A DNA stretch of 64,000 nucleotides. It comes from a virus. This document shows, in pieces, positions 1 to 64,000 of the stretch. The position numbers were made by a program, and so were the translations under genes. The DNA lies in the IMG/VR virus record IMGVR_UViG_3300037225_000932, positions 1-64,000 of that record. One strand, written 5' to 3'. The notes below the pieces were generated by a model. The model saw only the letters and a list, made by a program, of their open reading frames with translations, searched no databases and was not told where the DNA came from. Every line of letters starts with the position of its first letter. Position 1 is the first letter of the stretch.

Positions 1-678
1 ATTTAAATAATAATCATTTAATATGTTTGCCGTATTATCTGTAGAAAAATCGTTTACAACAAACACAATCCATTTTTTATATTTTTGAGAAACAACAGCA
101 TCTAAAGTTGTTTTTATAAATTTTTCAGAATTAAAACATGGTATTATTACAGCCACAAGAGGTTCTTTTGCTTCATCTTTTATAGCTTCTAATCTCATTA
201 TTGTATCTTTCCACATAGGAATATCATACTTAGGACCAATAGGAACTCTTTTTATTTTTTCATTGTTAAATCCAGCCCAACCTAATGTGCTCCTTAATTG
301 AGTTTCAGTATATCCAAACTTATGAGCATGTCCAGAAAACCAAGGAAAACCATAAAAATGAGGATAAAAACTTACTCTATCTTGTTCATTACTTGCTAAA
401 AATTTCTTACAAGTTCCAAGCAAATCTGGACATTCTATAATAAGCTTACCGCCTGGTTTTAATACTCTAAACCATTCTTTTAAGGCAGCAATACCTTCAA
501 AAAAATCAAAATGTTCAATTAAATGACTTGTTAAAACTTCATCAACAGAATTGTCGTCAAAAGAAAGCTTTAAAGCATCACATTTCATATTTGCTAGTGA
601 ATTATGTAAATCACAATTTATATAATCTTTTAGAATTACATCTCCACATCCTAAATTTAATTTTATTATTTTTGACAT
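1..678 (-). CDS. SAM methyltransferase + GT2 glycosyltransferase fusion (partial, runs off window start)
   Basis: Hand-translated, not in ORF track: MSKIIKLNLGCG..SHLIEH..EWFRVLKPGG followed by VIIPCFN..VVNDFSTD GT2 motif. Confidence 0.85.
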   Translation of the reverse strand, partial: MSKIIKLNLGCGDVILKDYINCDLHNSLANMKCDALKLSFDDNSVDEVLTSHLIEHFDFFEGIAALKEWFRVLKPGGKLIIECPDLLGTCKKFLASNEQDRVSFYPHFYGFPWFSGHAHKFGYTETQLRSTLGWAGFNNEKIKRVPIGPKYDIPMWKDTIMRLEAIKDEAKEPLVAVIIPCFNSEKFIKTTLDAVVSQKYKKWIVFVVNDFSTDNTANILNDYYLN

Positions 679-679
679 A

Positions 680-1180
680 TTATTTTTCAGCAACCATCCT
701 TAAATGAATATCCTCTAAACCCTTAATCAGATATACAGACATAGGATTAACTCTTTTAATATTCTTAAAACCCATATTATTTAATGTCCATTTTAATTGA
801 GTTTCTGTATACAAAAACTTATGTGTTTGTCCTGGAACCCAAGGCCAGCAAAAAAAATGTCCATAAAGTTTTATTCTCAAATTTTCATCTGCTTCTATAA
901 ATCTCTTACAGCTATTTAAAAAGTCAGGAGTTTCAACTACAAGTCTTCCTCCTATTTTCAATTTTTTATACCATTCTTTTAATACGGATTGACCTTCAAA
1001 AAAATCAAAATGTTCAATTAAATGACTAGCAAATATTTCATCAACAGAGTTGTTGTCAAAAGGTAAACACTTAGCATCAAACTTCATATCAGCATCTTCA
1101 TTATATAAATCGCAATTTATATAGCCCTCCAAAACAGAAGACCCACAACCTAAGTTTAATTTAATAAGATTATTTTCCAT
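680..1180 (-). CDS. class I SAM-dependent methyltransferase
   Basis: KLNLGCG motif I, SHLIEH, LKIGG; paralog of the N-terminal domain of the adjacent gene. Confidence 0.85.
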   Translation of the reverse strand: MENNLIKLNLGCGSSVLEGYINCDLYNEDADMKFDAKCLPFDNNSVDEIFASHLIEHFDFFEGQSVLKEWYKKLKIGGRLVVETPDFLNSCKRFIEADENLRIKLYGHFFCWPWVPGQTHKFLYTETQLKWTLNNMGFKNIKRVNPMSVYLIKGLEDIHLRMVAEK

Positions 1181-1181
1181 A

Positions 1182-1661
1182 TTATATGTTATTTTTTAAT
1201 TTTAATATTTCACTAAAAACTACATTTTCATCTACAAAATAATCTTTATTAAATTCTTCTGTTTCCCAGGTAAAAAATTGATATACTCCTTTTCTTAAAT
1301 ATTTTCTATCTTTTAATAAATTTATATTAAAATCATATCCAAATATATTAGGATCGCTTTTCGACCATAAAACAATTCCACGTTTTTTTAAAGAAGAAGC
1401 ATAATGTTGAAAAAAATTATCAACAGAAATATAAATAAAACTATTTAAAATTAGTTCTTTTAAGTCTTTTAATTTTAAATTAAATCTAACCTCATCTACT
1501 CCCTCAATAACTGATTCTCCGGATATACCAGTTTGTATTATATAAAAATCATTTTTTTTCAATAAGGAAACAAGTTCTTTCCAATATGGATAATTTTTTG
1601 GATTTTCTTTACCATTTCTTAATTTTCTACTATATGGAGAAATTAAAATATAATCTTTCAT
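1182..1661 (-). CDS. GT9 (heptosyltransferase-like) C-terminal half
   Basis: ISPYS..KNYPYWKELV, ISVDNFFQHYA resemble the GT9 nucleotide-sugar-binding domain. Confidence 0.6.
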   Translation of the reverse strand: MKDYILISPYSRKLRNGKENPKNYPYWKELVSLLKKNDFYIIQTGISGESVIEGVDEVRFNLKLKDLKELILNSFIYISVDNFFQHYASSLKKRGIVLWSKSDPNIFGYDFNINLLKDRKYLRKGVYQFFTWETEEFNKDYFVDENVVFSEILKLKNNI

Positions 1662-1670
1662 TTTTAATCC

Positions 1671-4600
1671 TTACAAATATTTTTTTCTATAAGCTTTTTC
1701 CAAACTTTCTATCCAGTTATTGTCTATACAAAACTTATATATATTATAATCGTCATTATTCTTTCCAAAATTCTTACAAAGTTCATTTCCTTCTGCTATA
1801 CTAATAAGTCTAATATCTTTGTCATCTTCAAAAATTTCTGGGAAACAAACAGCAAGAGTTATATTTTTATATTTTTTTCTTAAATCTGGAAGAATATTTC
1901 TAAAAACAACATGATCTCCCATCCCACAATCCAAAATAATCAATTTGTTTTCTGTATTTTTTTGAATATTCCATTCTTTTAATTTTCTGTCAAAAACCTG
2001 TTCATCAAGTTGCCAATAATTAGTTTCTTTATATTCTCTTATTCCGCCCTGAGATTGCCTAAAATGCCAAGTTCTTGCTCTTGTATCAACTAATAATTTC
2101 CAACCATTTCTTTTCATTTCATAAGTAAAAATTGTTTCTTCTCTATGGGCTACCGGAGAAAGCTCTAAACAATATCCGTGTTTTCCAGCTTCTTTTTTAT
2201 ACAAGAAAGAACTATACAAATGATCAACTTCAATAATTTTATTTTCTTGTGGAACCATCCATTGAACATTAGACGCATATCTAATGTCTTCTATTTTTCC
2301 AGAGACATTACTAACCTTTCCCAACGATCTTGGATCTATTACCAATCCTGCAACGGCCCCTATTTTTTCATCTTTATTTATTGTTTCTAATAAAAACTCT
2401 AAAGCAGTATGCTCCGGGAGAGCATCATCATCCACACGCCAAAGCAAAGGAGTTTTAGAGTTTTCCAATATATGCTGATGATTAAGTAGTTGTCCTTTTT
2501 GCTTTCCATAAACAACTTCCCATTCTATTCCACTAAAAGATAATAGGTTAAAAATACATTCATATGTTTCATTTTTCCTTAAATCTGTATGTTCTCCATC
2601 TTGATATAAAACAAACCTATCCGGCTTAACGGTCTGATTTATTATACTATAAATAACCGATGGTAGTGTAGTAAAATATCTATTTTTAGAAGAAGCATAA
2701 GCTGTTACACCATTTTTCTTATTTTTTATTGGCATAAATTTGTTCTCTTTTATAAAATCAATCTCATCAAAATGTGCTAAATTATCCAAAACATATTTAG
2801 GAAGAGTTTTATCAGGACTAAAATAAGAAAATTTTACACCTTTTCTATTAAAAATATCTATTCCTTCTTCAATACTTTTATCTAATATGTTTTTATCTTT
2901 ATTTTCTATAGTATTATTTTCTTGATGTGCAGAATTCTCTATTTTATCAATAATAGAGTTAACATTTCCAATATAGCTAAAATGCCATCCTCCATCTTTT
3001 ATGATTGGACATTCTTTATAAAATCTTATTTCATCACAGGTTTTTCCCATTTCTTTAAAAACCTTATATGGCAAAATTTTTACCCACTGCCACACTCCAT
3101 CATTTATTTTGCAATTTAATTTATAATAATAAAGATCTTGTTCTAAACAACACAATCCTTGCTCTGCTTTATATTCTTTTATTCTTTCTGATTTAGGTAT
3201 TTCATCTACATCTGATATAATAACTATATCATCATCATTTAATAAAGACAAAGCTCTACTTATATTATTTCGTTGATGTTTTTCGTATATCCATGTTTTC
3301 CTTTCTCCAATAAATTCTGGCCAACTATCTACTTTAATGTGTATTATTTTATCTAAAAACTTTTTATATCTATCTTTATTTTCTTCAAAATATAAAGGCT
3401 TTTGTTTGTTATTAAAATTTCTCGTTCCCTCTATTATAACAAAATAATCTACAACATCATATAATTCATTTAATCTTATATCTAAAATATCAAATTCGTT
3501 TAAAAATCCAAAACAATCATATATTTTCCCTTTTTTATATTTTTTATGGCACCAGATATCTTCTAAAACAGAAATATCATTACCAAATACATCATTAACA
3601 GCCTTAATAACTCCTTCACTTCCTAAATTGTTTATATTATAATCATGTCCACAAATAATACCATTATTTTTAAGTTTCGGCATCCATTTTTCTATATCCT
3701 CTTTAACTGATTCGTAAGAGTGGTCTGCGTCAATAAATATCATATCTAAAGAATTATCCCCAACACTCAAAGAGGCTTCTAGTGAAGTTTTTTCTAATAA
3801 AGTAACTCTATCTTTAATTCCAAATTTGTTTATATTTTTTTCAAATATTTCTCTATTTTCTTTTCTTTCAATGATTGTAGCATTTCCATTTATACCTAGA
3901 AATGGATCAACAACAATAACTCTTAAGTTCTTTTTTATTATTAAATCAGAAATAGAACACAAAGATCTTCCATAAAGAGATCCTATCTCTGCTATTATAG
4001 AATTATCAGGAATATTATTTATAATATTTTTATATGTAGATATATGGTAACTGGTAAAATATCCTTCAGGAAGGTTATCTTTATTACATTCAATTCTCAT
4101 ATTATATCCCCAATGTTTAAATTGAGGCTCTTTTTTTTTCATATTAATAAACCCAACCTCGAATAAATGTTCACACAATATTTCATAATACCATCCAAAA
4201 AGATGACCATAAGGCAAACAGGTTGTCCCATATATACAATTTAAAAGTTCATATTTACCAATTTTATCTTTTTCCTTAAAATGATTACATATTTCAAGAA
4301 TATCAGGAACCTCTATTATAAGTTTATCTCCTCTTTTTAATATTCTAAACCATTCTCTTAGTGTATATAATACCTCAAAAGGAGATATATGTTCTAAAAC
4401 CTGTATTGCCATTATTTCGTCAACCGACTCATCATGAAAATGATCTAATTTTCTAATATCAAGTTTCATATCTGCTTTTTCATTATATAAATCAATATTT
4501 ATATAACCGTCCAATAAAGCAGATCCACATCCAAGATTTAATTTTACAAATTTATCTTCTTTTTTATTCCACAATAACATTAAAGAACTTACATCTTTTT

Positions 4601-6554
4601 CATCAAAGATATAATCTTCATATTTCACTATTGTTCCATCTCCTATAAATGATAAATAGACATCAAAGTCTGGAAAATCTTTTTCAGTTAAATTATGAAG
4701 TTTATGATATTTTCCAAATTTTCCTGGTGTTTCTTTTAAAGGAACTGTTATAAGTAATCTTTTACAATACTTTTTTAATTCTTGTGCTATTTTTATTCCA
4801 TTATCTAAATGTTCCAAAACTTCAAAAGCAATAATAGTATCATAAAAACCAAACTTAAAATCATCAATTTTTACACATTCAAATTTTGCGCCAGAAATAT
4901 CTCCAAACTCTTTTTTAGCAAAATCTATTATTTTTTTATCATAATCTATACCTAAATAGTCTAAATTAGGAATATCTCCAAAAAATCTCAGTCCATAACC
5001 GGAAGAACATCCTATCTCAAGTATTTTGTTACCTAATATATTTTTTTTTGCCCATTTATATTTTTCAGCCTCTATTGGTCTTAAGTGGTCTTTTTTTCCA
5101 GCAACCCAACGCTCAAAACCATTTCCATATTCCTTTTGAATATCATCATGTTTAATAGCAACGTTATATCTATTAAAAAGAATATTTCTATTTTTTGTTA
5201 AAACAGCTTCTCCGTCTTTTATTTTTCCGAATGTCTCTTCTCCCTTATGATAAATAGGAAATCCACCAATCATTTTTTTATCAGCATAATATGAATTACT
5301 TTCAAAAGGAACTTGGACTATCTCATATCCTAAATCTTGAGCTTTTACACAAAAATCTACATCTTCTCCAAACCCAGGATTAAATATTTCATCCAATATC
5401 CCAATCTTATCAAATAATTTTCTATCAATCATTACACAAAAGAATATCAAAAACTCTCTTTCAGAATAAGGACAACGAACCTTCATCGGACCAGTTATTC
5501 CGACATTTTCGTCCCTAAATGGCTCAACTAACATATTTATCCATTTATTTTTTTCGCTACTCAAAATAACAGTATCATCATTTAATAATATCACGTATTT
5601 ACCATTAGAAACTTTTATACCAGCATTCGTCGCTTTAGTATATCCCATTCCATCATCAAACCAAACTAACTTAAATCTGTCTCCTAAGCCTTCTACATAT
5701 TCTTTAGTCCCATCCTTACATCCATTAGCAACTATAATAATTTCTATATCAGAAAGGTCAGTATATTTTATTATACTTTCTATACAAGGCTTCAAACAAT
5801 CTTCTAAATGATTATATGTTGGTATTATTATAGAATATTTCACATTATTTTCTTTCTTGCCATATCTTTTATCGAGTATTTTTTTATTTTGCGCAAATAA
5901 ATTTTCAGTATCTGATTTTGGAAGATGAACAAAAGTAGATCCTCCATTATGATATACGGGAAAATCTCCAACCATTTTTTTCTTAACATCATTTCTTCTC
6001 AACTCTGTGTTAGGAACTTGAACTAACTTATATCCTCCACTCTTTACTTTCATACAAAAATCAACATCATCTCCATATCCCAGTCCAAAAATCTCATCTA
6101 TCAAACCAAATTTATCAAACATCTCGTTCTTTATTAAAACACAAAAAAATAACAAATAATCTATATTTAGATCATCTTTTATACCAAACAAAGGACCAGT
6201 TATACCAACCTTATTATACTGTAAAAAAGGTTCTAATAACATATTTATCCAGGTATTTTTTTCTTGAACCAATAAAATAACATCATTATTTAACAGTAAT
6301 ACATATTTTCCCTTAGCCTCTTTAATACCAAAATTTATTGCTTTTATATATCCCACAGCCTCATCAATCCAAACTAATTTAAATTTATCTCCTAGACTTT
6401 CTATATATTCTTTAGTTTTATCTTTACATCCATTGGCTACTACAATAACTTCTATATTAGACAAGTCAGTATATTTTATTATACTTTCTATACAAGGCTT
6501 CAAACAATCTTCTAAATGATTATATGTTGGTATTATTATAGATATTTTTGTCAT
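1671..6554 (-). CDS. giant multidomain glycosyl-/methyltransferase (GT2-GT2-MTase-MTase-MTase-GT17-like-GT-A-GT9 N-half)
   Basis: Two IIIPTYN..LLN(N/D)D GT2 repeats; LEIGCSSG, KLNLGCG and AEIGSLYG..FIDADHSY methyltransferase motifs; KIYDCF..NEFDILDIRLNEL..SDVDEIP..GGWHFSY GT17-like; WRVDDD; C-terminal GMGDHV. Confidence 0.85.
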   Translation of the reverse strand: MTKISIIIPTYNHLEDCLKPCIESIIKYTDLSNIEVIVVANGCKDKTKEYIESLGDKFKLVWIDEAVGYIKAINFGIKEAKGKYVLLLNNDVILLVQEKNTWINMLLEPFLQYNKVGITGPLFGIKDDLNIDYLLFFCVLIKNEMFDKFGLIDEIFGLGYGDDVDFCMKVKSGGYKLVQVPNTELRRNDVKKKMVGDFPVYHNGGSTFVHLPKSDTENLFAQNKKILDKRYGKKENNVKYSIIIPTYNHLEDCLKPCIESIIKYTDLSDIEIIIVANGCKDGTKEYVEGLGDRFKLVWFDDGMGYTKATNAGIKVSNGKYVILLNDDTVILSSEKNKWINMLVEPFRDENVGITGPMKVRCPYSEREFLIFFCVMIDRKLFDKIGILDEIFNPGFGEDVDFCVKAQDLGYEIVQVPFESNSYYADKKMIGGFPIYHKGEETFGKIKDGEAVLTKNRNILFNRYNVAIKHDDIQKEYGNGFERWVAGKKDHLRPIEAEKYKWAKKNILGNKILEIGCSSGYGLRFFGDIPNLDYLGIDYDKKIIDFAKKEFGDISGAKFECVKIDDFKFGFYDTIIAFEVLEHLDNGIKIAQELKKYCKRLLITVPLKETPGKFGKYHKLHNLTEKDFPDFDVYLSFIGDGTIVKYEDYIFDEKDVSSLMLLWNKKEDKFVKLNLGCGSALLDGYINIDLYNEKADMKLDIRKLDHFHDESVDEIMAIQVLEHISPFEVLYTLREWFRILKRGDKLIIEVPDILEICNHFKEKDKIGKYELLNCIYGTTCLPYGHLFGWYYEILCEHLFEVGFINMKKKEPQFKHWGYNMRIECNKDNLPEGYFTSYHISTYKNIINNIPDNSIIAEIGSLYGRSLCSISDLIIKKNLRVIVVDPFLGINGNATIIERKENREIFEKNINKFGIKDRVTLLEKTSLEASLSVGDNSLDMIFIDADHSYESVKEDIEKWMPKLKNNGIICGHDYNINNLGSEGVIKAVNDVFGNDISVLEDIWCHKKYKKGKIYDCFGFLNEFDILDIRLNELYDVVDYFVIIEGTRNFNNKQKPLYFEENKDRYKKFLDKIIHIKVDSWPEFIGERKTWIYEKHQRNNISRALSLLNDDDIVIISDVDEIPKSERIKEYKAEQGLCCLEQDLYYYKLNCKINDGVWQWVKILPYKVFKEMGKTCDEIRFYKECPIIKDGGWHFSYIGNVNSIIDKIENSAHQENNTIENKDKNILDKSIEEGIDIFNRKGVKFSYFSPDKTLPKYVLDNLAHFDEIDFIKENKFMPIKNKKNGVTAYASSKNRYFTTLPSVIYSIINQTVKPDRFVLYQDGEHTDLRKNETYECIFNLLSFSGIEWEVVYGKQKGQLLNHQHILENSKTPLLWRVDDDALPEHTALEFLLETINKDEKIGAVAGLVIDPRSLGKVSNVSGKIEDIRYASNVQWMVPQENKIIEVDHLYSSFLYKKEAGKHGYCLELSPVAHREETIFTYEMKRNGWKLLVDTRARTWHFRQSQGGIREYKETNYWQLDEQVFDRKLKEWNIQKNTENKLIILDCGMGDHVVFRNILPDLRKKYKNITLAVCFPEIFEDDKDIRLISIAEGNELCKNFGKNNDDYNIYKFCIDNNWIESLEKAYRKKYL

Positions 6555-7372
6555 ATTATTACTTTATTTATAGATGTATATATATCTCTAGGAGTATATT
6601 CTTTTTTATCATTTTTCTTTTCTTCTATAAGCAAAGATGCTAAAGAAGATATTATACCAAGTGCAGCTATTTGTGATGGAGCTTTAATATATTTATCTTT
6701 ACTAAAAGTTGTATAATAATCTGTTTTAAGAATGTTTTTTTTACTAGTTTTACCTTCAGATAACAAAGAAATACTCTCATCCTTTATGGAACAATTAACT
6801 CCAAATATCTCAGGATAAATAGATACAAAATCAATATTTTTATTTTCATTGTCATCATTTTTAGAAATAAGTTTTTTTTCAGCAAGAGAAAAAATACAAA
6901 TATTTGAATTATAAGCTTTAGAAATAGCATTTCTTAATATAGATATCTCATAAGACATTTCACTACATATAGTTATAATATCTACACCTTTTATAATAGA
7001 CCATAATATAGAAGAAATTAAAGAAGATTTAGAAGTATCACCAAAATCATTATAGGTTTTAACAAAAAAAAGTTCCGACCTAGGAGCCAAACCAATTAAT
7101 TGTTCACTATTAGAAGAAATTATTCCAGACAACAATGTTGAATATCCAAAAACATCGTCTGGATTTTTTGTTTGAGGAGAAAAAACTTCAAAGAGTTTAA
7201 TATTTTTTATATCCTTATGAGAAGGAACTCCAGTAGAAATAATAGAAATTTTCACTCCTTCTCCTTTATATTTTTTACTAACACCAAAAGAAGTTGGATC
7301 ATATATAAAAGGAGGATTTGGTATACAATCTAATATTTTTTTATTTTGAAATTTTTTTAATCTATTAAGCAT
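6551..7372 (-). CDS. subtilisin (S8)-fold protein, catalytic triad apparently lost
   Basis: KGEGVKISIISTG (D->S), DVFGYST (H->Y), GLAP; GTS motif replaced by APSQIAA; ATG at 7372 preferred. Confidence 0.65.
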   Translation of the reverse strand: MLNRLKKFQNKKILDCIPNPPFIYDPTSFGVSKKYKGEGVKISIISTGVPSHKDIKNIKLFEVFSPQTKNPDDVFGYSTLLSGIISSNSEQLIGLAPRSELFFVKTYNDFGDTSKSSLISSILWSIIKGVDIITICSEMSYEISILRNAISKAYNSNICIFSLAEKKLISKNDDNENKNIDFVSIYPEIFGVNCSIKDESISLLSEGKTSKKNILKTDYYTTFSKDKYIKAPSQIAALGIISSLASLLIEEKKNDKKEYTPRDIYTSINKVII

Positions 7373-7373
7373 A

Positions 7374-8090
7374 TTACAAAATATTCTTAGGTATATCATA
7401 CAATATACCCGATCCGAACATCTCTATTTTAAAATTATAAGGAATAGTTTTTAAGAAATAAATATTCTTTCTTAGATATAAGGCAATATTCATAGTAAAA
7501 AAATCATCTGTTATTATGCTATAGCATCTATTTACTTCGTCCATTTTTTTTAATATATTGTTCTTAAAAGGTATATTCCAAAGAACAGATCTTTCTAGTT
7601 TTAATTTATTACATATATAATTTTTCAAATTATAATTAGCAACAGCAACACCAACTCTATCTTTTTTCGTTCTATTTTTAGGATAATATTTAAAATAAAA
7701 TCCCTCACCAGACCACACACTTCCTGCTAGTCTATGATATATTTGAAATAAATTCATTTTTATTGGAGTATTTCCATATAAAGCCTCATAATATTTTTCT
7801 ATATTATCTAAATAGTTAAACCCTGTCTTATTCTTAGAGTTAAATTTTAATAAAGTATCATCAAAATCAGGATTAAGATTTATAAGTTTATCAAATTTAA
7901 TATTTAATAATTTTTGAGGAAAAGAAGTTAAAGTAAAAACTTCTTTAATATATTGATTATTTTTATATATACAAGAAGACCTATCATCTTTTACTAAAAC
8001 ATAAACATTATTATTTTTAATGTTTTTTAATATTGTAGTAGAAACAAAACACTCACATGGAGTTCCTAAGTGAATTATTAAAATATTCAT
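7374..8090 (-). CDS. degenerate GT9/heptosyltransferase-like protein
   Basis: MNILIIHLG..FDKLINL..IITDDFFTMNIA pattern. Confidence 0.5.
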   Translation of the reverse strand: MNILIIHLGTPCECFVSTTILKNIKNNNVYVLVKDDRSSCIYKNNQYIKEVFTLTSFPQKLLNIKFDKLINLNPDFDDTLLKFNSKNKTGFNYLDNIEKYYEALYGNTPIKMNLFQIYHRLAGSVWSGEGFYFKYYPKNRTKKDRVGVAVANYNLKNYICNKLKLERSVLWNIPFKNNILKKMDEVNRCYSIITDDFFTMNIALYLRKNIYFLKTIPYNFKIEMFGSGILYDIPKNIL

Positions 8091-8099
8091 AATGCTTTC

Positions 8100-8732
8100 T
8101 CAAAAATCATCAGGAAGTAAAGATCCCTCATTCGATGTTCCTCCTCCCACGCTCCTTGTGGGTCCAGAATCTATCTCAATATCTATAGCGTCTTTTCCTG
8201 GACTCCTATTATTACCTACGTTTTCTATGTATTTATCTACCTTATCTCCAACTATTATAGAATCCAGTTGTTGATCTATCTTTTCTTGCTCCTTAGATTG
8301 TTCTCTCTGTATTTTTTGAACTTCACTAAGAGTTATTATTTCTACAAAATCTTTATCTAAAAGATGTTTTAATGTTTTATTCTTTTCAAAAATATCATTG
8401 CCAAACTTTTCATATATATTTTTTAACGGACAAAAATCAGTGGGACCACCAAAAGTAAAATCTAATTCATTAATATGTATATGTCCTTTTTTAGATCTAA
8501 CAAATAATGGTTCATTTTTAATTTCTTTTTTTATACCTTCTTTTTTGTAAATAGATTTAACAGTCTTTACTATCTCAAGAGGATCTACCAATATAGCATT
8601 TGTAATATATAAAACTTTCTGTCCACCTAAAAGTTTTTCTAAAATATTTATGTCGCTAAAAGATATAATTTTCATTCCTTTTTCGGAATATAGTTTTATT
8701 TGCTGATTTTTTATATCAAGAAATACTATCAT
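8100..8732 (-). CDS. hypothetical protein
   Basis: 210-aa ORF coupled by overlap to the upstream gene. Confidence 0.7.
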   Translation of the reverse strand: MIVFLDIKNQQIKLYSEKGMKIISFSDINILEKLLGGQKVLYITNAILVDPLEIVKTVKSIYKKEGIKKEIKNEPLFVRSKKGHIHINELDFTFGGPTDFCPLKNIYEKFGNDIFEKNKTLKHLLDKDFVEIITLSEVQKIQREQSKEQEKIDQQLDSIIVGDKVDKYIENVGNNRSPGKDAIDIEIDSGPTRSVGGGTSNEGSLLPDDF

Positions 8733-10117
8733 TTAATATTCTCCCATATCTCTTTTAACCTATTAACAACATTCTTAGAAGCTACATTTATATCATAATT
8801 TTCTTTAATAAACTTTTGTAATTTATTATTTTTTTCTTTTGCTTCTCTATAATTTTCAAAAACCTCTCTCATTAATTGACTGGCTTTCATTATAGTATTT
8901 TCATCTGTGAGCTCCGGAAATAATTGATTATCCCAATAATGAACGTGCATTTTTCCTGAACTAATAGGAGATATTTTATCTACATCCAATAAATAAGAGT
9001 TATCTTTCTTTAAAAACATCGTATGACCACTTATATTTGTAGATATAACTGGAAGTCCGCATAAAGATGCTTCACAGAACGTAATGCCAAATCCTTCACC
9101 CCTCGAAAATGATACATATGCTTTTGCTGACTTATATAATCCTGGCATTTGTTCTTCCGGAATAACCATTCCAGATTTTGCTATATGAGGAGCATTCTTT
9201 TTAGACGCATTTAGATATTGTTTAATCGTGTCTCTAACGGTATCTGTCTTTACACTATCACAAATATATCTACTCACAATTAAAAGAGAAACAGGATCAT
9301 TATCAGAAAACTCATCTAAATAAGCCTTTAACAAAACATCATATCCCTTTCTATAACTCCAACCAAATACGCTTAGAAACACAAAATCTTTTAGTTTAGG
9401 CTTAAACTCATAAGTTTCACAATTTTCATTATAAAGATTTAAATCTATAGAATCCGGAAAAACTAATATATTCTTCTTTAATCCCTGTTTAACTAAAACT
9501 TTTTTACAAAAATCAGAAGTCACCCAAATCTCATTATAATTATTTGCCGCATCAATAAACTGCTGGGGAACCGAGCCCGCCTCTACTGTTGTATAGAGTA
9601 TCCTATATGATCCTCCCCCAAACATATTACTAAATGTTGGGATCATACTATCTATTACTATTGCTTTATTACCTACTGATTTATTTATTTTAGCAAGTTG
9701 TCTTACTTCATATTCATTTATTTCGTTTGTCTTATTAACTGCTTCTATATTTACATTTATGCCATTATTATTTAACCCTATTGCTAAATTTCTATTGACT
9801 TTAGCATATCCACCTGCCTCATAAAAGTGTCCTCTTATTTTTACTTCTATATTATTTGTTATTTCTATTTTTTCTTCTGGTTTTTTTGTAATTTCTTTTT
9901 TTTGCGATTTTCTTTGTATATCTAAAAGATTTTTCTCAAAAAGACTATCTTCACATTCTGTTATTCTTATATTTCCAGAAGATAAAAGCATTCTAAAATG
10001 TTGTGATTTTTTTGCACTATCTAAAGAAATCTCTTGTTCTTTTTCGTTAAGATAAGGAATAGAAAGATTTATATCACCTAAAAAAATTGTATTATTAGAC
10101 AAATTGATAAACTTCAT
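8729..10117 (-). CDS. GT4-family (GT-B) glycosyltransferase with N-terminal extension
   Basis: RKGYDVLLKAY and SRGEGFGITFCEA..GLPVI motifs; ATG at 10117 (MKFINL) preferred over the low-complexity upstream extension. Confidence 0.85.
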   Translation of the reverse strand: MKFINLSNNTIFLGDINLSIPYLNEKEQEISLDSAKKSQHFRMLLSSGNIRITECEDSLFEKNLLDIQRKSQKKEITKKPEEKIEITNNIEVKIRGHFYEAGGYAKVNRNLAIGLNNNGINVNIEAVNKTNEINEYEVRQLAKINKSVGNKAIVIDSMIPTFSNMFGGGSYRILYTTVEAGSVPQQFIDAANNYNEIWVTSDFCKKVLVKQGLKKNILVFPDSIDLNLYNENCETYEFKPKLKDFVFLSVFGWSYRKGYDVLLKAYLDEFSDNDPVSLLIVSRYICDSVKTDTVRDTIKQYLNASKKNAPHIAKSGMVIPEEQMPGLYKSAKAYVSFSRGEGFGITFCEASLCGLPVISTNISGHTMFLKKDNSYLLDVDKISPISSGKMHVHYWDNQLFPELTDENTIMKASQLMREVFENYREAKEKNNKLQKFIKENYDINVASKNVVNRLKEIWENIK

Positions 10118-10205
10118 AATAATTTTATCGACAAATACACAAAAAAACTCCAGCAAAAAAAAACTGGAGTTATGAATAAAAAAAACAATAAACATAAATT
10201 TATTT

Positions 10206-10403
10206 TTAATCTTTTTTCTTTTTAGATTTATTTTTCACATCCTTTACACATTTTTCATATTTTTCTGGTTCTTCTTTTTTATTTACCGTAGTATAACAAA
10301 CCGCGAACGGATTAATATCATAATGTTTTCCTTTATAATCTATACCTTTCTTTTTACTCTTTTTCTTTGCTTCAATATATTTAGCAGTTTTTATTATTTT
10401 CAC
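10206..10403 (-). CDS. small basic protein with MKIIKTA leader
   Basis: GTG start; NPFAVC..KYEKCVKDVK. Confidence 0.65.
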   Translation of the reverse strand: MKIIKTAKYIEAKKKSKKKGIDYKGKHYDINPFAVCYTTVNKKEEPEKYEKCVKDVKNKSKKKKD

Positions 10404-10644
10404 TCTTTCTCTCCTTTAATTTATTTTCCATTTTATCTAAAGATGTATAATAGTTTGAGAATTCGTCCAAATGATCTTTAGAAATTTCTTTAGCAAAATC
10501 TTCGTCTTTAGTATGCTCTTTTTCTACTTCTATGCCTCTTTTTAACTGATCTTTATCATAATCACTATCTTTTCGCTTCTTTTCTAAAGTAAGTTTATCT
10601 AATACATCTTTATCTTTAATTTTTGCTGTTTTTATTATTTTCAC
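10381..10644 (-). CDS. DUF5661-like protein with MKIIKTA leader
   Basis: QLKRGIEVEKEHT..KDHLDEFSNYYT motif; same 5' DNA (gtgaaaataataaaaac) as its neighbour. Confidence 0.65.
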   Translation of the reverse strand: MKIIKTAKIKDKDVLDKLTLEKKRKDSDYDKDQLKRGIEVEKEHTKDEDFAKEISKDHLDEFSNYYTSLDKMENKLKERKSENNKNC

Positions 10645-10958
10645 TTTAGACCCTCTTTATTTAATACTATTTCAATGAATTCATTCACTTCTCCTTGTGG
10701 CATTTCTCCTAAATCCTTAAATGAATCAGGAACTTTATACCATTTGTCTGCTAATCTTTTTAATTCATTACCAGCATCATCATTATCTAAAATAGCAATA
10801 ACTCTTTGTCCTAATAGTCCCAATTGTTGTTCTACAGCAGGTTTTTTACCTGCTCCCAAAACAGCAATACACGGCAAACCTATATTGTGAATTTTTATCG
10901 CATCAAAAATGCCTTCCACAATAAATAAAAATGGCTTATTTTTATCTAGACTCTCCCA
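10641..10958 (-). pseudogene. C-terminal (TOPRIM) part of primase-like gene interrupted by a TnpB element
   Basis: WESLDKNKPFLFIVEGIFDA..AVLG..ILDNDDAG TOPRIM motifs; joins in frame to 12250-12520 when the insert is removed. Confidence 0.8.
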
Positions 10959-12249
10959 ACCGTTCCTTAAAAAATTTTAAGGTTTTAATTATTAACCGCT
11001 AAACCTTCACCGTTTAGTTTTCTTAATGGATTAACAATTACTGGCCTTGCGGCAAGGCTCCTATCCCCTATTCCTAAGAACTCAGGGATTACTTTTCGTC
11101 CAATATTCAAACTCCCATTTATATCAGCATTTAAAGCAAATCCATCTTTAGTAACATAAAGACCACGATATTTTCTTTTACCAGAAAATTCAACTTCTTT
11201 TTCTCCATATCTAGGTAATGGATCATTATCATAGAAACTCGATTGCGAGGTATAACTTTCTTCTGTAAAAATAACTTCAATACCACTTATTTCTGCTTTA
11301 TATTTAATCTTTTCTAATAATAAAAATATTGGAATAAATTGAAAGTTTTGATTATTTCTTTTTCCTAAATTCATTTTAATTTTACATCCATCGTTTTTAC
11401 CGATAATTATTTTCCCTATTCCATATTTTATGCAATTTTCTACAATTATTTTACTAACATTATGAAAATAATTTTGAATACGAAAATATCGTTTTTTACT
11501 TCTTGTTTTACAGGGATTTTTATTATACCACTGATTTATACTCTTTATTATGTGACCATTGATCAATATTGAACGTTTTTGATCTAAAGTTATCGCACAT
11601 AAATTGTTTAATCCAATGTCAATAGTGCATATTTTGTTTTTATCTACTTTTTCTTTTGTATATTTTTTCTCTTTTTGGTCTTGAGTATCATATACTATTT
11701 CTATAATAAATCCAAAAGTTTTAGGAGTTATTATTACTTGTTTAAATTTTTTATCAGAAGACACCGAAAAACAATCATTAGTAGGCGTTATTTGTGTTAG
11801 TATTTTTTTCGATCTTCCTCCTTTTATCGTTTCTTTATCAAAAATTATTTGTGCCATTTTGTTTTTATATTTTGGAGGTTTAGGTTTTGATTTAAAAGTA
11901 TTTTTATCTTTTTTATAAGCATTTAATGATTTAAGAAAATTTTCCCAATCAGTCAAGCATTTTCTTATTGTTTGTTTTGCTGTTTTCGTGTTATGCAATT
12001 TTTTATAGCATTCAATGTTTTTTACCTCAGTCAATAATAACTTAATATCCGGAAGAGGATATTTATGTTCAAACCACGATTTTCTCATAAAATAATTACA
12101 ACGATTATATAATTCTTTAGAATAAATACATAGCCTAATAATATCTTTATTACCCTTAAAAAAATGTCTTTCAACAAGTATCATATACTATATATTGGGG
12201 TCCATCCCCAAAAATCCTTTAAGAAAAACAAAAAATCTTAAAAATTTAT
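10959..12249 (-). mobile_element. TnpB-only (IS200/IS605, IS1341-like) element flanked by a 7-bp direct repeat
   Basis: tctccca at 10952-10958 and 12250-12256; terminal hairpin ccttaaaa-aa-ttttaagg 10965-10982; splits the primase ORF. Confidence 0.8.
10985..12184 (-). CDS. tnpB: TnpB RNA-guided nuclease
   Basis: MILVERH..SKELYN..NY N-terminus; RuvC motifs TIDIGLNN, EESYTS, NADING. Confidence 0.9.
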   Translation of the reverse strand: MILVERHFFKGNKDIIRLCIYSKELYNRCNYFMRKSWFEHKYPLPDIKLLLTEVKNIECYKKLHNTKTAKQTIRKCLTDWENFLKSLNAYKKDKNTFKSKPKPPKYKNKMAQIIFDKETIKGGRSKKILTQITPTNDCFSVSSDKKFKQVIITPKTFGFIIEIVYDTQDQKEKKYTKEKVDKNKICTIDIGLNNLCAITLDQKRSILINGHIIKSINQWYNKNPCKTRSKKRYFRIQNYFHNVSKIIVENCIKYGIGKIIIGKNDGCKIKMNLGKRNNQNFQFIPIFLLLEKIKYKAEISGIEVIFTEESYTSQSSFYDNDPLPRYGEKEVEFSGKRKYRGLYVTKDGFALNADINGSLNIGRKVIPEFLGIGDRSLAARPVIVNPLRKLNGEGLAVNN

Positions 12250-12520
12250 TCTCCCATCCCCAAACAGCCTGCTGTTTATGTGTATCCATAATGTAAGTAT
12301 AATATTTTAGATCTTTTGGATCGTCTCCAGGTCTTTGTTTTTTCTCTTTTGTAGGATCGTATTTTTGATATCCAATCATTTTACCCGACAAATCAAAAAT
12401 TAAAAATGTAGCAATACCCGTCTCTTTATCAATAATTACTCTCGTAGTTTTTTGATCAAGCCCTCTATCTTTAAGGTGTTTTTCTATATCTATTACTTGT
12501 GATATTTTATACCAATTCAT
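12250..12520 (-). pseudogene. N-terminal part of primase-like gene (MNWYK leader)
   Basis: HLKDRGL..FDLSGKMIGYQKY..KYY..AVWGWE; the remainder of the called ORF reads into the IS end. Confidence 0.75.
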
Positions 12521-12527
12521 TTTTAAT

Positions 12528-13541
12528 CTAAGTCGTAGTTGTCGATGTAGTAAGAGTGGCTGGTATGGCTGGAGTAGATGTTAGTGTAGTCGTAGTGATT
12601 GCAGGTGGAGCTTTATCTATATTATCTCTAACCTGAGACACAATAGCCTCAGTGCTATCAGATTGTATAGTAGAAACCTTTCCAGGAACAGGTCCTTGTC
12701 CAAACATTTCCTTTCTAGCCACATCAGTTAAAAATGTCTTAACAGCCTCAGTTGTTTTTATTAATTCTAGAATAGCAGTATCTTTGGTCGCATCAGTTTT
12801 TTCATTTGTAGCAATTGTTTTATTTTTTTCATAAATTTGCCAAACAATTAATCCTATAACTATTAAAATTATACCTCCTATTATATAAGGCATAAAGTTC
12901 AGTATTTGAATTAAAAATATACTTAATCCCAATCCTACTGCACACACTATAGCTATACCAAAAGTCAATTTAGAGTTTCCCCAACCAGATAACGCCAAAG
13001 CACCACTTAACAACATACCAGAAAAACAAACAATACTTATCCAAATATATTTTTCTTTTAATGCCTGATTTGCACCCTCTTCAGCTTTTAACCGTAAAGC
13101 TTTTTCTGCTTCTGCTCGACCATTTTCACTCTTTAATTGATTTTTTATATCAATTACTTCTTTTTGAGTTATTGTTAATCTATCATCAAAACTTTTAATT
13201 AACATTAAATCTTTAGTAATAATATTTATATTTGCCAAAATATCATCTGTTTTTGATGTTATTTTTTGCCAAATACCATCAAATTGTGATTTAATTTGAG
13301 AAGGAGTAATAGTTATTCCGTCTGATACTGCCTTCTTTATATCAGATACATCCTGCACAATCTTAGAGTCACTATTAGAGGCATCACTAACGACTTTAGC
13401 AGACTCGCTAATATGATTACTTATATCATTTTCTGGTTCTGGAACATTAGTTAATTTTACAGACGGAGTATCTACCTTACATCCAAACATAAAAACAGAA
13501 ATAACCAATAATACTATTAAACTTTTTATATAATTAGCCAT
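12528..13541 (-). CDS. lipoprotein with coiled-coil region and C-terminal transmembrane helices
   Basis: Signal peptide with lipobox FMFG-C; hydrophobic segments around residues 165-235; Thr/Pro tail; SD ggagga. Confidence 0.7.
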   Translation of the reverse strand: MANYIKSLIVLLVISVFMFGCKVDTPSVKLTNVPEPENDISNHISESAKVVSDASNSDSKIVQDVSDIKKAVSDGITITPSQIKSQFDGIWQKITSKTDDILANINIITKDLMLIKSFDDRLTITQKEVIDIKNQLKSENGRAEAEKALRLKAEEGANQALKEKYIWISIVCFSGMLLSGALALSGWGNSKLTFGIAIVCAVGLGLSIFLIQILNFMPYIIGGIILIVIGLIVWQIYEKNKTIATNEKTDATKDTAILELIKTTEAVKTFLTDVARKEMFGQGPVPGKVSTIQSDSTEAIVSQVRDNIDKAPPAITTTTLTSTPAIPATLTTSTTTT

Positions 13542-13671
13542 TTTTGCTCCTCCTAAAAAGATGTTTTCTATACTTTTCTACTAAGAAAACATAGTTGTGT
13601 CCTCTATTTTTTTATCCTTTATTTTATCTATTATGAAGGGTTTTTTGTTTTTTACGCGAAAAATAACAAAT

Positions 13672-14771
13672 ATGAATTGGTATTTTCTACAAAAGATTGC
13701 TCAAATATGGGCACCTGAAAAGTCTCCGGCATTTATCAACGAGGTTGTTCGTTTATACAAATTGGAATATCAATTATCTATGATATCAAAAAGACCATTT
13801 ACAGGCCAAAATCCTCGCAGAAAAGAAAATATAATAAAACAACTTGAAAAAAATCTTTGGCAAGCAATAAATAATGTAAAACCTATTTTTATTAAAACGT
13901 TTGGAAATTGGCTAAAAGGACACGCCTTAACTGATCCAAATATGTGGGCAAATGAACTGTCAAAAAGACTTCCCGGGGAAGATGATCTTGGAGAAGATTA
14001 TTATAAAAAAAACTTTTTAGGAGCATTAGCAGGTTATTTACAATATACGTATGATGAATATCTTAATTCTAATGCAAATTCCACTGATAACCAAGGATAT
14101 TATAACTCAGGACATAAAGAAAATAAAACAAAATATAATAATATATATATATAGAGATTTTTAACACAATAGAAAAAAATATAGAAAACTTTCCATCATT
14201 TTTGAGGTTAAAAAAAGAACTAAGCGAAACTAACAATTATATGATAACCGAATTAGATGAATACGGATTAGAAGAATTTAATAAAAATTACAATACAGAG
14301 TTTCAAAATAAACAAGAAGCAACAAGTTTCGCAAAAGAGCAATACGAAAATATGGAGATTTCTGAACAATATGACCTTGATGATTTTATAGAAATAGCAA
14401 ATAATTATGGACTATTAACTTCTATAATGACTGAAATATACAGGAATATAATCTTCCCCTTATGGTATCAAAAATGGGGAGCAGAAGGTATTGATAAAGT
14501 AAGAGAAAATATAGAACAAATATATAAAGATTTACTAAATGCTAAAACGCTACAACAAAACCTAATAGCAATAAACCTAGTCGTTAATGCTACTCATATG
14601 TCAGGAAGAATGATAAATTATCTTGAAGATCCAAGTTATTCTGAAACGGAAATAGAAGACCCAGAAGAAGAATATTCTAAATCTATAGGACAAACACTAG
14701 ACGAAATTTCTGAAGGCAATTATAGTGATAATTGGAATAAACAGCTAAGAGATGTGGGAGTTGAAATTTGA
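13672..14771 (+). CDS. hypothetical protein with MNWY..KIAQ leader, split by a frameshift in a (TA)n tract
   Basis: ORF 13672-14154 stops just after atatatatatata (14141-14153); the -1 frame is open from 14142 into the 14202-14771 ORF. Confidence 0.65.
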
Positions 14772-15001
14772 ACTGGTATAAAAATAGTCTCGAACAAACT
14801 TTTAGCCAAATTAAAGGAATACTTTTAACTCTTCATTATTCCGATCCAGATTTAGATATATCAAAACTATCATTTGATCAAATTTTAGATTTAGTAAAAA
14901 GTCATAATCTCGTTCCAGAAAACATGACACCAGAAAGATTAACTACTATGATAAAGTTTTATTTAGATAAAGAAGAGGGAGAAATTTATGAACTGGTATA
15001 A
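14768..15001 (+). CDS. small protein with MNWYK leader
   Basis: TTG start overlapping the upstream TGA. Confidence 0.65.
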   Translation: MNWYKNSLEQTFSQIKGILLTLHYSDPDLDISKLSFDQILDLVKSHNLVPENMTPERLTTMIKFYLDKEEGEIYELV

Positions 15002-15581
15002 AGAATCTAAAAAAAAGAAGAAAGAAAAGAAATGGAACACTTTAGATACTCAGCTTTTATGCTGTGGGTATCCAGAAAATAAAAGAAAAGACCCCTACAA
15101 AAAGAACGCACAAAAAAAAGAAAATAAAATCTTATATGTAGCCAGAGGCATACCTGGTAGCGGAAAAAGTACATTAGCAAAAGATCTAGGTAAAAGTGGA
15201 CAGGTTTTTTCTTCTGATGAATTCTTTATGATAAATGGAGAATATAAATTTGATCCTAAAAAATTAAGTGAAGCTCATCAGTGGAACCAAACAAGAGCAA
15301 AAAAAGCAATGGAACAAGGAATATCTCCAATAGTAATAGATAATACCAATGTGCGTTTTTCCGACTTTAAAATTTATTTAATTTTTGCTAAACAATATGG
15401 ATATGAAGTTAAATTTGTTCAACCAAATTGGCATAAAGATTTATATACACCAGAAGGAAAATGGAACTTTAATTTTCTAAAAGGAAGAAATGTTCACGGA
15501 GTTCCTGACGAAGCCGTTAAAAGAATGATTGATAGATTTGAATATAATCCTACAGAAGAAAAAATATTAAACTCTAAATAA
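14988..15581 (+). CDS. P-loop polynucleotide kinase-like (AAA_33/N4BP2-type) with MNWYK leader
   Basis: RGIPGSGKST Walker A, IDNTN, RNVHGVP..RMIDRFE. Confidence 0.8.
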   Translation: MNWYKESKKKKKEKKWNTLDTQLLCCGYPENKRKDPYKKNAQKKENKILYVARGIPGSGKSTLAKDLGKSGQVFSSDEFFMINGEYKFDPKKLSEAHQWNQTRAKKAMEQGISPIVIDNTNVRFSDFKIYLIFAKQYGYEVKFVQPNWHKDLYTPEGKWNFNFLKGRNVHGVPDEAVKRMIDRFEYNPTEEKILNSK

Positions 15582-15584
15582 TAT

Positions 15585-16367
15585 TTATTTTATAGTATAT
15601 TTTTTATTAAATATATCTGCTAAAGTTAATCTTTCATTATTTAACTTAATTCTAGTTTGAGATAATTCTTTTTGTTTATCTATAATTTTAGATCTAATAT
15701 CACTGATTTGTTTGATAATCTCAATAATACTTGGATTTTTAGACAATTTTGACTCAAAATCATCTTTTATATTTTTTATTTTAATATTTATTTCTTTTAT
15801 TTTATTTAATACATCTACAGCTTCACTTATAGAATTTAATTCTTTGTCTTTTGTATTAGATATTTTAGAATCTATTTCTAATAGTTTATTAGAAACTTCT
15901 ATCTTTTTATTTTTATCAGGATTTTCTTCGTTTAAAGTTTCTTTTAAGTTATTTTCTATATCTTCTTTTTCTTTTAGCATTTTTATAAAATTATCATCTT
16001 TTATAAGTTTTTCAAAAACTATAACATTAAACTTTTCTAGTTTATCTTGAGCTTCTTTTAAACTGTTTTGGGACTTAATATAATCATCTGATTTTTCAAA
16101 TTCTAATTTTAGTTTAGTTATTATAAGAGATAATGAAACTTCAGCATCTGAAGAGTTTTTTAATAACATTGTAAGGTCTTTTTCTAAATTAGAGATATCA
16201 TTAGTAGTATTTTCTATATTTTTTTTAGCGTCTTCTACGTCTTTAGTATTGATATTGTTATTTGTGTTGTTTTTAGGATTTCTATTGGTATAATTTTTAT
16301 TATTTTGAGAATATAAAGGAGTAAAAGAAAATAAAAGTATTAAGATTGTAGATAGTATAGTTTTCAT
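15585..16367 (-). CDS. secreted coiled-coil protein
   Basis: N-terminal signal peptide, heptad-rich body. Confidence 0.65.
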   Translation of the reverse strand: MKTILSTILILLFSFTPLYSQNNKNYTNRNPKNNTNNNINTKDVEDAKKNIENTTNDISNLEKDLTMLLKNSSDAEVSLSLIITKLKLEFEKSDDYIKSQNSLKEAQDKLEKFNVIVFEKLIKDDNFIKMLKEKEDIENNLKETLNEENPDKNKKIEVSNKLLEIDSKISNTKDKELNSISEAVDVLNKIKEINIKIKNIKDDFESKLSKNPSIIEIIKQISDIRSKIIDKQKELSQTRIKLNNERLTLADIFNKKYTIK

Positions 16368-16443
16368 ATTTTATTATATACTACTAAAAAATAAATTTCC
16401 ATTTTCTTAAAGGAAAAATCATTAAAATTTATTATATTATTTT

Positions 16444-16839
16444 ATGAATTGGTATAAAAAATCTCAATATGAAGCTGATCCAGAAAAACCATTAAGAACA
16501 TTACCTAAAGGAAATTATTCTGAAATAGGACATGAAGGATTTTTTGACAATAAAAATAAGTATGAATGTGAAGAAATAAAATTATGGATTTATGATCAAA
16601 ATGGACTTAAAGTAATAGATGTTTCTAATGATCCAAAGAGATATCATGAAAGTGAATTTGGAAAATCTAGAAATTATTTTCCTAAAGGAAGATATGAAAA
16701 ATGTAAAAACATTAAAAAAGTTAGTTTAAGTATTCCTTATAGATCTCATAATTTTAGTAACGATGATTACATGAATATGATAGAAGATTTAAAAGAGGAG
16801 TTTGAGGTTTCTGAAAATCAGATTTTTAGAGCATTTTAA
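16444..16839 (+). CDS. hypothetical protein with MNWYKKSQ leader
   Basis: 131-aa ORF after an AAGG-type promoter motif. Confidence 0.7.
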   Translation: MNWYKKSQYEADPEKPLRTLPKGNYSEIGHEGFFDNKNKYECEEIKLWIYDQNGLKVIDVSNDPKRYHESEFGKSRNYFPKGRYEKCKNIKKVSLSIPYRSHNFSNDDYMNMIEDLKEEFEVSENQIFRAF

Positions 16840-16850
16840 TGTTATTTTAA

Positions 16851-16901
16851 CTGGCTTCGCCAGAGCATACGACAAAACAGGCTTCGCCAGTTTTGTCGTA
16901 T
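16851..16901. terminator. tandem hairpins between convergent units
   Basis: ctgg-cttcg-ccag then atacgacaaaac..gttttgtcgtat (12-bp stem); ggcttcgccag occurs twice. Confidence 0.5.
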
Positions 16902-16949
16902 ATTATTTAGTTCAGAAAAAGATTTCTTTTAAGTAAGAAAAAATATATT

Positions 16950-17320
16950 AGCGCACTTGCCCCCTCTCCTTAAATGGTCCTCCCCCATTAAGGGTAAAAT
17001 TTTTTATGATCAATTGTTAAGTAATTTCCAATTAAATTACTATTTGTTTATTTGGCACCGATGGCACTACCTTCTCTTTTGTGAGACTGGACCCAAAGAC
17101 CTTCATAGCCATCCTTGTCTTTGTTCTGTCACGGTAGCAACTGGGTTTTTACTTTTTGCTTTGTTTAGCATTATCGTACAAGAAGCACCAAATAAATAAG
17201 AACAACCTATTTTTTAGATAATGCCTAATTGAGAAATGTTTCTCTGTAGTGGCTTGAAATATCCTATTAGGATAATGTCGGCAACAATCCTACTTAAACT
17301 TTTGTCACTTGAAGAAAAAT
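16950..17320 (-). ncRNA. candidate structured non-coding RNA (family unknown)
   Basis: No credible ORF, raised GC, many complementary segments; the closing stem needs G-U pairs that exist only on the minus strand. Confidence 0.35.
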
Positions 17321-17322
17321 AT

Positions 17323-17667
17323 TCAATAACCGCAAATATTTAATTTCTTCGGAGATGTCAAATCGGGAAAATTGCTTGGTTTAGGACTATTAGGAACATC
17401 ATAATTACATAATATATTATCTGGACTTTGCGAAAAATTATAAAGCATTATTCTTTTTTTATATAAACAATTAAAATCTTGCCAACGATTAGTGTTTAAA
17501 TTAACTAAATCTTGAACTAAATAACTTATCATAAAATCTGGCAATCTACGAAAAATAGAACAATTATTAATTATACAAATAATTGTTAAATTATTAATAT
17601 CATCAATAGATAATAAATTTAAACAATCAAGAGTATATTTATTTAAAATATCAAGATCATCAGACAT
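17323..17667 (-). CDS. hypothetical protein
   Basis: 114-aa ORF abutting the upstream gene. Confidence 0.6.
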   Translation of the reverse strand: MSDDLDILNKYTLDCLNLLSIDDINNLTIICIINNCSIFRRLPDFMISYLVQDLVNLNTNRWQDFNCLYKKRIMLYNFSQSPDNILCNYDVPNSPKPSNFPDLTSPKKLNICGY

Positions 17668-17668
17668 T

Positions 17669-18280
17669 TTATATTATCCTTTTTGTCTCATTTATTATAT
17701 CCTTAACATTGTGTTCAGATTGGTACCAACCATTAGGCATATCAGATAAAAAATTATTTAAGTAATGGTCGTGAATTTTTCTCCAAGTTATTTTTTCGCT
17801 TGAAGTTTTTAATAAAGATCTTTTTATTTTTGTTGTATGTTCAGTATATTGTTCAGCTTCTTTTTTTAAGTCATCCCAATCTTTTTTGTTCTCTACAATT
17901 GGACCCCAGTGTAAAAGATGATTATCTGAAGAAATAGCCCAATGATCTAAATTATAAGTATTTATTTTAATAAAGTTTTTTGTAAAATTTATTGCTTCAG
18001 GATTAAATCCTTCTTCAACAAGAGTAGAAGAAGATATTTTTAATGGAGAATTTTTTCCATCAGAAATAGATAATAAATCGCCTGAATTAAATTTATTTAT
18101 TGCTATTATGTCTATATCTCGTATAATAAAATTTGGATTATTTATATTTAAAGCATAAGATCCCCACATTAAAACAGATTTTACTCCATTTATTTTTGAG
18201 ATATCATGTGCTATTTTAGAAATAAAAGGTTTTACATCTTTTATTTTTGGCATAGATTTTGTATACCAGGTCATTGTCAT
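17669..18280 (-). CDS. DNA polymerase beta-superfamily nucleotidyltransferase-like protein
   Basis: WGSY..IRDIDI (GS..DxD) motif; MTWYTKS leader. Confidence 0.6.
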   Translation of the reverse strand: MTMTWYTKSMPKIKDVKPFISKIAHDISKINGVKSVLMWGSYALNINNPNFIIRDIDIIAINKFNSGDLLSISDGKNSPLKISSSTLVEEGFNPEAINFTKNFIKINTYNLDHWAISSDNHLLHWGPIVENKKDWDDLKKEAEQYTEHTTKIKRSLLKTSSEKITWRKIHDHYLNNFLSDMPNGWYQSEHNVKDIINETKRII

Positions 18281-18363
18281 ACTTATATTATTAGCTAAAA
18301 AAATAAAAAATCATTTAATAAAAGGAGGGAAAATTACAAAAATTTCATAATAAATAAACTATA

Positions 18364-20142
18364 ATGATAAAATTAAAACAAGAAATTCATACAACAAACA
18401 AAGAACCAATAATATATCTGGTTGGAGATACTTATCCCATAAGAGACGTTATAAAAAGAATGAGTTTTGCCTGGTATGGGGCAAAAAAGATATGGTGGAA
18501 ATATAAAAAGAACATGAGTCAAACTCAATTTTTAGAAATAAAAAATTTAGGTTGGGATACTTCTGAAATAGATAGTTCTACAACTTCCCCAGATATTTCT
18601 ACCGTTCAGTCTGTTCAGCCTGAAATAAAATCTACTACTAAAAATATAACTAATAAAACAGATACAGAAAATGATGCTCCTTCTGAAAGATACTATGGAT
18701 TTAAAGTTAAAAACAGTATATATTCAACAGAATTTGAAGCAAATATAGACGGAGAAAAAGTTCTAATGAAAGTTATCGTTGACCGTTCTTACAAAAAAGG
18801 AACTAGAAAAACACCTCTTTATGTTTTTAATATATTTTTTGGAGATAAAAAAGTAGGAAAAATTGCTGAATTTTCTCCTTCTGAATGGGGAACTTATAAT
18901 GAAGATGATTTAGTATTAAAAATACCTCAAAGAATACAAGAGAGATTTGATACTAAAGAAAAATCAAAAATGTATTTAGCATATCAAACTCTAAAAAGAT
19001 TAGAAAAAAGAGATACTGAATTAACTACTTTCTTAAAAACTTGGGATGAAATAAAATTTGATAAAGATAAAAATGTTAAACAGTTTATTAAAACTAGAAT
19101 ACCTCCAAAATTTGTAGAATTATCTGAAACAGGATACGAAGGAAAGTATCCAATAGAACTTTATTTGTCTGGAACTAATGGTATAACATTTTATACAGGA
19201 TTAGAAGACTCTCAAGCTCCATATCACGAATATCTTGGAGATATGGCAATAACTTCTCATATATCTGATTTTGAACAATTAAATTCGGAAATAGATAAAA
19301 ATCTTAATGAGCAATTAGAAAATATAAAACAACACTATTTAAAATATTTAAAATCTTTTCCATTTTCAAAACAAGAGAAAGAGACCCATTCTTCAGAGAT
19401 GGAAGAAATAGTATCTTTTATCGGGAAAAATTTTAATGTAGAGTTTTTCAAAAACAAACTTATAGAAAAAGGTTTCGTAAGACCAAGCAAAAGAGGACCA
19501 AAAGGTATAGGAATGATGCCAGTAGAAGATGTAAAATATATTATAGATGACGCTTTGATAAGAAAATCGGTTTTCTCAAGAGACGCTAATAATTATCCTA
19601 ATTATTTTTATGCTGTATTAGCATATTATTTAATGAGAAAAGCAAGAAATATCACTTCTTGGTCAGAACCTTTATTAAGAATGAATATAGACAGTTGGAT
19701 GGAACTGGCAAAACGATATGGACACGACTTGAATTTTAAAGATGTAGATAAATACTTTGAACAGCTAGTTATTTTATTATATAAAAATATTTTTGGAACA
19801 GAAGCTCCAAAAGGACGAATGGAACAATTTACTGATTTTTATTCAGGAAATTGGGGAGGACAATCTTCTCCAACAGTAAAAGAACCTTCCGTTGGCAATC
19901 CTTTAGATAATTTTGCTCAATATGCTTCTACTTTGGGAATAAATATAGAAGAAGCAAAAAGATATCCAAGAAAAATATATAGTATACTTGCTACAAAATA
20001 TCATCCTGATGTGACACAGGAAGAGGATAAAGGAAAAGCAGAAATGATTTTTAAAGAATTATCACAACTTTATGAAAGAATACCAGAAAATTTAAAAAAC
20101 TTAAAAAATGCTAAAAACTGGTATAGGAGAATGAAAATATGA
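18364..20142 (+). CDS. large protein with C-terminal J (DnaJ) domain and NWY tail
   Basis: IYSILATKYHPDV..FKELSQLYE J-domain with HPD; ends AKNWYRRMKI. Confidence 0.75.
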   Translation: MIKLKQEIHTTNKEPIIYLVGDTYPIRDVIKRMSFAWYGAKKIWWKYKKNMSQTQFLEIKNLGWDTSEIDSSTTSPDISTVQSVQPEIKSTTKNITNKTDTENDAPSERYYGFKVKNSIYSTEFEANIDGEKVLMKVIVDRSYKKGTRKTPLYVFNIFFGDKKVGKIAEFSPSEWGTYNEDDLVLKIPQRIQERFDTKEKSKMYLAYQTLKRLEKRDTELTTFLKTWDEIKFDKDKNVKQFIKTRIPPKFVELSETGYEGKYPIELYLSGTNGITFYTGLEDSQAPYHEYLGDMAITSHISDFEQLNSEIDKNLNEQLENIKQHYLKYLKSFPFSKQEKETHSSEMEEIVSFIGKNFNVEFFKNKLIEKGFVRPSKRGPKGIGMMPVEDVKYIIDDALIRKSVFSRDANNYPNYFYAVLAYYLMRKARNITSWSEPLLRMNIDSWMELAKRYGHDLNFKDVDKYFEQLVILLYKNIFGTEAPKGRMEQFTDFYSGNWGGQSSPTVKEPSVGNPLDNFAQYASTLGINIEEAKRYPRKIYSILATKYHPDVTQEEDKGKAEMIFKELSQLYERIPENLKNLKNAKNWYRRMKI

Positions 20143-20453
20143 AAGTTATAAAAACCGCACAAATGACAATAAGAGATAGTCTTATAGGACTTTGGAAACA
20201 TTTTGTAGAAAATATTCTTTCTAATTCTTCATCTAAAGAAATAAAAATAGACAAAATAGATAATCTTTATAAGAGAAATTTTCTTGCTATATTTTATAAA
20301 CTAAAATTAAATGAAAAATATATATATGATTTTTTTAATGTTTATAGTCAAATAAAAAAAATTATAAGTACAGAAGAAATAGATAGCAAAAAAGATTATG
20401 CTTTAACAGAAAAATTTGAACAACTTAAAAGTATTATTAGAAATTTTGTTTAA
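20139..20453 (+). CDS. hypothetical protein with MKVIKTAQ leader
   Basis: ATGA overlap with the upstream gene. Confidence 0.7.
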   Translation: MKVIKTAQMTIRDSLIGLWKHFVENILSNSSSKEIKIDKIDNLYKRNFLAIFYKLKLNEKYIYDFFNVYSQIKKIISTEEIDSKKDYALTEKFEQLKSIIRNFV

Positions 20454-20516
20454 AAACTAACATTATATCACATAAAAGAAAATAGTTAAAATATTATTTT
20501 TTAATGGAGAATTTTT

Positions 20517-20669
20517 ATGCTACAAGACGATCTTCAGGATAAATTAAATAACTTAAGAAAAATTATAGAAGAAAATGGAATGAAAATTGAAGCTCAAATA
20601 GTTGGAGAATATGGAGGAAAAAATTACATAAATTTAGAAGACTGCGATAAATTAGTGATAACAAAATAA
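20517..20669 (+). CDS. small hypothetical protein
   Basis: SD ggaga; MLQDDLQDKLNNLRKIIEENG.. (50 aa, below the ORF-track cutoff). Confidence 0.55.
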   Translation: MLQDDLQDKLNNLRKIIEENGMKIEAQIVGEYGGKNYINLEDCDKLVITK

Positions 20670-20714
20670 AAAAGAAGGATTTTTACACAAAAAAGTAAAC
20701 AATCAGAATGAGAA

Positions 20715-20885
20715 GGAAGTGAATTATTTGTAAGGTTTGGCAAAAATAAAGTGTATAAATTTCCTTTTTAGGAAACACTAACGTAGGGATCTATTTGCCA
20801 AGGAATAATAAGCTCAACCTCTTGGTTATTTAAAAAAATAATCTATATATAAATGATCCCTCGTAGGTGTCTCAACCAAGATACT
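20715..20885 (+). ncRNA. candidate pseudoknotted RNA / leader upstream of the peptidase
   Basis: Interleaved complementary pairs 20737-44/20794-801, 20781-91/20855-64, 20820-27/20874-81. Confidence 0.35.
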
Positions 20886-20903
20886 TAAAAAAGGAATACA
20901 TTA

Positions 20904-21659
20904 ATGGCTAAACACTTTTATGGATGGAAAAGAGATTTACCTGATCAAAAAGACTTCTTATTTTTAATAGATAAAACGGTAAAAATTCCTATACAAGTAG
21001 ACTTAAGACCTTCATGTCCAGCGGTTTACGACCAGGGTCAACTTGGAGCGTGCGTGTCAAATGCTGTGGCTGGAGCTATGGAATATGATGCTACTAAAGA
21101 ACAGTTATCAACAGCAAATACTATGCCGTCAAGATTATTTATTTATTATAATGGAAGAGTTATTGAAGGAACGGTTAATAGTGATAGTGGATTAACCATA
21201 AGAGATGGAATGAAATCTGTAGCTCAATATGGAGAATGTATGGCTCCATCATGGCCTTATATAATAGCTAATTTTGAGAAAAAACCAACAGCAAAATGTT
21301 ACGCAGAAGCTAAAGCTCATTTGCCAACGGTTTATTCTAGTGTAGCGCAAAATCTTACTACAATGAAATCTTGTTTAGCTTCTGGATACCCAATCGTAAT
21401 AGGTATTTCTGTTTATGACTCTTTTGAATCGGATAGTGTAGCTAAAACAGGCATAGTTCCTCTTCCAAAGAAAAATGAAAGTATTTTAGGAGGTCATGCT
21501 CTTTTGATAGTTGGTTATGATGATTCTAAGAGTTGGTTTATAGTTAGAAATAGTTGGGGAGCAAATTGGGGCGTTAAAGGATATTGTTTTATGCCTTATA
21601 ATTATTTAACAAATAAAAATTTGGCTTCAGATTTTTGGACAGTTAAAACGGTGTCATAA
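20904..21659 (+). CDS. papain-family (C1A) cysteine peptidase
   Basis: DQGQLGAC, GGHALLIVGY, RNSWG catalytic motifs. Confidence 0.92.
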   Translation: MAKHFYGWKRDLPDQKDFLFLIDKTVKIPIQVDLRPSCPAVYDQGQLGACVSNAVAGAMEYDATKEQLSTANTMPSRLFIYYNGRVIEGTVNSDSGLTIRDGMKSVAQYGECMAPSWPYIIANFEKKPTAKCYAEAKAHLPTVYSSVAQNLTTMKSCLASGYPIVIGISVYDSFESDSVAKTGIVPLPKKNESILGGHALLIVGYDDSKSWFIVRNSWGANWGVKGYCFMPYNYLTNKNLASDFWTVKTVS

Positions 21660-21796
21660 TATATGATATATTTAAAAGAACAACCAGAACAGCCTAAGAA
21701 ATATCGTATAAAAACGGGATAGATATTTTATTAAAATAGTTTCAATAAAAAACATCCCATTAAAAAGGATGTTATTTTATTTTGCGAAAAAAAAAT

Positions 21797-22267
21797 ATGA
21801 ATGATGTATTTCATGTAAAAGTTGAACCAGTTATTGACTATAAAATGAGAGGATTATGTTGTAAACCTTATCCTTTACATAAAAATGGATGCCCAAATTT
21901 TCATAAGAAAAAAGGATGTCCACCAGATGCCCCAAAATTTGAAGATATAATAGATAGCAATAAACCAATATACGCAATATATAATAAGTTCAATTTTGAA
22001 GAACATACATTAAAGATGAAAGATAAACATCCAGAATGGACGAAAAGACAAGTAGAATGTTGTCTATACTGGCAACCAAAGGCAAGGAAATTACTTAAAG
22101 AAAAAATAAAAAAGTTTTTGGAAATTTTCCCGGATATGAATATAATAAGTTGTCCAGAGGCTTGTGGAGTAAATATAACAGAAACTATGAAAAATGCCGG
22201 TATAATACTAGAGTGGCCTCCTCAAAAATATACTTATCAAATAGTGTTTGCGGTTTATGAAAAATAA
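21797..22267 (+). CDS. DUF2284-like metal-binding protein
   Basis: CPNF..GCPP..CC..PEACGVNI; ATG at 21797 preferred. Confidence 0.6.
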   Translation: MNDVFHVKVEPVIDYKMRGLCCKPYPLHKNGCPNFHKKKGCPPDAPKFEDIIDSNKPIYAIYNKFNFEEHTLKMKDKHPEWTKRQVECCLYWQPKARKLLKEKIKKFLEIFPDMNIISCPEACGVNITETMKNAGIILEWPPQKYTYQIVFAVYEK

Positions 22268-22273
22268 ATAATA

Positions 22274-22359
22274 CGGAGTTTAGCTCAGTTTGGTCAGAGC
22301 GTCCGGCCTGGGACCGGAAGGCAATATTGTTTACACAGGTTCGAATCCTGTAACTCCGA
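22274..22359 (+). tRNA. tRNA-Pro(UGG) with a long variable arm
   Basis: CGGAGTT/AACTCCG acceptor, TCCGG-CCTGGGA-CCGGA anticodon arm, GGTTCGAATCC T-arm; 16-nt variable region; no encoded CCA. Confidence 0.85.
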
Positions 22360-22363
22360 TTGA

Positions 22364-23830
22364 ATGAAAATTTTACTTGTATATCCTCAATTAAATAATA
22401 TAATTTCTATTGGATTTTTAGAACCTTTAGTTTTAGAAATATTTTCTGCTATAGCTAAACAAGAAAAATGTGAAACAGAAATATTAGATTTACGTATAGA
22501 AAAAAATGGTCTTAAAACATTATATAAGAAAAAATATATTCCTGACCTAGTGGCTTTATCTACTCACGGATATGCTGAAATAAAAAATATCAACAAAATA
22601 GCAAAACAGTGTAAATCTTATTGGAAAAATGCTAAAGTTATTGTTGGAGGAGGGCAATGTGCTCTTTCTCCTTGGTTTTTTGATAAAAACAATATAGATC
22701 ATTTAGTTCAAGGTCCAGGAGAAAATATATGGAGAAATATTTGTAAAAATGGATTAAATAGTAAAGAATATTTACTCAAAGATGATAATTTGCCAAAAGA
22801 ATATAGTTATCCATTACCTGATAGAGAAATAACTCTTAAATATAAGAAATATTATAAAGAAATGTCTGGACTGCCAGCAACTATGATGCCTATGACACAG
22901 GGATGTCCTTTTAAGTGTTCTTTTTGTGCAGTTTGGAAGGCATCTTTAGGATTGTATAGAAAGAGACCAATTAAAGAAATAATAGCAGAACTTAAAACTA
23001 TAAAAGATCCTGTAGTATATATAAGTGATGATAACACACTTGCTGATTCTGAATTTTCTAAAAAAATAATAGAAGAAATAAAATTAGCAGGAATAAAAAA
23101 AATGTATGTAGCTTATGGAAGAGCAGACCATATTTGTAAACATCCAGAGAATATTAAATTGTGGTCAGAAATAGGTTTGAAAAGTATAATTGTTGGAGTA
23201 GAAGCTGTTGTAGATTCTAATTTAGAAAAGTTTAATAAAAAAACATCGGTAGATGAAAACAGTAGAGCACTAAATATATTAAGAGACAATAATATAACTC
23301 CAATTGCTCATTTTATTTTAACTCCTGAAATGAAAAGAGAAGATTATGATAAGATTTACGATTTTATTTGTGAACATAAATTGTTTTTTCCAATAATTGT
23401 TCCGCTGACACCCTTACCGGGAACAACAGACTATGATTATTATCACGAAAAAGGATTAATATTAACTGACCAACTAGATTATTATACTTTTAATTATAAT
23501 GTAATACAACCAAAATATATGACTATAAAAGAGTCAGTTAAAGAATATGAAAGATTATGGAAAAAAATATGGTCATTTGAGAGATGGTTAAATAATAGAC
23601 AATGCTCTTTTTATGTTTTCTTAAAAAGTTTTATACAAATAAGATTATATTTATGGAGAATAGGTCTAAAACGAAAAAAAATGATAATAAATTTGCCAAA
23701 TAGTGTAGTAGAAGCACGGCTTCCTCTGAAGGAGTCAGTCCCGGGGCAGAACCAGGTTTGGCAGTTAAATATAGATGAGGTAAAATATGTCACAAAAACA
23801 AAAAATGAAAGAAATGAGAAAACTCTTTAG
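22364..23830 (+). CDS. cobalamin-binding radical SAM enzyme
   Basis: B12-binding N-domain (VGGGQ), GCPFKCSFC CxxxCxxC, DDN, TPLPGT; true end probably 23684 (TGA TAA TAA one base out of frame after an A8 run). Confidence 0.85.
   Translation: MKILLVYPQLNNIISIGFLEPLVLEIFSAIAKQEKCETEILDLRIEKNGLKTLYKKKYIPDLVALSTHGYAEIKNINKIAKQCKSYWKNAKVIVGGGQCALSPWFFDKNNIDHLVQGPGENIWRNICKNGLNSKEYLLKDDNLPKEYSYPLPDREITLKYKKYYKEMSGLPATMMPMTQGCPFKCSFCAVWKASLGLYRKRPIKEIIAELKTIKDPVVYISDDNTLADSEFSKKIIEEIKLAGIKKMYVAYGRADHICKHPENIKLWSEIGLKSIIVGVEAVVDSNLEKFNKKTSVDENSRALNILRDNNITPIAHFILTPEMKREDYDKIYDFICEHKLFFPIIVPLTPLPGTTDYDYYHEKGLILTDQLDYYTFNYNVIQPKYMTIKESVKEYERLWKKIWSFERWLNNRQCSFYVFLKSFIQIRLYLWRIGLKRKKMIINLPNSVVEARLPLKESVPGQNQVWQLNIDEVKYVTKTKNERNEKTL
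23694..23764 (+). tRNA. tRNA-Gln(CUG)
   Basis: TGCCAAA/TTTGGCA acceptor + G73, GCTTC-CTCTGAA-GGAGT anticodon arm; atypical T-loop GGCAGAA. Confidence 0.7.
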
Positions 23831-24074
23831 AGAAGGCGTCTTTAAGAGAGATGGCTTTAAATGTGTTTTCTGTGAAGAAAAGAGAAATTTAGACGCCCAC
23901 CATATTATTAACAGGAAAAAAATAATATTTGATGGATATACGATTTTTAATGGGATAACACTTTGTCCAAAACATCACTGGGATGCTGAAGATGGAATTT
24001 TGAGTGAAGATTTTCTTTTTGCAAAAATAAATTCAAGTAAAGAAAAAGCAGTAAAGGATTTGCTAAACAAATAA
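23787..24074 (+). CDS. small HNH endonuclease
   Basis: RDGFKCVFC..LDAHHII..NGITLCPKHH. Confidence 0.85.
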   Translation: MSQKQKMKEMRKLFREGVFKRDGFKCVFCEEKRNLDAHHIINRKKIIFDGYTIFNGITLCPKHHWDAEDGILSEDFLFAKINSSKEKAVKDLLNK

Positions 24075-24140
24075 AATAAGTATATAATAATATATTGGGC
24101 AGTAGAGTAACGGCTATCTCACCTGACTTTTTGTGACTTT

Positions 24141-24211
24141 TGCCCTTTAGTGTAATAGTAGCACTAGACCCTTTGGAGGTTTCGGTCTCCGTTCAAATCG
24201 GAGAAGGGCAG
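24141..24211 (+). tRNA. tRNA-Gln(UUG), nested inside the split tRNA
   Basis: TGCCCTT/AAGGGCA + G73, AGACC-CTTTGGA-GGTTT, CTCCG-TTCAAAT-CGGAG. Confidence 0.85.
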
Positions 24212-24315
24212 TTTGAATAGAACTTATTGTTTGGTAGTTTAATAAAATAAAAGAGGAATGTAATACCAATGATAGTATACATATTATGGCTCACTAATAT
24301 TTTGGAGAACATAAT

Positions 24316-25173
24316 ATGGATATTTCAAGAAAGAAAAGTTTAATTTGGAAAATATCAAAAGAACAATTTGTAGAGATAATAAAAAATGGAACATCTTTTA
24401 TGGAAATATTATCTCATTTTGGATTAAAAAATAAAGGTAATAATCATAAAACATTAAAAGATAGAATAAATTATGAAAAATTAGACATTTCTCATATATA
24501 TGAGAATATGCGTAGAAGAAATAAAGAAATATGTAGTAATATGAGATCTGCTATTAAAAAACCTATTGAATTATTTCTCGTAGAACATTGTAAGGTAAAT
24601 AGAACTGCATTAAAGAAAAGATTGATAAGAGAAAAAATATTAAAAGAAGAATGTGAAAAATGTGGAATAAAAAATGAATGGAAAGGAAATTATCTATCTT
24701 TAGTATTAGATCATAAAAATGGAGTTAGTGATGATTATAGACTTGATAATTTAAGATTATTATGCCCAAACTGTAATAGTCAAACGGATACTTTTACTGG
24801 CAGAAATAGAAAAGATAAAAGGACAAAAAGAAAATGTATAAAATGTGGAAAAGACATATGTTCAGTAAATAGATCTGGATTTTGTTTTATGTGCTATCAT
24901 TTAGATTTATGTAATTTTAATAAAAACTATACTGAAGACAATATTATATATAAAAAAATAGATTTAGAAAATAAAAAAATAAATAAAAGAAAAACAATAT
25001 GGCCAACAAAAGAAGTTTTAGAAAAACTGATAACAGAAAAACCTTTTACAATAATAGGAAAAGATTTTGGAGTATCAGGTAGTGCTATAAAAAAATGGTG
25101 TAAAAAATTAGGAGTAGAAATACCAAAAAATAGACGAGGATATTGGACAAAAATAAAGTATAATAAAATTTAA
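24316..25173 (+). CDS. HNH homing endonuclease with Zn ribbon and C-terminal HTH
   Basis: CEKCG..LVLDHKNG..NLRLLCPNCNSQT; CIKCG..CFMC; IGKDFGVSGSAIKKWCKKLG. Confidence 0.9.
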   Translation: MDISRKKSLIWKISKEQFVEIIKNGTSFMEILSHFGLKNKGNNHKTLKDRINYEKLDISHIYENMRRRNKEICSNMRSAIKKPIELFLVEHCKVNRTALKKRLIREKILKEECEKCGIKNEWKGNYLSLVLDHKNGVSDDYRLDNLRLLCPNCNSQTDTFTGRNRKDKRTKRKCIKCGKDICSVNRSGFCFMCYHLDLCNFNKNYTEDNIIYKKIDLENKKINKRKTIWPTKEVLEKLITEKPFTIIGKDFGVSGSAIKKWCKKLGVEIPKNRRGYWTKIKYNKI

Positions 25174-25221
25174 ACGGATCAGAAAATTAGTGGTTCGATC
25201 CCACTTTGCCCAGTTCTATGG

Positions 25222-25458
25222 TTGAAATTCAATATAAACAATGTCGTCTTAAAAAAAGGCAATCAACTAATTATTTGCTGGATACCTAAAAGTTTTTGCA
25301 CAAAAGAAAAATATTTACAACTAAAAATCAATGATAAGTGGGAAAATGGGTGGAAAGTAGAAAGTATAGGAGATAGAGTTTTATCAGAAAGTGTTTTAGT
25401 TTTTCAGTTTCAGGACTATAAAAGAATTGGTGGATCGTTAAAAAATCCAATTAAATAA
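25222..25458 (+). CDS. hypothetical protein
   Basis: 78-aa ORF between tRNAs; start uncertain. Confidence 0.45.
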   Translation: MKFNINNVVLKKGNQLIICWIPKSFCTKEKYLQLKINDKWENGWKVESIGDRVLSESVLVFQFQDYKRIGGSLKNPIK

Positions 25459-25462
25459 AGAT

Positions 25463-25534
25463 GGCCCTATAGTTCATGTAATAGAATTCGAGACCTTCAA
25501 TCTCAGGAACCGGATGTAAGTCCCGGTAGGGCTA
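25463..25534 (+). tRNA. tRNA-Glu(UUC)
   Basis: GGCCCTA/TAGGGCT, GAGA-CCTTCAA-TCTC; atypical T-loop TGTAAGT and C33. Confidence 0.7.
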
Positions 25535-25566
25535 TTTAAGTTTCTTACTTTGTTCTTTGATATTTT

Positions 25567-25940
25567 GGGCCGATATAGGCACTCGACTGGTAAAGATGAT
25601 ACTAAAGTGCAATCCGAAGTTTAACTACTTGGCTTCGTTAAAAAAGAGTTAAAAAATAACTGCTAATACTGAATTAGCTCTTGCCGCCTAATATGGCGAC
25701 ACTTTCTTTTGATAATCTCTAATAGTCAAAAAGAAAGAAAACATTAGAGATAACCTTTTTCCCTATTAAGGCAAATTGTAGGGCGTTATTTATACGAAAT
25801 TAAAAGTAGTTTTATAATATACTTAATTATGAAATGAAAACCTAAAGTATATTTTTGACAATTTTAGAAAAAATTGCTATAATTGTAGTATCTTTAGTTT
25901 GTTTTTATTCAGGACGGGGGTTCAATTCCCCCTCGGTCCA
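25567..25940 (+). ncRNA. ssrA: tmRNA, tag peptide (A)ANTELALAA*
   Basis: GGGCCGA/TCGGTCC acceptor with G3-U70, TCGAC..GGAC ends, GGGGGTTCAATTCCCCC T-arm; resume context ATAACT-GCT at 25662, stop 25689-25691. Confidence 0.92.
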
Positions 25941-25951
25941 TTAGGATTTTT

Positions 25952-26023
25952 GTCCCTGTATTTTATGAATTAAAATCTCTGGTTCTCAGCCAGAAAAACC
26001 GAGTGAAAGTCTCGGCAGGGATA
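25952..26023 (+). tRNA. tRNA-Glu(CUC)
   Basis: GTCCCTG/CAGGGAT, TCTGG-TTCTCAG-CCAGA, CCGAG-TGAAAGT-CTCGG. Confidence 0.7.
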
Positions 26024-26063
26024 TTTTTTGTAAAGTGCCTTTCTTTTAACATATCATAGGGAT

Positions 26064-26675
26064 ATGGTTGATCCAACAAAAATTACAGATTATAATAGAA
26101 ATAATTACGATTTAGAAGAATTGATTTTATTTTGTGTAGCTGTTGCTGGAAAAACAGCAAAAGTCATATCTAAAAAAATAGATATATTTTTACAAGACAT
26201 AAAATTTTTTTTAGGCAAAAATAATATAACTCCTTTTGAAATGATAAAATTATTATCTCAAGATAAACTTGATCTCTTTTTAAGAAAACACAAATTAGGC
26301 AAATATAAAACTTTAGCGGATTGCTATTACAAATTAGCACATTCCGGTTTAGATTTAAGAAAATGTAATATAGACGATTTAATGACGTTTTCTGGAATTG
26401 GTCCTAAAACTTCAAGATTTTTCATTTTATCAACTCGACCAAAAGCTAAAGTAGCAGTATTAGATACTCATATCTTAAAATATATTTCTAAAAATTCATC
26501 TTTAGAAAATGTTCCACTACGCACTCCCTCTGCTTCTAAAAAATATAAAGAATTAGAAGACTGGTTTTTAATACACTGTGAAAAATTGAATGTTGATGTA
26601 GCAGAATACGACTTAAAAATATGGAACCAATCGTCTGTTAGGTCTGGATTTTTTGGAGTAAAACATGATTATTGA
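26064..26675 (+). CDS. HhH DNA glycosylase (8-oxoguanine glycosylase Ogg2-like)
   Basis: SGIGPKTSRFFIL helix-hairpin-helix, AVLDTHIL, KYKELE, YDLKIW. Confidence 0.75.
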   Translation: MVDPTKITDYNRNNYDLEELILFCVAVAGKTAKVISKKIDIFLQDIKFFLGKNNITPFEMIKLLSQDKLDLFLRKHKLGKYKTLADCYYKLAHSGLDLRKCNIDDLMTFSGIGPKTSRFFILSTRPKAKVAVLDTHILKYISKNSSLENVPLRTPSASKKYKELEDWFLIHCEKLNVDVAEYDLKIWNQSSVRSGFFGVKHDY

Positions 26676-26716
26676 TTGTTGTGAATTAAAAATCTCCAAA
26701 TCTCGATAAATAGATA

Positions 26717-27469
26717 TTGAGATTGGAGAAAAATATGGAAAATCAAAATATAAATGACATCTTATTAGACGAAAATGTAAAAAAGGTTGCTACAGAAATT
26801 TTATCATCTTTTAATGAAGATAATAGAGAAAACTCTATTGATCACGATTTTAGTCTAAAAAATGGAAAAATGATTAGTAAAGAAAGTAATACTTTTTTTA
26901 CTTTTACACCTAAAAAAGATACACTTTTAAATTTAATTGCACAAAAAATAAGAGATATAGAAATAACAGAAAAGTTAACAAAAGAAGTAAAAACCTTTGA
27001 GGATAAAGTTAAAAAATATATAAACGATAATATGTCATATTTTTTTGCGCAAAAAATTAGAGATGTTATATTAAAAGCAAATAGTAATACTGGACCAGTT
27101 CCTATAAGTGTTTTGTTTCCATTAAAAACAATAAAAGTTATTTCTTTTGAATTAAATATGTCTTTCGATCCAGAAAAAGATGGAGGATATACTATAACTA
27201 TTCAAAAGCAAGTCCCAAAAGGAACAAAATATGTTCCTTCAAAGTCGGTAGCAAACGATATGATACAAACAAGATTATCTACTGAAAAGGATTATGATCA
27301 AATAATAAAAGAAAAAAAAGAAGCAGGAGATATTGATTATAAATATATTACCGGATACTATAAAAAATATTATGAAGAAGAATATAGTTTAAGTTTATAT
27401 GTTGATTATTCTCCTATTCCTCAAAATGAATTAGTAGAATATATTAAAAATAGCACAAAATCATCTTGA
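26717..27469 (+). CDS. hypothetical protein
   Basis: 250-aa ORF; likely start MENQN after SD ggaga. Confidence 0.7.
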   Translation: MRLEKNMENQNINDILLDENVKKVATEILSSFNEDNRENSIDHDFSLKNGKMISKESNTFFTFTPKKDTLLNLIAQKIRDIEITEKLTKEVKTFEDKVKKYINDNMSYFFAQKIRDVILKANSNTGPVPISVLFPLKTIKVISFELNMSFDPEKDGGYTITIQKQVPKGTKYVPSKSVANDMIQTRLSTEKDYDQIIKEKKEAGDIDYKYITGYYKKYYEEEYSLSLYVDYSPIPQNELVEYIKNSTKSS

Positions 27470-27499
27470 AAAAATAACAAAATGATGATATAATATCAG

Positions 27500-28116
27500 A
27501 TGAAAGAATATCCAAAAATACCCAATTCAAAAGATTTTCCTCTTGGACAGTGTATTACCTTTGAGAAGTATGATGGTTCAAATATAAGAGCCGAATGGAC
27601 TAAGAAAAAAGGCTTTCATAAATTCGGAACAAGAACACGTCTTTTTAATGAAAGTGATCCAGATTTTGGATGTGCTATACCTATAATTTTGGAAACATAT
27701 TCAGAATGTTTGTCAAAAATATTCATAGATAATAATTTATTTAAGAAAATAGATAATATAACTATATTTACTGAATTTTTTGGAGAACATTCGTTTGGGG
27801 GACTACATTTGCCAAGTGATAAAAAAGAAGTTATACTATTCGATGTTTGGATATATAAATTCGGATTATTAGGTCCAGAAGTTTTTGTTAAAACTTTTGA
27901 AAATATAAAAAGCGCAAAAGTTATATATATAAAGGTAAATTTAACGGAAACTTTACTGAAGATATTAGAAATGGAAAATATCCGGTTAAAGAAGGAGTGG
28001 TTTGTAAATCAGGAAATGGTGGAAGAAATTTATTTATGTGCAAAATAAAAACATACAAATATCTTGAAAAATTAAAAGCAGTTTTTCACGATAAGTGGAT
28101 GAATTTTTGGGAATAA
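27500..28116 (+). CDS. ATP-dependent RNA ligase, frameshifted at a (TA)n tract
   Basis: YPKI, KYDGSN (motif I), EFFG, LFDV; motifs IV EGVVCK and V KIK continue in the -1 frame after 27921-27931, to TAA at 28114-28116. Confidence 0.8.
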
Positions 28117-28119
28117 ATT

Positions 28120-28788
28120 ATGAATAACCTGTCTATTTGTATTTGGAATAAAGGATTTTATAAAAGATTATCTTATGTTTTATCTTCTTTAGTTCAATGT
28201 AGTTTTAAAGGAGATGTTTTAATTTCTTGTTTTTCACAAGATTCATATTTTTCTTTTTGCGAAAAATTAAAAGAATTATTTGGTAAACAATTAGATCTAA
28301 AAATAAGAATTTATAATGATGACTTACATTATACTCAAAGAAACTATTGTCGTAGTGATGATATAAAAACCTCAGATAAAGATTGGTTATTTTTTGCTGA
28401 TTCTGATAATGTTTTTTATAATAATTTTTTTATAGAATTACAAAATAAAATAGATATTAATAAAGAAAAAGTTCTTTATTCTATGACCAGATGGACAATG
28501 GAAGAAAATAGTGGAAACATATTAACTCCTGAAGTAAAATATTATGACAATGCCTATGATAATGCTAAAAAACATATAGTTCATTTAAGTGGACACGGAA
28601 TAATAAGAGGAGCAGGATATTGTCAAATAGTGAGAAGAAAAGACTGTAATATATATTGTTTAAGAAAGAATGGATTTATCGGAGATATACACTTTAGAAG
28701 AAATTTTAAAGTAGAAAAAATAGAGATGAAAGAACATCTTGTTCATCTTCAGCATAATCGTTTATATAAAAATGGAGAATTAAGGTGA
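28120..28788 (+). CDS. GT-A (GT2-like) glycosyltransferase
   Basis: DWLFFADSDN DxD, GYCQ, GDIHF, HLQH. Confidence 0.65.
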   Translation: MNNLSICIWNKGFYKRLSYVLSSLVQCSFKGDVLISCFSQDSYFSFCEKLKELFGKQLDLKIRIYNDDLHYTQRNYCRSDDIKTSDKDWLFFADSDNVFYNNFFIELQNKIDINKEKVLYSMTRWTMEENSGNILTPEVKYYDNAYDNAKKHIVHLSGHGIIRGAGYCQIVRRKDCNIYCLRKNGFIGDIHFRRNFKVEKIEMKEHLVHLQHNRLYKNGELR

Positions 28789-28789
28789 T

Positions 28790-29950
28790 ATGTTAAATAT
28801 TAGTCCTTTATATATAGATATAAAAAAAACAACAAAGACATTACCGATAAGATCTCCTATTAACAATAAATCAGAAAGAAATGACATAGGGGTATTTAAT
28901 GGAGGAAGAGAAAGAAATGTAGGGTTTAAAATTGGACAATATTTACAATCGGCACCAATGCTTTTTACAAGAGATAGACACGCTTTATATCTTGGAGATA
29001 TTTATAGAGGAAGAACTTGTTTTTTAATAGGTGGCGGTCCATCTTTTGCCAAGGTAGATAAAGAAAAATTAAATCAAGCTGGTTTTTTAACTATGGGAGT
29101 AAATAACTCCGTTAAAACTTTTAGACCACACCTTTGGTGTTGTGTAGATGATCCCACTCATTTTATAAAATCAATATGGCTCGATCCTAAAATAATGAAG
29201 TTTGTTCCATTTTCTTTAAAAGAAAGATGTATTTTTGATAATGAGGAATGGAAAGATACCACTATTAAAGTTGGCGATTGTCCTAATATGTTTTTTTACG
29301 CAAGAAATGAACTTTTTCAAGAAGAACAATTTTTATTTGAAGATTCAATAAATTGGGGAAATCATTCCAAGTGGGGAGGAGGTAGATCTGTTTTATTTGC
29401 TGCTACTAGATTGTTGTTTTATCTTGGTATCAGAAATGTTTTTCTTTTAGGCGTAGACCTAAAAATGGATGAACAAAATAAATATCATTTTGATCAAGAT
29501 AGAGAGAAAGGATCAATAAAAAGTAATAATTCTACATACGAAAAAATTAAAGAAAGATTTAAAAAAATAAAACCAATTTTTGATAAAAATAATTTTAATA
29601 TTTATAACTGTAATTTTGAGTCAGAACTAAAAGTTTTTCCATTTGTTTCTTTTGATGATGCTATTCAATTTGCCACTTCAGAAATGCCAAAAGACCTTTC
29701 AAAAGAAAGAACGTCAGGATTATACGAGAGAACTGCTAAAATTAAAAAAGAAAAAGAAAATATAGATAACACAAAAACAGATATCATAATAAAAGAAATA
29801 GACGAAGAAAAGAAAGAGTTAGTAAAATATGAATTTGATACATTTAATAAGGAACAAACAAAAGAAATCTTGGATAAAAAAACAGAAATGAGAAATAAAA
29901 TAAAAGAGAAAAAAGATATTCTTAATAAAATAAGAGGGAAAAATGGATAA
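28790..29950 (+). CDS. DUF115/Maf-like (MptE-fold) sugar transferase-like protein
   Basis: CFLIGGGPS, MGVNN, WCCVDD, LLGVD, IYNCN. Confidence 0.65.
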   Translation: MLNISPLYIDIKKTTKTLPIRSPINNKSERNDIGVFNGGRERNVGFKIGQYLQSAPMLFTRDRHALYLGDIYRGRTCFLIGGGPSFAKVDKEKLNQAGFLTMGVNNSVKTFRPHLWCCVDDPTHFIKSIWLDPKIMKFVPFSLKERCIFDNEEWKDTTIKVGDCPNMFFYARNELFQEEQFLFEDSINWGNHSKWGGGRSVLFAATRLLFYLGIRNVFLLGVDLKMDEQNKYHFDQDREKGSIKSNNSTYEKIKERFKKIKPIFDKNNFNIYNCNFESELKVFPFVSFDDAIQFATSEMPKDLSKERTSGLYERTAKIKKEKENIDNTKTDIIIKEIDEEKKELVKYEFDTFNKEQTKEILDKKTEMRNKIKEKKDILNKIRGKNG

Positions 29951-30833
29951 TAGTAAAGGTATAGTTTTTTTTAATTTCGGAAAAGAATGCGGCATGAGAA
30001 TGCTAGTAACTATGTATACTTTAAGAAAGTATTACAAAGAAAATGCTATATTATTATTAGCAAAAGAAGATAAAGACATTAATGACAGATTAGCAAAAGA
30101 AGCAAAGATATTAGGTATAGATATAGATTATTATGATTTAAATCGTATTTGTAAAAGAAATTTAAAAAGTGTAATGGCACCTAAGATATTGAAAATATCT
30201 CCATATACAGCATCAATTCAAGTAGATGCTGATACTTCATTTAGACATTCTCCTCAAGAAATATTAGATGGATGTTTTGATAAAGGAATATTAGTTACTC
30301 ATTTCTGTAATTGGTGGTCAAATGGACCGAGAATGAAAAAAAGAATAGATACTTTAAAACACTTAATTTCTGAAGAAAATTATAATGAGAGTATAAACCA
30401 TAAAGCGGCAGTTAATTGTGGCGTCGTTGGTTACTGTAAGGGCAAGGCAGATACTTTCCAGGAGGAATGGGAAGGTTTAACTGATAAGGGGGCTGGAATT
30501 TTTATTATGGAGGAAATAGCCTGTCAGGTTACTTATTGGAAATATCCTCACCATTTAGCTCCTTTAGAATGGAATGTTTCTGTTCTTTATGGAGATTTAG
30601 AAAGTTCAAAAATTATTCATTATCATGGTCATAAACATACAAATTTAGAAAGAAAAATAAGTAGATATTGGTGGGCGGAACTGGGATGGGCTCTTGAGGA
30701 TAATAAAATATCAAAAGAAAGTTTTCAGTTTTGGACAGAATATGATAATAATGTTAAAGATGTTATTTGTGAGAACGGATTTGATCATATAGAAAAAGCA
30801 AAAGAAGAATTTAAAAATTTGAGGAAAGTATGA
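29943..30833 (+). CDS. GT8-like glycosyltransferase
   Basis: QVDADT, VNCGV, EWNVS, IIHYHG. Confidence 0.7.
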   Translation: MDNSKGIVFFNFGKECGMRMLVTMYTLRKYYKENAILLLAKEDKDINDRLAKEAKILGIDIDYYDLNRICKRNLKSVMAPKILKISPYTASIQVDADTSFRHSPQEILDGCFDKGILVTHFCNWWSNGPRMKKRIDTLKHLISEENYNESINHKAAVNCGVVGYCKGKADTFQEEWEGLTDKGAGIFIMEEIACQVTYWKYPHHLAPLEWNVSVLYGDLESSKIIHYHGHKHTNLERKISRYWWAELGWALEDNKISKESFQFWTEYDNNVKDVICENGFDHIEKAKEEFKNLRKV

Positions 30834-31579
30834 AACTAAGTGAAATAACAACAATAATAGCCGTAGACGATCATCATCTTAATGAATTATCTTATTCTTT
30901 TTTAACTTGGAAAAAATATAAAAAAGAGATATTAGATAGTAATTTTTTAATAATATATGATGAAGATCAAGTAAAAGTAAACGATAAAAGATTTAGTATA
31001 TTTAATGGATTAAAAGTTAATTTTATTCCCTGGAATGATAAAGAATATATATATAACGACCAAAGAGAGAAAATGTTAACTTCTTTAATTGTCGCTCCAA
31101 ACTATGTTAAAACTAAATGGTATATTAAAATAGACACAGACGCTATTGCTGTAAATAATAAAAGATGGATATATGATGACTGGTTTTATGGAGATTATAT
31201 TTTTATATCAAATCCCTGGGGATACACTAAGCCTCCAAATGCTATAGAGATAATGGACGATTGGGGAGATAAAATAGATAAAATAAAGAACTTTAAAAGA
31301 TTAGAAATACATCCCAAACCTGGATCAGACATAGTAAGTCATCATAGAATAATTTCTTGGATATTTGTTTGTTTGACTGAATGGACACAAGAAATGTCTT
31401 CTTTCTGTAAAAAAGAAAATGGAACATATAAATTGCCAATACCTTCACAAGACACTTATTTAGTTTATTTAGCACAAAGATTGGGATTAAACTATAAAAA
31501 AGTTAGCTTTAAAAAATTTGGTTTTGATCATTTGCCTTTTTTTCATAGAATGAAAAAAAAATGTCTAGAGATACTATGA
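30830..31579 (+). CDS. GT-A-fold glycosyltransferase-like protein
   Basis: WYIKIDTDA DxD, SQDT. Confidence 0.6.
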   Translation: MKLSEITTIIAVDDHHLNELSYSFLTWKKYKKEILDSNFLIIYDEDQVKVNDKRFSIFNGLKVNFIPWNDKEYIYNDQREKMLTSLIVAPNYVKTKWYIKIDTDAIAVNNKRWIYDDWFYGDYIFISNPWGYTKPPNAIEIMDDWGDKIDKIKNFKRLEIHPKPGSDIVSHHRIISWIFVCLTEWTQEMSSFCKKENGTYKLPIPSQDTYLVYLAQRLGLNYKKVSFKKFGFDHLPFFHRMKKKCLEIL

Positions 31580-31638
31580 GATTAAAAATATCATATAAAT
31601 GTAAAAAAGAGTATTTAGAAAAAACATATTCACTATGA
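31576..31638 (+). CDS. 20-aa mini-ORF MRLKISYKCKKEYLEKTYSL
   Basis: ATGA overlaps at both ends; carries the island's shared N-terminal motif. Confidence 0.5.
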   Translation: MRLKISYKCKKEYLEKTYSL

Positions 31639-32411
31639 GGCTAACACTTACATATAATAATAAAAGGTTTAAATATTTTACATCTTTATTTCTCCCATCA
31701 AATAATTTTAATGGTATATATCATAACTCTACAAAAAGATTTGCCAATAATGCTATAAGGGATATAGAAAATAATTTTAATAAAGCATTACCTTTTTTAG
31801 AAAAAACTCAAGAATTATTAAAAGATGATATGGTAATATTTTTAGATGAAAATTTAAAAATAGAAAAACCATATATATATAATAAATCATTAAAATCAAG
31901 ATTAAATATAACATATATAAAAATTAAGCCTAATGGTATGTGGAATAATAAAATATTAACTTGTATTTTAGCTTTAGAAAAATATAATAGTATATTATGG
32001 TTTGATATGCTTGATGCTTTTGTTAAGGAAAAATTAAATAAAGAAGAAATAGATTTTTTATACAAAAAAGCAGAAAATACGTCGCTTGTAGTAGAGTGGG
32101 AAATATTTAAATGTTTTGGTCCTCATCCCGAAGGAACACGCGGGAGAATAAAACAACCACAAACGTCTATATTTTTTTGTAATTCAGATTATATATTAAA
32201 AGAAGCCTTAAAAACAAAAATAGATCATGATCAAATAGCATTATTATTTGCTTTACAAAAAAGCAAAGGATTATATCAAGAAAAAATAGACGAAAAGACT
32301 ATTAGAGGATATAGTAGTGAAGGATTGTTTTATCCTGGCAGATTAAGGAATGGACCATTAAACAAAGAAAATAAATATAAACCTAAAATTTTTCACAAAT
32401 ATAAAATATGA
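31635..32411 (+). CDS. putative glycosyltransferase-like protein
   Basis: NKI..ILWFD..HDQ, context. Confidence 0.5.
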   Translation: MRLTLTYNNKRFKYFTSLFLPSNNFNGIYHNSTKRFANNAIRDIENNFNKALPFLEKTQELLKDDMVIFLDENLKIEKPYIYNKSLKSRLNITYIKIKPNGMWNNKILTCILALEKYNSILWFDMLDAFVKEKLNKEEIDFLYKKAENTSLVVEWEIFKCFGPHPEGTRGRIKQPQTSIFFCNSDYILKEALKTKIDHDQIALLFALQKSKGLYQEKIDEKTIRGYSSEGLFYPGRLRNGPLNKENKYKPKIFHKYKI

Positions 32412-33190
32412 CAATAAATATAACATATACTGGTATAAAAAATAACAAAAATATTATTTCTATAGATAACAAAGATCTTATTTTTACCAGAAACAGAGCT
32501 ATAATACGAATATTATGGGGAACATTTTTAAAAGAAAATGATTTTCAAAGAGAAAAATTTCATAAAGAAGTTTTAGTATCATTGAAAAGCGAATGGAATA
32601 GAAAAAATATTATATGTTTTGCTGTCGGTGATTATATGTATAAATATTTATTGGATAAAGGAGCAGAACAAGTAATAAAAATTGATGAATCAATAATGTA
32701 TCATAATCATCATCATTTATACGCTAAACCACTGATAATACGAGAGGCTTTTAATATATATAAAGAAATATTGTTTTTAGATTGGGATATTTTAACATTA
32801 AAAGAAATAGATGAAAATTTATGGAATATTATATATGGTAAAAAAGGAAATATAAATGGGATATTTCAATGTCCTATGGTGACATATAGATTTGGACACT
32901 TAAAATATAGAAATAAAGAACCAAAAAACGAAATGTTAAATACTTGTTGTGTATACTGTTCAAATAAAGAGTTTATAGATGGATGGATAGATGGTTTTAA
33001 ATATATTAATTATGGAGTTGATGAAACTCCTCTAATGTATTATGTTGATAAAACTTTTGGGAAAGATATGTATATGACAAGAAATGAAATTGAAGAAACT
33101 TTTGATATAAAAATTATTAAAATGAGAAGAAAAGTTGATATATCAGATGTAAATAAAAAAGAAGAAAACATTTATTTTTGGCATAGATAA
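32408..33190 (+). CDS. putative GT-A glycosyltransferase
   Basis: ILFLDWD DxD, NTC, DE. Confidence 0.55.
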   Translation: MTINITYTGIKNNKNIISIDNKDLIFTRNRAIIRILWGTFLKENDFQREKFHKEVLVSLKSEWNRKNIICFAVGDYMYKYLLDKGAEQVIKIDESIMYHNHHHLYAKPLIIREAFNIYKEILFLDWDILTLKEIDENLWNIIYGKKGNINGIFQCPMVTYRFGHLKYRNKEPKNEMLNTCCVYCSNKEFIDGWIDGFKYINYGVDETPLMYYVDKTFGKDMYMTRNEIEETFDIKIIKMRRKVDISDVNKKEENIYFWHR

Positions 33191-33198
33191 TTATAAAA

Positions 33199-33867
33199 AT
33201 GAGACCTGTTTTACAATACAAAAATGATTTAATTTATGGATTTATTCACATAATGGCTGTTAATGATTATCAAGATATCGTTAATTCATTCGTTAAAGAT
33301 ATAATGAACTCAGGTCTTTATGATAAATGTAAAGAAATACAGTTAGGAGTATTAGGAGAATTTGATGAAAATTATTTTTCTAGTTTACCTGAAAAATTTA
33401 AAGTTAAATATAAATCTAATAATGTTTTAGAATATGAATTTCCTACATTAAACTTATTATATCAAAAATGTTTATTAGAAGATTGTAAAGTATTTTATAT
33501 TCACACAAAAGGAGTATCTGTAGAAGAGAAAGGATATAGAGAAAGGTGTAATCTATGGAGAGAGTATATGAAATATTTTATTATAGAAAAATACATATAT
33601 TGTGTAAAATACTTAGAAGAGTATGATGCTGTTGGATGTGAATTAGAATGTTGGCCTACTAATTGTCACTTTGCTGGTAATTTTTGGTGGTCAAAATCTG
33701 AGCATATTAAAAAATTATCACCAATATCTTCTTTAAGAAAACATAATAGAATAAGAGCAGAAAGGTGGTTGTTAAGGAGAAATAGAAATAAAAAAGTTAA
33801 ATGTCTTTTTTCTACAAACCGAGCTATAAGAGATTTTCCACCAGAAGAAAATGAATATAAAAAATGA
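33199..33867 (+). CDS. glycosyltransferase-like protein, paralog 1
   Basis: YEFPTL..VFYIHTKG..GNFWW..AE.W. Confidence 0.6.
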   Translation: MRPVLQYKNDLIYGFIHIMAVNDYQDIVNSFVKDIMNSGLYDKCKEIQLGVLGEFDENYFSSLPEKFKVKYKSNNVLEYEFPTLNLLYQKCLLEDCKVFYIHTKGVSVEEKGYRERCNLWREYMKYFIIEKYIYCVKYLEEYDAVGCELECWPTNCHFAGNFWWSKSEHIKKLSPISSLRKHNRIRAERWLLRRNRNKKVKCLFSTNRAIRDFPPEENEYKK

Positions 33868-34538
33868 GACCTGTTTTACAATACAAAAAAGATTGCTCTA
33901 TTTATGGATTTATTCACATAATGGCTGTTAATGATTATCAAGATATCGTTAATTCATTCGTTAAAGATATAATGAACTCAGGTCTTTATGATAAATGTAA
34001 AGAAATACAACTTGGAGTATTAGGAGAATTTGATGAAACTTATTTTTCTAAATTACCTAAAAAATTTAAAGTAAAATATAAATCATCAAATGTATTAGAA
34101 TATGAATTTCCTACATTAAACTTATTATATCAAAAGTGTTTATTAGAAGATTGTAAAGTGTTTTATATTCATACAAAAGGAGTATCTGTAAAAGATAAAA
34201 GATATAGAGAAAGGTGTAATGGTTGGAGAAAATATATGGAGTATTTTATAGTCGGAAAACACAAAGATTGTATAAAGTATTTAGAAGAGTATGATGCTGT
34301 TGGATGTGAGCATATTACATTTAGAGTATTTGTTATTTTTTCTGGTAATTTTTGGTGGGCTAAATCTGATTATATAAAAAAATTAAGACCAATATATTCT
34401 TTAAATATAAAAGGAAGAGGAGAAGCAGAGTCTTGGTTACTAAACAATAATATAGACAAAAAAGTAAAAGAGATATATAAACTAAAAAGAAAGGCAGCAA
34501 AGGCTACACCTAATGAAAATGAATATAAAAATAAATGA
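33864..34538 (+). CDS. glycosyltransferase-like protein, paralog 2
   Basis: 5' half near-identical to 33199 and 37152. Confidence 0.6.
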   Translation: MRPVLQYKKDCSIYGFIHIMAVNDYQDIVNSFVKDIMNSGLYDKCKEIQLGVLGEFDETYFSKLPKKFKVKYKSSNVLEYEFPTLNLLYQKCLLEDCKVFYIHTKGVSVKDKRYRERCNGWRKYMEYFIVGKHKDCIKYLEEYDAVGCEHITFRVFVIFSGNFWWAKSDYIKKLRPIYSLNIKGRGEAESWLLNNNIDKKVKEIYKLKRKAAKATPNENEYKNK

Positions 34539-35422
34539 AAAATCTAAAATTAAAGATAGAATATAAAGAAAAATATAAGTTAACTAATAATACCATAATA
34601 ATATCTGGAGATAATTTTGGAGATTTTTTCTTATCTTATTTAATATATTTAATATTAAAAAAATATATTATAAACATTTATTTTAATATTAACAATTTTA
34701 ATATTAACAATTTTCACGCAGAAAATTTAATAAATCACAAAGAAGATGAGCATATTTTTTTAGGAGACATATCAGACAAAATATTTTTTAATATAATTAA
34801 ATTTAAATATAATAATGAACAAGGTAATAAAAACAATATTTTAGAAATGTTTTTTAATGAATTTTTCCAACAATTTAATATACCTAATGATATTTGTGAT
34901 AAAATAAGGCAAGAGATCAAAACCACAAAATACAAGATACCAGTTAAATATTATGATATACTAAGTATACCAAGTGTAGATGTTTCAATTGTATCAAAGG
35001 GAGGATTGTGGTCTGGATACAAGAACTGGCCATATTTTAAAGAGTTAAAAGATAAACTAAATGAAAATAAAATAACTTATATAGATTTAAGTGAAAAAAA
35101 TATAAAGAATATAGAATGTTTAAATTATATTAAAAAGAGTAAATTATATTTAGGATTAGATACAGGAGTTAGTCATTACGCTTCTTCTGTTGCTTCAGGT
35201 AAAGCTTTAATACTACAAAGTGGTTATAGTTATTTTGATTTTTGGTGCTTTTATGATTATGATTATATAAATGTAAACATTGAGTGTCAAAAATGCTTCT
35301 TAAACTATTACACTATAACAAAAAAACATAAATACATGAACTGTAAAAATGACCATAAATGTATGAAAAATATTAGTGTAGATATGGTATATAATAAAAT
35401 TGTAGAAAAATTAAAAAAATGA
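34535..35422 (+). CDS. GT9 heptosyltransferase-like protein, paralog A
   Basis: FGD, KNWPYF, YLGLDTGVSHYA, CQKC..HKCM. Confidence 0.7.
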   Translation: MKNLKLKIEYKEKYKLTNNTIIISGDNFGDFFLSYLIYLILKKYIINIYFNINNFNINNFHAENLINHKEDEHIFLGDISDKIFFNIIKFKYNNEQGNKNNILEMFFNEFFQQFNIPNDICDKIRQEIKTTKYKIPVKYYDILSIPSVDVSIVSKGGLWSGYKNWPYFKELKDKLNENKITYIDLSEKNIKNIECLNYIKKSKLYLGLDTGVSHYASSVASGKALILQSGYSYFDFWCFYDYDYINVNIECQKCFLNYYTITKKHKYMNCKNDHKCMKNISVDMVYNKIVEKLKK

Positions 35423-36243
35423 GACCAATCTTGAAATATAAAGATTATTCTATAATAACTCAAAAATGTTTTGAAATAGAAATGTCTTCTGGTTGTACTA
35501 GGAAGTGTCTTTTTTGTTATCCAGGAGTAAACAAAGAAAGACGAAACAATCCTGTTTATTTAGATGAAAATAGATATGAAGAAGTAATTAATGAAATATA
35601 TACTTTTCCAGAAAATGAAAAAAGATGGATAGAATATGCTGGTCACGGAGAGCCTTTATCTCATCCTCAAATAAAAGAAATGTTATTATATACTCGTAAA
35701 ACATTACCTAAAATCAATCTTTTTATCATAACAAATGGAGATTTATTAACTGAAGAGTTATGCTTTTTATTTAAAGAAATACATGTAGAACAAATATTAT
35801 TAGATTATTATGGAAAATTAAACAATATAGATCCTAAAGAAAAAATTCTTAATATGATTAAAAAATCTGGTTTTAATTTAAGAAATTTTTATTTTATGGA
35901 TCATACTAAAAGAAAGTCTTCAAAATATAGAAGTAGATGTTCTAATTTGTTTATTCCAAAAGACCTTGAAAAATATAGAAATATAAAATGTTATAGACCT
36001 TATGATTTTCTTTTTTTATCTGCTGAAGGAGAATGGGTTTTGTGTGGTGAAGATCTTAAACACGAAAAAAAGTGGAGTAAAAATTTATCTATTTATGAGT
36101 TAAATCTAAATGAAGAGTTTTGTAAAATTAAAAATGAGTTAATTCTTGGAAATAGAGATATTTGTAGTATGTGCTTAAAATGTGATAATTGTGAAAAATC
36201 ATTACAGGAATCCAAGTGGCTCACTCCTAAAAAAGAAAAATGA
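35419..36243 (+). CDS. radical SAM/SPASM(twitch) protein
   Basis: CTRKCLFC, GHGEPL, ITNG, CYRP..LC..CLKC. Confidence 0.85.
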   Translation: MRPILKYKDYSIITQKCFEIEMSSGCTRKCLFCYPGVNKERRNNPVYLDENRYEEVINEIYTFPENEKRWIEYAGHGEPLSHPQIKEMLLYTRKTLPKINLFIITNGDLLTEELCFLFKEIHVEQILLDYYGKLNNIDPKEKILNMIKKSGFNLRNFYFMDHTKRKSSKYRSRCSNLFIPKDLEKYRNIKCYRPYDFLFLSAEGEWVLCGEDLKHEKKWSKNLSIYELNLNEEFCKIKNELILGNRDICSMCLKCDNCEKSLQESKWLTPKKEK

Positions 36244-36246
36244 AAA

Positions 36247-37155
36247 ATGAAAAATCCACAATTAAAAATAAAATATAATACTAATACTAAAATAGAATCG
36301 GTGGTTAAAGAAGAAAATAAATATACCTTATCAGTTAATCCTATATTAAACCATAAATTTTCAGGTTTTGGAGATAAATTAATGACATATTTATTTTATC
36401 TTGTTTTAAAGAGATATATTTCTAATATATTTATTGATATAAACGAAAACAATATGATGTCTTTTATAGAATATGATAAAAATGATAAACATATTATTTT
36501 AGAAAATAAAATAGATAAAACATTTTTTATAGAATATGATAACTATTATGCTGGTAGGGGAAATAATTATTATATAAAAACAAATAGTATATTAAATAGT
36601 ATATTAGAGATAATGTTAATTAAATTTTCTAAACAATTTAATGTGCCTAATAATATTTGTGATAAAATAAAACAAGAAATTAAGAATACAAAGTATAGAA
36701 TACCAGTTAAATATTATGATATACCAAATATACCAAGTGTAGATATTTCAATTGTTTCAAAAACAGGAAGATTTACACCTTATAGAAACTGGCCTTACTT
36801 TAAAGAATTAAAAGAAAAATTAAATAAAGAAAAAATAACTTATATAGATTTAATTGAAAAAAATATTAAAAATGTAGAATGTTTAAATTATATTAAAAAG
36901 AGTAAATTATATTTAGGATTAGATACAGGAGTTAGTCATTATGCTTCTTCTGTGGCTTCTGGTAAAACACTAATCATACAGAGTGGATATAATTATTTTG
37001 ATTTTTGGTGCTTTTATGATTATGATTATATAAATGTAAACATTGAGTGTCAAAAGTGTTTTAAAAGATATGGATGTCCTTATGATCATAAATGTATGAA
37101 AGATATCAGTGTAAATATGGTATATAATAAAATTATAGAAAAATTAAATAAATGA
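36247..37155 (+). CDS. GT9 heptosyltransferase-like protein, paralog B
   Basis: GFGD, RNWPYF, YLGLDTGVSHYA; 3' half near-identical to 34535. Confidence 0.7.
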   Translation: MKNPQLKIKYNTNTKIESVVKEENKYTLSVNPILNHKFSGFGDKLMTYLFYLVLKRYISNIFIDINENNMMSFIEYDKNDKHIILENKIDKTFFIEYDNYYAGRGNNYYIKTNSILNSILEIMLIKFSKQFNVPNNICDKIKQEIKNTKYRIPVKYYDIPNIPSVDISIVSKTGRFTPYRNWPYFKELKEKLNKEKITYIDLIEKNIKNVECLNYIKKSKLYLGLDTGVSHYASSVASGKTLIIQSGYNYFDFWCFYDYDYINVNIECQKCFKRYGCPYDHKCMKDISVNMVYNKIIEKLNK

Positions 37156-37835
37156 GACCTGTTTTAAAATACAAAACTGATTTAATTTATGGATTTATTC
37201 ACATAATGGCTGTTAATGATTATCAAGATATCGTTAATTTATTCGTTAAAGATATAATGAACTCAGGTCTTTATGATAAATGTAAAGAAATACAACTTGG
37301 AGTATTAGGAGAATTTGATGAAACTTATTTTTCTAAATTACCTAAAAAATTTAAAGTAAAATATAAATCATCAAATGTATTAGAATATGAATTTCCTACA
37401 TTAAACTTATTATATCAAAAATGTTTATTAGAAGATTGTAAAGTATTTTATATTCACACAAAAGGAGTATCAAAAGTAAATATTAGAGAAAAAATAAACT
37501 GCGATATGTGGAGAAGATATATGGAGTATTTTATAGTAGAAAAGCATAAAGATTGTATAGAATATTTAAAAGAATATAATGCTGTAGGATGTCAGGTTTC
37601 AACTGATAAGATGCCATTTTGTAGAAATTGGTGTTTTGTTGGTAATTTTTGGTGGTCTAAATCTGAATATATTAAAAAATTATCACCAATATCTTCTTTA
37701 AGAAAACATAATAGAATGAAAGCAGAAAAGTGGGTTTTAAGTTATAAGGATAAAAAGGTAAAATCTCTCTTTGAGGTAAATAGAAGACTTATAGACTTTC
37801 CACCAGAAGAAAATGAATATAAAAATCAAGTATAA
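37152..37835 (+). CDS. glycosyltransferase-like protein, paralog 3
   Basis: Mosaic of paralogs 1 and 2. Confidence 0.6.
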   Translation: MRPVLKYKTDLIYGFIHIMAVNDYQDIVNLFVKDIMNSGLYDKCKEIQLGVLGEFDETYFSKLPKKFKVKYKSSNVLEYEFPTLNLLYQKCLLEDCKVFYIHTKGVSKVNIREKINCDMWRRYMEYFIVEKHKDCIEYLKEYNAVGCQVSTDKMPFCRNWCFVGNFWWSKSEYIKKLSPISSLRKHNRMKAEKWVLSYKDKKVKSLFEVNRRLIDFPPEENEYKNQV

Positions 37836-37837
37836 CA

Positions 37838-38644
37838 TTAATACTTGTCTATATCAAACATTTTGTTATCTTCTTTTGATATATTTATATTGTTAATGTG
37901 TAAAAACTTTTTAAATTTTAAAAAACTATTAGACTCAAAAATATAATTATCTTCATTATGAAACTTAAGAGTATTATTTGTAAATAAACTTAATCTTTTT
38001 TTATTACATAAAAAATTTAATTTAGCCTCTAATCTCGTGTTAAAGTTACAAGTGCATTTGTCCCAAGAGTTTAATTTTCCAAAAGTATTGATAAATTTTT
38101 TATCAAAAGAAGTTCTTGTAATAGTCCTTGAAGAGCAGGGAAAGTTTTTCTCATAATAAGATGGAGTAGTATCTTTGTTATAATAAGAAGCTATTTCATA
38201 TTCTCCTAAAATATTGTTTATATTTTTAATATTTTCATCATATAACAGAGTATCATCTTCTAGCCATATATGAAAATCATATTTTTTAATGGCTAAATTT
38301 GAAGCTAATAGATAAGATGGTATACTTGGATAATTATAGTAAATATTATTGTGTTGTATTATTTTTGCTTCTTTATACATTTTTCTATCAGTCCATTTTT
38401 TTACTAAATCTATTTTGTTGTTATTTAATTTTGAAGATAATAAAAATGAATTATTTTTTAATTTAGAAATATGTTGTATTATACACAGATCTAATATTCC
38501 ATTTCTTTTTGCGTTTAATTTTGGATATAAATATTTACAAAAAATATAAGGAAAATATACTCTTTTATTTTGAAGTATAGTTATTAAGGTTTTTTGTTGA
38601 ATACTATCAGGTGTTGTATTTTTTTTGTATGATATATTTATCAT
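37838..38644 (-). CDS. putative glycosyltransferase-like protein
   Basis: YDFHIWLEDD motif; MINISYK leader. Confidence 0.5.
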   Translation of the reverse strand: MINISYKKNTTPDSIQQKTLITILQNKRVYFPYIFCKYLYPKLNAKRNGILDLCIIQHISKLKNNSFLLSSKLNNNKIDLVKKWTDRKMYKEAKIIQHNNIYYNYPSIPSYLLASNLAIKKYDFHIWLEDDTLLYDENIKNINNILGEYEIASYYNKDTTPSYYEKNFPCSSRTITRTSFDKKFINTFGKLNSWDKCTCNFNTRLEAKLNFLCNKKRLSLFTNNTLKFHNEDNYIFESNSFLKFKKFLHINNINISKEDNKMFDIDKY

Positions 38645-39020
38645 GACTATTTACACTATCGGGTATCTTAACACTACTAGATTAAATCTTAAACATAAAA
38701 TACAAGAATTAAACTTAGTTTTAGTAGATATTAGACTTAATCCATACTCTCATTTTCCATTTTGGAACAAAAATGATTTAGAAGATTTTTTTAAAGAAGA
38801 TTATTTACATATTAAAGATTTAGGTAATGAAAATTATAAAGGAAGAGAAATAAAAATCCCAAATATAGATAATGGTATAAAGGCAATAAAAGAAATATAT
38901 AATAGAAATAAAAGTTGTATATTAATGTGTGTTTGTTCTAAATATAATCTATGTCATAGAAAAATAATAGCAGAAAAAGTAAAAGAGATTTTATGTTGCG
39001 AAATAGAAGAGATAGAATAG
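38643..39020 (+). CDS. DUF488 family protein
   Basis: IYTIGY..LVDIRLNPYS..LGN..LMC..CHRKIIA. Confidence 0.8.
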   Translation: MTIYTIGYLNTTRLNLKHKIQELNLVLVDIRLNPYSHFPFWNKNDLEDFFKEDYLHIKDLGNENYKGREIKIPNIDNGIKAIKEIYNRNKSCILMCVCSKYNLCHRKIIAEKVKEILCCEIEEIE

Positions 39021-39034
39021 CATAGGATAACGTC

Positions 39035-40015
39035 TTGATATCTCACAGAAATATAAAAATAACATATGATATATCAAAAACAAAAAATATTTCTATAGTA
39101 TCACATTCTGTTGAAAAGAAATATAATATATCTATTTCTACTAATAATAATTTTGGAGCAAAAAATACTTTTCTTAAACACTTTATTAAAAGTGGAATAT
39201 TCTCTAAAATTTCTTATAATTATTTTTCCCCGATTGGGAAAAGTAAACAGATATTTTTTATTTCTATAAATGAAATAAATTGTTTAATAAATCACGGTGA
39301 TAACACTTGGATTAATAATAATATATTTAATGAATGTGATAAAATAAATAAGCATATAGATTTTTATTTTGTTTTACAGTATTCACATAATAGAAAAGAA
39401 GAATATAATGAATTAGGTAAAAAATACTCTATGTTTGTTTTGCCTTTAATTTATCCGCCATCTCCTAATTTTAAAGAAAACACTTTTTTATGGAAAAATA
39501 AAGAGTTTAAGTATTTAGCTAATATGGCTTTTGGAACAAGAATTAGAAAGCATAGGAGACCTTGGATAAAAAGAACTTTAAATGATAATAGATTTTTTAG
39601 ACAAAAAACTTTTGGTGATGATTATATAAATATACTTAAGGACACTAAGTGGGGATTATCACTTAAGGGAGCAGGTTATTCTTTTGATGGTAAGTGTTAT
39701 AGAGAAGCTGAATATATGTCTTTTGGTATGCCATTAGCTTTAAATTACAAACCGTGTTATCCTTTTCCTTTTTATCCAGGAGAACATTATTTATATTTAA
39801 ATAATCCAATACAATTAGCGGTGTTAGATAGTATTGATCCAACAAATTACGCTAAAAAATCAAGAGAAACTTGGGAAAATTATTTTAGCCCTAAAGGTAT
39901 GACTAATTTATTATTAGAAATTATATTTAATAAAAAATATAGAGATAATATACCTAAATTTTGGAAACACTTTGAAGAAAAATCTCAAGATAACATATGT
40001 AAAACAAATATATAA
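39035..40015 (+). CDS. GT-B-like glycosyltransferase
   Basis: Y..IL..TKWGLSLKG..KCYREAEYMSFG..PGEHY C-terminal motif. Confidence 0.55.
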   Translation: MISHRNIKITYDISKTKNISIVSHSVEKKYNISISTNNNFGAKNTFLKHFIKSGIFSKISYNYFSPIGKSKQIFFISINEINCLINHGDNTWINNNIFNECDKINKHIDFYFVLQYSHNRKEEYNELGKKYSMFVLPLIYPPSPNFKENTFLWKNKEFKYLANMAFGTRIRKHRRPWIKRTLNDNRFFRQKTFGDDYINILKDTKWGLSLKGAGYSFDGKCYREAEYMSFGMPLALNYKPCYPFPFYPGEHYLYLNNPIQLAVLDSIDPTNYAKKSRETWENYFSPKGMTNLLLEIIFNKKYRDNIPKFWKHFEEKSQDNICKTNI

Positions 40016-40127
40016 TATTGAATTGTTAATACGTATATTTATAATAGTGGTGTTAAAATAGTTTATACATAATATTAAACAAAGAGCCAATCTTTAGATG
40101 TTAAAAACTTTTAATAAGGAGAAAATA

Positions 40128-40520
40128 ATGAAAAAAGTTTTAATTATGTTAGTTGTGTCGATGTTTTTGTTTGGTAGTTATGTTTTTGCTCAAGTTGTAG
40201 CTCCGGCTCCTGTCGTTCCCCCAGTTCCTGTTCCGGTCGGTCCAGTGGGTCCACGGGCAGCTATGGTATTTCCTGAGACAACAAGAACAATTATGCTTTT
40301 GTCAAGAGTAAATCTTACTGATGAACAAAAAGCAAAAGCAAAAGAGATTTTAGACAAAGCTGTTGCTGAAGTAGTAGAAAAAGTTCTGACTGCCGAGCAA
40401 AGAGATCAACTTAAAGCCGCACAAGCAGAGCGTGGACCGGGTAGAGGACCAGGTGGAGCAGGTGGCCCAGGAGGCCCAGGAGGCCCAGTCGGTGGGCCAC
40501 GCAGGCCGGCTGCACAATAA
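40128..40520 (+). CDS. secreted Spy/CpxP-like (LTxxQ) protein with Gly/Pro-rich tail
   Basis: Signal peptide ..VFA-Q; LTDEQKAK and LTAEQRDQL; GPGG repeats; SD aaggag. Confidence 0.65.
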   Translation: MKKVLIMLVVSMFLFGSYVFAQVVAPAPVVPPVPVPVGPVGPRAAMVFPETTRTIMLLSRVNLTDEQKAKAKEILDKAVAEVVEKVLTAEQRDQLKAAQAERGPGRGPGGAGGPGGPGGPVGGPRRPAAQ

Positions 40521-40577
40521 TACGGGTAATGGTTTTTTAACTCTATTTTTAAATAGAGAAAAACACTATATAGAAAT

Positions 40578-40609
40578 AAAAGAAAAGAGTGCAAATCTCT
40601 TTTCTTTTT
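40578..40609 (+). terminator. intrinsic terminator-like hairpin
   Basis: aaaagaaaagag-tgcaaat-ctcttttctttt. Confidence 0.55.
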
Positions 40610-40611
40610 AG

Positions 40612-41991
40612 TTTAAAAAATGCCTCTTAATTCTATAAAAAAGAAGGATTATTTTCTATACTATAGTATTTATACATTATGGATCAAAAGATTTTAACAA
40701 AACGTGAAACACAACTACGACATTCTATTCAAGACTGTAAGGTTTTTGAAGTTAAAATCGTTAAATCTAAACTATCTAAAACATCACTAAATAATATGAA
40801 CACGTTATTCAAAGAAGCAAAATACTTTTATAACTTTTGTTTGTCTCACGATAATCTTGATTTAATAGATACTAAGGTAAAGTCAGTTCCAGTTAAAGTT
40901 CTTGATAAGTTTGAAGATAGAAAATTATCTATTTTGCCAGGACAATCAAAACAATCTATAAAATCAAAAATGTTTTCAAACATAAAAGCACTTAGTTCAC
41001 TAAAGAAAAAAGGGAAAAAAGTAGGCAAACTAAAGTTTAAGAGTTTTTTACATTCTATTCCATTAGTTCAACACGGAATGACTTATAAAATAGATTTTAA
41101 TACTTCAAGAGTAAAAATACAAAATATCAAACAAAAACTTAAAGTGTCAGGTTTATCTCAAATACCTAAAAATATAGAGTTAGCAAATGCTTCTTTAATA
41201 AAAAGGTGTAGTGATTTTTATCTTCATATAACTACTTTCTCAAATAAAATAGAAAAATTTATTACAGAAACTTCAGTTGGAATAGATTTTGGTTGTTCTA
41301 CTCAACTTACTCTTTCTAACGGAATAAAAATAGAATATCAAGTTCCCATCTCTAAAAGACTTAAACGATTAGATAGAAAAATAACGAAGAAAAATCGTAA
41401 AAAATCAAATAATAAGTTTAAAGATCAAATAAAAAGAGAAAAAGAATATAATAAATTAAATAACAAAAAAAAAGACATAAGAAACAAAATAGTTCACGTT
41501 TTGACAAATAACTTTAAGTATATTTGTTTTCAAGATGAAAACTTAAAAGAGTGGCAATCAGGAAATCATGGAAAGAAAATCCAGAATGCCAATCTTGGTG
41601 GAATTATCAGAGATCTAAAAAATAAATCTCATACACCAATCGAAGTAAATAAGTTCTTTCCTTCTACTCAATTATGTCCTAAATGTGGTTGTAAAAATAA
41701 ATTAGAACTAAAAGATCGAATTTATAAGTGTAAATGTGGATATAAAAAAGATCGTGATATACACGCTGCTAAAAACATAGAGCTAGAAGGAATGAAAGAT
41801 AAGAAAATACCTGTGAGTAATAAGATTACGAACAAGTATAAAATACCTGTGGAACGCAGGGAATTAAAGACTGAGGAGAGAAATACCTCTACTACTCATA
41901 TTTTTGATCTCTTAAAAAAGATTAATGGTGTGAGAGCAAGTAATCTCGTTGAGTCAGTAAGCCAATAAGATTTATTTTATTGGTAGTTCAT
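40612..41991 (+). mobile_element. TnpB-only IS200/IS605 element (left end approximate)
   Basis: Right-end hairpin gccaataaga..tttattggt followed by AGTTCA(T), typical of IS605 right ends; no tnpA. Confidence 0.7.
40679..41968 (+). CDS. tnpB: TnpB RNA-guided nuclease
   Basis: VGIDFG, QDENL, FPSTQLCPKCG..CKCG..DRDIHAAKNI. Confidence 0.9.
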   Translation: MDQKILTKRETQLRHSIQDCKVFEVKIVKSKLSKTSLNNMNTLFKEAKYFYNFCLSHDNLDLIDTKVKSVPVKVLDKFEDRKLSILPGQSKQSIKSKMFSNIKALSSLKKKGKKVGKLKFKSFLHSIPLVQHGMTYKIDFNTSRVKIQNIKQKLKVSGLSQIPKNIELANASLIKRCSDFYLHITTFSNKIEKFITETSVGIDFGCSTQLTLSNGIKIEYQVPISKRLKRLDRKITKKNRKKSNNKFKDQIKREKEYNKLNNKKKDIRNKIVHVLTNNFKYICFQDENLKEWQSGNHGKKIQNANLGGIIRDLKNKSHTPIEVNKFFPSTQLCPKCGCKNKLELKDRIYKCKCGYKKDRDIHAAKNIELEGMKDKKIPVSNKITNKYKIPVERRELKTEERNTSTTHIFDLLKKINGVRASNLVESVSQ

Positions 41992-42045
41992 AGAAATGTG
42001 TAGTGTTTTTTTTGTTTTCCTAGAAAAAATGAGATATAATATGCT

Positions 42046-42606
42046 ATGGAAACTAACCCAAAAGAAAATAAGCCAAAGACAAAAGATGGAAGAAATATTA
42101 TTGATCACTATTTTTACTGGAAGACAGAACAAATCAAATCCGATCTTGATACTAAAAGACATAATTTTTCTGTTTTAACAAGCAATCTTTATAATGATTT
42201 TAATATTTCGCAAATAATAAGAAATGGTTGTGCTTTTTTAGCAAAAGAAGTTATTATTTATGGTTCAAAAAAATATGACAGAAGAGGAGCCGTTGGAACT
42301 CATCATTATACAAATTTTAAATATGTTAAAGAAATATCAGATTTAGACGACTTGGCAAAAAATTCAATAATAATAGGTATAGATAATATTGATGGAGCTT
42401 TACCGATCGAAACTTTTGAATGGCCAAAAAACGAACATTTTATTATTGCTTTTGGACAAGAGCAAGTTGGTCTTCCTCCGGAAATTATTTCCAGGTGCCA
42501 AAAAATAGTATATATTACTCAGTATGGAAGTGTAAGAAGTTTGAATGTGGGATGTTCAAGTGGTATCGCAATGTTTGATATTTGTTCAAAACTATATAAG
42601 AAATGA
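42046..42606 (+). CDS. SpoU/TrmH-family RNA 2'-O-methyltransferase
   Basis: N.SQIIRN, FGQEQVGL, YITQYGSVRSLNVG SPOUT motifs. Confidence 0.88.
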   Translation: METNPKENKPKTKDGRNIIDHYFYWKTEQIKSDLDTKRHNFSVLTSNLYNDFNISQIIRNGCAFLAKEVIIYGSKKYDRRGAVGTHHYTNFKYVKEISDLDDLAKNSIIIGIDNIDGALPIETFEWPKNEHFIIAFGQEQVGLPPEIISRCQKIVYITQYGSVRSLNVGCSSGIAMFDICSKLYKK

Positions 42607-42609
42607 GAT

Positions 42610-43455
42610 ATGTTAAACGAAAAAGAATATAACAATTTAAAAAGCAGAATAGTTAAAGCGGTTGATGATGTTCTAAAAGATTTTTTAGAAAAAAAAGACA
42701 ATAGTGTTTTAAAAGAAAAAATATATACAAATGGAATAATGTTATCTCCTAATGGAGAAATTCTTTGTAGAATAAGTGACAATAAAATAAAATGGTATCT
42801 TAAAAAGAACTTAGCAGAAAAAGTAAGCGACGATCCTCCAACTATCAAATTAAAATTTGAACCTAAAGGAAAAGGACATATAAATGATAAATTTTATTTA
42901 CAAGAAAAAGAAAATAAATGTGTAGTATGTGGGAGTATAGAAAACTTATCTAAACACCATGTAGTCCCTCAATGTTTTAGGAAATTTTTCCCTGATAATC
43001 TTAAAAATCATTCATATCATGATGTTCTACTTATGTGTAGAAAGTGTCATGATGAATATGAGGTTTTTGCTGATATATTAAAAAGAGATATATCTAAAGA
43101 ACATAATATTCCAGTTCAAGGATATGGAACACTAAATAATAACTTGGTAAAAAAAGCTAAGAAATCTGCTAATATACTTTTAAGAGATAAGAATATTAGT
43201 GAAAAAAGAAAAAATAAACTTAAAAATATTTTAATATTTTATTTTAATAAAAAAAATATATTTAAATCAGATATCATTAATGCTTCTAAAATAAATATGA
43301 ATACAGAAATAAAAGAACCTGTAGAATTCGGAAAATTTGTTGTAGAACATTTGTCTTCGTTAGAAGAATTTACTATAAAATGGAGAAAACATTTTATAGA
43401 AAAAATGTCTCCTAAGCATTTACCTGAATTTTGGGATATTAATAGAAAAATTTAA
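42610..43455 (+). CDS. HNH-like nuclease resembling the EXD2 C-terminal domain
   Basis: SPNGEILC..KWYL..FEP..KENKCVVCG..HHVVP..HDVLLMCRKCH. Confidence 0.65.
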   Translation: MLNEKEYNNLKSRIVKAVDDVLKDFLEKKDNSVLKEKIYTNGIMLSPNGEILCRISDNKIKWYLKKNLAEKVSDDPPTIKLKFEPKGKGHINDKFYLQEKENKCVVCGSIENLSKHHVVPQCFRKFFPDNLKNHSYHDVLLMCRKCHDEYEVFADILKRDISKEHNIPVQGYGTLNNNLVKKAKKSANILLRDKNISEKRKNKLKNILIFYFNKKNIFKSDIINASKINMNTEIKEPVEFGKFVVEHLSSLEEFTIKWRKHFIEKMSPKHLPEFWDINRKI

Positions 43456-43520
43456 CTAAAATAACAGTGGAGTTTTATGAGGTATAATAATCAAAAATAT
43501 TAAAACAAAGGAGAAATAAA

Positions 43521-43901
43521 ATGAATGTTCCAGTAAGAAAAGTAGAAGTGTTTCAAACAGACGATGGAAGAAAAGTAGAAGTTTATACAAAAATTTCTGA
43601 AACCGCATCAATGAAAGGATCAGAAAAGACAGAAGTATCTAAAGAAAATGTTATATATGCTGGAGTTGTTCATGTTGGGACTCCAATAGGTCCAAAAGAA
43701 ATAAAATTTGAAATAGAAGGAGCAAAAACACTAGAAGAAGCTTTAAATAAGTATTATGATTTTGCTAATGATGCTGCTAAAAAACTAATGGAAAAATTTG
43801 AAGAAGCTAGAAAAGAAGCTGAAAATCAAATAGTTACCGCTCCAGCAGGAGCTTTGAATGAAATAGATAAAGAAAGACCTAAATTAAGATTAGCAAAATG
43901 A
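43521..43901 (+). CDS. hypothetical protein
   Basis: Strong SD aaggag. Confidence 0.75.
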   Translation: MNVPVRKVEVFQTDDGRKVEVYTKISETASMKGSEKTEVSKENVIYAGVVHVGTPIGPKEIKFEIEGAKTLEEALNKYYDFANDAAKKLMEKFEEARKEAENQIVTAPAGALNEIDKERPKLRLAK

Positions 43902-44101
43902 AAAAAGAAGAAATAAAAGCGTGGAGAGTAGCACTTTTTTATTGTAAACAGTATTGCGATTGTAATCCAGATGTAGGGATGGGACCAAACAGTGAAATGC
44001 TATTAGACAGAATAAGTAGAGACTTTAATGTTATTTTTTTCTCAAGAAGATAAAAAACAAATACTTGAAGAATTTGAAAGGTATATAGCATATGGAGACT
44101 A
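43898..44101 (+). CDS. small hypothetical protein, probably frameshifted at a T7 run
   Basis: ATGA overlap; removing one T at 44034-44040 gives ..VIFSQEDKKQILEEFERYIAYGD*. Confidence 0.45.
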
Positions 44102-44430
44102 ATATTCCTAAAAATACTGATGATTTATTTTTTGAGCAAAAAAATGTATCTGATCCAAAAATACAAAAAATTATAGTAGCATCAAGAAGGATGAGAGATG
44201 CGAGAACAGCCGTGAATAGAAACATTAAAGAGATGAGTGAAATATTTAGAAATAAAGTTAGTGAAGAAAAAATGGAAGAATGGAGATTTAAAGGAGAAGA
44301 CGCTATTGATGAACAAATTATAGCTTCAAAAGAACTATATGAAGCTTTAGATGAATTTGACGGGACACATGTAGTAGAAGAGTTAAAAAAAGAATTTGGA
44401 GACGATATATTTGATGTTGAAGAATATTAA
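44092..44430 (+). CDS. hypothetical protein
   Basis: 112-aa ORF. Confidence 0.7.
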   Translation: METNIPKNTDDLFFEQKNVSDPKIQKIIVASRRMRDARTAVNRNIKEMSEIFRNKVSEEKMEEWRFKGEDAIDEQIIASKELYEALDEFDGTHVVEELKKEFGDDIFDVEEY

Positions 44431-44794
44431 AACAAAAGAGTTTCTTAATGGAAAAATTCATAGAGCAACAATCACTGGAACTTTTCCTGATTATGAGGGA
44501 AGTATAACTATAGATAAATATCTCATGGACCTTTCCGATATAGCTGAGTATGAAAAAGTTTTAGTAGCCAATATAGATACAGGAGAAAGATTTGAAACAT
44601 ATGCTATTTACGCAGAACCGTATTCAGGTCGGATAGAAATAAATGGAGCAGCAGCAAAAAAAGCTAAAATAGGCGAAAAAGTAATCATTATGTCTTTTGT
44701 TAGTTTAGAAAAAGGAGATAATGGAAAATATGAAAACAGTCCTTTTATGGTGAAAGTAGACGATAAAAATAAGGTTATAATATTTAAGGATTAA
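44414..44794 (+). CDS. panD: aspartate 1-decarboxylase
   Basis: KIHRATIT, YEG-SITID autocleavage site, GERFETY, INGAAA. Confidence 0.92.
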   Translation: MLKNIKTKEFLNGKIHRATITGTFPDYEGSITIDKYLMDLSDIAEYEKVLVANIDTGERFETYAIYAEPYSGRIEINGAAAKKAKIGEKVIIMSFVSLEKGDNGKYENSPFMVKVDDKNKVIIFKD

Positions 44795-44800
44795 AAATCT

Positions 44801-45013
44801 ATGATAGAACAAGAGATTAAACCAATAGGTCTAATTTATAAAAAACCATTTAAAAGTGAATTGGAGCTTAATTTGTATAATTTGTTTTGTTCTCATCCTG
44901 AGTTAAGTGAAAAGTATGAAATTGTAGATATGACCCAAATGACAGGTCAGGAAAAAAAGCAACTAATAGATAAAATACATTTAGAACTTGGTCTAAAAAA
45001 ATGGAGAGTATAA
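44801..45013 (+). CDS. hypothetical protein
   Basis: 70-aa ORF in operon. Confidence 0.55.
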   Translation: MIEQEIKPIGLIYKKPFKSELELNLYNLFCSHPELSEKYEIVDMTQMTGQEKKQLIDKIHLELGLKKWRV

Positions 45014-45216
45014 TGGATATAATAGATTTGAGATCAAGAATAGAAAAAGAGATCAACATAACATCATCCGAAAATGGATCTAATACACCTGATTTTATTT
45101 TAGCAGAATATTTAACAGATTGCTTAGTGGCATTTGATAAGGCTACAAAACAGAGAGACAAGTGGTATGGGTTTAAGAATTTAAGTATAACTGATGGAAA
45201 TTGTGTTATAGAATAA
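45001..45216 (+). CDS. hypothetical protein
   Basis: SENGSNTPDFILAEYL motif. Confidence 0.65.
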   Translation: MESIMDIIDLRSRIEKEINITSSENGSNTPDFILAEYLTDCLVAFDKATKQRDKWYGFKNLSITDGNCVIE

Positions 45217-45234
45217 TAAATATAATATTTTTTA

Positions 45235-45377
45235 GCTTCTGTAACTCAACGGCCAAGATCGATTAAAAATATTCTAAATATTAGAGCCAAAGTCGCAATA
45301 GGATGCGAGAAGATCTCTAAAATCTTTAATGTATGGGTTCGACTCCCATTTGGCTCACTTGAACTCAGACAGAAGCA
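45235..45377 (+). pseudogene. outer tRNA shell enclosing the suppressor tRNA
   Basis: GCTTCTG (45235-41)/CAGAAGC (45370-76) perfect acceptor stem + A; TA-ACTC-AACGGCCA D-arm start; TGAACTCAGA T-arm remnant. Confidence 0.5.
45284..45357 (+). tRNA. amber suppressor tRNA (anticodon CUA)
   Basis: GAGCCAA/TTGGCTC + A73; TCGC/GCGA D-stem; AAGAT-CT CTA AA-ATCTT (anticodon 45317-45319); ATGGG-TTCGACT-CCCAT. Confidence 0.85.
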
Positions 45378-45431
45378 TTTAAGGTAAATTATTAGAAAGG
45401 ATGTCTATATGATTATGACTCTTCAGACAGT

Positions 45432-45632
45432 TTGCAGACGATTGTTATGAACCTTCCAGAAATAGTAAAAGATAAAAAAGATAAAATTAAGAATCTTTTT
45501 GATGAAGAGGGTATTGAAATTGCTAATACAATATTTGGTAGAGGTCTAAGTCCATATTTAGGATCATCACTTATGGATAAAGCTGAGAGTATAAATGTGG
45601 TTGTCCGAATGCTCGCAGAACACCGTCTATGA
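45432..45632 (+). CDS. hypothetical protein
   Basis: 66-aa ORF, start uncertain. Confidence 0.5.
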   Translation: MQTIVMNLPEIVKDKKDKIKNLFDEEGIEIANTIFGRGLSPYLGSSLMDKAESINVVVRMLAEHRL

Positions 45633-45648
45633 ATAATAATGAAACTTA

Positions 45649-45675
45649 AAGGAAAATTTTATTTTTTGCCGAATA
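45649..45675 (+). promoter_or_regulatory. candidate phage promoter AAGG-N17-CGA
   Basis: Same spacing at 13636-13659 and 58468-58491; GCCGAATA resembles the sigma-28 -10 box. Confidence 0.45.
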
Positions 45676-45696
45676 AATATAATAAGGAGAAAAAAT

Positions 45697-46050
45697 ATGA
45701 GTTAGGTATCAAAATGTCAAGTATCAGAAAACCATCCGTTTGTTTATGTCTTAGTTAGAAAAGATTTATCATTTGGATCATGTTGCGTTCAATCATGTCA
45801 TGTCATCATAGAAGCCTCTAAAACTTTTGGATTCACATAGGAACATCCTTCTATAATTGTCTGTGAAGTATCAGACGAATGTTCTTTATTACGTTCAGCA
45901 TCTAAGTTAGAAAAATCTGGTATATCTTTTAAACTATTTCAAGAACCAGATATAGACAATCATTATACAGCCTTAGCAACCAGACATGTTTATGGGTCTG
46001 AAAGGTTATTATTTAAACATTTTCAGCTTTTAAAAGGAGATAAAATATGA
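45697..46050 (+). CDS. peptidyl-tRNA hydrolase type 2 (PTH2/PTRHD1)-like protein with two in-frame TAG codons
   Basis: SD aaggag; MS*VSK..YVLVRKDLS.G...VQSCH..FT*EHPSIIV..FQEPDIDNHYTALAT; TAG at 45703 and 45838; ends with an ATGA overlap. Confidence 0.75.
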
Positions 46051-46526
46051 GTAATTTAACAAGTTTTGGAATGTATGTGCCTCTCGATTATGAAACTTAC
46101 AAAAAAATTAAAATAATAAAATCTGTAATCAATGTTTCTGTTTTTAAAGTAAAAAGATGGAACAGGTGGATAAAAAAAGACCCCAAAAATAGAACTTATA
46201 AAAAAAACATAGTAAATGATAAAGGTCAGAAAATAGGTCAAGAAATAACAGGGTTTATTATAGAGCCATTTCCGTGTGAAATATTTTTTGAAAAAAATAA
46301 AAGGTATAGTCATTTTGGATATAATAACCAATATCACTATAATGAGATAGAGATAGAAGAATGGAAAGAAAAGGATATTCAAAAATGGTTAAAACAATGG
46401 GATTTGGCTAAAAAGGTATATAAAGAAGATAAAGATGTTAAACCATTAGAGATTTCAAAAGATAAAATAGAAGAGACTTATAAAAAAATATTAGATTTTT
46501 ATAACAATTTTGTTAAAAAATCTTGA
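46047..46526 (+). CDS. hypothetical protein
   Basis: SD aggag; coupled to the Pth-like gene. Confidence 0.7.
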   Translation: MSNLTSFGMYVPLDYETYKKIKIIKSVINVSVFKVKRWNRWIKKDPKNRTYKKNIVNDKGQKIGQEITGFIIEPFPCEIFFEKNKRYSHFGYNNQYHYNEIEIEEWKEKDIQKWLKQWDLAKKVYKEDKDVKPLEISKDKIEETYKKILDFYNNFVKKS

Positions 46527-46579
46527 ATGTGTTATTTTAACAGAGTATAATAATATAAACATTTTTTTAGGAGAAAACC

Positions 46580-46831
46580 ATGAAGTTTGAATTACAAACA
46601 AAAGAGATAGATAATCTCAACTTAATTAACCATCGTAGGACTATTTGGATGGGATATGCTAAAAACTTTTCTTTAGATGAAGAATATTTAGATGAAAAAG
46701 ATACAGGGAAAAAGAAAACATATAGAGAGTCAATTTCTAGCATAAATGCTTTTCCTTGTGTAGTTTTTTATTATGACACATTAGGTAATGAACGTTATAT
46801 AGAAGTCACTAAGAAAGTTTTGTTAAATTAG
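46580..46831 (+). CDS. hypothetical protein
   Basis: SD aggag; TAG stop. Confidence 0.6.
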   Translation: MKFELQTKEIDNLNLINHRRTIWMGYAKNFSLDEEYLDEKDTGKKKTYRESISSINAFPCVVFYYDTLGNERYIEVTKKVLLN

Positions 46832-47398
46832 TTATTTAATAATGGCTATTAGAATATCATCATACCTATTTTTGTTTTTTATTAGATCATATATTTTTAT
46901 ATTATTATATAAATTTTGAAAGTGCTTTATATTTTCAGGAGATACGTCTTCTATAATATAAATACCTCCTGTTTTTAATATTGGGGAAAATATATTAAAT
47001 GATTTTAATTGATTTCTTACTTTGTGAGATGCGTCATCTATAATAATATCAAAACTAATTCCAAAAAATTCTTTATCAATAGCAACCTTATCTTCGGTAT
47101 TTATTCTATGAAAAATTATTGATTTATGGTTTTTGATAATATTAGGACACTCTTTAATATCAATACCATAAATTATAGATTTATTAAAATATTCTGACCA
47201 TAAAAGAAGAGATCCACCACTCCCAACTCCTAACTCTAATAGGTTTATATTTTTATTAACAAAAGGAGAAAATATATTTTTATATATATTTATGTAAGAG
47301 TGAGTGGTCCCTTTGTCTGTTAGGTGAGAATATTTTTTGTATATTTCACTTAGATTGGGTAATATAATTGGTTTTTTATATTTAATATTAAGTCTCAT
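46832..47398 (-). CDS. class I SAM-dependent (sugar O-) methyltransferase
   Basis: TDKGTTHSY, LLELGV..GGSL..W, FDIIIDDASH, GGIYIIED; MRLNIKYK leader. Confidence 0.85.
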   Translation of the reverse strand: MRLNIKYKKPIILPNLSEIYKKYSHLTDKGTTHSYINIYKNIFSPFVNKNINLLELGVGSGGSLLLWSEYFNKSIIYGIDIKECPNIIKNHKSIIFHRINTEDKVAIDKEFFGISFDIIIDDASHKVRNQLKSFNIFSPILKTGGIYIIEDVSPENIKHFQNLYNNIKIYDLIKNKNRYDDILIAIIK

Positions 47399-47506
47399 TA
47401 TGTATTATTTTCTTTTAATATTTTTCATATCCTCTATAATATAGAGGATTTTGTGATTTTTTATAAAAATAAAAAGATAATATAAATTATTTTTAAGGAA
47501 AAGAGT

Positions 47507-50500
47507 ATGACTACATATTTTGATGTCTACATAAAAGACTGTTTTACAAAAGAAGCACAAACCTCACCTTCTACAATAAAAGGGCCAGAAGTAGATTTGC
47601 TTATAAATACCGTGCATAACATGATGGGATTGGGGGCTCCAACCGTATTTGACTTTCAAGGTTTTAATAAACAGGATTATAATAGTCCGGCTGTAATGGA
47701 TATTAATAATTTATCTCCTGGAATGGAAATGTCTATTCCTCTTGCTGTCGCTGGGGTTAGAGTTCTTTATAAATATAAAAAAACTCAAGTAAGTAATTAT
47801 GATGTAATGGTTTCTGGAATATCTCAGTTGATAGATCAAGCAAAAGGAATACAGACAACACAAACTAGTGTTTCTTCTAATAAAGTTATACCAAGAGGCC
47901 AAAATCAATATGGAGCTTCATTATTTATAATACATGATCTTGGAAGAAAAGCTTCTAATATAAAAAAACTAATAGAGAGTTCTATGATTAGGATGAACGA
48001 CAATAGAGAGTCTTGGAAAGTTTTTATAGCAGCAATAAAAGAAGGTATTGATGTTTATCAAATTGATCCAAAATATATTAATATATTAAAAGTTGCTCTA
48101 GATGCTTATGGTTATGATACTTCTGAAATGACTGCTTCTCCTGAGCAATTAAAAACAGATAAATTAGACAAACCAGGAAAACCAGAATTAAAAAGCGTAG
48201 TTTATAGAGATGATGTATTATATATTGATTTAGGTGGATATGATGTAGACTTTATATCTTTTATAAAAAGATTACCGTCGAGATTGAGAACTTATGATTC
48301 ACAATCAAGAATATGGGGATTTATAAGACCAGATCAAGGTATTGTTAAAGAAACGATATTAGTTTTAGATAAACATTTTGACACTCAACAACTTAAGGAT
48401 ATCTTACCAAGACTTCCTGAAAATAGTGAAGAGTTTAACAGTCAGACAGAAGAGAAAAAAATAGAAGGTGATATTCCATTAAAGATAAAAGATATAACAC
48501 AAAATACTAAAGGTAAATGGCATCTTGCTTTTGGCTCTTATACGACAGGATCAAGAGAAGGGGATTATCTTAAAGAAATTATAAAATTTATGTTTCCAGT
48601 ATATGGACCTGATGGAGAAAGAATGTTAGCAGTAGTTCCAACAATAAGTTCTCCATATGATCCAGCGGATCCTAATGATCCAAATCATCCTCGTAGAAGA
48701 ATGGGATATTCAACAGGATATGAAGAGGAAGAGGGAAATAATTATGAAGTATCTGGCTATAAAGAATATTTAGTTAGAGGAAATTATAATAAATATAGAC
48801 AATTGAGTTCTGTATTAAAACGATATGGATTTGATAATAAAGAGTTTAATAAAATAATAGCAGGTCTAATAACTAACAATATAGTTAAAATTACCAGGAT
48901 AGAAGGAGACCTTGAAGGATTTCAAAAGGAAAGAAAATTTGTTGATGCCGCAGGAAATGAAAGAATAACTAAAGTAAATGATATAAATAAATTTGATCAA
49001 GAAGTAACATCATATAATAAAAAAATTATTAAAGATGGTAAAGAAATTAACTTTGAACTATATGATTTACAAAAAGATGGAATAGCTTTTTTGTATGGAA
49101 GAAACTCAGCAATTCTTGGGGATTCGACAGGCTTAGGAAAAACGAATATGCTCATTATAGCTGCGGATATGAGAATAAAACAACACGGAGGTAAGGTTTT
49201 AATAATAACTTTAAATCAAACACAAAATCAATGGATAGAAGAAATAAAGAGGTTCGCAAAAGTTAATCCTGAAGATATCTCTGTTGATCCTTTAAGATTA
49301 GCCACTTGGACAGTTTTGACATATGTTGATTTTCAAGTAAAAAGCACTAGAGATGCACATACTCAGTCATTACAACAACAAGTTGCTCAAGGTAATATAA
49401 CTTGTATGATTTTAGATGAATGTCATAGTATTAAAAATACTACAGCAACAAGAACAGAAAATATTCAAAATATATCAAGTTATACTGATGAAAAAACTGG
49501 TCAAACTCATACAGTTCCTTTTGCTTGGGGTGCTAGTGCTACTATTGTAGCTAATAGACCAATAGATGTTTATAATCAATTAAAAGCTGTAAACCATCCA
49601 TTAGGAAGATTGTCATTTAAGACTTTTGCTGAAAACTTTGGAGCTATGGTAAAAGGAAGATATGGACTTGAAGATGCCAGTATTGAGGATCAGGTTATAG
49701 CAGCTAATAAACTAAAAGAATGGTTAATTAACTTTAAGGTTTTCGTTTCTAGGACAAAAGAAGATGTTCGTAAAGATATGCCTGGATTTTCTGTAGATGA
49801 TGTTCCGGTAAAAGTTGATATGAAAAACTTATATCAATGTATATCTGGCAAGCTAGAAACTTATAAAAATCCTAATCTACCAGTATCGGTTATGATAGCA
49901 ACAAGAGATTGTTTAGCATCAGCTAAAGCTATTCATTCAGCCAAATTAGCTAATGATGTTTTAAGAGAAGGTAAAAAGGTTATGGTATTTACCGCTTTTA
50001 GAGATGCTGCTTCTAGAATACAATTTTTTTTACAGAAAATATTAAATGACATTGGACATGGGGGACAGGTTCTTCCTATTCTTGGAGGAATGCACCAAAA
50101 GACTAAAAATGAGACGATAAGACAGTTTAAGGACCCAAATTCTAATATTAGAGCATTAGTTTTAGGTATAGCAGCCGGTGGTACCGGTTTGGATTTTCCT
50201 AATGTTGTCGAAACAGTAATAGAAAATGACTTCGACTGGACTCCAGCCTCAACCGAGCAAATGAGAGGAAGAGCATATAGAATAAGCAGTAACAGACCAG
50301 TAAAATCTAAATCTCTAATAGCAGAAGGAACACCCGATGAGCAGTTTAAGGAAAAAGTAGATAATAAAATACAAATTGCTGAAGTTATAGGAAAGCTTAC
50401 ACAAGAGCAGCTTGATTTGTTTAGCAGAGGAAAACATCGTGACGATCTAAGATTAAAAGAAATAGAAAAGCAGCTTATAGATATGGTAGGAAAACAAATA

Positions 50501-50632
50501 GCAGAAGAAGAGGATGAAGCTAGATTTCAAGAAAATACAGCAAAAGATATACTAAGTCATCTTGAACTGGGTGGATATAGACATGCTTCTAAAAAAACAA
50601 ATAATTGGTATAAACAAGCAAGGAGCCAATGA
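47507..50632 (+). CDS. SNF2-family helicase/ATPase with N-terminal extension
   Basis: GDSTGLGKT, LDECH, SAT..NRP, AAGGTGL, QMRGRAYRI; ends NNWYKQARSQ. Confidence 0.88.
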   Translation: MTTYFDVYIKDCFTKEAQTSPSTIKGPEVDLLINTVHNMMGLGAPTVFDFQGFNKQDYNSPAVMDINNLSPGMEMSIPLAVAGVRVLYKYKKTQVSNYDVMVSGISQLIDQAKGIQTTQTSVSSNKVIPRGQNQYGASLFIIHDLGRKASNIKKLIESSMIRMNDNRESWKVFIAAIKEGIDVYQIDPKYINILKVALDAYGYDTSEMTASPEQLKTDKLDKPGKPELKSVVYRDDVLYIDLGGYDVDFISFIKRLPSRLRTYDSQSRIWGFIRPDQGIVKETILVLDKHFDTQQLKDILPRLPENSEEFNSQTEEKKIEGDIPLKIKDITQNTKGKWHLAFGSYTTGSREGDYLKEIIKFMFPVYGPDGERMLAVVPTISSPYDPADPNDPNHPRRRMGYSTGYEEEEGNNYEVSGYKEYLVRGNYNKYRQLSSVLKRYGFDNKEFNKIIAGLITNNIVKITRIEGDLEGFQKERKFVDAAGNERITKVNDINKFDQEVTSYNKKIIKDGKEINFELYDLQKDGIAFLYGRNSAILGDSTGLGKTNMLIIAADMRIKQHGGKVLIITLNQTQNQWIEEIKRFAKVNPEDISVDPLRLATWTVLTYVDFQVKSTRDAHTQSLQQQVAQGNITCMILDECHSIKNTTATRTENIQNISSYTDEKTGQTHTVPFAWGASATIVANRPIDVYNQLKAVNHPLGRLSFKTFAENFGAMVKGRYGLEDASIEDQVIAANKLKEWLINFKVFVSRTKEDVRKDMPGFSVDDVPVKVDMKNLYQCISGKLETYKNPNLPVSVMIATRDCLASAKAIHSAKLANDVLREGKKVMVFTAFRDAASRIQFFLQKILNDIGHGGQVLPILGGMHQKTKNETIRQFKDPNSNIRALVLGIAAGGTGLDFPNVVETVIENDFDWTPASTEQMRGRAYRISSNRPVKSKSLIAEGTPDEQFKEKVDNKIQIAEVIGKLTQEQLDLFSRGKHRDDLRLKEIEKQLIDMVGKQIAEEEDEARFQENTAKDILSHLELGGYRHASKKTNNWYKQARSQ

Positions 50633-50934
50633 AGATGGAAATTGATAAAGAATTACAATCAATAGCTACAGATTGGGCAGAAAAGATATTTAATAACATA
50701 TATACTGCTCTCAATGATCCTACAGTTGGAATGGAAGATGAAGTTAAAAAAGTTTATAATGATATAAAAGACTGGGGACTTTTAGATAAGGTTGATATTA
50801 ATAGTTCTCAAGCTCACGAATATTATATTCCAATAATAGCTATGCCTAAATATAAAATTCTTTTACAACACAAGCTAAACCCACCAAAATCAAAATGGGA
50901 AGTTGTGACCGGACAGGTTGTTAAAAAGAAATAA
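50629..50934 (+). CDS. hypothetical protein
   Basis: ATGA overlap. Confidence 0.65.
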   Translation: MKMEIDKELQSIATDWAEKIFNNIYTALNDPTVGMEDEVKKVYNDIKDWGLLDKVDINSSQAHEYYIPIIAMPKYKILLQHKLNPPKSKWEVVTGQVVKKK

Positions 50935-51076
50935 TAATTTCTTAAGAAAATGTCTAGTCTTTTTTAATATTTTATTATAATAATCAAGTTATTTGACTTT
51001 GTGTTTTTTATAACATATAAAACTAAAGTGATAAAAAATACATTAATATATAGTATAACATAAAATAGGAGAATGT

Positions 51077-51904
51077 ATGAATAAAATAGATCTCCAAAAA
51101 ACCTGGGAAAATTATCAAGAGAATAAAGATGAATTATCTAAACACAAGTTGATAGAACATTATTATGAACTTGTAGAAAAAATAGCTAAAAACGTTAATA
51201 AAAAAATGAATAATAAAGTTTCAAAAGAAGAGCTTTCTTCTCATGGGGTTAGCGGATTATATAGAGCTATAGAAAAATTTGACAAAGACAGAAAAACTAA
51301 ATTTGAAACATATGCACATAGAAGAATACATGGATCAATGATTGATGGATTAAGATCAGAAGATTGGATTCCTAGAAGTGTAAGAGTTAGAAAAGATAAG
51401 CTAGAAAATGTGATACATAATTTAGAAACTAAAATTCAACACAAGGCTTCTTGTTCGGAAATATTACAAGAAGCCGGTATAACAGAAACAGAATACCATA
51501 AAAATTATAATAAATTTAATCCAAGAGCACTTTCTAGTATAGATAATTATACAGAAGACTATCAAGAAAATTCAGAAAATAATCTTGATTTTAATAAATA
51601 TTTAGAATCCAAAAAAACCTCAGCACCAGATTCTAAATTAATTAGAAAAGAATTTTTAAGTAAATTGTTAGGTAAAGACTTTTCTTCATTAGAACGAAAA
51701 ATAATATATTATTATTACTATGAAAAACTTACCATGAGAGAAATATCTATAAGAGTAGAAATGTCAGAATCAAGAATAAGTCAAATACATCAAGATATAC
51801 TAAAAAGGTTAAAAATAAAAATAGAACTTAATCCAAAATATTTTGAAAAAGATATCATTTCAATAATTTCAAAATGTAATCATAAAGATAGTTTTTTAAA
51901 ATAA
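51077..51904 (+). CDS. FliA/WhiG-family (sigma-28-like) RNA polymerase sigma factor
   Basis: GLYRAIEKFD..KFETYA..RIHGSMIDGLR..DWIPRSVR; LTMREI..SESRISQIH region 4. Confidence 0.9.
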   Translation: MNKIDLQKTWENYQENKDELSKHKLIEHYYELVEKIAKNVNKKMNNKVSKEELSSHGVSGLYRAIEKFDKDRKTKFETYAHRRIHGSMIDGLRSEDWIPRSVRVRKDKLENVIHNLETKIQHKASCSEILQEAGITETEYHKNYNKFNPRALSSIDNYTEDYQENSENNLDFNKYLESKKTSAPDSKLIRKEFLSKLLGKDFSSLERKIIYYYYYEKLTMREISIRVEMSESRISQIHQDILKRLKIKIELNPKYFEKDIISIISKCNHKDSFLK

Positions 51905-51937
51905 TAATTGCTAATAATATTAAAAGAGATATAATAT

Positions 51938-52453
51938 ATGTTGTTATTTTCTGAATATGATATACTGTCTGTCAAAACAGAAGCTATATCTGTTTTCTTA
52001 AGCAAAAGTGGAATTATGAAAAACGAGTTTTGTAGAAAACTTATAGAAATAGAGGGACAAGATATACAAAATACAATAAAAAATATAATAAATGATAAAA
52101 AAAACAATATAAAAATAGGAAGTTCTTTTTACGTTGTTCCAAAAAATAATATTATACAAAATATAAAATATATATATTTTTCTATTATAAAAAATTTTAC
52201 GATAGATACTATTAGTATATATGATTTAAATATAATATTTCAAAATGCTCTTCAACATTTTATAAGAAATAACATAAAATCAGTTTCATTTATTAATATG
52301 TCTGAAGAAATAATAGGACTAGAAAAGACTTATGTGGCTAATCTTATTATGGATATAGTTCAAAAAAATCATCATAGAATTAATATATCCCTTATGGATA
52401 AAGATAAAGATTTTATAAATTTGTTAAAAAATAATATTAGGATAGAAATGTGA
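51938..52453 (+). CDS. degenerate macro-domain-like protein
   Basis: DILSVKTEAI..G..IG..IKYI..IKSVSF pattern. Confidence 0.45.
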   Translation: MLLFSEYDILSVKTEAISVFLSKSGIMKNEFCRKLIEIEGQDIQNTIKNIINDKKNNIKIGSSFYVVPKNNIIQNIKYIYFSIIKNFTIDTISIYDLNIIFQNALQHFIRNNIKSVSFINMSEEIIGLEKTYVANLIMDIVQKNHHRINISLMDKDKDFINLLKNNIRIEM

Positions 52454-53052
52454 GTATATTAAATAATCCAATGTTAATATTAAATAAGAGTTGGTTTCCC
52501 ATAAAAGTTAAAGATATTAAGGATGTTATAGGAAAACTATGTAATGGAAATGCTAAAATCATAGATGAAGATTTTATACAATATTCTTGGCAGGAATGGT
52601 TAGATAAATATTCAATTCCTCATGAGCAGGAAAAAAATATTAAATATGAATTTATTCGCGCAAAAAATTTTAGTGTAAAAAGTCCAAAAGTTATGATTTG
52701 CACAAAATATAACAAAGTTCCTAATATTAGTTTAAAATTAACTAGAAGAAATATTTTAATTAGAGATAGTTTTGCTTGTCAGTATTGTGAACAAAAGTTA
52801 AGTATGAGAAATTCAACATTAGATCATATTATCCCAAGATCTCGTGGAGGAAAAAATAGTTGGGAGAATTTGGTAATTTGCTGTATTTCGTGTAATACAA
52901 TAAAATCAGATAAAACATTAGAAGAAACAAAATTTAAATTATCTCATAAACCAGAAAAACCCAAGTGGAGCCCAATTTATTCTATTATGGTTAAAAAGTG
53001 GCCTAAAATATGGGATAAATTTATAAATACAGATAAATGGAATAAATTTTGA
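52450..53052 (+). CDS. HNH endonuclease
   Basis: LILNKSW..TRRNILIRD..CQYC..TLDHIIPRSRGG..WENLV..C..CN. Confidence 0.9.
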   Translation: MSILNNPMLILNKSWFPIKVKDIKDVIGKLCNGNAKIIDEDFIQYSWQEWLDKYSIPHEQEKNIKYEFIRAKNFSVKSPKVMICTKYNKVPNISLKLTRRNILIRDSFACQYCEQKLSMRNSTLDHIIPRSRGGKNSWENLVICCISCNTIKSDKTLEETKFKLSHKPEKPKWSPIYSIMVKKWPKIWDKFINTDKWNKF

Positions 53053-53094
53053 TATTGGAATGTCGATATAATAGGATCTTAAAAATAAAATTCA

Positions 53095-53787
53095 ATGATA
53101 TTTAAAAAATTAAATAATTTTTCTATAAAGAATAGAAGTTCAGTTCGCAATTGGAAAACAAAAATGACAGGAACTCCCTGTTTTATTGTTGGCAATTCTC
53201 CTTCTTTAAATGATCATTTGATATATAAATTAGAACAATTTTTTACCATAGGAATTAATAGAGCTTTTAAGAAAATTGATACAACTATTTTGTTATGGCA
53301 GGATATAGAGCTTTATTATCAAGAAAGAAAAGAATTAACAAAATTAAAATCAATTTTATTTTCTAAAGACACAGCGGATCCTCCTGGTCTTGCTTATCAT
53401 TTTAGGCTTATAACTGGGAATTTTAAATTAACAGATAATCCATCTATTCTTTTTGGTAGTGGTAGCTCGGGTCCATTAGCTTTTCAATTGGCTTATATTT
53501 TAGGATGTGATCCTATTATATTAATAGGATATGATTGTCAGTATAAAAATAATATGACAGATTTTTATGGTAATAATAAAGATCATAAACCGCATACGCT
53601 AAAAAATTGTTCTCGTGGATTGGAATGGATTAAAGACTTAAAAATACATGACAGAAAAATAATCTCATGTTCAAAAAGTGAATGTTTTACTAATATAATG
53701 TCTATAGAAGAAGCAATAAAATACTGTTCAATAAAAGATAGCGGAAAAGGTAGAGAATTTTATAAGAATAAATTATTTTCTACTTAA
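53095..53787 (+). CDS. DUF115/Maf-like protein
   Basis: CFIVGNSPSL, TIGINR, LIGYD. Confidence 0.65.
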   Translation: MIFKKLNNFSIKNRSSVRNWKTKMTGTPCFIVGNSPSLNDHLIYKLEQFFTIGINRAFKKIDTTILLWQDIELYYQERKELTKLKSILFSKDTADPPGLAYHFRLITGNFKLTDNPSILFGSGSSGPLAFQLAYILGCDPIILIGYDCQYKNNMTDFYGNNKDHKPHTLKNCSRGLEWIKDLKIHDRKIISCSKSECFTNIMSIEEAIKYCSIKDSGKGREFYKNKLFST

Positions 53788-53803
53788 TAGATTTTAGGAG
53801 TTA

Positions 53804-55216
53804 ATGATGGAAAATTTGAATTTTTTAGAAGAATATAAAAATCAAAATAGTCTATTAGAATCAGAAAAAACTCAGATTTTATCTGAGGCTAGTTTATATC
53901 AAATTCAAAAAGTTTTAAACACTAAAAATAATAGTGTAGAAGAAAATATATACAATTCTTTTTTTAAGGGAAAATCTCCACATCTATATACTTTAAATGT
54001 TTCACAATATCTTCATAATATTTTACAATTTAATATGATTAAATTTTTTGAAAAAAATAATTTTAAAATTGTAAAAGATATTTTTATAAGAGATGGCTGT
54101 CAAATTATGACAGCTAAAAAGAATAAAATAGAAAGTAATACGGGACAATATTTTGACTCATATTGTGACGCTATGGTATTCCTTTGTAATAAAGAAAATA
54201 AAGATAATATGATAATAAAAATAGAAAAAAATTATTATGGAGACGGTAAAAATTATTATGAAATTTTATCTTTAGATGAAAATAAAGACTGGTTTGCTGA
54301 ATGGGTTAAATATAGTAAAGAGAACAATTTTTATAAAGGCAAAAAAATAGATGCTCATTGTAATTTTCTTTCTATAAATAAAAATATAACCTGGAACGAT
54401 TTAATTATTAAAAATAATATTGTTTTGGCAATAAAAAATAATATAGAAAATTTATTCACAAATAGAGAAATATTAAAGAAAAATAATATAGCTCTTAAGC
54501 GAGGTCTGATTATCGAAGGCTCAGCGGGTGGAGGTAAGACGATGATATGTAAAATAGTAGCAAAAGAGTTCTTTTCTACTGTCATTTATGTTTTGCCTTC
54601 TCATATTAAAGATGTCTCTGATATAAATAGAATTTGCGAAATGGCAAAAGATTTATCTCCAACTTTATTAATTATTGAAGATATAGATTATATAGCGAAA
54701 GATCGCGAAGGAGGATCGGACTGGTCTGTTATAGAACTTATGAATAAACTAGATGGACTTGAAGATTTTGAAAACGTTGTAACATTATCAACAACTAATA
54801 TGATAGAACGTATAGAGAAAGCTATAAAAAATAGACCAGGAAGATTTGATAGGATTATAAAAGTATCAAATCCAGATGAAGAATATCGTGAAAAAATGTT
54901 TAATAAATTTACAGAGAAATTTATTTTGGATAAAAATATTAACTTTAAAAAATATATAAAGATGACAGACGGTATGAGCGGGGCTTATATAAAAGATATA
55001 TGTATAACTGCTGCTCTTTTTGCTATATTTGAAAAAAGTTTAGATAAAAATGACATAGCTATAATAAAAGATAAATATATTTCTAATGCTATTAAGGAGA
55101 TAAAAGATAAAGACTTTTCTGCTTATATAGATAATAATTCTTCTGAATCTTTTGGTTTTGCTGGCACTCTTCCCAGAGTTGGGAGACCTGCTGGTCCATC
55201 TGAAGAAATATTTTAA
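53804..55216 (+). CDS. AAA+ ATPase
   Basis: GSAGGGKT, IIEDID, TTN, RPGRFD, GMSGA. Confidence 0.9.
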   Translation: MMENLNFLEEYKNQNSLLESEKTQILSEASLYQIQKVLNTKNNSVEENIYNSFFKGKSPHLYTLNVSQYLHNILQFNMIKFFEKNNFKIVKDIFIRDGCQIMTAKKNKIESNTGQYFDSYCDAMVFLCNKENKDNMIIKIEKNYYGDGKNYYEILSLDENKDWFAEWVKYSKENNFYKGKKIDAHCNFLSINKNITWNDLIIKNNIVLAIKNNIENLFTNREILKKNNIALKRGLIIEGSAGGGKTMICKIVAKEFFSTVIYVLPSHIKDVSDINRICEMAKDLSPTLLIIEDIDYIAKDREGGSDWSVIELMNKLDGLEDFENVVTLSTTNMIERIEKAIKNRPGRFDRIIKVSNPDEEYREKMFNKFTEKFILDKNINFKKYIKMTDGMSGAYIKDICITAALFAIFEKSLDKNDIAIIKDKYISNAIKEIKDKDFSAYIDNNSSESFGFAGTLPRVGRPAGPSEEIF

Positions 55217-55360
55217 AAAATATTTCTAGATATAAAACCATATACATATATCAGTTATATTTTTTGTTATTAAAATACTAAAAATCAATAGAAGGAAAGA
55301 TTTTTTAGTATTTGAAAGTTAGTTGTTAAATATATAATTTTAGTGAGGATTTGAATAAAA

Positions 55361-57916
55361 ATGGATACAATTTTTCTTAACACTTTTTCGGAAGAGATTT
55401 GGACTGAAAACTATAGAGACACTAATGATAATACTGTTGATGAATCTTTTATGAGAGTAGCAAAATCTATGTCATCAGTAGAAATTAATGAAAAAAAAAG
55501 AAAAGAATGGGAAGATAATTTCTATGATATGTTATCTGATTTCAAAGCGACTGCTGGAGGAAGAATATATGCTAATGCCGGAACTGACTGGAAGGGGGTC
55601 ACGTTAATAAATTGTTTTACTGGCCCTAAACCAAAAAAAGACCAAGACTCAATAGAGGGCATATTAGAAACTTTACTATTTCAAACTAAAACCTTAAAAT
55701 CTGAAGGTGGATGGGGAATGAATTTTTCTTTTATAAGACCAAGAAATTCCTTTATATATGGTATTGGAGTTGAATCTCCTGGCTCTGTAAAATATATGGA
55801 ACTATTTGATAAAAGTTCTGATATAATTACTGCTGGGTCAGGAAGAAAAAGCGATAATAAAAAAGCAAAAAAGAAAATACGTAAGGGAGCAATGATGGGA
55901 GTCCTGGATGTTTGGCATCCAGACATAGAAGAATTTGTTAAAGCAAAACAGTCTGGAGAAAAATTAACCAAGTTTAATATATCAGTAAATTGTTCTAATG
56001 TTTTTATGAATAAAGTTATTAAAATTAAAGAACTTGAAGAACAAAAGGCTAAAGAAGAAGAAATAAAAAAATATGATGATTGGGATCTAATTTTTCCAGA
56101 AACAAGATTTGAAAAATATAAAGAAGAATGGGATGGGGATGTAAAAAGTTGGACAGATATGGGATATCCAATTATAACATATAAAACTATTTCTGTAAGA
56201 TATCTTTGGAATTTAATTATCAAATCTACATACAATAGGGCAGAACCAGGTATTTTATTTTGTGATATAGCTAATAAAACTCACACTTGGTATTATGGAG
56301 GTAAAAAAAGTTATATATCTTATAGTAACCCCTGTGGAGAACAGGTTATGCCACCTGGATCAATATGTGATTTAGGATCTTTAAATCTTGTAAAAATGTT
56401 AAATAAAGATAAAAGCGGATTTGATATTAAAAAAATAGAAAAATACACGAAATATCTTGTTAGATTTTTAGACAATGTAAATGATTATACTAAAACTCCA
56501 TTAAAAGAATATGATGAAGCTATAAGAAGAAGAAGAATAGGTTTAGGAATTTTAGGATGGGGATCTACTCTTTATCTGTTAAAAATAAGATTTGCTTCAG
56601 ATAAGGCTGAAAAAATAAAAGAAGAATTAATGAAGACTATATGCTATTCTGCGATAGAAGCATCTATAGATTTAGCCGAAGAAAAAGGTATGTTTGATGG
56701 ATGTGATCCTCAAAAACATGCTGAGTCTGAATTTTTTAAACAAATAGATTGTCCTAAATATTTGTTAGACAAAATGAAGAAGTTTGGGATTAGAAACTCA
56801 TCGTTATTTAGTATTCAACCAACAGGTGGAACTGGTATTTTTGCTAATATGGTATCTGGAGGATGTGAACCGGTTTTTTCTCCAAATTATATTAGAACTA
56901 CTATAGTTCCACAAATACCCGAAGAGATAAAAGATGTTTGTCCTAATTTTTATTCTGGAGAATTTTTTGAAACCTCAATGTTTAAATTTGAAAAAGAAGG
57001 TGATGAAACAATATTAAAAGGCAAAGACAAAAACGGAACAATGTATAAAATAGATAAAAGTAGAGGACTAACTAAAGAGGTTGAGTGTAAAGACTATGGA
57101 TATAAAATATTAGAAGAATTAGGAGAATGGGATAAAAATGCTGATTGGGCTGTAACTTCATCTGAGCTAAATGTAGAAGATCACTTAAGAGATTTAAAGG
57201 GATTTGCTAAATATTTAGACGCATCAGCAAGTAAAACTATATCTGTTCCTAATAATTATCCTTTCTATAAATTTGAGAATGTATATCTTGATGCTTATAA
57301 AACTGGTTATATAAAAGGAGTTACAACTTATAGAGTAGGAACGATGGCTAATGTCCTTTCAAGTGAAGAGCAGTCAAAACAAACAGCTATAAAAAATCAA
57401 GCTACTAAACGTCCAAAATCTCTTTCTTGTGATATTCATCACGTAAAAGTCACTAAAAGATTAGATAAAGTTAGGACTTTTGAATATCTTGTTATAGTAG
57501 GATCTCTAAACGATAAACCTTATGAAATTTTTGCTTGTGAGAATGGACAACTAGATAAAAAATATATTAAAGGTCAAATAATTAAATTAGAAAGGGGTAA
57601 ATATGATTTAGTTCTTGAAGATGATACAAAAATACATAACATAACAAAAGAAACTTCTGAAATGGAAGATGTTGTAACCAGGATGGTATCATTAAACTTA
57701 AGGCACGGTATTGATATATCTTTTATTGTGCAACAGCTTGAAAAATCTGGAGATATAGGCTCATTTAACAAAGCAATAGTAAGAGCTCTCAAAAAATATA
57801 TCAAAGATGGAGTAGTTGTGACTGGGGAAACATGTCCCAATTGTAAGAGTGAAAATCTTGTTCGTTCTGAAGGTTGTGTAAAATGTCAAGATTGTGGAAA
57901 TAGTAAATGTGGTTGA
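55361..57916 (+). CDS. nrdJ: class II (B12-dependent) ribonucleotide reductase
   Basis: INCF, NPCGEQ, CDLGSLNL, QPTG, SKT, KGVTTYR, C-terminal Zn ribbon; no beta subunit nearby. Confidence 0.88.
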   Translation: MDTIFLNTFSEEIWTENYRDTNDNTVDESFMRVAKSMSSVEINEKKRKEWEDNFYDMLSDFKATAGGRIYANAGTDWKGVTLINCFTGPKPKKDQDSIEGILETLLFQTKTLKSEGGWGMNFSFIRPRNSFIYGIGVESPGSVKYMELFDKSSDIITAGSGRKSDNKKAKKKIRKGAMMGVLDVWHPDIEEFVKAKQSGEKLTKFNISVNCSNVFMNKVIKIKELEEQKAKEEEIKKYDDWDLIFPETRFEKYKEEWDGDVKSWTDMGYPIITYKTISVRYLWNLIIKSTYNRAEPGILFCDIANKTHTWYYGGKKSYISYSNPCGEQVMPPGSICDLGSLNLVKMLNKDKSGFDIKKIEKYTKYLVRFLDNVNDYTKTPLKEYDEAIRRRRIGLGILGWGSTLYLLKIRFASDKAEKIKEELMKTICYSAIEASIDLAEEKGMFDGCDPQKHAESEFFKQIDCPKYLLDKMKKFGIRNSSLFSIQPTGGTGIFANMVSGGCEPVFSPNYIRTTIVPQIPEEIKDVCPNFYSGEFFETSMFKFEKEGDETILKGKDKNGTMYKIDKSRGLTKEVECKDYGYKILEELGEWDKNADWAVTSSELNVEDHLRDLKGFAKYLDASASKTISVPNNYPFYKFENVYLDAYKTGYIKGVTTYRVGTMANVLSSEEQSKQTAIKNQATKRPKSLSCDIHHVKVTKRLDKVRTFEYLVIVGSLNDKPYEIFACENGQLDKKYIKGQIIKLERGKYDLVLEDDTKIHNITKETSEMEDVVTRMVSLNLRHGIDISFIVQQLEKSGDIGSFNKAIVRALKKYIKDGVVVTGETCPNCKSENLVRSEGCVKCQDCGNSKCG

Positions 57917-57929
57917 AAAGGAGAAAAAG

Positions 57930-58427
57930 ATGAGTGATTTAGTTTTAAAAGTAAAAAAAATACATCCAGAAGCACAATTGCCAAGAGCGGCACATATGTC
58001 TGATGCTGGATATGACTGTTTTGCTATTGATGATGGTATTCCAAAATACGATGATAAAACAGGAGTTTTGCTTTATGTTGAATATAAGACGGGTCTAGCT
58101 ATACAGCCTCCTAGTGGATATCATGTTGAATTGTTTCCAAGGTCAAGTATTACAAAAACCGGATTTATTTTAGCCAACAGTGTGGGTGTTGTTGATGAAG
58201 GTTTCTCTGGAGAAATAGTGTTTAGATTTAAGACTCCAATATCTCCTAATAGGCAAATACAGGGATTTGGAGCAAATTTATACAATAAAATGGGTCCCAG
58301 ATACTATAAAGGAGAGAGAATAGGGCAGATGATTGTTAGGAAAACTCACAAATTATCAATTGTGGAAGTTAAAGAACTAGATAAGACAGAAAGAGGAGAG
58401 GGAGGTTTTGGATCTACTGGAAAATAA
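57930..58427 (+). CDS. dut: dUTPase
   Basis: DAGYD, PRSS, GVVDEGFSGE, ERIGQ, RGEGGFGSTG. Confidence 0.93.
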   Translation: MSDLVLKVKKIHPEAQLPRAAHMSDAGYDCFAIDDGIPKYDDKTGVLLYVEYKTGLAIQPPSGYHVELFPRSSITKTGFILANSVGVVDEGFSGEIVFRFKTPISPNRQIQGFGANLYNKMGPRYYKGERIGQMIVRKTHKLSIVEVKELDKTERGEGGFGSTGK

Positions 58428-58536
58428 ATTATATCTATATTTCTTAAAAGAAACATATTTAATAATAAAGGGAAAAATCATATTATTTCGAAATAACTAT
58501 AAGTATTAATGATGATTATTCATAAAGTTTATTAGT

Positions 58537-60450
58537 ATGTTTCCAGCAAAATATTTTACAAAAAAATATTATCTTGGTAAGTATTTTCCCCCAAACACTC
58601 AGGGTATTGTTGTTCCATCTGTTATAAATTTAACAAAAGATAATGTTTTATTTATATATAACACAAATAGTGTAGACAGCTATAATGTTGCTTTACATTA
58701 TCAAAATATTCACAAATTAAATGATGACCAATTAATATCTATAAACTGTTCTAATACAGAAATACTTTTAGATTATTCTCATTTCCAATCTGAAGTAGAA
58801 AATCCAATAAAAACTGCTATAAATAATTCCAACTATAATATTTATATCATAGTGTTAGGATATAATGTTCCTGGTGGTTTTTATGATAATATTGATATAA
58901 TTTCTTCAACCTCCAGAATATCAAGAATATTTCAAACATATAGCAAAAAAAAAGCAAATCCACTATATAATAGACAAATATCAAGAAGATATTTAACTAC
59001 TGATTATCCAAAAGTTATTATAGCATCAAGAATTGATGCTCCAACTGTAGATGATGCTAAAAATATGATAGGATATAGCAAGGAATACACTGATCAGCAT
59101 TATGTTAATGGAAGATTTTATTTTGATCCATTTTCTGACATATCAGGATATAATTCAGATGAATATTCTGTTGATCTATTAAGTTTTTATAATAATTTAC
59201 TTTTTGATTTAAGTCTAGAAGTGTCTTCTACTGTATTTCAAGATACATATATAGATGTTGTTACTCCTTATTTAAAACATGATTCTATATATTGGGGATG
59301 GCTTACAGATAGATCAGATATTACATTTTTTAAGAATACAGACACCTCAAGAGTCTTTTTTTATAATGCTGATTTCGATTCCTCTTTTACCGTTAGAAAT
59401 ACTTTAATAGGTAATTTTTCTCCATTAGCTATTAAATCAGGTTATATTTCGTTATCTGGATCTATGTCTTATCCTGGTTTTGATAGTTTTCTTAGACCTA
59501 CTCCATTTTTTGAATCAATAAATGATGGAGCTACTCTTGGAGAAGCTTTTCTTTTTGCTTGTCCATTTTTAGATTGGACGATAGCTCTATTTGGAGATCC
59601 TTTAATAAGAATTAATTTTCCTGTTAATTCAAATATAGCCAACTCTTCAGTTTTAAAAGATATTTCTTTAGACAATAAAGAAGATGCTTGGCTACAAATG
59701 AGTATTATTTTAGCAAAAGCTATGGCTAGATATATAAATTCTGAATATTCAGCATTTAATATAAGACAAACGATAATAGATAGTGTAGATGTTATGGAAG
59801 AGGTTAATTTGTTATATCAATCTCATAATTTAGTGTTAGATACAAATGAAAGTGTAAGAACTACAACTTTTAGTAAATTATGTTCATTACTTTTTAGTTT
59901 ACTGAAAAATGAGATTATGCCTCAATCTGAGATCGTAAATAATATCAAATTTATAGATATTAATTCTTATTTTGAATATAAAAATTATAAAATTAGTAAA
60001 TTATTATCTGATATTTGTTATCTTTCTCAGTCTGTTTCTAATGTCTCTAATGTTGATAATTCTTTTTTTGGAGTTTTTGGTATTCAAGATAAATATTTAT
60101 ATGATGAAGGTTATTGGGAATTTTTAACTCTTATAATTAATGAGATTGAAGATCAGGAATATTATCATTTTGAAATGGATATATCTGATAAAAACGATTT
60201 TTCTAATATATTATTATCATTAGACTCCTCTGTCAACCAGTCTAACTGGTTTTACGAATACAAAACAAACGAATATAAAAGTTTACCATCAAGCGGTATA
60301 TCTTCAGCATATGCTGGATTCAATATTAAATACATAAGTAAAATGTCAGAATATCTTCAAAGAGGAATAGTTTATTATTACAGAATAAGACAGAAAACAA
60401 ATTCTATAAAATATAGTTATATTATTTCAGAACAGGTTATATACACATGA
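58537..60450 (+). CDS. TIGR03790-like domain protein, possibly virion-associated
   Basis: YNTNS.DS..VA.HY, IVL..VP, SRIDAP, GATLGEA..LFGDPL; lies upstream of the terminase. Confidence 0.5.
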   Translation: MFPAKYFTKKYYLGKYFPPNTQGIVVPSVINLTKDNVLFIYNTNSVDSYNVALHYQNIHKLNDDQLISINCSNTEILLDYSHFQSEVENPIKTAINNSNYNIYIIVLGYNVPGGFYDNIDIISSTSRISRIFQTYSKKKANPLYNRQISRRYLTTDYPKVIIASRIDAPTVDDAKNMIGYSKEYTDQHYVNGRFYFDPFSDISGYNSDEYSVDLLSFYNNLLFDLSLEVSSTVFQDTYIDVVTPYLKHDSIYWGWLTDRSDITFFKNTDTSRVFFYNADFDSSFTVRNTLIGNFSPLAIKSGYISLSGSMSYPGFDSFLRPTPFFESINDGATLGEAFLFACPFLDWTIALFGDPLIRINFPVNSNIANSSVLKDISLDNKEDAWLQMSIILAKAMARYINSEYSAFNIRQTIIDSVDVMEEVNLLYQSHNLVLDTNESVRTTTFSKLCSLLFSLLKNEIMPQSEIVNNIKFIDINSYFEYKNYKISKLLSDICYLSQSVSNVSNVDNSFFGVFGIQDKYLYDEGYWEFLTLIINEIEDQEYYHFEMDISDKNDFSNILLSLDSSVNQSNWFYEYKTNEYKSLPSSGISSAYAGFNIKYISKMSEYLQRGIVYYYRIRQKTNSIKYSYIISEQVIYT

Positions 60451-60824
60451 GCATTTCTTCTTTAGACTATAAAAGTATATCAGACAATATCTCTGATTTT
60501 ATAGATCAATACATAAATATGTATAATGATCTAAATAATATATTATCTTTAAATAATTCAATATCATCTAGTCTAATGAATTCATATACATATGCTATTG
60601 AAAATCAAACCAATCTAATGTTATTAGATATAAAAACTAATAACACAATATTGTATTCAGAAGATTTAAAATCTTTAGGTAATTCTTTACAAAATCATAT
60701 TATAAACTATTATGGAGATATTAATTCTTTTTTGAATAATAATTCGCTAAAAGTCAAACAGACTTTTGCTGATTTTTCTAATAGTTTAGGATATGAAATA
60801 GACCCATCAAATATAGAAATATAA
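60447..60824 (+). CDS. hypothetical protein
   Basis: ATGA overlap. Confidence 0.65.
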   Translation: MSISSLDYKSISDNISDFIDQYINMYNDLNNILSLNNSISSSLMNSYTYAIENQTNLMLLDIKTNNTILYSEDLKSLGNSLQNHIINYYGDINSFLNNNSLKVKQTFADFSNSLGYEIDPSNIEI

Positions 60825-60827
60825 AAA

Positions 60828-62705
60828 ATGGCAAAAAAATATACTACATTTTCTTCTATAATTAATAAAGCAAAAGATGAAATATCTTCTCAGTTTACAT
60901 CAAAACATAAAATACCAGATATTATAACTTTTTGTTATGATCCTGAATATTTAAATTTTTCCGGTCAAAATATAAAACTTAAACCATTTCAACAAATAAT
61001 GTTAAAAGTTATGTATAGAGGATCTGTTGGAAATGAAAATATAAAACTAACAGATGAAGAAATAGAATTATGTAAAAAAAACGGATTAGACTGTGTAGAT
61101 AATGGAAATGTTATTGGAAAATATAATTCCGGAGAAATTTTTAGAGAGTTAGTTTTAGTCTGGGGACGCAGGAGCGGTAAAGATTTTAAAATTTCTATTA
61201 TAGCGGCTTATGAGGCCATGAAACTTATAGAATGCGAAGGAGGAGACCCTTATGCTATTTATGGAATATCAAATGCTAACCCTATATCAATTTTAACGGT
61301 AGCTAACTCTAAAGATCAATCAGAAACAGCATTTAAAGAAATAAAACATAAAATATTAGATAGCAAATATTTTATGGACAAAATTGGACCAGATGGCATT
61401 GAAACACAAAGAATTTTTCTTCTTACTCCAAAAGATAGATTAGAAAATGAAAGATTTTTATCAAAAGGGTTTCCTTTAAAAAAAGGATCTATAGTTGTAG
61501 AAGTGGGTCATAGCAATTCAGACACATTACGCGGTAAACAGGTTTTCATTTTAATATTAGACGAAGTAGCAATGTATAAACAAACTGGAGGATCATCTTC
61601 TGGGGAACAAATATATACAGCATTATCTCCTACTCTTAACACTTTCAAAAAAAGAATTACTACTATAGATACAGATGGGAATATCATAAAAAATGAAAAT
61701 GGAGAAGATGTTTATACGATGGTTTATGATAGTAAAATAATAAGTATTTCTTCTCCACGAGGAGAAGAGGGCATTTTTTATAGGTTGTTTATTGAGGCCG
61801 ATAAGGTAAAAGAAAGATTAGCTTGCCGTCTTCCAACCTGGATAGTCGATCCAGACAACAGTGAAGAACGTTTAAGGGAAACAAATTCTCACTTAACAGA
61901 AGAACAATTTTTAATGGAGTTTGGAGCGGAATTCAGTGGAACTGGTGGAGAAAGTTTTTTCCCAAGACAAAAGGTAGAAGACTGTTTTACTCCAGGTTTT
62001 AATTTTAAAGAATGTGGAAAACCTGGTGAAATATATTTTGCTCATTTAGATCCAGCAACTTCCAGTCATAATTATGCTATAGTTATTCTTCATAAAAAAA
62101 TGTTTATGAACCAACAAACTAAACAAAACGATTTTTATATAGAAGTGGATCATATAAAATATTGGCACCCATTACCTGATAAACCTATTGATATAGACGT
62201 TGTAGATGATTATATTATGGGTCTAAAAAGAATGTTTTATTTAGGAATGGTTACTTATGATCAGTGGAATTCTGATAGAAGCATAAAAAGACTTAAACAA
62301 AATGGTATTCCAGCTAAAATGACAAGATTTACAAGAAGATATAAAATGATTATATATGATGAATTATATAATCTTATTATAGCTGGAAGATTAAAAATAC
62401 CAATTCATACTTTATTAAGAGGAGAGATGTTAAATATTCAAAGAAAATATATGCCTCCTGCTGGATATAAGGTTTATCCTAAAAGAGATGGAGACGTATA
62501 CACTGATGATATTCTGGATGCTCTGGCCGGAGCATGTTATAGTGCAATGCAGGTATCTTCTGTAAAATTGCCTTATGGTAAACTTATAAATACTGGCGTA
62601 ACTCCTACTTCAAATTCAAGAATGTGGCAAAGCATGAGTGGACCTATGGGTTTTGGCACTGGAGGACAGGTCGCTAACAGATTAGAAAAGAGAAACTTTA
62701 GATAA
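60828..62705 (+). CDS. terL: terminase large subunit
   Basis: WGRRSGKD Walker A, ILDEVA Walker B, SISSP motif III; nuclease AHLDPA, TYDQWNS, TDDILDALAG. Confidence 0.88.
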   Translation: MAKKYTTFSSIINKAKDEISSQFTSKHKIPDIITFCYDPEYLNFSGQNIKLKPFQQIMLKVMYRGSVGNENIKLTDEEIELCKKNGLDCVDNGNVIGKYNSGEIFRELVLVWGRRSGKDFKISIIAAYEAMKLIECEGGDPYAIYGISNANPISILTVANSKDQSETAFKEIKHKILDSKYFMDKIGPDGIETQRIFLLTPKDRLENERFLSKGFPLKKGSIVVEVGHSNSDTLRGKQVFILILDEVAMYKQTGGSSSGEQIYTALSPTLNTFKKRITTIDTDGNIIKNENGEDVYTMVYDSKIISISSPRGEEGIFYRLFIEADKVKERLACRLPTWIVDPDNSEERLRETNSHLTEEQFLMEFGAEFSGTGGESFFPRQKVEDCFTPGFNFKECGKPGEIYFAHLDPATSSHNYAIVILHKKMFMNQQTKQNDFYIEVDHIKYWHPLPDKPIDIDVVDDYIMGLKRMFYLGMVTYDQWNSDRSIKRLKQNGIPAKMTRFTRRYKMIIYDELYNLIIAGRLKIPIHTLLRGEMLNIQRKYMPPAGYKVYPKRDGDVYTDDILDALAGACYSAMQVSSVKLPYGKLINTGVTPTSNSRMWQSMSGPMGFGTGGQVANRLEKRNFR

Positions 62706-62771
62706 AATTAAAGGAAAATAGGAATAAAAAAAGTAGTAATAAATAAGTTAAAGTTTATATATCCATAAATA

Positions 62772-63593
62772 GTGGAGAAAAAAATGTTCAATTTAAAGAA
62801 ACACGCAGATAGTGTAATAAAATCAAGAGAAAAAGAACTTGATGATTTTGATAAAAAATACGATCATAAGACTCCCGATTATAAGGGTAATTACACTGAA
62901 TTATTAGAAGAAGTAAGGAAAAACAGTAAAGGAGATGCTATTACAGAAAAACAATTAGACAATAATAGAGTAGCTAAAACTAATGAGGTTGTTATAGAGA
63001 AATCTATGGACAAGGCAGATAAAGGAATAAACGGGATGAAACACAGGATCAAGACAGAAGATAGTCCTGGTCCTCTTATGGATTATTCAATAAAAGCAGA
63101 TAAAGAATACGAAAAAGAGTTTAAAAAAATTCAAGGATCTATAGATAGAGATACTGATTTTTGGGATAAATTTGTAGGAGAACAATTATTAGGTGAGCCT
63201 ACTAAAATAGTAGATAATTCACAATATAGTCAACTTTTATCTAATTATGAAAACAGAAAAGATTTTGCTGAGCATAAAAAGGAAGTTAAGAAAAAAGCAT
63301 CAGTTTTAAAAGATGCTGATGCTATGATATATTACATTTATAGAAATGCCGCTCAAGAAAAAAGAGAAATAAATAAAAATGAAGAGCAAATGATACAAGA
63401 TATTAGTAGTGGAAAAATTAGATTATTAGCAGAAACTAAAGAAGAACCAATAGAAAAAGAGGAAGCAAGAGAACAAATGACTATAAAAGCAGACGATTTA
63501 GAACAACAATTTGAAGAAGAACAAGAAATAAAAAGAGATGAAGAGCAAGAAAGGAAAAGAAAAATTAAAGAACAAGAAAAACTGGAATCATAA
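62772..63593 (+). CDS. hypothetical (possibly head-associated) protein
   Basis: Charged protein, likely start MFNLKKHA; follows the terminase. Confidence 0.65.
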   Translation: MEKKMFNLKKHADSVIKSREKELDDFDKKYDHKTPDYKGNYTELLEEVRKNSKGDAITEKQLDNNRVAKTNEVVIEKSMDKADKGINGMKHRIKTEDSPGPLMDYSIKADKEYEKEFKKIQGSIDRDTDFWDKFVGEQLLGEPTKIVDNSQYSQLLSNYENRKDFAEHKKEVKKKASVLKDADAMIYYIYRNAAQEKREINKNEEQMIQDISSGKIRLLAETKEEPIEKEEAREQMTIKADDLEQQFEEEQEIKRDEEQERKRKIKEQEKLES

Positions 63594-64000
63594 TGGCTAA
63601 TTTTTATAAGAAAATGATAAAAGTTTCTTTTAGGGGTAACACTCCACGAATAAGTGACGAAGATGACGCCCTGACTGATCCGTATAAGTCTAAAAGCGTT
63701 AATAACGAGAGGGGCACATTTGAACTAAATACTCCAGGAGACCAATCTGCTACTGGATTCGGAACGGATTATTATACAGATCATAAACAGCCACCAAAGG
63801 GCATTTCAGAAATAGAAGATAGAGCACTAAGAGAACCTTATGGAACAGATTTTGATGGGAATGATCCAAACTTAAATGATAAATATCCACTTATGGAAGG
63901 AAGTTCTAACCTATTTGATGATGAAAGTCCTCTTAGTAGATCTGCTATAATTAGTAGAAAAGAAAATGGCATAGATAGAGATAACACTTCCGTTGGACCA
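63593..64000 (+). CDS. hypothetical protein (partial, runs off window end)
   Basis: TAATG overlap; MANFYKKMIKVSFRGNTP.. open to the end of the window. Confidence 0.65.
   Translation, partial: MANFYKKMIKVSFRGNTPRISDEDDALTDPYKSKSVNNERGTFELNTPGDQSATGFGTDYYTDHKQPPKGISEIEDRALREPYGTDFDGNDPNLNDKYPLMEGSSNLFDDESPLSRSAIISRKENGIDRDNTSVGP

Follow-up and report, generated by a model that had tools for sequence, protein, structure and literature searches.

Nuclease genes in and around tRNA genes

Free-standing homing endonucleases are already known from phage tRNA clusters. SegB of phage T4, a GIY-YIG enzyme encoded in the tRNA cluster, recognises a T-loop motif and cuts the tRNA genes of related phages, and segB is inherited with its flanking tRNA genes by co-conversion (PMC2330249). 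The HNH enzymes F-TflI/II/IV of phage T5 are also free-standing homing endonucleases in a tRNA cluster (Akulenko et al. 2004, as cited in PMC2330249). The locus described here is like these systems in having a selfish nuclease gene within a phage tRNA array, and the Enterococcus and T4-like homologues of its HNH protein are annotated as 'F-TflIV-like' in GenBank. However, the nuclease gene is located inside a tRNA anticodon rather than between the genes of the array, and a whole tRNA gene with the same specificity is nested there beside it. SegB also has another nuclease fold than the HNH protein of this locus.

Mobile group I introns with genes for HNH or other homing endonucleases occur in the anticodon loops of bacterial tRNAs, as in cyanobacterial tRNA-Leu(UAA) and Azoarcus tRNA-Ile, and this precedent counts for a cryptic group I intron at our locus. 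The likeness extends to the anticodon-loop insertion, the homing-endonuclease ORF and, as predicted here, a disrupted site that is protected from its own nuclease. The difference is that our insert lacks both a ribozyme core, for which it has no room, and a terminal G, and that the cost of the disruption appears to be met by a spare gene and not by RNA splicing. Integrase-borne elements such as prophages and islands use tRNA genes as integration sites and bring along a copy of the tRNA 3′ end that they displace. Here too a mobile element in a tRNA gene brings sequence that keeps the tRNA function, but our insert has neither an integrase nor att-type repeats, supplies a whole tRNA gene instead of a 3′ end, and lies in the anticodon rather than the 3′ part, presumably by break repair and not by site-specific recombination.

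The general view is that a homing endonuclease can survive within a gene only if it is taken out of the product by an intron or intein. The cost of breaking a gene appears to be paid otherwise at this locus, where the element supplies its own spare for the gene that it breaks. In the open-access literature we found no paper on intron-less nuclease genes inside phage tRNA anticodon loops, nor on cassettes with a spare tRNA. We think it probable that a cassette of a tRNA-Gln(UUG), a spacer of about 100 nt and an HNH homing-endonuclease gene was inserted into the other tRNA-Gln(UUG) gene of the phage, at its anticodon loop, breaking its target and supplying the spare.

The split tRNA-Gln gene and its insert

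The stretch of DNA analysed, which we call the window, has a G+C content of 27% and covers the first 64 kb of an IMG/VR record of 173 kb that is 88% complete by CheckV. The split tRNA-Gln locus sits within a cluster of tRNA and tmRNA genes (Table 1).

Table 1. Features of the split tRNA-Gln locus and its surroundings
Feature	Positions	Strand	Remarks
tRNA-Pro	22274-22359		same cluster
Radical-SAM gene and 95-aa HNH-domain gene			between tRNA-Pro and the split tRNA-Gln locus
Sigma-70-like promoter, TTGCTA-17-TATAAT	24060-24088	+	consensus scan, 10/12 matches; consensus match only
Outer tRNA-Gln(UUG), 5′ half	24096-24130	+	acceptor strand, D arm, 5′ anticodon-stem strand, loop bases C32-U35
Insert leader	24131-24139	+	contributes, with the end of the 5′ half, to the direct repeat TGACTTTT
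Inner intact tRNA-Gln(UUG)	24140-24212 (ARAGORN); 24141-24211 (Rfam, 54.5 bits)	+	
Spacer between inner tRNA and HNH gene	24213-24315	+	inverted repeat TTGGTA 24231-24236 / TACCAA 24264-24269; GGAG ribosome-binding site 24304-24307
HNH homing-endonuclease gene, 285 aa	24316-25173	+	TAA stop, followed by AC and the 3′ half
Insert tail AC	25174-25175	+	separates the HNH TAA stop from the 3′ half; final base of the insert is C
Outer tRNA-Gln, 3′ half	25176-25213	+	G36-A38, 3′ anticodon-stem strand, variable loop, T arm, acceptor strand, G73
78-aa ORF			between the split tRNA-Gln locus and the odd tRNA
Odd tRNA (tRNA-Glu type)	25463-25534		downstream of the split locus
Bacterial-type tmRNA	25567-25943		
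tRNA-Glu	25951-26024		
Rnl1-type RNA ligase gene	172150-172743 (phage genome)	−	

The two outer halves, when joined, are read by ARAGORN as a tRNA-Gln(UUG) with seven acceptor pairs (one of them G-T), U1-A72 and G73, which agrees with the complete tRNA of anticodon TTG that the initial annotation had assembled from them. The join was also evaluated by scanning 72,000 junction pairs, with left ends up to 400 nt upstream of the HNH ORF and right ends from 30 nt before to 150 nt after the HNH stop. Essentially one tRNA body, 24095..25214, was obtained, in 139 of the 72,000 joins, and two more joins gave this body shifted by one base. The identical scan at 40 random placements in this genome, amounting to 2.88 million joins, gave 0 tRNAs. 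Thus, the split tRNA is real, far beyond chance. ARAGORN's own intron mode did not detect the outer tRNA.

The insertion point is in the anticodon loop, between U35 and G36. Only the split CTTT/GGA yields a Gln loop, and the joined loop, CTTTGGA, is that of the inner tRNA. Other junction choices lead to ACG or TTT anticodons, as had been recognised before, when the identity elements were taken to favour Gln. An unrelated, intact, GC-rich tRNA-Gln gene from a metagenome (L121) has an anticodon arm identical to the joined one, including the C27.A43 mismatch and G37, and this match supports the Gln junction. The outer halves are flawless. Together with the exactly restored loop, this is consistent with a recent insertion, and also with selection for the rejoined tRNA.

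The insert of 1045 nt contains an intact, divergent tRNA-Gln(UUG) and the HNH gene, and the part of it that is neither gene nor tRNA comes to 114 nt (9 of leader, 103 of spacer and 2 of tail). The initial annotation had described a short repeat at the start of the insert, an intact but sequence-divergent tRNA-Gln(UUG) within it and an HNH stop codon 2 nt before the 3′ half, and all three descriptions were borne out. The repeat, TGACTTTT, is present at 24124-24131 and again at 24134-24141. With a genome-wide rate of about 9e-4 per base for such close 8-mer repeats, this one, picked out post hoc, is mildly unusual. The left junction falls in a run of T and can be placed only to within a few bases. 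The inner tRNA-Gln, found by both ARAGORN and Rfam, has the cloverleaf as its minimum-energy fold, is 56% identical to the joined outer tRNA, and is presumed to be a working replacement. A promoter-like motif had also been placed inside the insert, but the sigma-70 scan gave none there on the + strand, and the site that it found is instead a short way upstream of the outer 5′ half. From this position, the promoter-like site would now serve the inner tRNA and the HNH gene as well as that 5′ half.

The HNH protein matches Pfam PF01844 at 25.1 bits (cut-off 21.4) and phrog_10822 at E 1e-37 over residues 12-263. In an alignment of 30 sequences that includes the window protein, C113, C116, D132, H133, N135, N145, C150 and C153 are invariant. 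The window protein therefore keeps all the family-invariant residues, the D-H...N...N motif and the four zinc cysteines, and so has the predicted catalytic motif and zinc-binding cysteines of an HNH (His-Me finger) homing endonuclease.

Relatives of the nuclease and their tRNA neighbours

The window HNH protein has 394 homologues. A profile search of IMG/VR, from which 80 loci were kept, gave 68 unique ORFs, and 56 of these are located directly beside a tRNA gene, 34 of the 68 beside a tRNA-Gln; tRNA-Gln makes up 17% of all tRNAs at the surveyed loci. A tRNA-Gln is found at most 100 nt upstream in 27 of the homologues, as in the window insert, and at most 30 nt downstream in 13. The homologues in isolated phages, found by tblastn, are located in tRNA arrays. 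Most homologues are free-standing between tRNA genes. Judged by gene position, the HNH clade is bound to tRNA genes, above all to tRNA-Gln, and the window element is likely one state of a homing-endonuclease clade that lives beside, and sometimes inside, tRNA genes.

The join scan gave false positives in dense tRNA arrays (L019, L029), where spurious bodies shared an end with an intact neighbour, and these were filtered out. Split-tRNA candidates at L053, L073 and L077/L082 passed the filter, and on inspection look like long-variable-arm artefacts.

The closest homologue, with 57% identity (L032-L034), has a tRNA-Gln(UUG), a 98-nt spacer and the HNH gene in the same order as the window. In L033, the inner tRNA-Gln has its homologue upstream of the HNH gene, preceded by a T-rich leader like that of the window, and the two spacers align, inverted repeat included. 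The stop codon of the L033 HNH gene runs into an orphan tRNA 3′ half, consisting of G36-A38, stem, T arm and acceptor strand, for which no 5′ partner was found in the available L033 sequence. The next tRNA downstream in L033 is an ortholog of the odd tRNA of the window, so the position of the cassette is syntenic between the two. The downstream ORFs are not homologous, and the synteny is thus that of the odd tRNA-Glu alone. The conservation of the tRNA-Gln, spacer and HNH unit in L033 indicates that this segment was inherited as a block, and the shared unit fits co-transfer of a flanking tRNA with the nuclease gene.

L065 is a second nested case: the outer gene there is split into a Gln-type 5′ half and the matching 3′ half, and between them stand first the HNH gene and then an intact tRNA-Gln. 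Part of the window spacer recurs after this outer 5′ half. The 3′ half of L065 holds a triplicated 10-nt stretch, so the outer gene there is plainly broken. Homologues between tRNA halves were also found in the crAss-like phage cr53_1 and in Dulem virus 42.

Enterococcus Schiekvirus phages that are 94-100% identical around the insertion sites provide a natural experiment, in which homologues of the nuclease are present or absent inside tRNA-Gln, tRNA-Lys and tRNA-Pro genes. Phages 113 and Bop have a 35%-identical homologue (hegA) inside a tRNA-Gln gene that is intact in about 30 relatives, and the insertion replaced 14 nt of the anticodon arm; no tRNA-Gln is annotated in the 24-kb tRNA region of Bop, a cultured lytic phage. 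In PEf771, the homologue is cleanly inserted in tRNA-Lys(CUU), at 35/36 or 36/37, and its stop codon is T36-A37-A38 of the tRNA-Lys itself. In iF6, the homologue replaced 26 nt of tRNA-Pro. Thus, tRNA sequence was lost in two of the three Enterococcus insertions, and the presence/absence polymorphism expected of a homing endonuclease is seen for the homologues at all three tRNA genes.

A related phage with the uninterrupted tRNA at this locus, the comparison which the initial annotation had put forward, did not turn up: seven assemblies of the phage from different samples, 100% identical or one base apart over the region, all have the insert, and the pattern scans of IMG/VR and the JGI metagenomes gave no empty allele. 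In these scans, exact patterns of either outer half had no match in IMG/VR, the 5′-half pattern had none in the JGI metagenomes, and the joined anticodon arm matched the JGI metagenomes twice, once by chance in a coding region and once in the tRNA-Gln of L121. The latter was rejected as an empty-site allele, being the unrelated GC-rich gene described above. Exact-protein look-ups returned the same phage from other samples only, 100% identical and with no variation between them. The neighbouring radical-SAM gene led to no relatives in IMG/VR; none of its best homologues exceeds 47% identity over the full length, with one partial match at 52%, and those with names are bacterial, so that no phage synteny can be drawn from it. 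Since an insert-free allele of this phage was not found, the homing of this element is deduced from its relatives.

Origin of the nested arrangement

How might a nuclease gene and an intact tRNA-Gln have come to lie inside another tRNA-Gln? We propose that the nuclease would cut tRNA-Gln genes of related phages that do not have the nuclease gene, and that repair of the break would copy the nuclease gene, with the neighbouring tRNA-Gln of the donor, into the cut. Where donor and recipient are too diverged for a clean replacement, the copied segment would end up between the halves of the target. The outer gene would become a dead relic, which would also hide the target site; the inner tRNA would supply Gln decoding with no RNA splicing; and the old tRNA promoter would now transcribe the cassette. 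By analogy with SegB and its flanking tRNA genes in T4, break repair may be the most economical mechanism. The left junction, in a run of T that is common to the cassette leader, is consistent with joining by microhomology. Because target and inner tRNA do not differ in the anticodon loop, any immunity of the inner tRNA to the predicted cleavage would have to come from its differing stems.

This proposal takes up the suggestion of the initial annotation that a homing element destroys its tRNA target and supplies an isoacceptor. The tRNA-Gln-bound clade, the unit shared with L033 and the Enterococcus polymorphism, with its tRNA loss in two of three cases, favour that suggestion, whereas the empty allele that would go with the window element itself was not found in the assemblies and scans described above. 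We infer that the insertion was neutral. The outer gene is most likely dead and not spliced, and the decayed or missing halves in L065, L033, 113/Bop and iF6 indicate that such outer genes are not maintained. Against the cassette, a phage with an HNH protein of only 57% identity has its copy in a syntenic position, and if the insertion were that old, an outer gene under no selection should have decayed. The flawless halves, the syntenic position and the encoded ligase would all fit a recent insertion, or repeated insertion into orthologous targets.

A local rearrangement would instead have shuffled tandem tRNA-Gln genes and an adjacent free-standing HNH gene into the nested order by illegitimate recombination or a repair accident, the inner tRNA never having travelled with the nuclease. 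Many relatives do have tRNA-Gln on both sides of the HNH gene (L040, L042, L066, L074, L089, L112), and the nested and orphan-half layouts differ among the window, L033 and L065, which suggests messy repair events rather than an element with fixed ends. However, the order and the sequence of tRNA, spacer and HNH gene are conserved with L033, and the anticodon insertion point matches the clean insertion in PEf771. The nested topology moreover means that a segment with the inner tRNA and the nuclease gene must have been placed into the outer gene in any case. We consider a purely local origin unlikely.

Is the outer tRNA-Gln still made? As a ribozyme-free tRNA intron, the other suggestion of the initial annotation, the insert would be removed from a long transcript in which the two halves pair: RNase P and 3′ processing would free the inner tRNA, the tails would be trimmed, and the Rnl1-type ligase, with a kinase-phosphatase, would seal U35 to G36, giving a second working tRNA-Gln. 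In favour of it, both halves are perfectly preserved and meet at a clean junction, the promoter-like site upstream of the 5′ half would put both halves on one transcript, and a distant relative has its cassette in a syntenic position. The Rnl1 ligase of T4 closes breaks in the anticodon loops of tRNAs, and the Rnl1-type ligase gene of the phage is permissive support. On the other side, we know of no bacterial or phage nuclease that would cut precisely at 24130/24131 and 25175/25176; after RNase P cleavage, the 5′ half would still have 9-10 bases too many; and no tRNA splicing endonuclease (PF01974) and no RtcB was found in the phage genome. A bulge-helix-bulge motif was not seen in the minimum-energy fold of a mini-precursor, which as a single prediction is weak evidence. 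The locus does not have the features of an archaeal-type tRNA intron, and the phage has a bacterial-type tmRNA. Among the related cassettes, that of L033 has no 5′ half and that of L065 a corrupted 3′ one, the homologous insertions in 113/Bop and iF6 removed part of the tRNA, and a second, identical isoacceptor would add little beside the inner tRNA. For these reasons a ribozyme-free intron seems very unlikely. It is slightly more doubtful still that the outer tRNA is made from halves that the acceptor, D and anticodon stems keep together and that are freed by processing of the nested tRNA and trimming and then sealed by the Rnl1-type ligase; if it were, a bacterial virus would have a protein-dependent, ribozyme-free pathway of tRNA splicing.

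A group I intron requires a U before the 5′ splice site and a terminal G before the 3′ splice site. For the sole junction that gives a Gln loop, the 5′ exon does end in U (24130), but the last base of the insert is C (25175). Over 21500-27000 (5.5 kb), Rfam showed no group I or group II match at E ≤ 10, in line with the earlier remark that no core of either kind is visible, and seven related loci (113/Bop, PEf771, iF6, cr53_1, Dulem virus 42, L033, L065) gave no intron match at E ≤ 0.1. A group II intron would be expected to show ribozyme elements such as domain V, for which Rfam gave no match, and a reverse-transcriptase ORF, whereas the sole ORF of the insert matches HNH families only. A cryptic self-splicing group I intron, with a core that overlaps the HNH frame or is too divergent for Rfam and with the nested tRNA as a peripheral insertion, is accordingly extremely improbable; outside the ORF and the tRNA, the insert has just the 103-nt spacer, the 9-nt leader and the 2-nt tail.

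If insertion of a cassette with a spare tRNA is general, such cassettes would overwrite and turn over phage tRNA genes, and this would explain the orphan tRNA halves and pseudo-tRNAs in phage tRNA arrays. For annotation, it is relevant that tRNA finders miss the split genes and that these nucleases are labelled only 'HNH endonuclease'. The HNH clade is large, with half of its members touching tRNA-Gln, and the cultured Enterococcus phage pairs with and without the gene make homing and target specificity directly testable.

Sequences adjoining the split tRNA-Gln gene

At the left junction, where the 5' half of the outer tRNA-Gln meets the insert in a run of T, there is a direct repeat, TGACTTTT, with its two copies 10 nt apart. 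Because both copies are on the same side of the insert, the repeat is not a target-site duplication. Immediately upstream of the outer tRNA, a 95-aa HNH-domain protein is encoded. The best match of this protein is phrog_24030 (E 3.6e-15), which is annotated in PHROG as an RNA ligase, and the match covers the N-terminal HNH part of that PHROG.

Positions of the features described in this part
Feature	Sequence	Position
tRNA-Pro(UGG), 86 nt	window	22274-22359
95-aa HNH-domain protein	window	23787-24074
Direct repeat	window	24124-24141
Odd tRNA	window	25463-25534
tmRNA	window	25567-25943
tRNAs with CUA and UUA anticodons	window; whole record	45284-45358; 134482-134555 (minus strand)
tRNA with anticodon CUU, 87 nt	L033	1177-1263
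tRNA-Glu(CUC)	L033	2949-3021
End of HNH frame in tRNA gene	L065	1986-1995
ROOL RNA	L020 (phage 113)	4532-5118

HNH and tRNA genes in related phages

In many of the free-standing HNH homologues, the reading frame extends 10 nt into the tRNA gene downstream, as was seen at loci L043, L048, L054, L056, L064-L066, and others. In the IMG/VR phage L065, the frame terminates at U8-A9-G10 of the tRNA itself, read as TAG. The cultured Enterococcus phage Bop (L122) has some 26 tRNA genes along with a tmRNA, and no tRNA-Gln is annotated in ON125307.1 36000-60000, since hegA, an HNH homologue, stands where that tRNA would have its anticodon arm. Enterococcus phage 113 encodes a full-length ROOL RNA (Rfam, 263.8 bits) inside its tRNA region, adjoining two HNH genes.

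Unusual tRNAs and the tmRNA

In the tRNA-Pro(UGG) of the window, about 14 additional bases (CAATATTGTTTACA) separate the variable region from the T stem, and the gene still reaches 59.6 bits in Rfam. The odd tRNA, with T loop TGTAAGT and anticodon loop CCTTCAA, scores 35.9 bits in Rfam and is not called by ARAGORN. In L033, the contig with the closest homologue of the HNH protein in the insert, it aligns with about 70% identity to a tRNA which ARAGORN assigns as Glu(CUC). Another L033 tRNA has a long variable arm, a body that is unusual for its anticodon, CUU (Lys). Within the cluster, the phage also encodes a bacterial-type tmRNA, with the tag ANTELALAA.

Suppressor-type tRNAs and stop codons

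The phage carries suppressor-type tRNAs with CUA and UUA anticodons. Among the long ORFs of the window, only three of 54 end in TAG, a hint that stop codons are partly reassigned.

What the first reader, a model, noticed from the sequence alone, without database searches (positions are those of the whole stretch)
45284..46050. Amber-suppressor tRNA next to a peptidyl-tRNA hydrolase gene gated by two TAG codons
Seen: a clean cloverleaf with anticodon CTA (45317-45319). About 340 nt downstream, a strong SD precedes a 118-codon frame with PTH2-family motifs (VLVRKDL, Q..H, EPD..TALA). Its only defects are TAG at codon 3 (45703) and codon 48 (45838); it has no TAA/TGA or frameshift and ends in an ATGA overlap with the next gene. 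All long genes in the window are open in the standard code, so TAG is not globally reassigned. By hand count only three credible genes stop on TAG (12528, 39020, 46831) against more than 25 on TGA. Known: very short minigenes cause peptidyl-tRNA drop-off, which Pth recycles, and some large phages carry suppressor tRNAs. Inference: AUG-AGU-UAG is a minigene or switch, so Pth is made only when UAG is read through (suppressor charged or RF1 limited). This would be a gene-specific stop-codon circuit for translation rescue rather than genome-wide recoding.
Basis: partly seen in the sequence, partly recalled or inferred. Interest (0 to 1): 0.9.

Follow-up and report, generated by a model that had tools for sequence, protein, structure and literature searches.

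The report
Suppressor-tRNA-gated phage Pth2-like gene
A 173-kb phage that otherwise uses the normal genetic code carries a tRNA that reads the UAG stop codon. Beside it is a small tRNA-hydrolase-like gene that can only be read through two UAG codons, and the same lock-and-key pairing recurs in dozens of distant phages, so it looks like a natural, apparently undescribed translational switch.

Summary
A clean tRNA(CUA) lies at 45284-45358. 338 nt downstream, a strong SD and ATG-AGT-TAG open a 117-codon frame (45697-46050) with a second TAG at codon 48. The read-through protein folds with high confidence as Pth2.

The genome is a standard-code phage (stops TAA 157, TGA 53, TAG 22). This is its only gene with such a gate.

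Comparative data show the stops are functional. In 131 related loci (78 lineages at 85% identity), 53 lineages open with SD-ATG, 1-13 codons including the ATG, then a stop, then the in-frame domain. The stop matches the anticodon of the linked suppressor tRNA:
- TAG with CUA in 35 lineages
- TGA with UCA in 5
- mismatched in 0 (Fisher p = 1.5e-6)

The base after the stop is a purine in 52 of 53 (p = 4e-13). The codon-48 TAG sits in a surface loop where six other lineages also carry TAG. An uncharacterised 159-aa gene that overlaps the stop (ATGA) is a conserved downstream partner.

The "translation rescue" purpose is still inference. I found no description in the held literature. This scan has flagged the same module before on other genomes (36 unchecked notes).

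The parts
45284..45358 (+). Amber-suppressor-type tRNA, anticodon CUA (45317-45319). It has a 7-bp Watson-Crick acceptor stem, discriminator A, a short variable arm and anticodon loop CU-CUA-AA. The amino-acid identity is undetermined.
   Evidence: ARAGORN; Rfam RF00005 50.5 bits; nearest-neighbour isotype test inconclusive
45432..45632 (+). Small ORF between the tRNA and the gated gene (66 aa from TTG, 61 aa from ATG 45447). It has no family and is not conserved in related loci, so it is probably not part of the conserved module.
   Evidence: tblastn against all loci found nothing
45685..45690 (+). Shine-Dalgarno AAGGAG, 6 nt before the ATG. The initiation region is unstructured.
   Evidence: RNA fold z = +1.63
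45697..45705 (+). Leader ATG-AGT followed by gate 1, TAG at codon 3 (45703-45705), then GTA (purine at +4).
   Evidence: same architecture in 53 lineages
45697..46050 (+). Pth2-fold gene, 117 codons when both TAGs are read through. Invariant family residues are Y17, R21, D23, Q32, H35, E83 and T91.
45838..45840 (+). Gate 2, TAG at codon 48, in the surface loop between helix 26-44 and strand 52-58. TAG occurs at the same loop offset in six other lineages.
   Evidence: the only mid-gene TAG in the genome with coding sequence on both sides
46047..46526 (+). Conserved downstream partner gene, 159 aa, with its start overlapping the Pth2-like stop (ATGA). No known family or fold.
   Evidence: model pLDDT 85; no PDB match

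Best explanation
This is a three-part phage module: a suppressor tRNA(CUA), a divergent Pth2-fold gene, and a translationally coupled partner gene.

Proposed mechanism:
- Ribosomes start at the strong SD-AUG, make Met-Ser and meet UAG at codon 3.
- If release factor 1 wins, only a dipeptide is released and nothing else is made.
- If the phage's own tRNA(CUA) decodes the UAG, and again the UAG in a tolerant surface loop at codon 48, the full 117-residue enzyme is made. Through the ATGA overlap, probably the downstream partner is made too.
- The amount of enzyme therefore tracks how active amber suppression is in the infected cell.

Shown:
- the anatomy of the module
- that it is unique in a standard-code genome
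- conservation of the early stop
- covariation between the stop and the tRNA anticodon
- the read-through-favouring purine after the stop
- the recurrent second gate
- the Pth2 fold

Inferred:
- that the tRNA is charged and actually reads these codons
- what the enzyme does

My best guess for function (about 40%, given gating) is an ester hydrolase for peptidyl- or N-blocked aminoacyl-tRNA. It would keep tRNAs, perhaps the phage suppressor itself, free while termination at UAG is being overridden. That makes it a feed-forward coupling of a clean-up enzyme to the process that creates its substrates.
For: 1. The tRNA(CUA) and the two TAGs are as described.
2. The genome uses the standard code. 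The 110-173 kb drop in coding density is a minus-strand block of small genes, not recoding. Stops are TAA 157, TGA 53, TAG 22.
3. A genome-wide scan for SD+ATG, up to 12 codons, a stop, then at least 40 coding codons with no alternative start finds only this gene. It finds none for TGA or TAA.
4. Homologues reach 50% identity across both TAGs. Invariant residues lie on both sides of codon 48.
5. 53 of 78 lineages have the early stop after 1-13 codons including the ATG; the commonest leader is ATG plus one codon, putting the stop at codon 3 as here.
6. The stop matches the linked suppressor anticodon: TAG with CUA in 35 lineages, TGA with UCA in 5 (L061, L153, L157, L190, L198), mismatched in 0. 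Fisher p = 1.2e-4 to 1.5e-6.
7. Where the flank held no tRNA(CUA), the whole genome did (G001, G002, G004), or ARAGORN had missed a syntenic one (L072). RaK2 uses an ATG downstream of a relic TAG, and its 9 Rfam tRNA hits all lie within the ±10 kb flank, where the 8 tRNAs ARAGORN called include no CUA.
8. In several loci the only tRNA within 20 kb is the CUA one (L055, L058, L070, L081).
9. The base after the stop is a purine in 52 of 53 lineages against a 54% background, p = 3.7e-13. From my own knowledge, a 3' purine favours nonsense suppression in E. coli (Bossi 1983; Miller and Albertini 1983).
10. A second TAG sits at the same loop offset in 7 lineages, and it is the sole gate in three that start normally.
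11. The fold is Pth2: pLDDT 91, TM about 0.69 to 2zv3, 3erj, 1wn2, 1xty and 1q7s.
12. The partner gene lies directly downstream in 44 of 131 loci.
Against: - There is no expression, charging or proteomic evidence, and reads could not be consulted.
- The amino acid inserted is unknown.
- Sequence similarity to Pfam PTH2 is only at threshold.
- The canonical Gly-Lys-Gly-Lys loop is deleted. By my recollection of the S. solfataricus work, it carries a catalytic Lys (alignment). Canonical Pth activity is therefore not assured.
- About a quarter of lineages keep the tRNA next to an ungated gene. XacN1 has CUA tRNAs with an ungated fused form (PMC5852040). So the tRNA-protein link is broader than gating.
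- In L061 a GTG follows the TGA and could be an alternative start.
- Lineages are not phylogenetically independent, so the p-values are optimistic.
- The genome's 22 TAG-terminated genes would also be read through by an efficient suppressor.
Confidence: 0.8

Rival explanations
1. The gate is real, but the product is a governor and not a helper. The Pth2-like enzyme would hydrolyse the ester on the suppressor tRNA itself (aminoacyl or peptidyl). More suppression would then give more enzyme and less charged suppressor, a negative-feedback loop holding read-through at a low set-point.
For: - The enzyme gene stays tightly linked to the suppressor tRNA even when it is not gated.
- The active site is divergent, which may reflect altered substrate choice.
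- The phage still needs TAG as a stop for 22 genes, so unchecked suppression would be costly.
Against: - There is no evidence on substrate.
- Canonical Pth2 enzymes act on N-blocked, not free, aminoacyl-tRNA (my own knowledge).
- Nothing in the sequence data distinguishes the sign of the feedback.
Confidence: 0.2
2. The early stop is passed without the phage tRNA, and the tRNA is nearby only because these genes sit in tRNA-rich regions. Possible routes are near-cognate read-through when RF1 is limiting, or re-initiation or non-canonical initiation just after the stop.
For: - Many loci are tRNA-rich.
- L061 has a GTG immediately after its TGA.
- A few lineages have GTG or TTG within a few codons of the stop.
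Against: - Stop and anticodon covary perfectly, 40 to 0.
- In some loci the sole tRNA within 20 kb is the CUA one.
- In this gene no ATG, GTG or TTG lies between the TAG and the domain, and the SD is placed for the upstream ATG.
- A second TAG at codon 48 cannot be bypassed by re-initiation without losing the conserved N-terminal half.
Confidence: 0.07
3. The phage reassigns TAG to a sense codon in a whole class of genes (code-15-like recoding as in Lak and crAss-like phages), and this gene is just one example.
For: - A suppressor tRNA is present.
- TAG is the rarest stop.
- Coverage by ORFs of 100 aa or more rises when TAG is read as sense at 110-130 kb.
Against: - That rise comes from antisense frames opposite real minus-strand genes.
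- The dicodon model finds only one genuine mid-gene TAG, codon 48 of this gene.
- Reading TAG as sense gains no more than the TGA control in any relative's flank.
- 22 scored genes end on TAG.
Confidence: 0.03
4. The gene is a decaying pseudogene, or the TAGs are assembly errors.
For: - There are two in-frame stops in a 117-codon frame.
- Reads were not available.
Against: - Both stop positions recur in distant lineages: the early site in 53, the loop site in 7.
- There is no frameshift and no other stop.
- Invariant residues are kept on both sides.
- The SD, ATG and ATGA coupling are intact.
Confidence: 0.02

Closest known systems
Stop-codon-recoded phages with phage-encoded suppressor tRNAs (TAG read as Gln, 'code 15'; Lak, crAss-like and others; bioRxiv 10.1101/2021.08.26.457843)
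   Same: - A phage-encoded tRNA(CUA) is proposed to let in-frame TAGs be read in a standard-code host.
- In-frame stops are proposed to act as a post-transcriptional gate on expression.
   Different: - Here the genome uses the standard code, and TAG still terminates 22 genes.
- Exactly one gene is gated.
- The gate sits at codons 2-14 behind a strong SD, so failure yields only a tiny peptide.
- The gated gene is physically linked to the tRNA and belongs to the same protein family in dozens of lineages.
- That paper does not mention Pth or any hydrolase.
Peptidyl-tRNA hydrolase 2 (Pth2, Pfam PF01981; PDB 2zv3, 3erj, 1wn2, 1xty; human Bit1/PTRH2 1q7s)
   Same: - Same fold (TM about 0.69).
- Shared R-x-D-L, Q-x-x-H-A and acidic-x-x...T-A motifs.
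   Different: - Identity is only 15-25%.
- The Gly-Lys-Gly-Lys loop is deleted.
- Glu replaces the Asp of the D-A-G motif.
- It is phage-borne.
- Activity is untested.
prfB (RF2) autoregulatory recoding site
   Same: An in-frame stop early in the ORF acts as a sensor of how efficiently that stop is decoded, and this sets the output of a translation-factor gene.
   Different: - prfB uses a +1 frameshift at UGA and senses its own product.
- Here the stop is read in frame by a dedicated tRNA.
- Whether the product feeds back on decoding is unknown.
Phage lambda bar minigenes (AUG-AUA-stop), toxic when Pth is limiting
   Same: SD, AUG, one or two codons, then a stop. That is the class of message known to shed short peptidyl-tRNAs that Pth must recycle (my own knowledge).
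   Different: - bar minigenes are stand-alone.
- Here the 'minigene' is in frame with, and is the only start for, a Pth-like enzyme.
- Drop-off was not tested.
Orphan CUA suppressor tRNAs of standard-code jumbo phages (for example XacN1, PMC5852040)
   Same: CUA tRNAs occur in a phage with normal coding. The authors could find no target gene.
   Different: This module supplies a candidate target or partner, although XacN1's own copy of the protein is an ungated fusion.

Membership tests
Pth2 (PF01981) peptidyl-tRNA hydrolase | Sequence match to the family profile above the curated threshold | tested here: inconclusive
   This protein scores 23.0 bits against a cutoff of 23. Relatives score 18.5-29.5 bits. 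The 30-sequence profile hits PDB Pth2 chains at E = 1.4e-6 and 1.1e-4.
Pth2 (PF01981) peptidyl-tRNA hydrolase | Pth2 alpha/beta fold | tested here: met
   The model has pLDDT 91.2. The 13 best Foldseek PDB hits (all with E <= 0.0022) are 12 Pth2 chains plus one DUF2000 relative (2gax), with probability 1.0 and TM 0.55-0.69.
Pth2 (PF01981) peptidyl-tRNA hydrolase | Catalytic residues (Lys of the G-K-G-K loop and Asp of D-A-G in S. solfataricus Pth2, recalled from memory and not verified here) | tested here: inconclusive
   The HMM alignment shows a 2-residue deletion where the G-K loop lies, with no Lys. Invariant E83 aligns with the Asp. R21, D23, Q32 and H35 are kept.
Pth2 (PF01981) peptidyl-tRNA hydrolase | Hydrolysis of N-blocked aminoacyl-tRNA | not testable with these tools
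   This needs an enzyme assay.
Stop-codon-recoded (code 15) phage | Phage-encoded suppressor tRNA for the reassigned stop | tested here: met
   tRNA(CUA) at 45284-45358.
Stop-codon-recoded (code 15) phage | Low coding density in code 11 that is restored by reading TAG as sense; in-frame TAG in many genes | tested here: not met
   Searches find one gated gene only, and 22 genes end on TAG.
Suppressor-gated Pth2-like module (the recurrent arrangement defined here) | SD-ATG, a short leader, an in-frame stop, then the Y-x-[LF]-V-R-x-D-L domain with no alternative start | tested here: met
   for this gene; 53 lineages share the arrangement.
Suppressor-gated Pth2-like module (the recurrent arrangement defined here) | A cognate suppressor tRNA encoded by the same phage, usually on the same strand and nearby | tested here: met
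   Here the tRNA lies 338 nt upstream on the same strand. Across lineages there are 40 matched pairs and 0 mismatched.
Programmed stop-codon read-through (Q-beta A1, MuLV gag-pol type) | A leaky stop giving two functional products, often with a stimulatory 3' context or RNA structure | tested here: inconclusive
   The purine at +4 is conserved. However, the short product is only a dipeptide, and no significant local RNA structure was found.

The most novel reading that the evidence does not exclude
The module is a closed homeostatic loop. The in-frame stops measure how strongly the phage's suppressor tRNA is overriding termination. The Pth2-like enzyme, possibly with its conserved partner protein, then acts on that same tRNA's ester to turn suppression down. 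This self-limiting governor would let a standard-code phage keep a nonsense suppressor without wrecking its own TAG-terminated genes. It would be a natural, portable, orthogonal 'tRNA plus sensor plus effector' circuit, with TAG, TGA and perhaps TAA versions.
Probability: 0.2. Interest if true: 0.95.

Novelty: new variant of a known kind. Interest (0 to 1): 0.85.

Why it matters
- **Orphan suppressor tRNAs.** Suppressor tRNAs in phages that use the normal code have had no known target; the XacN1 authors say so explicitly. This module gives them a specific, conserved and testable client gene.
- **A single-gene switch.** A stop codon placed at the very start of an ORF, together with a dedicated tRNA, can work as a clean on/off switch for one gene. 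That is distinct from genome-wide recoding.
- **Annotation.** Current gene callers and family libraries hold only the truncated half of the protein (PHROG 34073, CBB_406). The family of about 4,900 sequence clusters is therefore systematically mis-annotated.
- **Tractability.** Several cultured phages carry the module (CBB, GAP32, BF, fHe-Yen9-04), so the mechanism can be tested directly.
- **Engineering.** The matched TAG/CUA and TGA/UCA versions are natural orthogonal parts of interest for genetic-code engineering.

Tried and rejected
- **Regional TAG recoding at 110-130 kb.** Rejected. The TAG-containing plus-strand frames are antisense to real minus-strand genes.
- **Amino-acid identity of the tRNA.** Nearest-neighbour comparison with 300 phage tRNAs gave no consistent isotype.
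- **Fixed anticodon-loop DNA pattern to find CUA tRNAs in whole records.** Too narrow to be useful. It was replaced by the Rfam model plus ARAGORN.
- **Close relatives of this phage by blastn in the phage collection.** None found, so codon-level dN/dS across the stops was not possible.
- **Metagenome scan with the broad alignments A1 and A2.** It worked with the tight alignment A3.
- **ORF between the tRNA and the gene (45432-45632).** No family and no conservation.
- **Partner protein.** No Pfam or PHROG hit. The Atlas gave nothing usable. Foldseek PDB found no match at E <= 1e-3. The exhaustive structural search gave a best Z of 4.9, only generic helical matches.
- **Complex prediction of the enzyme with its partner.** I did not pursue it by other means.
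- **Paper on Pth2 active-site residues (PMC2253226).** Not held.
- **Local RNA structure at the gate.** None found.
Full report
**1. What is in the sequence**

ARAGORN finds a 75-nt tRNA with anticodon CTA at 45284-45358 (+). The cloverleaf is clean: a 7-bp Watson-Crick acceptor stem, a 4-bp D stem, a 5-bp T stem and the loop CU-CUA-AA. Rfam's tRNA model scores it 50.5 bits against a gathering score of 29.

338 nt downstream, AAGGAG (45685-45690) precedes ATG-AGT-TAG (45697-45705). The frame then runs to TGA at 46048-46050, with one further TAG at 45838-45840 (codon 48), no other stop and no frameshift. No ATG, GTG or TTG lies between the first TAG and the conserved domain. The stop overlaps the ATG of the next gene as ATGA.

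**2. What genome this is**

The window is the first 64 kb of a single 173,351-bp virus record at 31% GC. It encodes:
- a large terminase, a ribonucleotide reductase and TnpB-like transposases
- eight tRNAs and a tmRNA

Coding density under code 11 is high up to 110 kb and falls beyond that. Reading TAG as sense appeared to recover some of it. A dicodon model trained on the long ORFs shows that 110-173 kb is a minus-strand block of small genes, and that the TAG-containing plus-strand frames there are antisense artefacts.

Only one genuine mid-gene TAG has coding sequence on both sides, and it is codon 48 of this gene. Among 232 scored, non-nested ORFs the stops are TAA 157, TGA 53 and TAG 22.

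I also scanned the whole genome for SD+ATG, up to 12 codons, a stop, then at least 40 coding codons with no alternative start within 15 codons. The scan returns this gene alone for TAG, and nothing for TGA or TAA. The phage therefore uses the standard code, and this is its only gated gene.

**3. What the protein is**

- Read through, the protein hits Pfam PTH2 exactly at threshold, 23.0 bits.
- tblastn finds full-length relatives in 35 jumbo phages, up to 50% identical over residues 7-112, which spans codon 48.
- A 30-sequence family alignment (A2) gives an AlphaFold model with pLDDT 91.2 and pTM 0.83.
- The model's 13 best PDB matches (E <= 0.0022) are archaeal and human Pth2 structures (2zv3, 3erj/1rzw, 1wn2, 1xty, 1q7s, 1rlk; TM up to 0.69) plus one DUF2000 relative, 2gax.
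- The family profile hits PDB Pth2 chains at E = 1.4e-6 and 1.1e-4.

The invariant family residues are Y17, V20, R21, D23, L24, Q32, H35, L64, E83 and T91.

Compared with canonical Pth2, the Gly-Lys-Gly-Lys loop after R-x-D-L is shortened by two residues and has no Lys. A Glu replaces the Asp of D-A-G (alignment). From memory, those are the catalytic Lys and Asp of the S. solfataricus enzyme. I could not verify this because the paper is not held.

So this is a divergent Pth2-fold protein. Canonical activity is plausible but not assured. Codon 48 lies in the loop between helix 26-44 and strand 52-58.

**4. The stops are conserved features, not lesions**

The first hint came from Pectobacterium phage CBB and a 595-kb uncultured phage. 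Both open SD-ATG, two codons, TAG, and then run in frame into the domain. Both also encode a tRNA(CUA) on the same strand, 3.7 kb and 8 kb away.

I then collected 51 loci from viral contigs and 80 from metagenome contigs, and classified them blind to stop type. Of the 131 loci plus this gene, 116 could be classified, and at 85% identity they form 78 lineages. Of these, 53 have SD-ATG, 1-13 codons including the ATG, a stop, and then the domain with no usable ATG in between. The commonest form has the stop at codon 3, as here.

In the automatic tally the stop is TAG in 48 lineages, TGA in 4 and TAA in 1 (L177). L157 and L190, which my motif regex dropped, add two more TGA cases.

Within the closely related CBB group the leader codons drift (MAQ, MAH, MTH, MSH) while the TAG stays fixed.

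**5. Covariation with the tRNA**

Among gated lineages with a suppressor tRNA in the flank:
- TAG goes with anticodon CUA in 35.
- TGA goes with UCA in 3 by the automatic tally, and in 5 once L157 and L190 (checked by eye) are added.
- No lineage is mismatched.

Fisher's exact test gives p = 1.2e-4 and 1.5e-6 respectively.

In several loci the CUA tRNA is the only tRNA within 20 kb (L055, L058, L070, L081).

Four gated phages had no CUA tRNA within 10 kb. Three encode one elsewhere in the genome. The fourth has a syntenic CUA tRNA that ARAGORN skipped, probably because position 33 is C.

RaK2 starts at an ATG just downstream of a relic CAT-TAG-GTA. Its 9 Rfam tRNA hits all lie within the ±10 kb flank, where the 8 tRNAs ARAGORN called include no CUA.

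None of the relatives' flanks gains more coverage from reading TAG as sense than from the TGA control, so they too use the standard code locally.

This matching of stop to anticodon is the strongest argument that the tRNA decodes the gate.

**6. Context**

The base after the stop is G in 36 lineages, A in 16 and C in 1. That is a purine in 52 of 53, against 54% purine at first codon positions in the same genes (binomial p = 3.7e-13). From my own knowledge, a 3' purine favours nonsense suppression over termination in E. coli. The initiation region is, if anything, less structured than shuffled controls (z = +1.63).

**7. A second gate**

The codon-48 TAG is not idiosyncratic. Seven lineages carry an in-frame TAG at the same loop offset, 29-30 residues after L-V-R-x-D-L and just before the (E/D)-H-P motif:
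- this phage
- L132, L140 and L165, which are also early-gated
- L070, L081 and L084, which start normally and have only this gate

The only other in-domain stops are in L198, whose copy looks frame-shifted, and in L200, near the C-terminus at offset 80. The aligned residue in ungated relatives is variable (D, L, T, S, K, G), as expected for a site where any inserted amino acid is tolerated.

**8. A conserved partner**

The 159-aa ORF whose ATG overlaps the Pth2-like stop (46047-46526) has no Pfam or PHROG family. It does have homologues directly downstream of the Pth2-like gene in other loci.

A profile built from eight of them finds a same-strand ORF immediately downstream in 44 of 131 loci. 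At lineage level this is 15 of 37 gated against 2 of 23 ungated, and it includes TGA- and TAA-gated forms.

Its model is confident (pLDDT 85) but matches nothing in the PDB or the Atlas. With an ATGA overlap, its translation may depend on ribosomes that pass the gates. That is inference.

**9. Mechanism**

I take the gate as established by comparative evidence (confidence about 0.8). The enzyme, and probably its partner, is made only when the phage's tRNA(CUA) out-competes RF1 at two UAGs. Placing the first stop at codons 2-14 means that a failed attempt costs only a tiny peptide and produces no truncated protein.

What the enzyme does is inferred. My estimates, given gating:
- **About 40%: helper.** A tRNA-ester hydrolase that keeps tRNAs free while termination at UAG is being overridden. 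The phage also carries its own tmRNA, which points to investment in translation quality control.
- **About 20-25%: governor.** It acts on the suppressor tRNA itself and so limits read-through.
- **Less likely: lock or timer.** The gate keeps a potentially toxic hydrolase off until the tRNA has accumulated.

The persistence of tRNA-gene linkage in ungated lineages says the protein and the tRNA are functionally tied beyond the gate itself.

**10. Novelty**

- The recoding preprint (10.1101/2021.08.26.457843) and a 2026 jumbo-phage survey (PMC13037316) do not mention Pth or any hydrolase.
- The XacN1 paper states that no target could be found for its CUA tRNAs (PMC5852040).
- Three further full-text searches found nothing.
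- Public annotation holds the broken form. CBB_406 starts at an internal codon, several phages have no CDS under the match, and PHROG 34073 covers only the C-terminal half.
- The family is large: 4,911 clusters at E <= 1e-3 and 2,365 at E <= 1e-10.
- This scan has noted the same module before on other genomes, in 36 unchecked notes.

I reached the reading independently. As far as those summaries show, this report adds:
- the TGA/UCA covariation with statistics
- the purine context
- the recurrent loop gate
- the conserved partner gene
- the TAA variant

I class the finding as a new variant of a known kind (suppressor-tRNA-dependent stop-codon gating in phages) and not as categorically new. If the feedback reading proves right, it would deserve the higher class.

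Noticed in passing
L202:983-1055 (-) = genome 134482-134555, outside the window: A second suppressor-type tRNA with anticodon UUA (ochre type, which could also read UAG by wobble). ARAGORN calls it with a weak T stem. Rfam scores it 36.1 bits against a cutoff of 29. The 527-kb relative G001 also has a UUA tRNA right beside its CUA tRNA (167352 and 167265). This is odd for genomes in which TAA is the main stop.
   Followed up: partly
L177:~780-830 (metagenome contig JACCDG010787701.1, 1.5 kb): A TAA-gated version of the same gene: GGAGG...ATG-GAT-CAT-TAA-GTT, then the domain, with the partner gene downstream. The contig is too short to see whether a UUA tRNA is linked.
   Followed up: partly
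window 25567-25943 (+): A phage-encoded tmRNA (Rfam 91.8 bits) with tag peptide ANTELALAA, flanked by tRNA-Gln and tRNA-Glu. Together with the Pth2-like gene, this gives the phage an unusual set of ribosome-rescue parts.
   Followed up: no
window 45857-45878 (+): The only terminator-like hairpin in the 2.2 kb scanned (7-bp stem, 3 G-C pairs, T-poor tail) lies 17 nt after the codon-48 TAG, inside the gene. It could couple termination at the gate to transcription of the partner gene, but it is weak and may be chance.
   Followed up: no
L005:3082-3315 (CBB_406) and PHROG 34073: Public annotation of this family is systematically truncated. The CBB gene is called from an internal codon. Several Erwinia and Serratia phages have no CDS at all under the match. 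PHROG 34073 (77 positions) covers only the C-terminal half.
   Followed up: yes
L072:13818-13892 (+): A syntenic tRNA with anticodon CUA but C instead of the universal U at position 33. ARAGORN does not call it. It may be a weakened or decaying suppressor in one CBB-like phage.
   Followed up: partly
window 10985-12520 (-): A 110-aa ORF (12188-12520) ends on TAG and is in frame with the TnpB-like transposase ORF that starts one codon later (10985-12184). Amber read-through would fuse them. This could be chance (1 in 3). A second TnpB-like gene lies at 40679-41968.
   Followed up: no
window 44396-44794 (+): A phage-encoded aspartate 1-decarboxylase (PanD) homologue, Pfam PF02261, E = 1.6e-37. 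It is an unusual auxiliary metabolic gene, 490 nt upstream of the tRNA.
   Followed up: no
window 1671-6554 (-): A 1,627-aa protein combining glycosyltransferase and several methyltransferase domains (PHROG hits), followed by further glycosyltransferase genes. This may be a DNA or surface modification cluster.
   Followed up: no
L063/L004 (Klebsiella phage RaK2), about 15 nt upstream of RaK2_00216: A relic CAT-TAG-GTA lies just upstream of the annotated ATG of the RaK2 homologue. RaK2 has only 9 Rfam tRNA hits, all within the flank, and the 8 that ARAGORN called include no CUA. This looks like a lineage that lost both the gate and the suppressor.
   Followed up: partly
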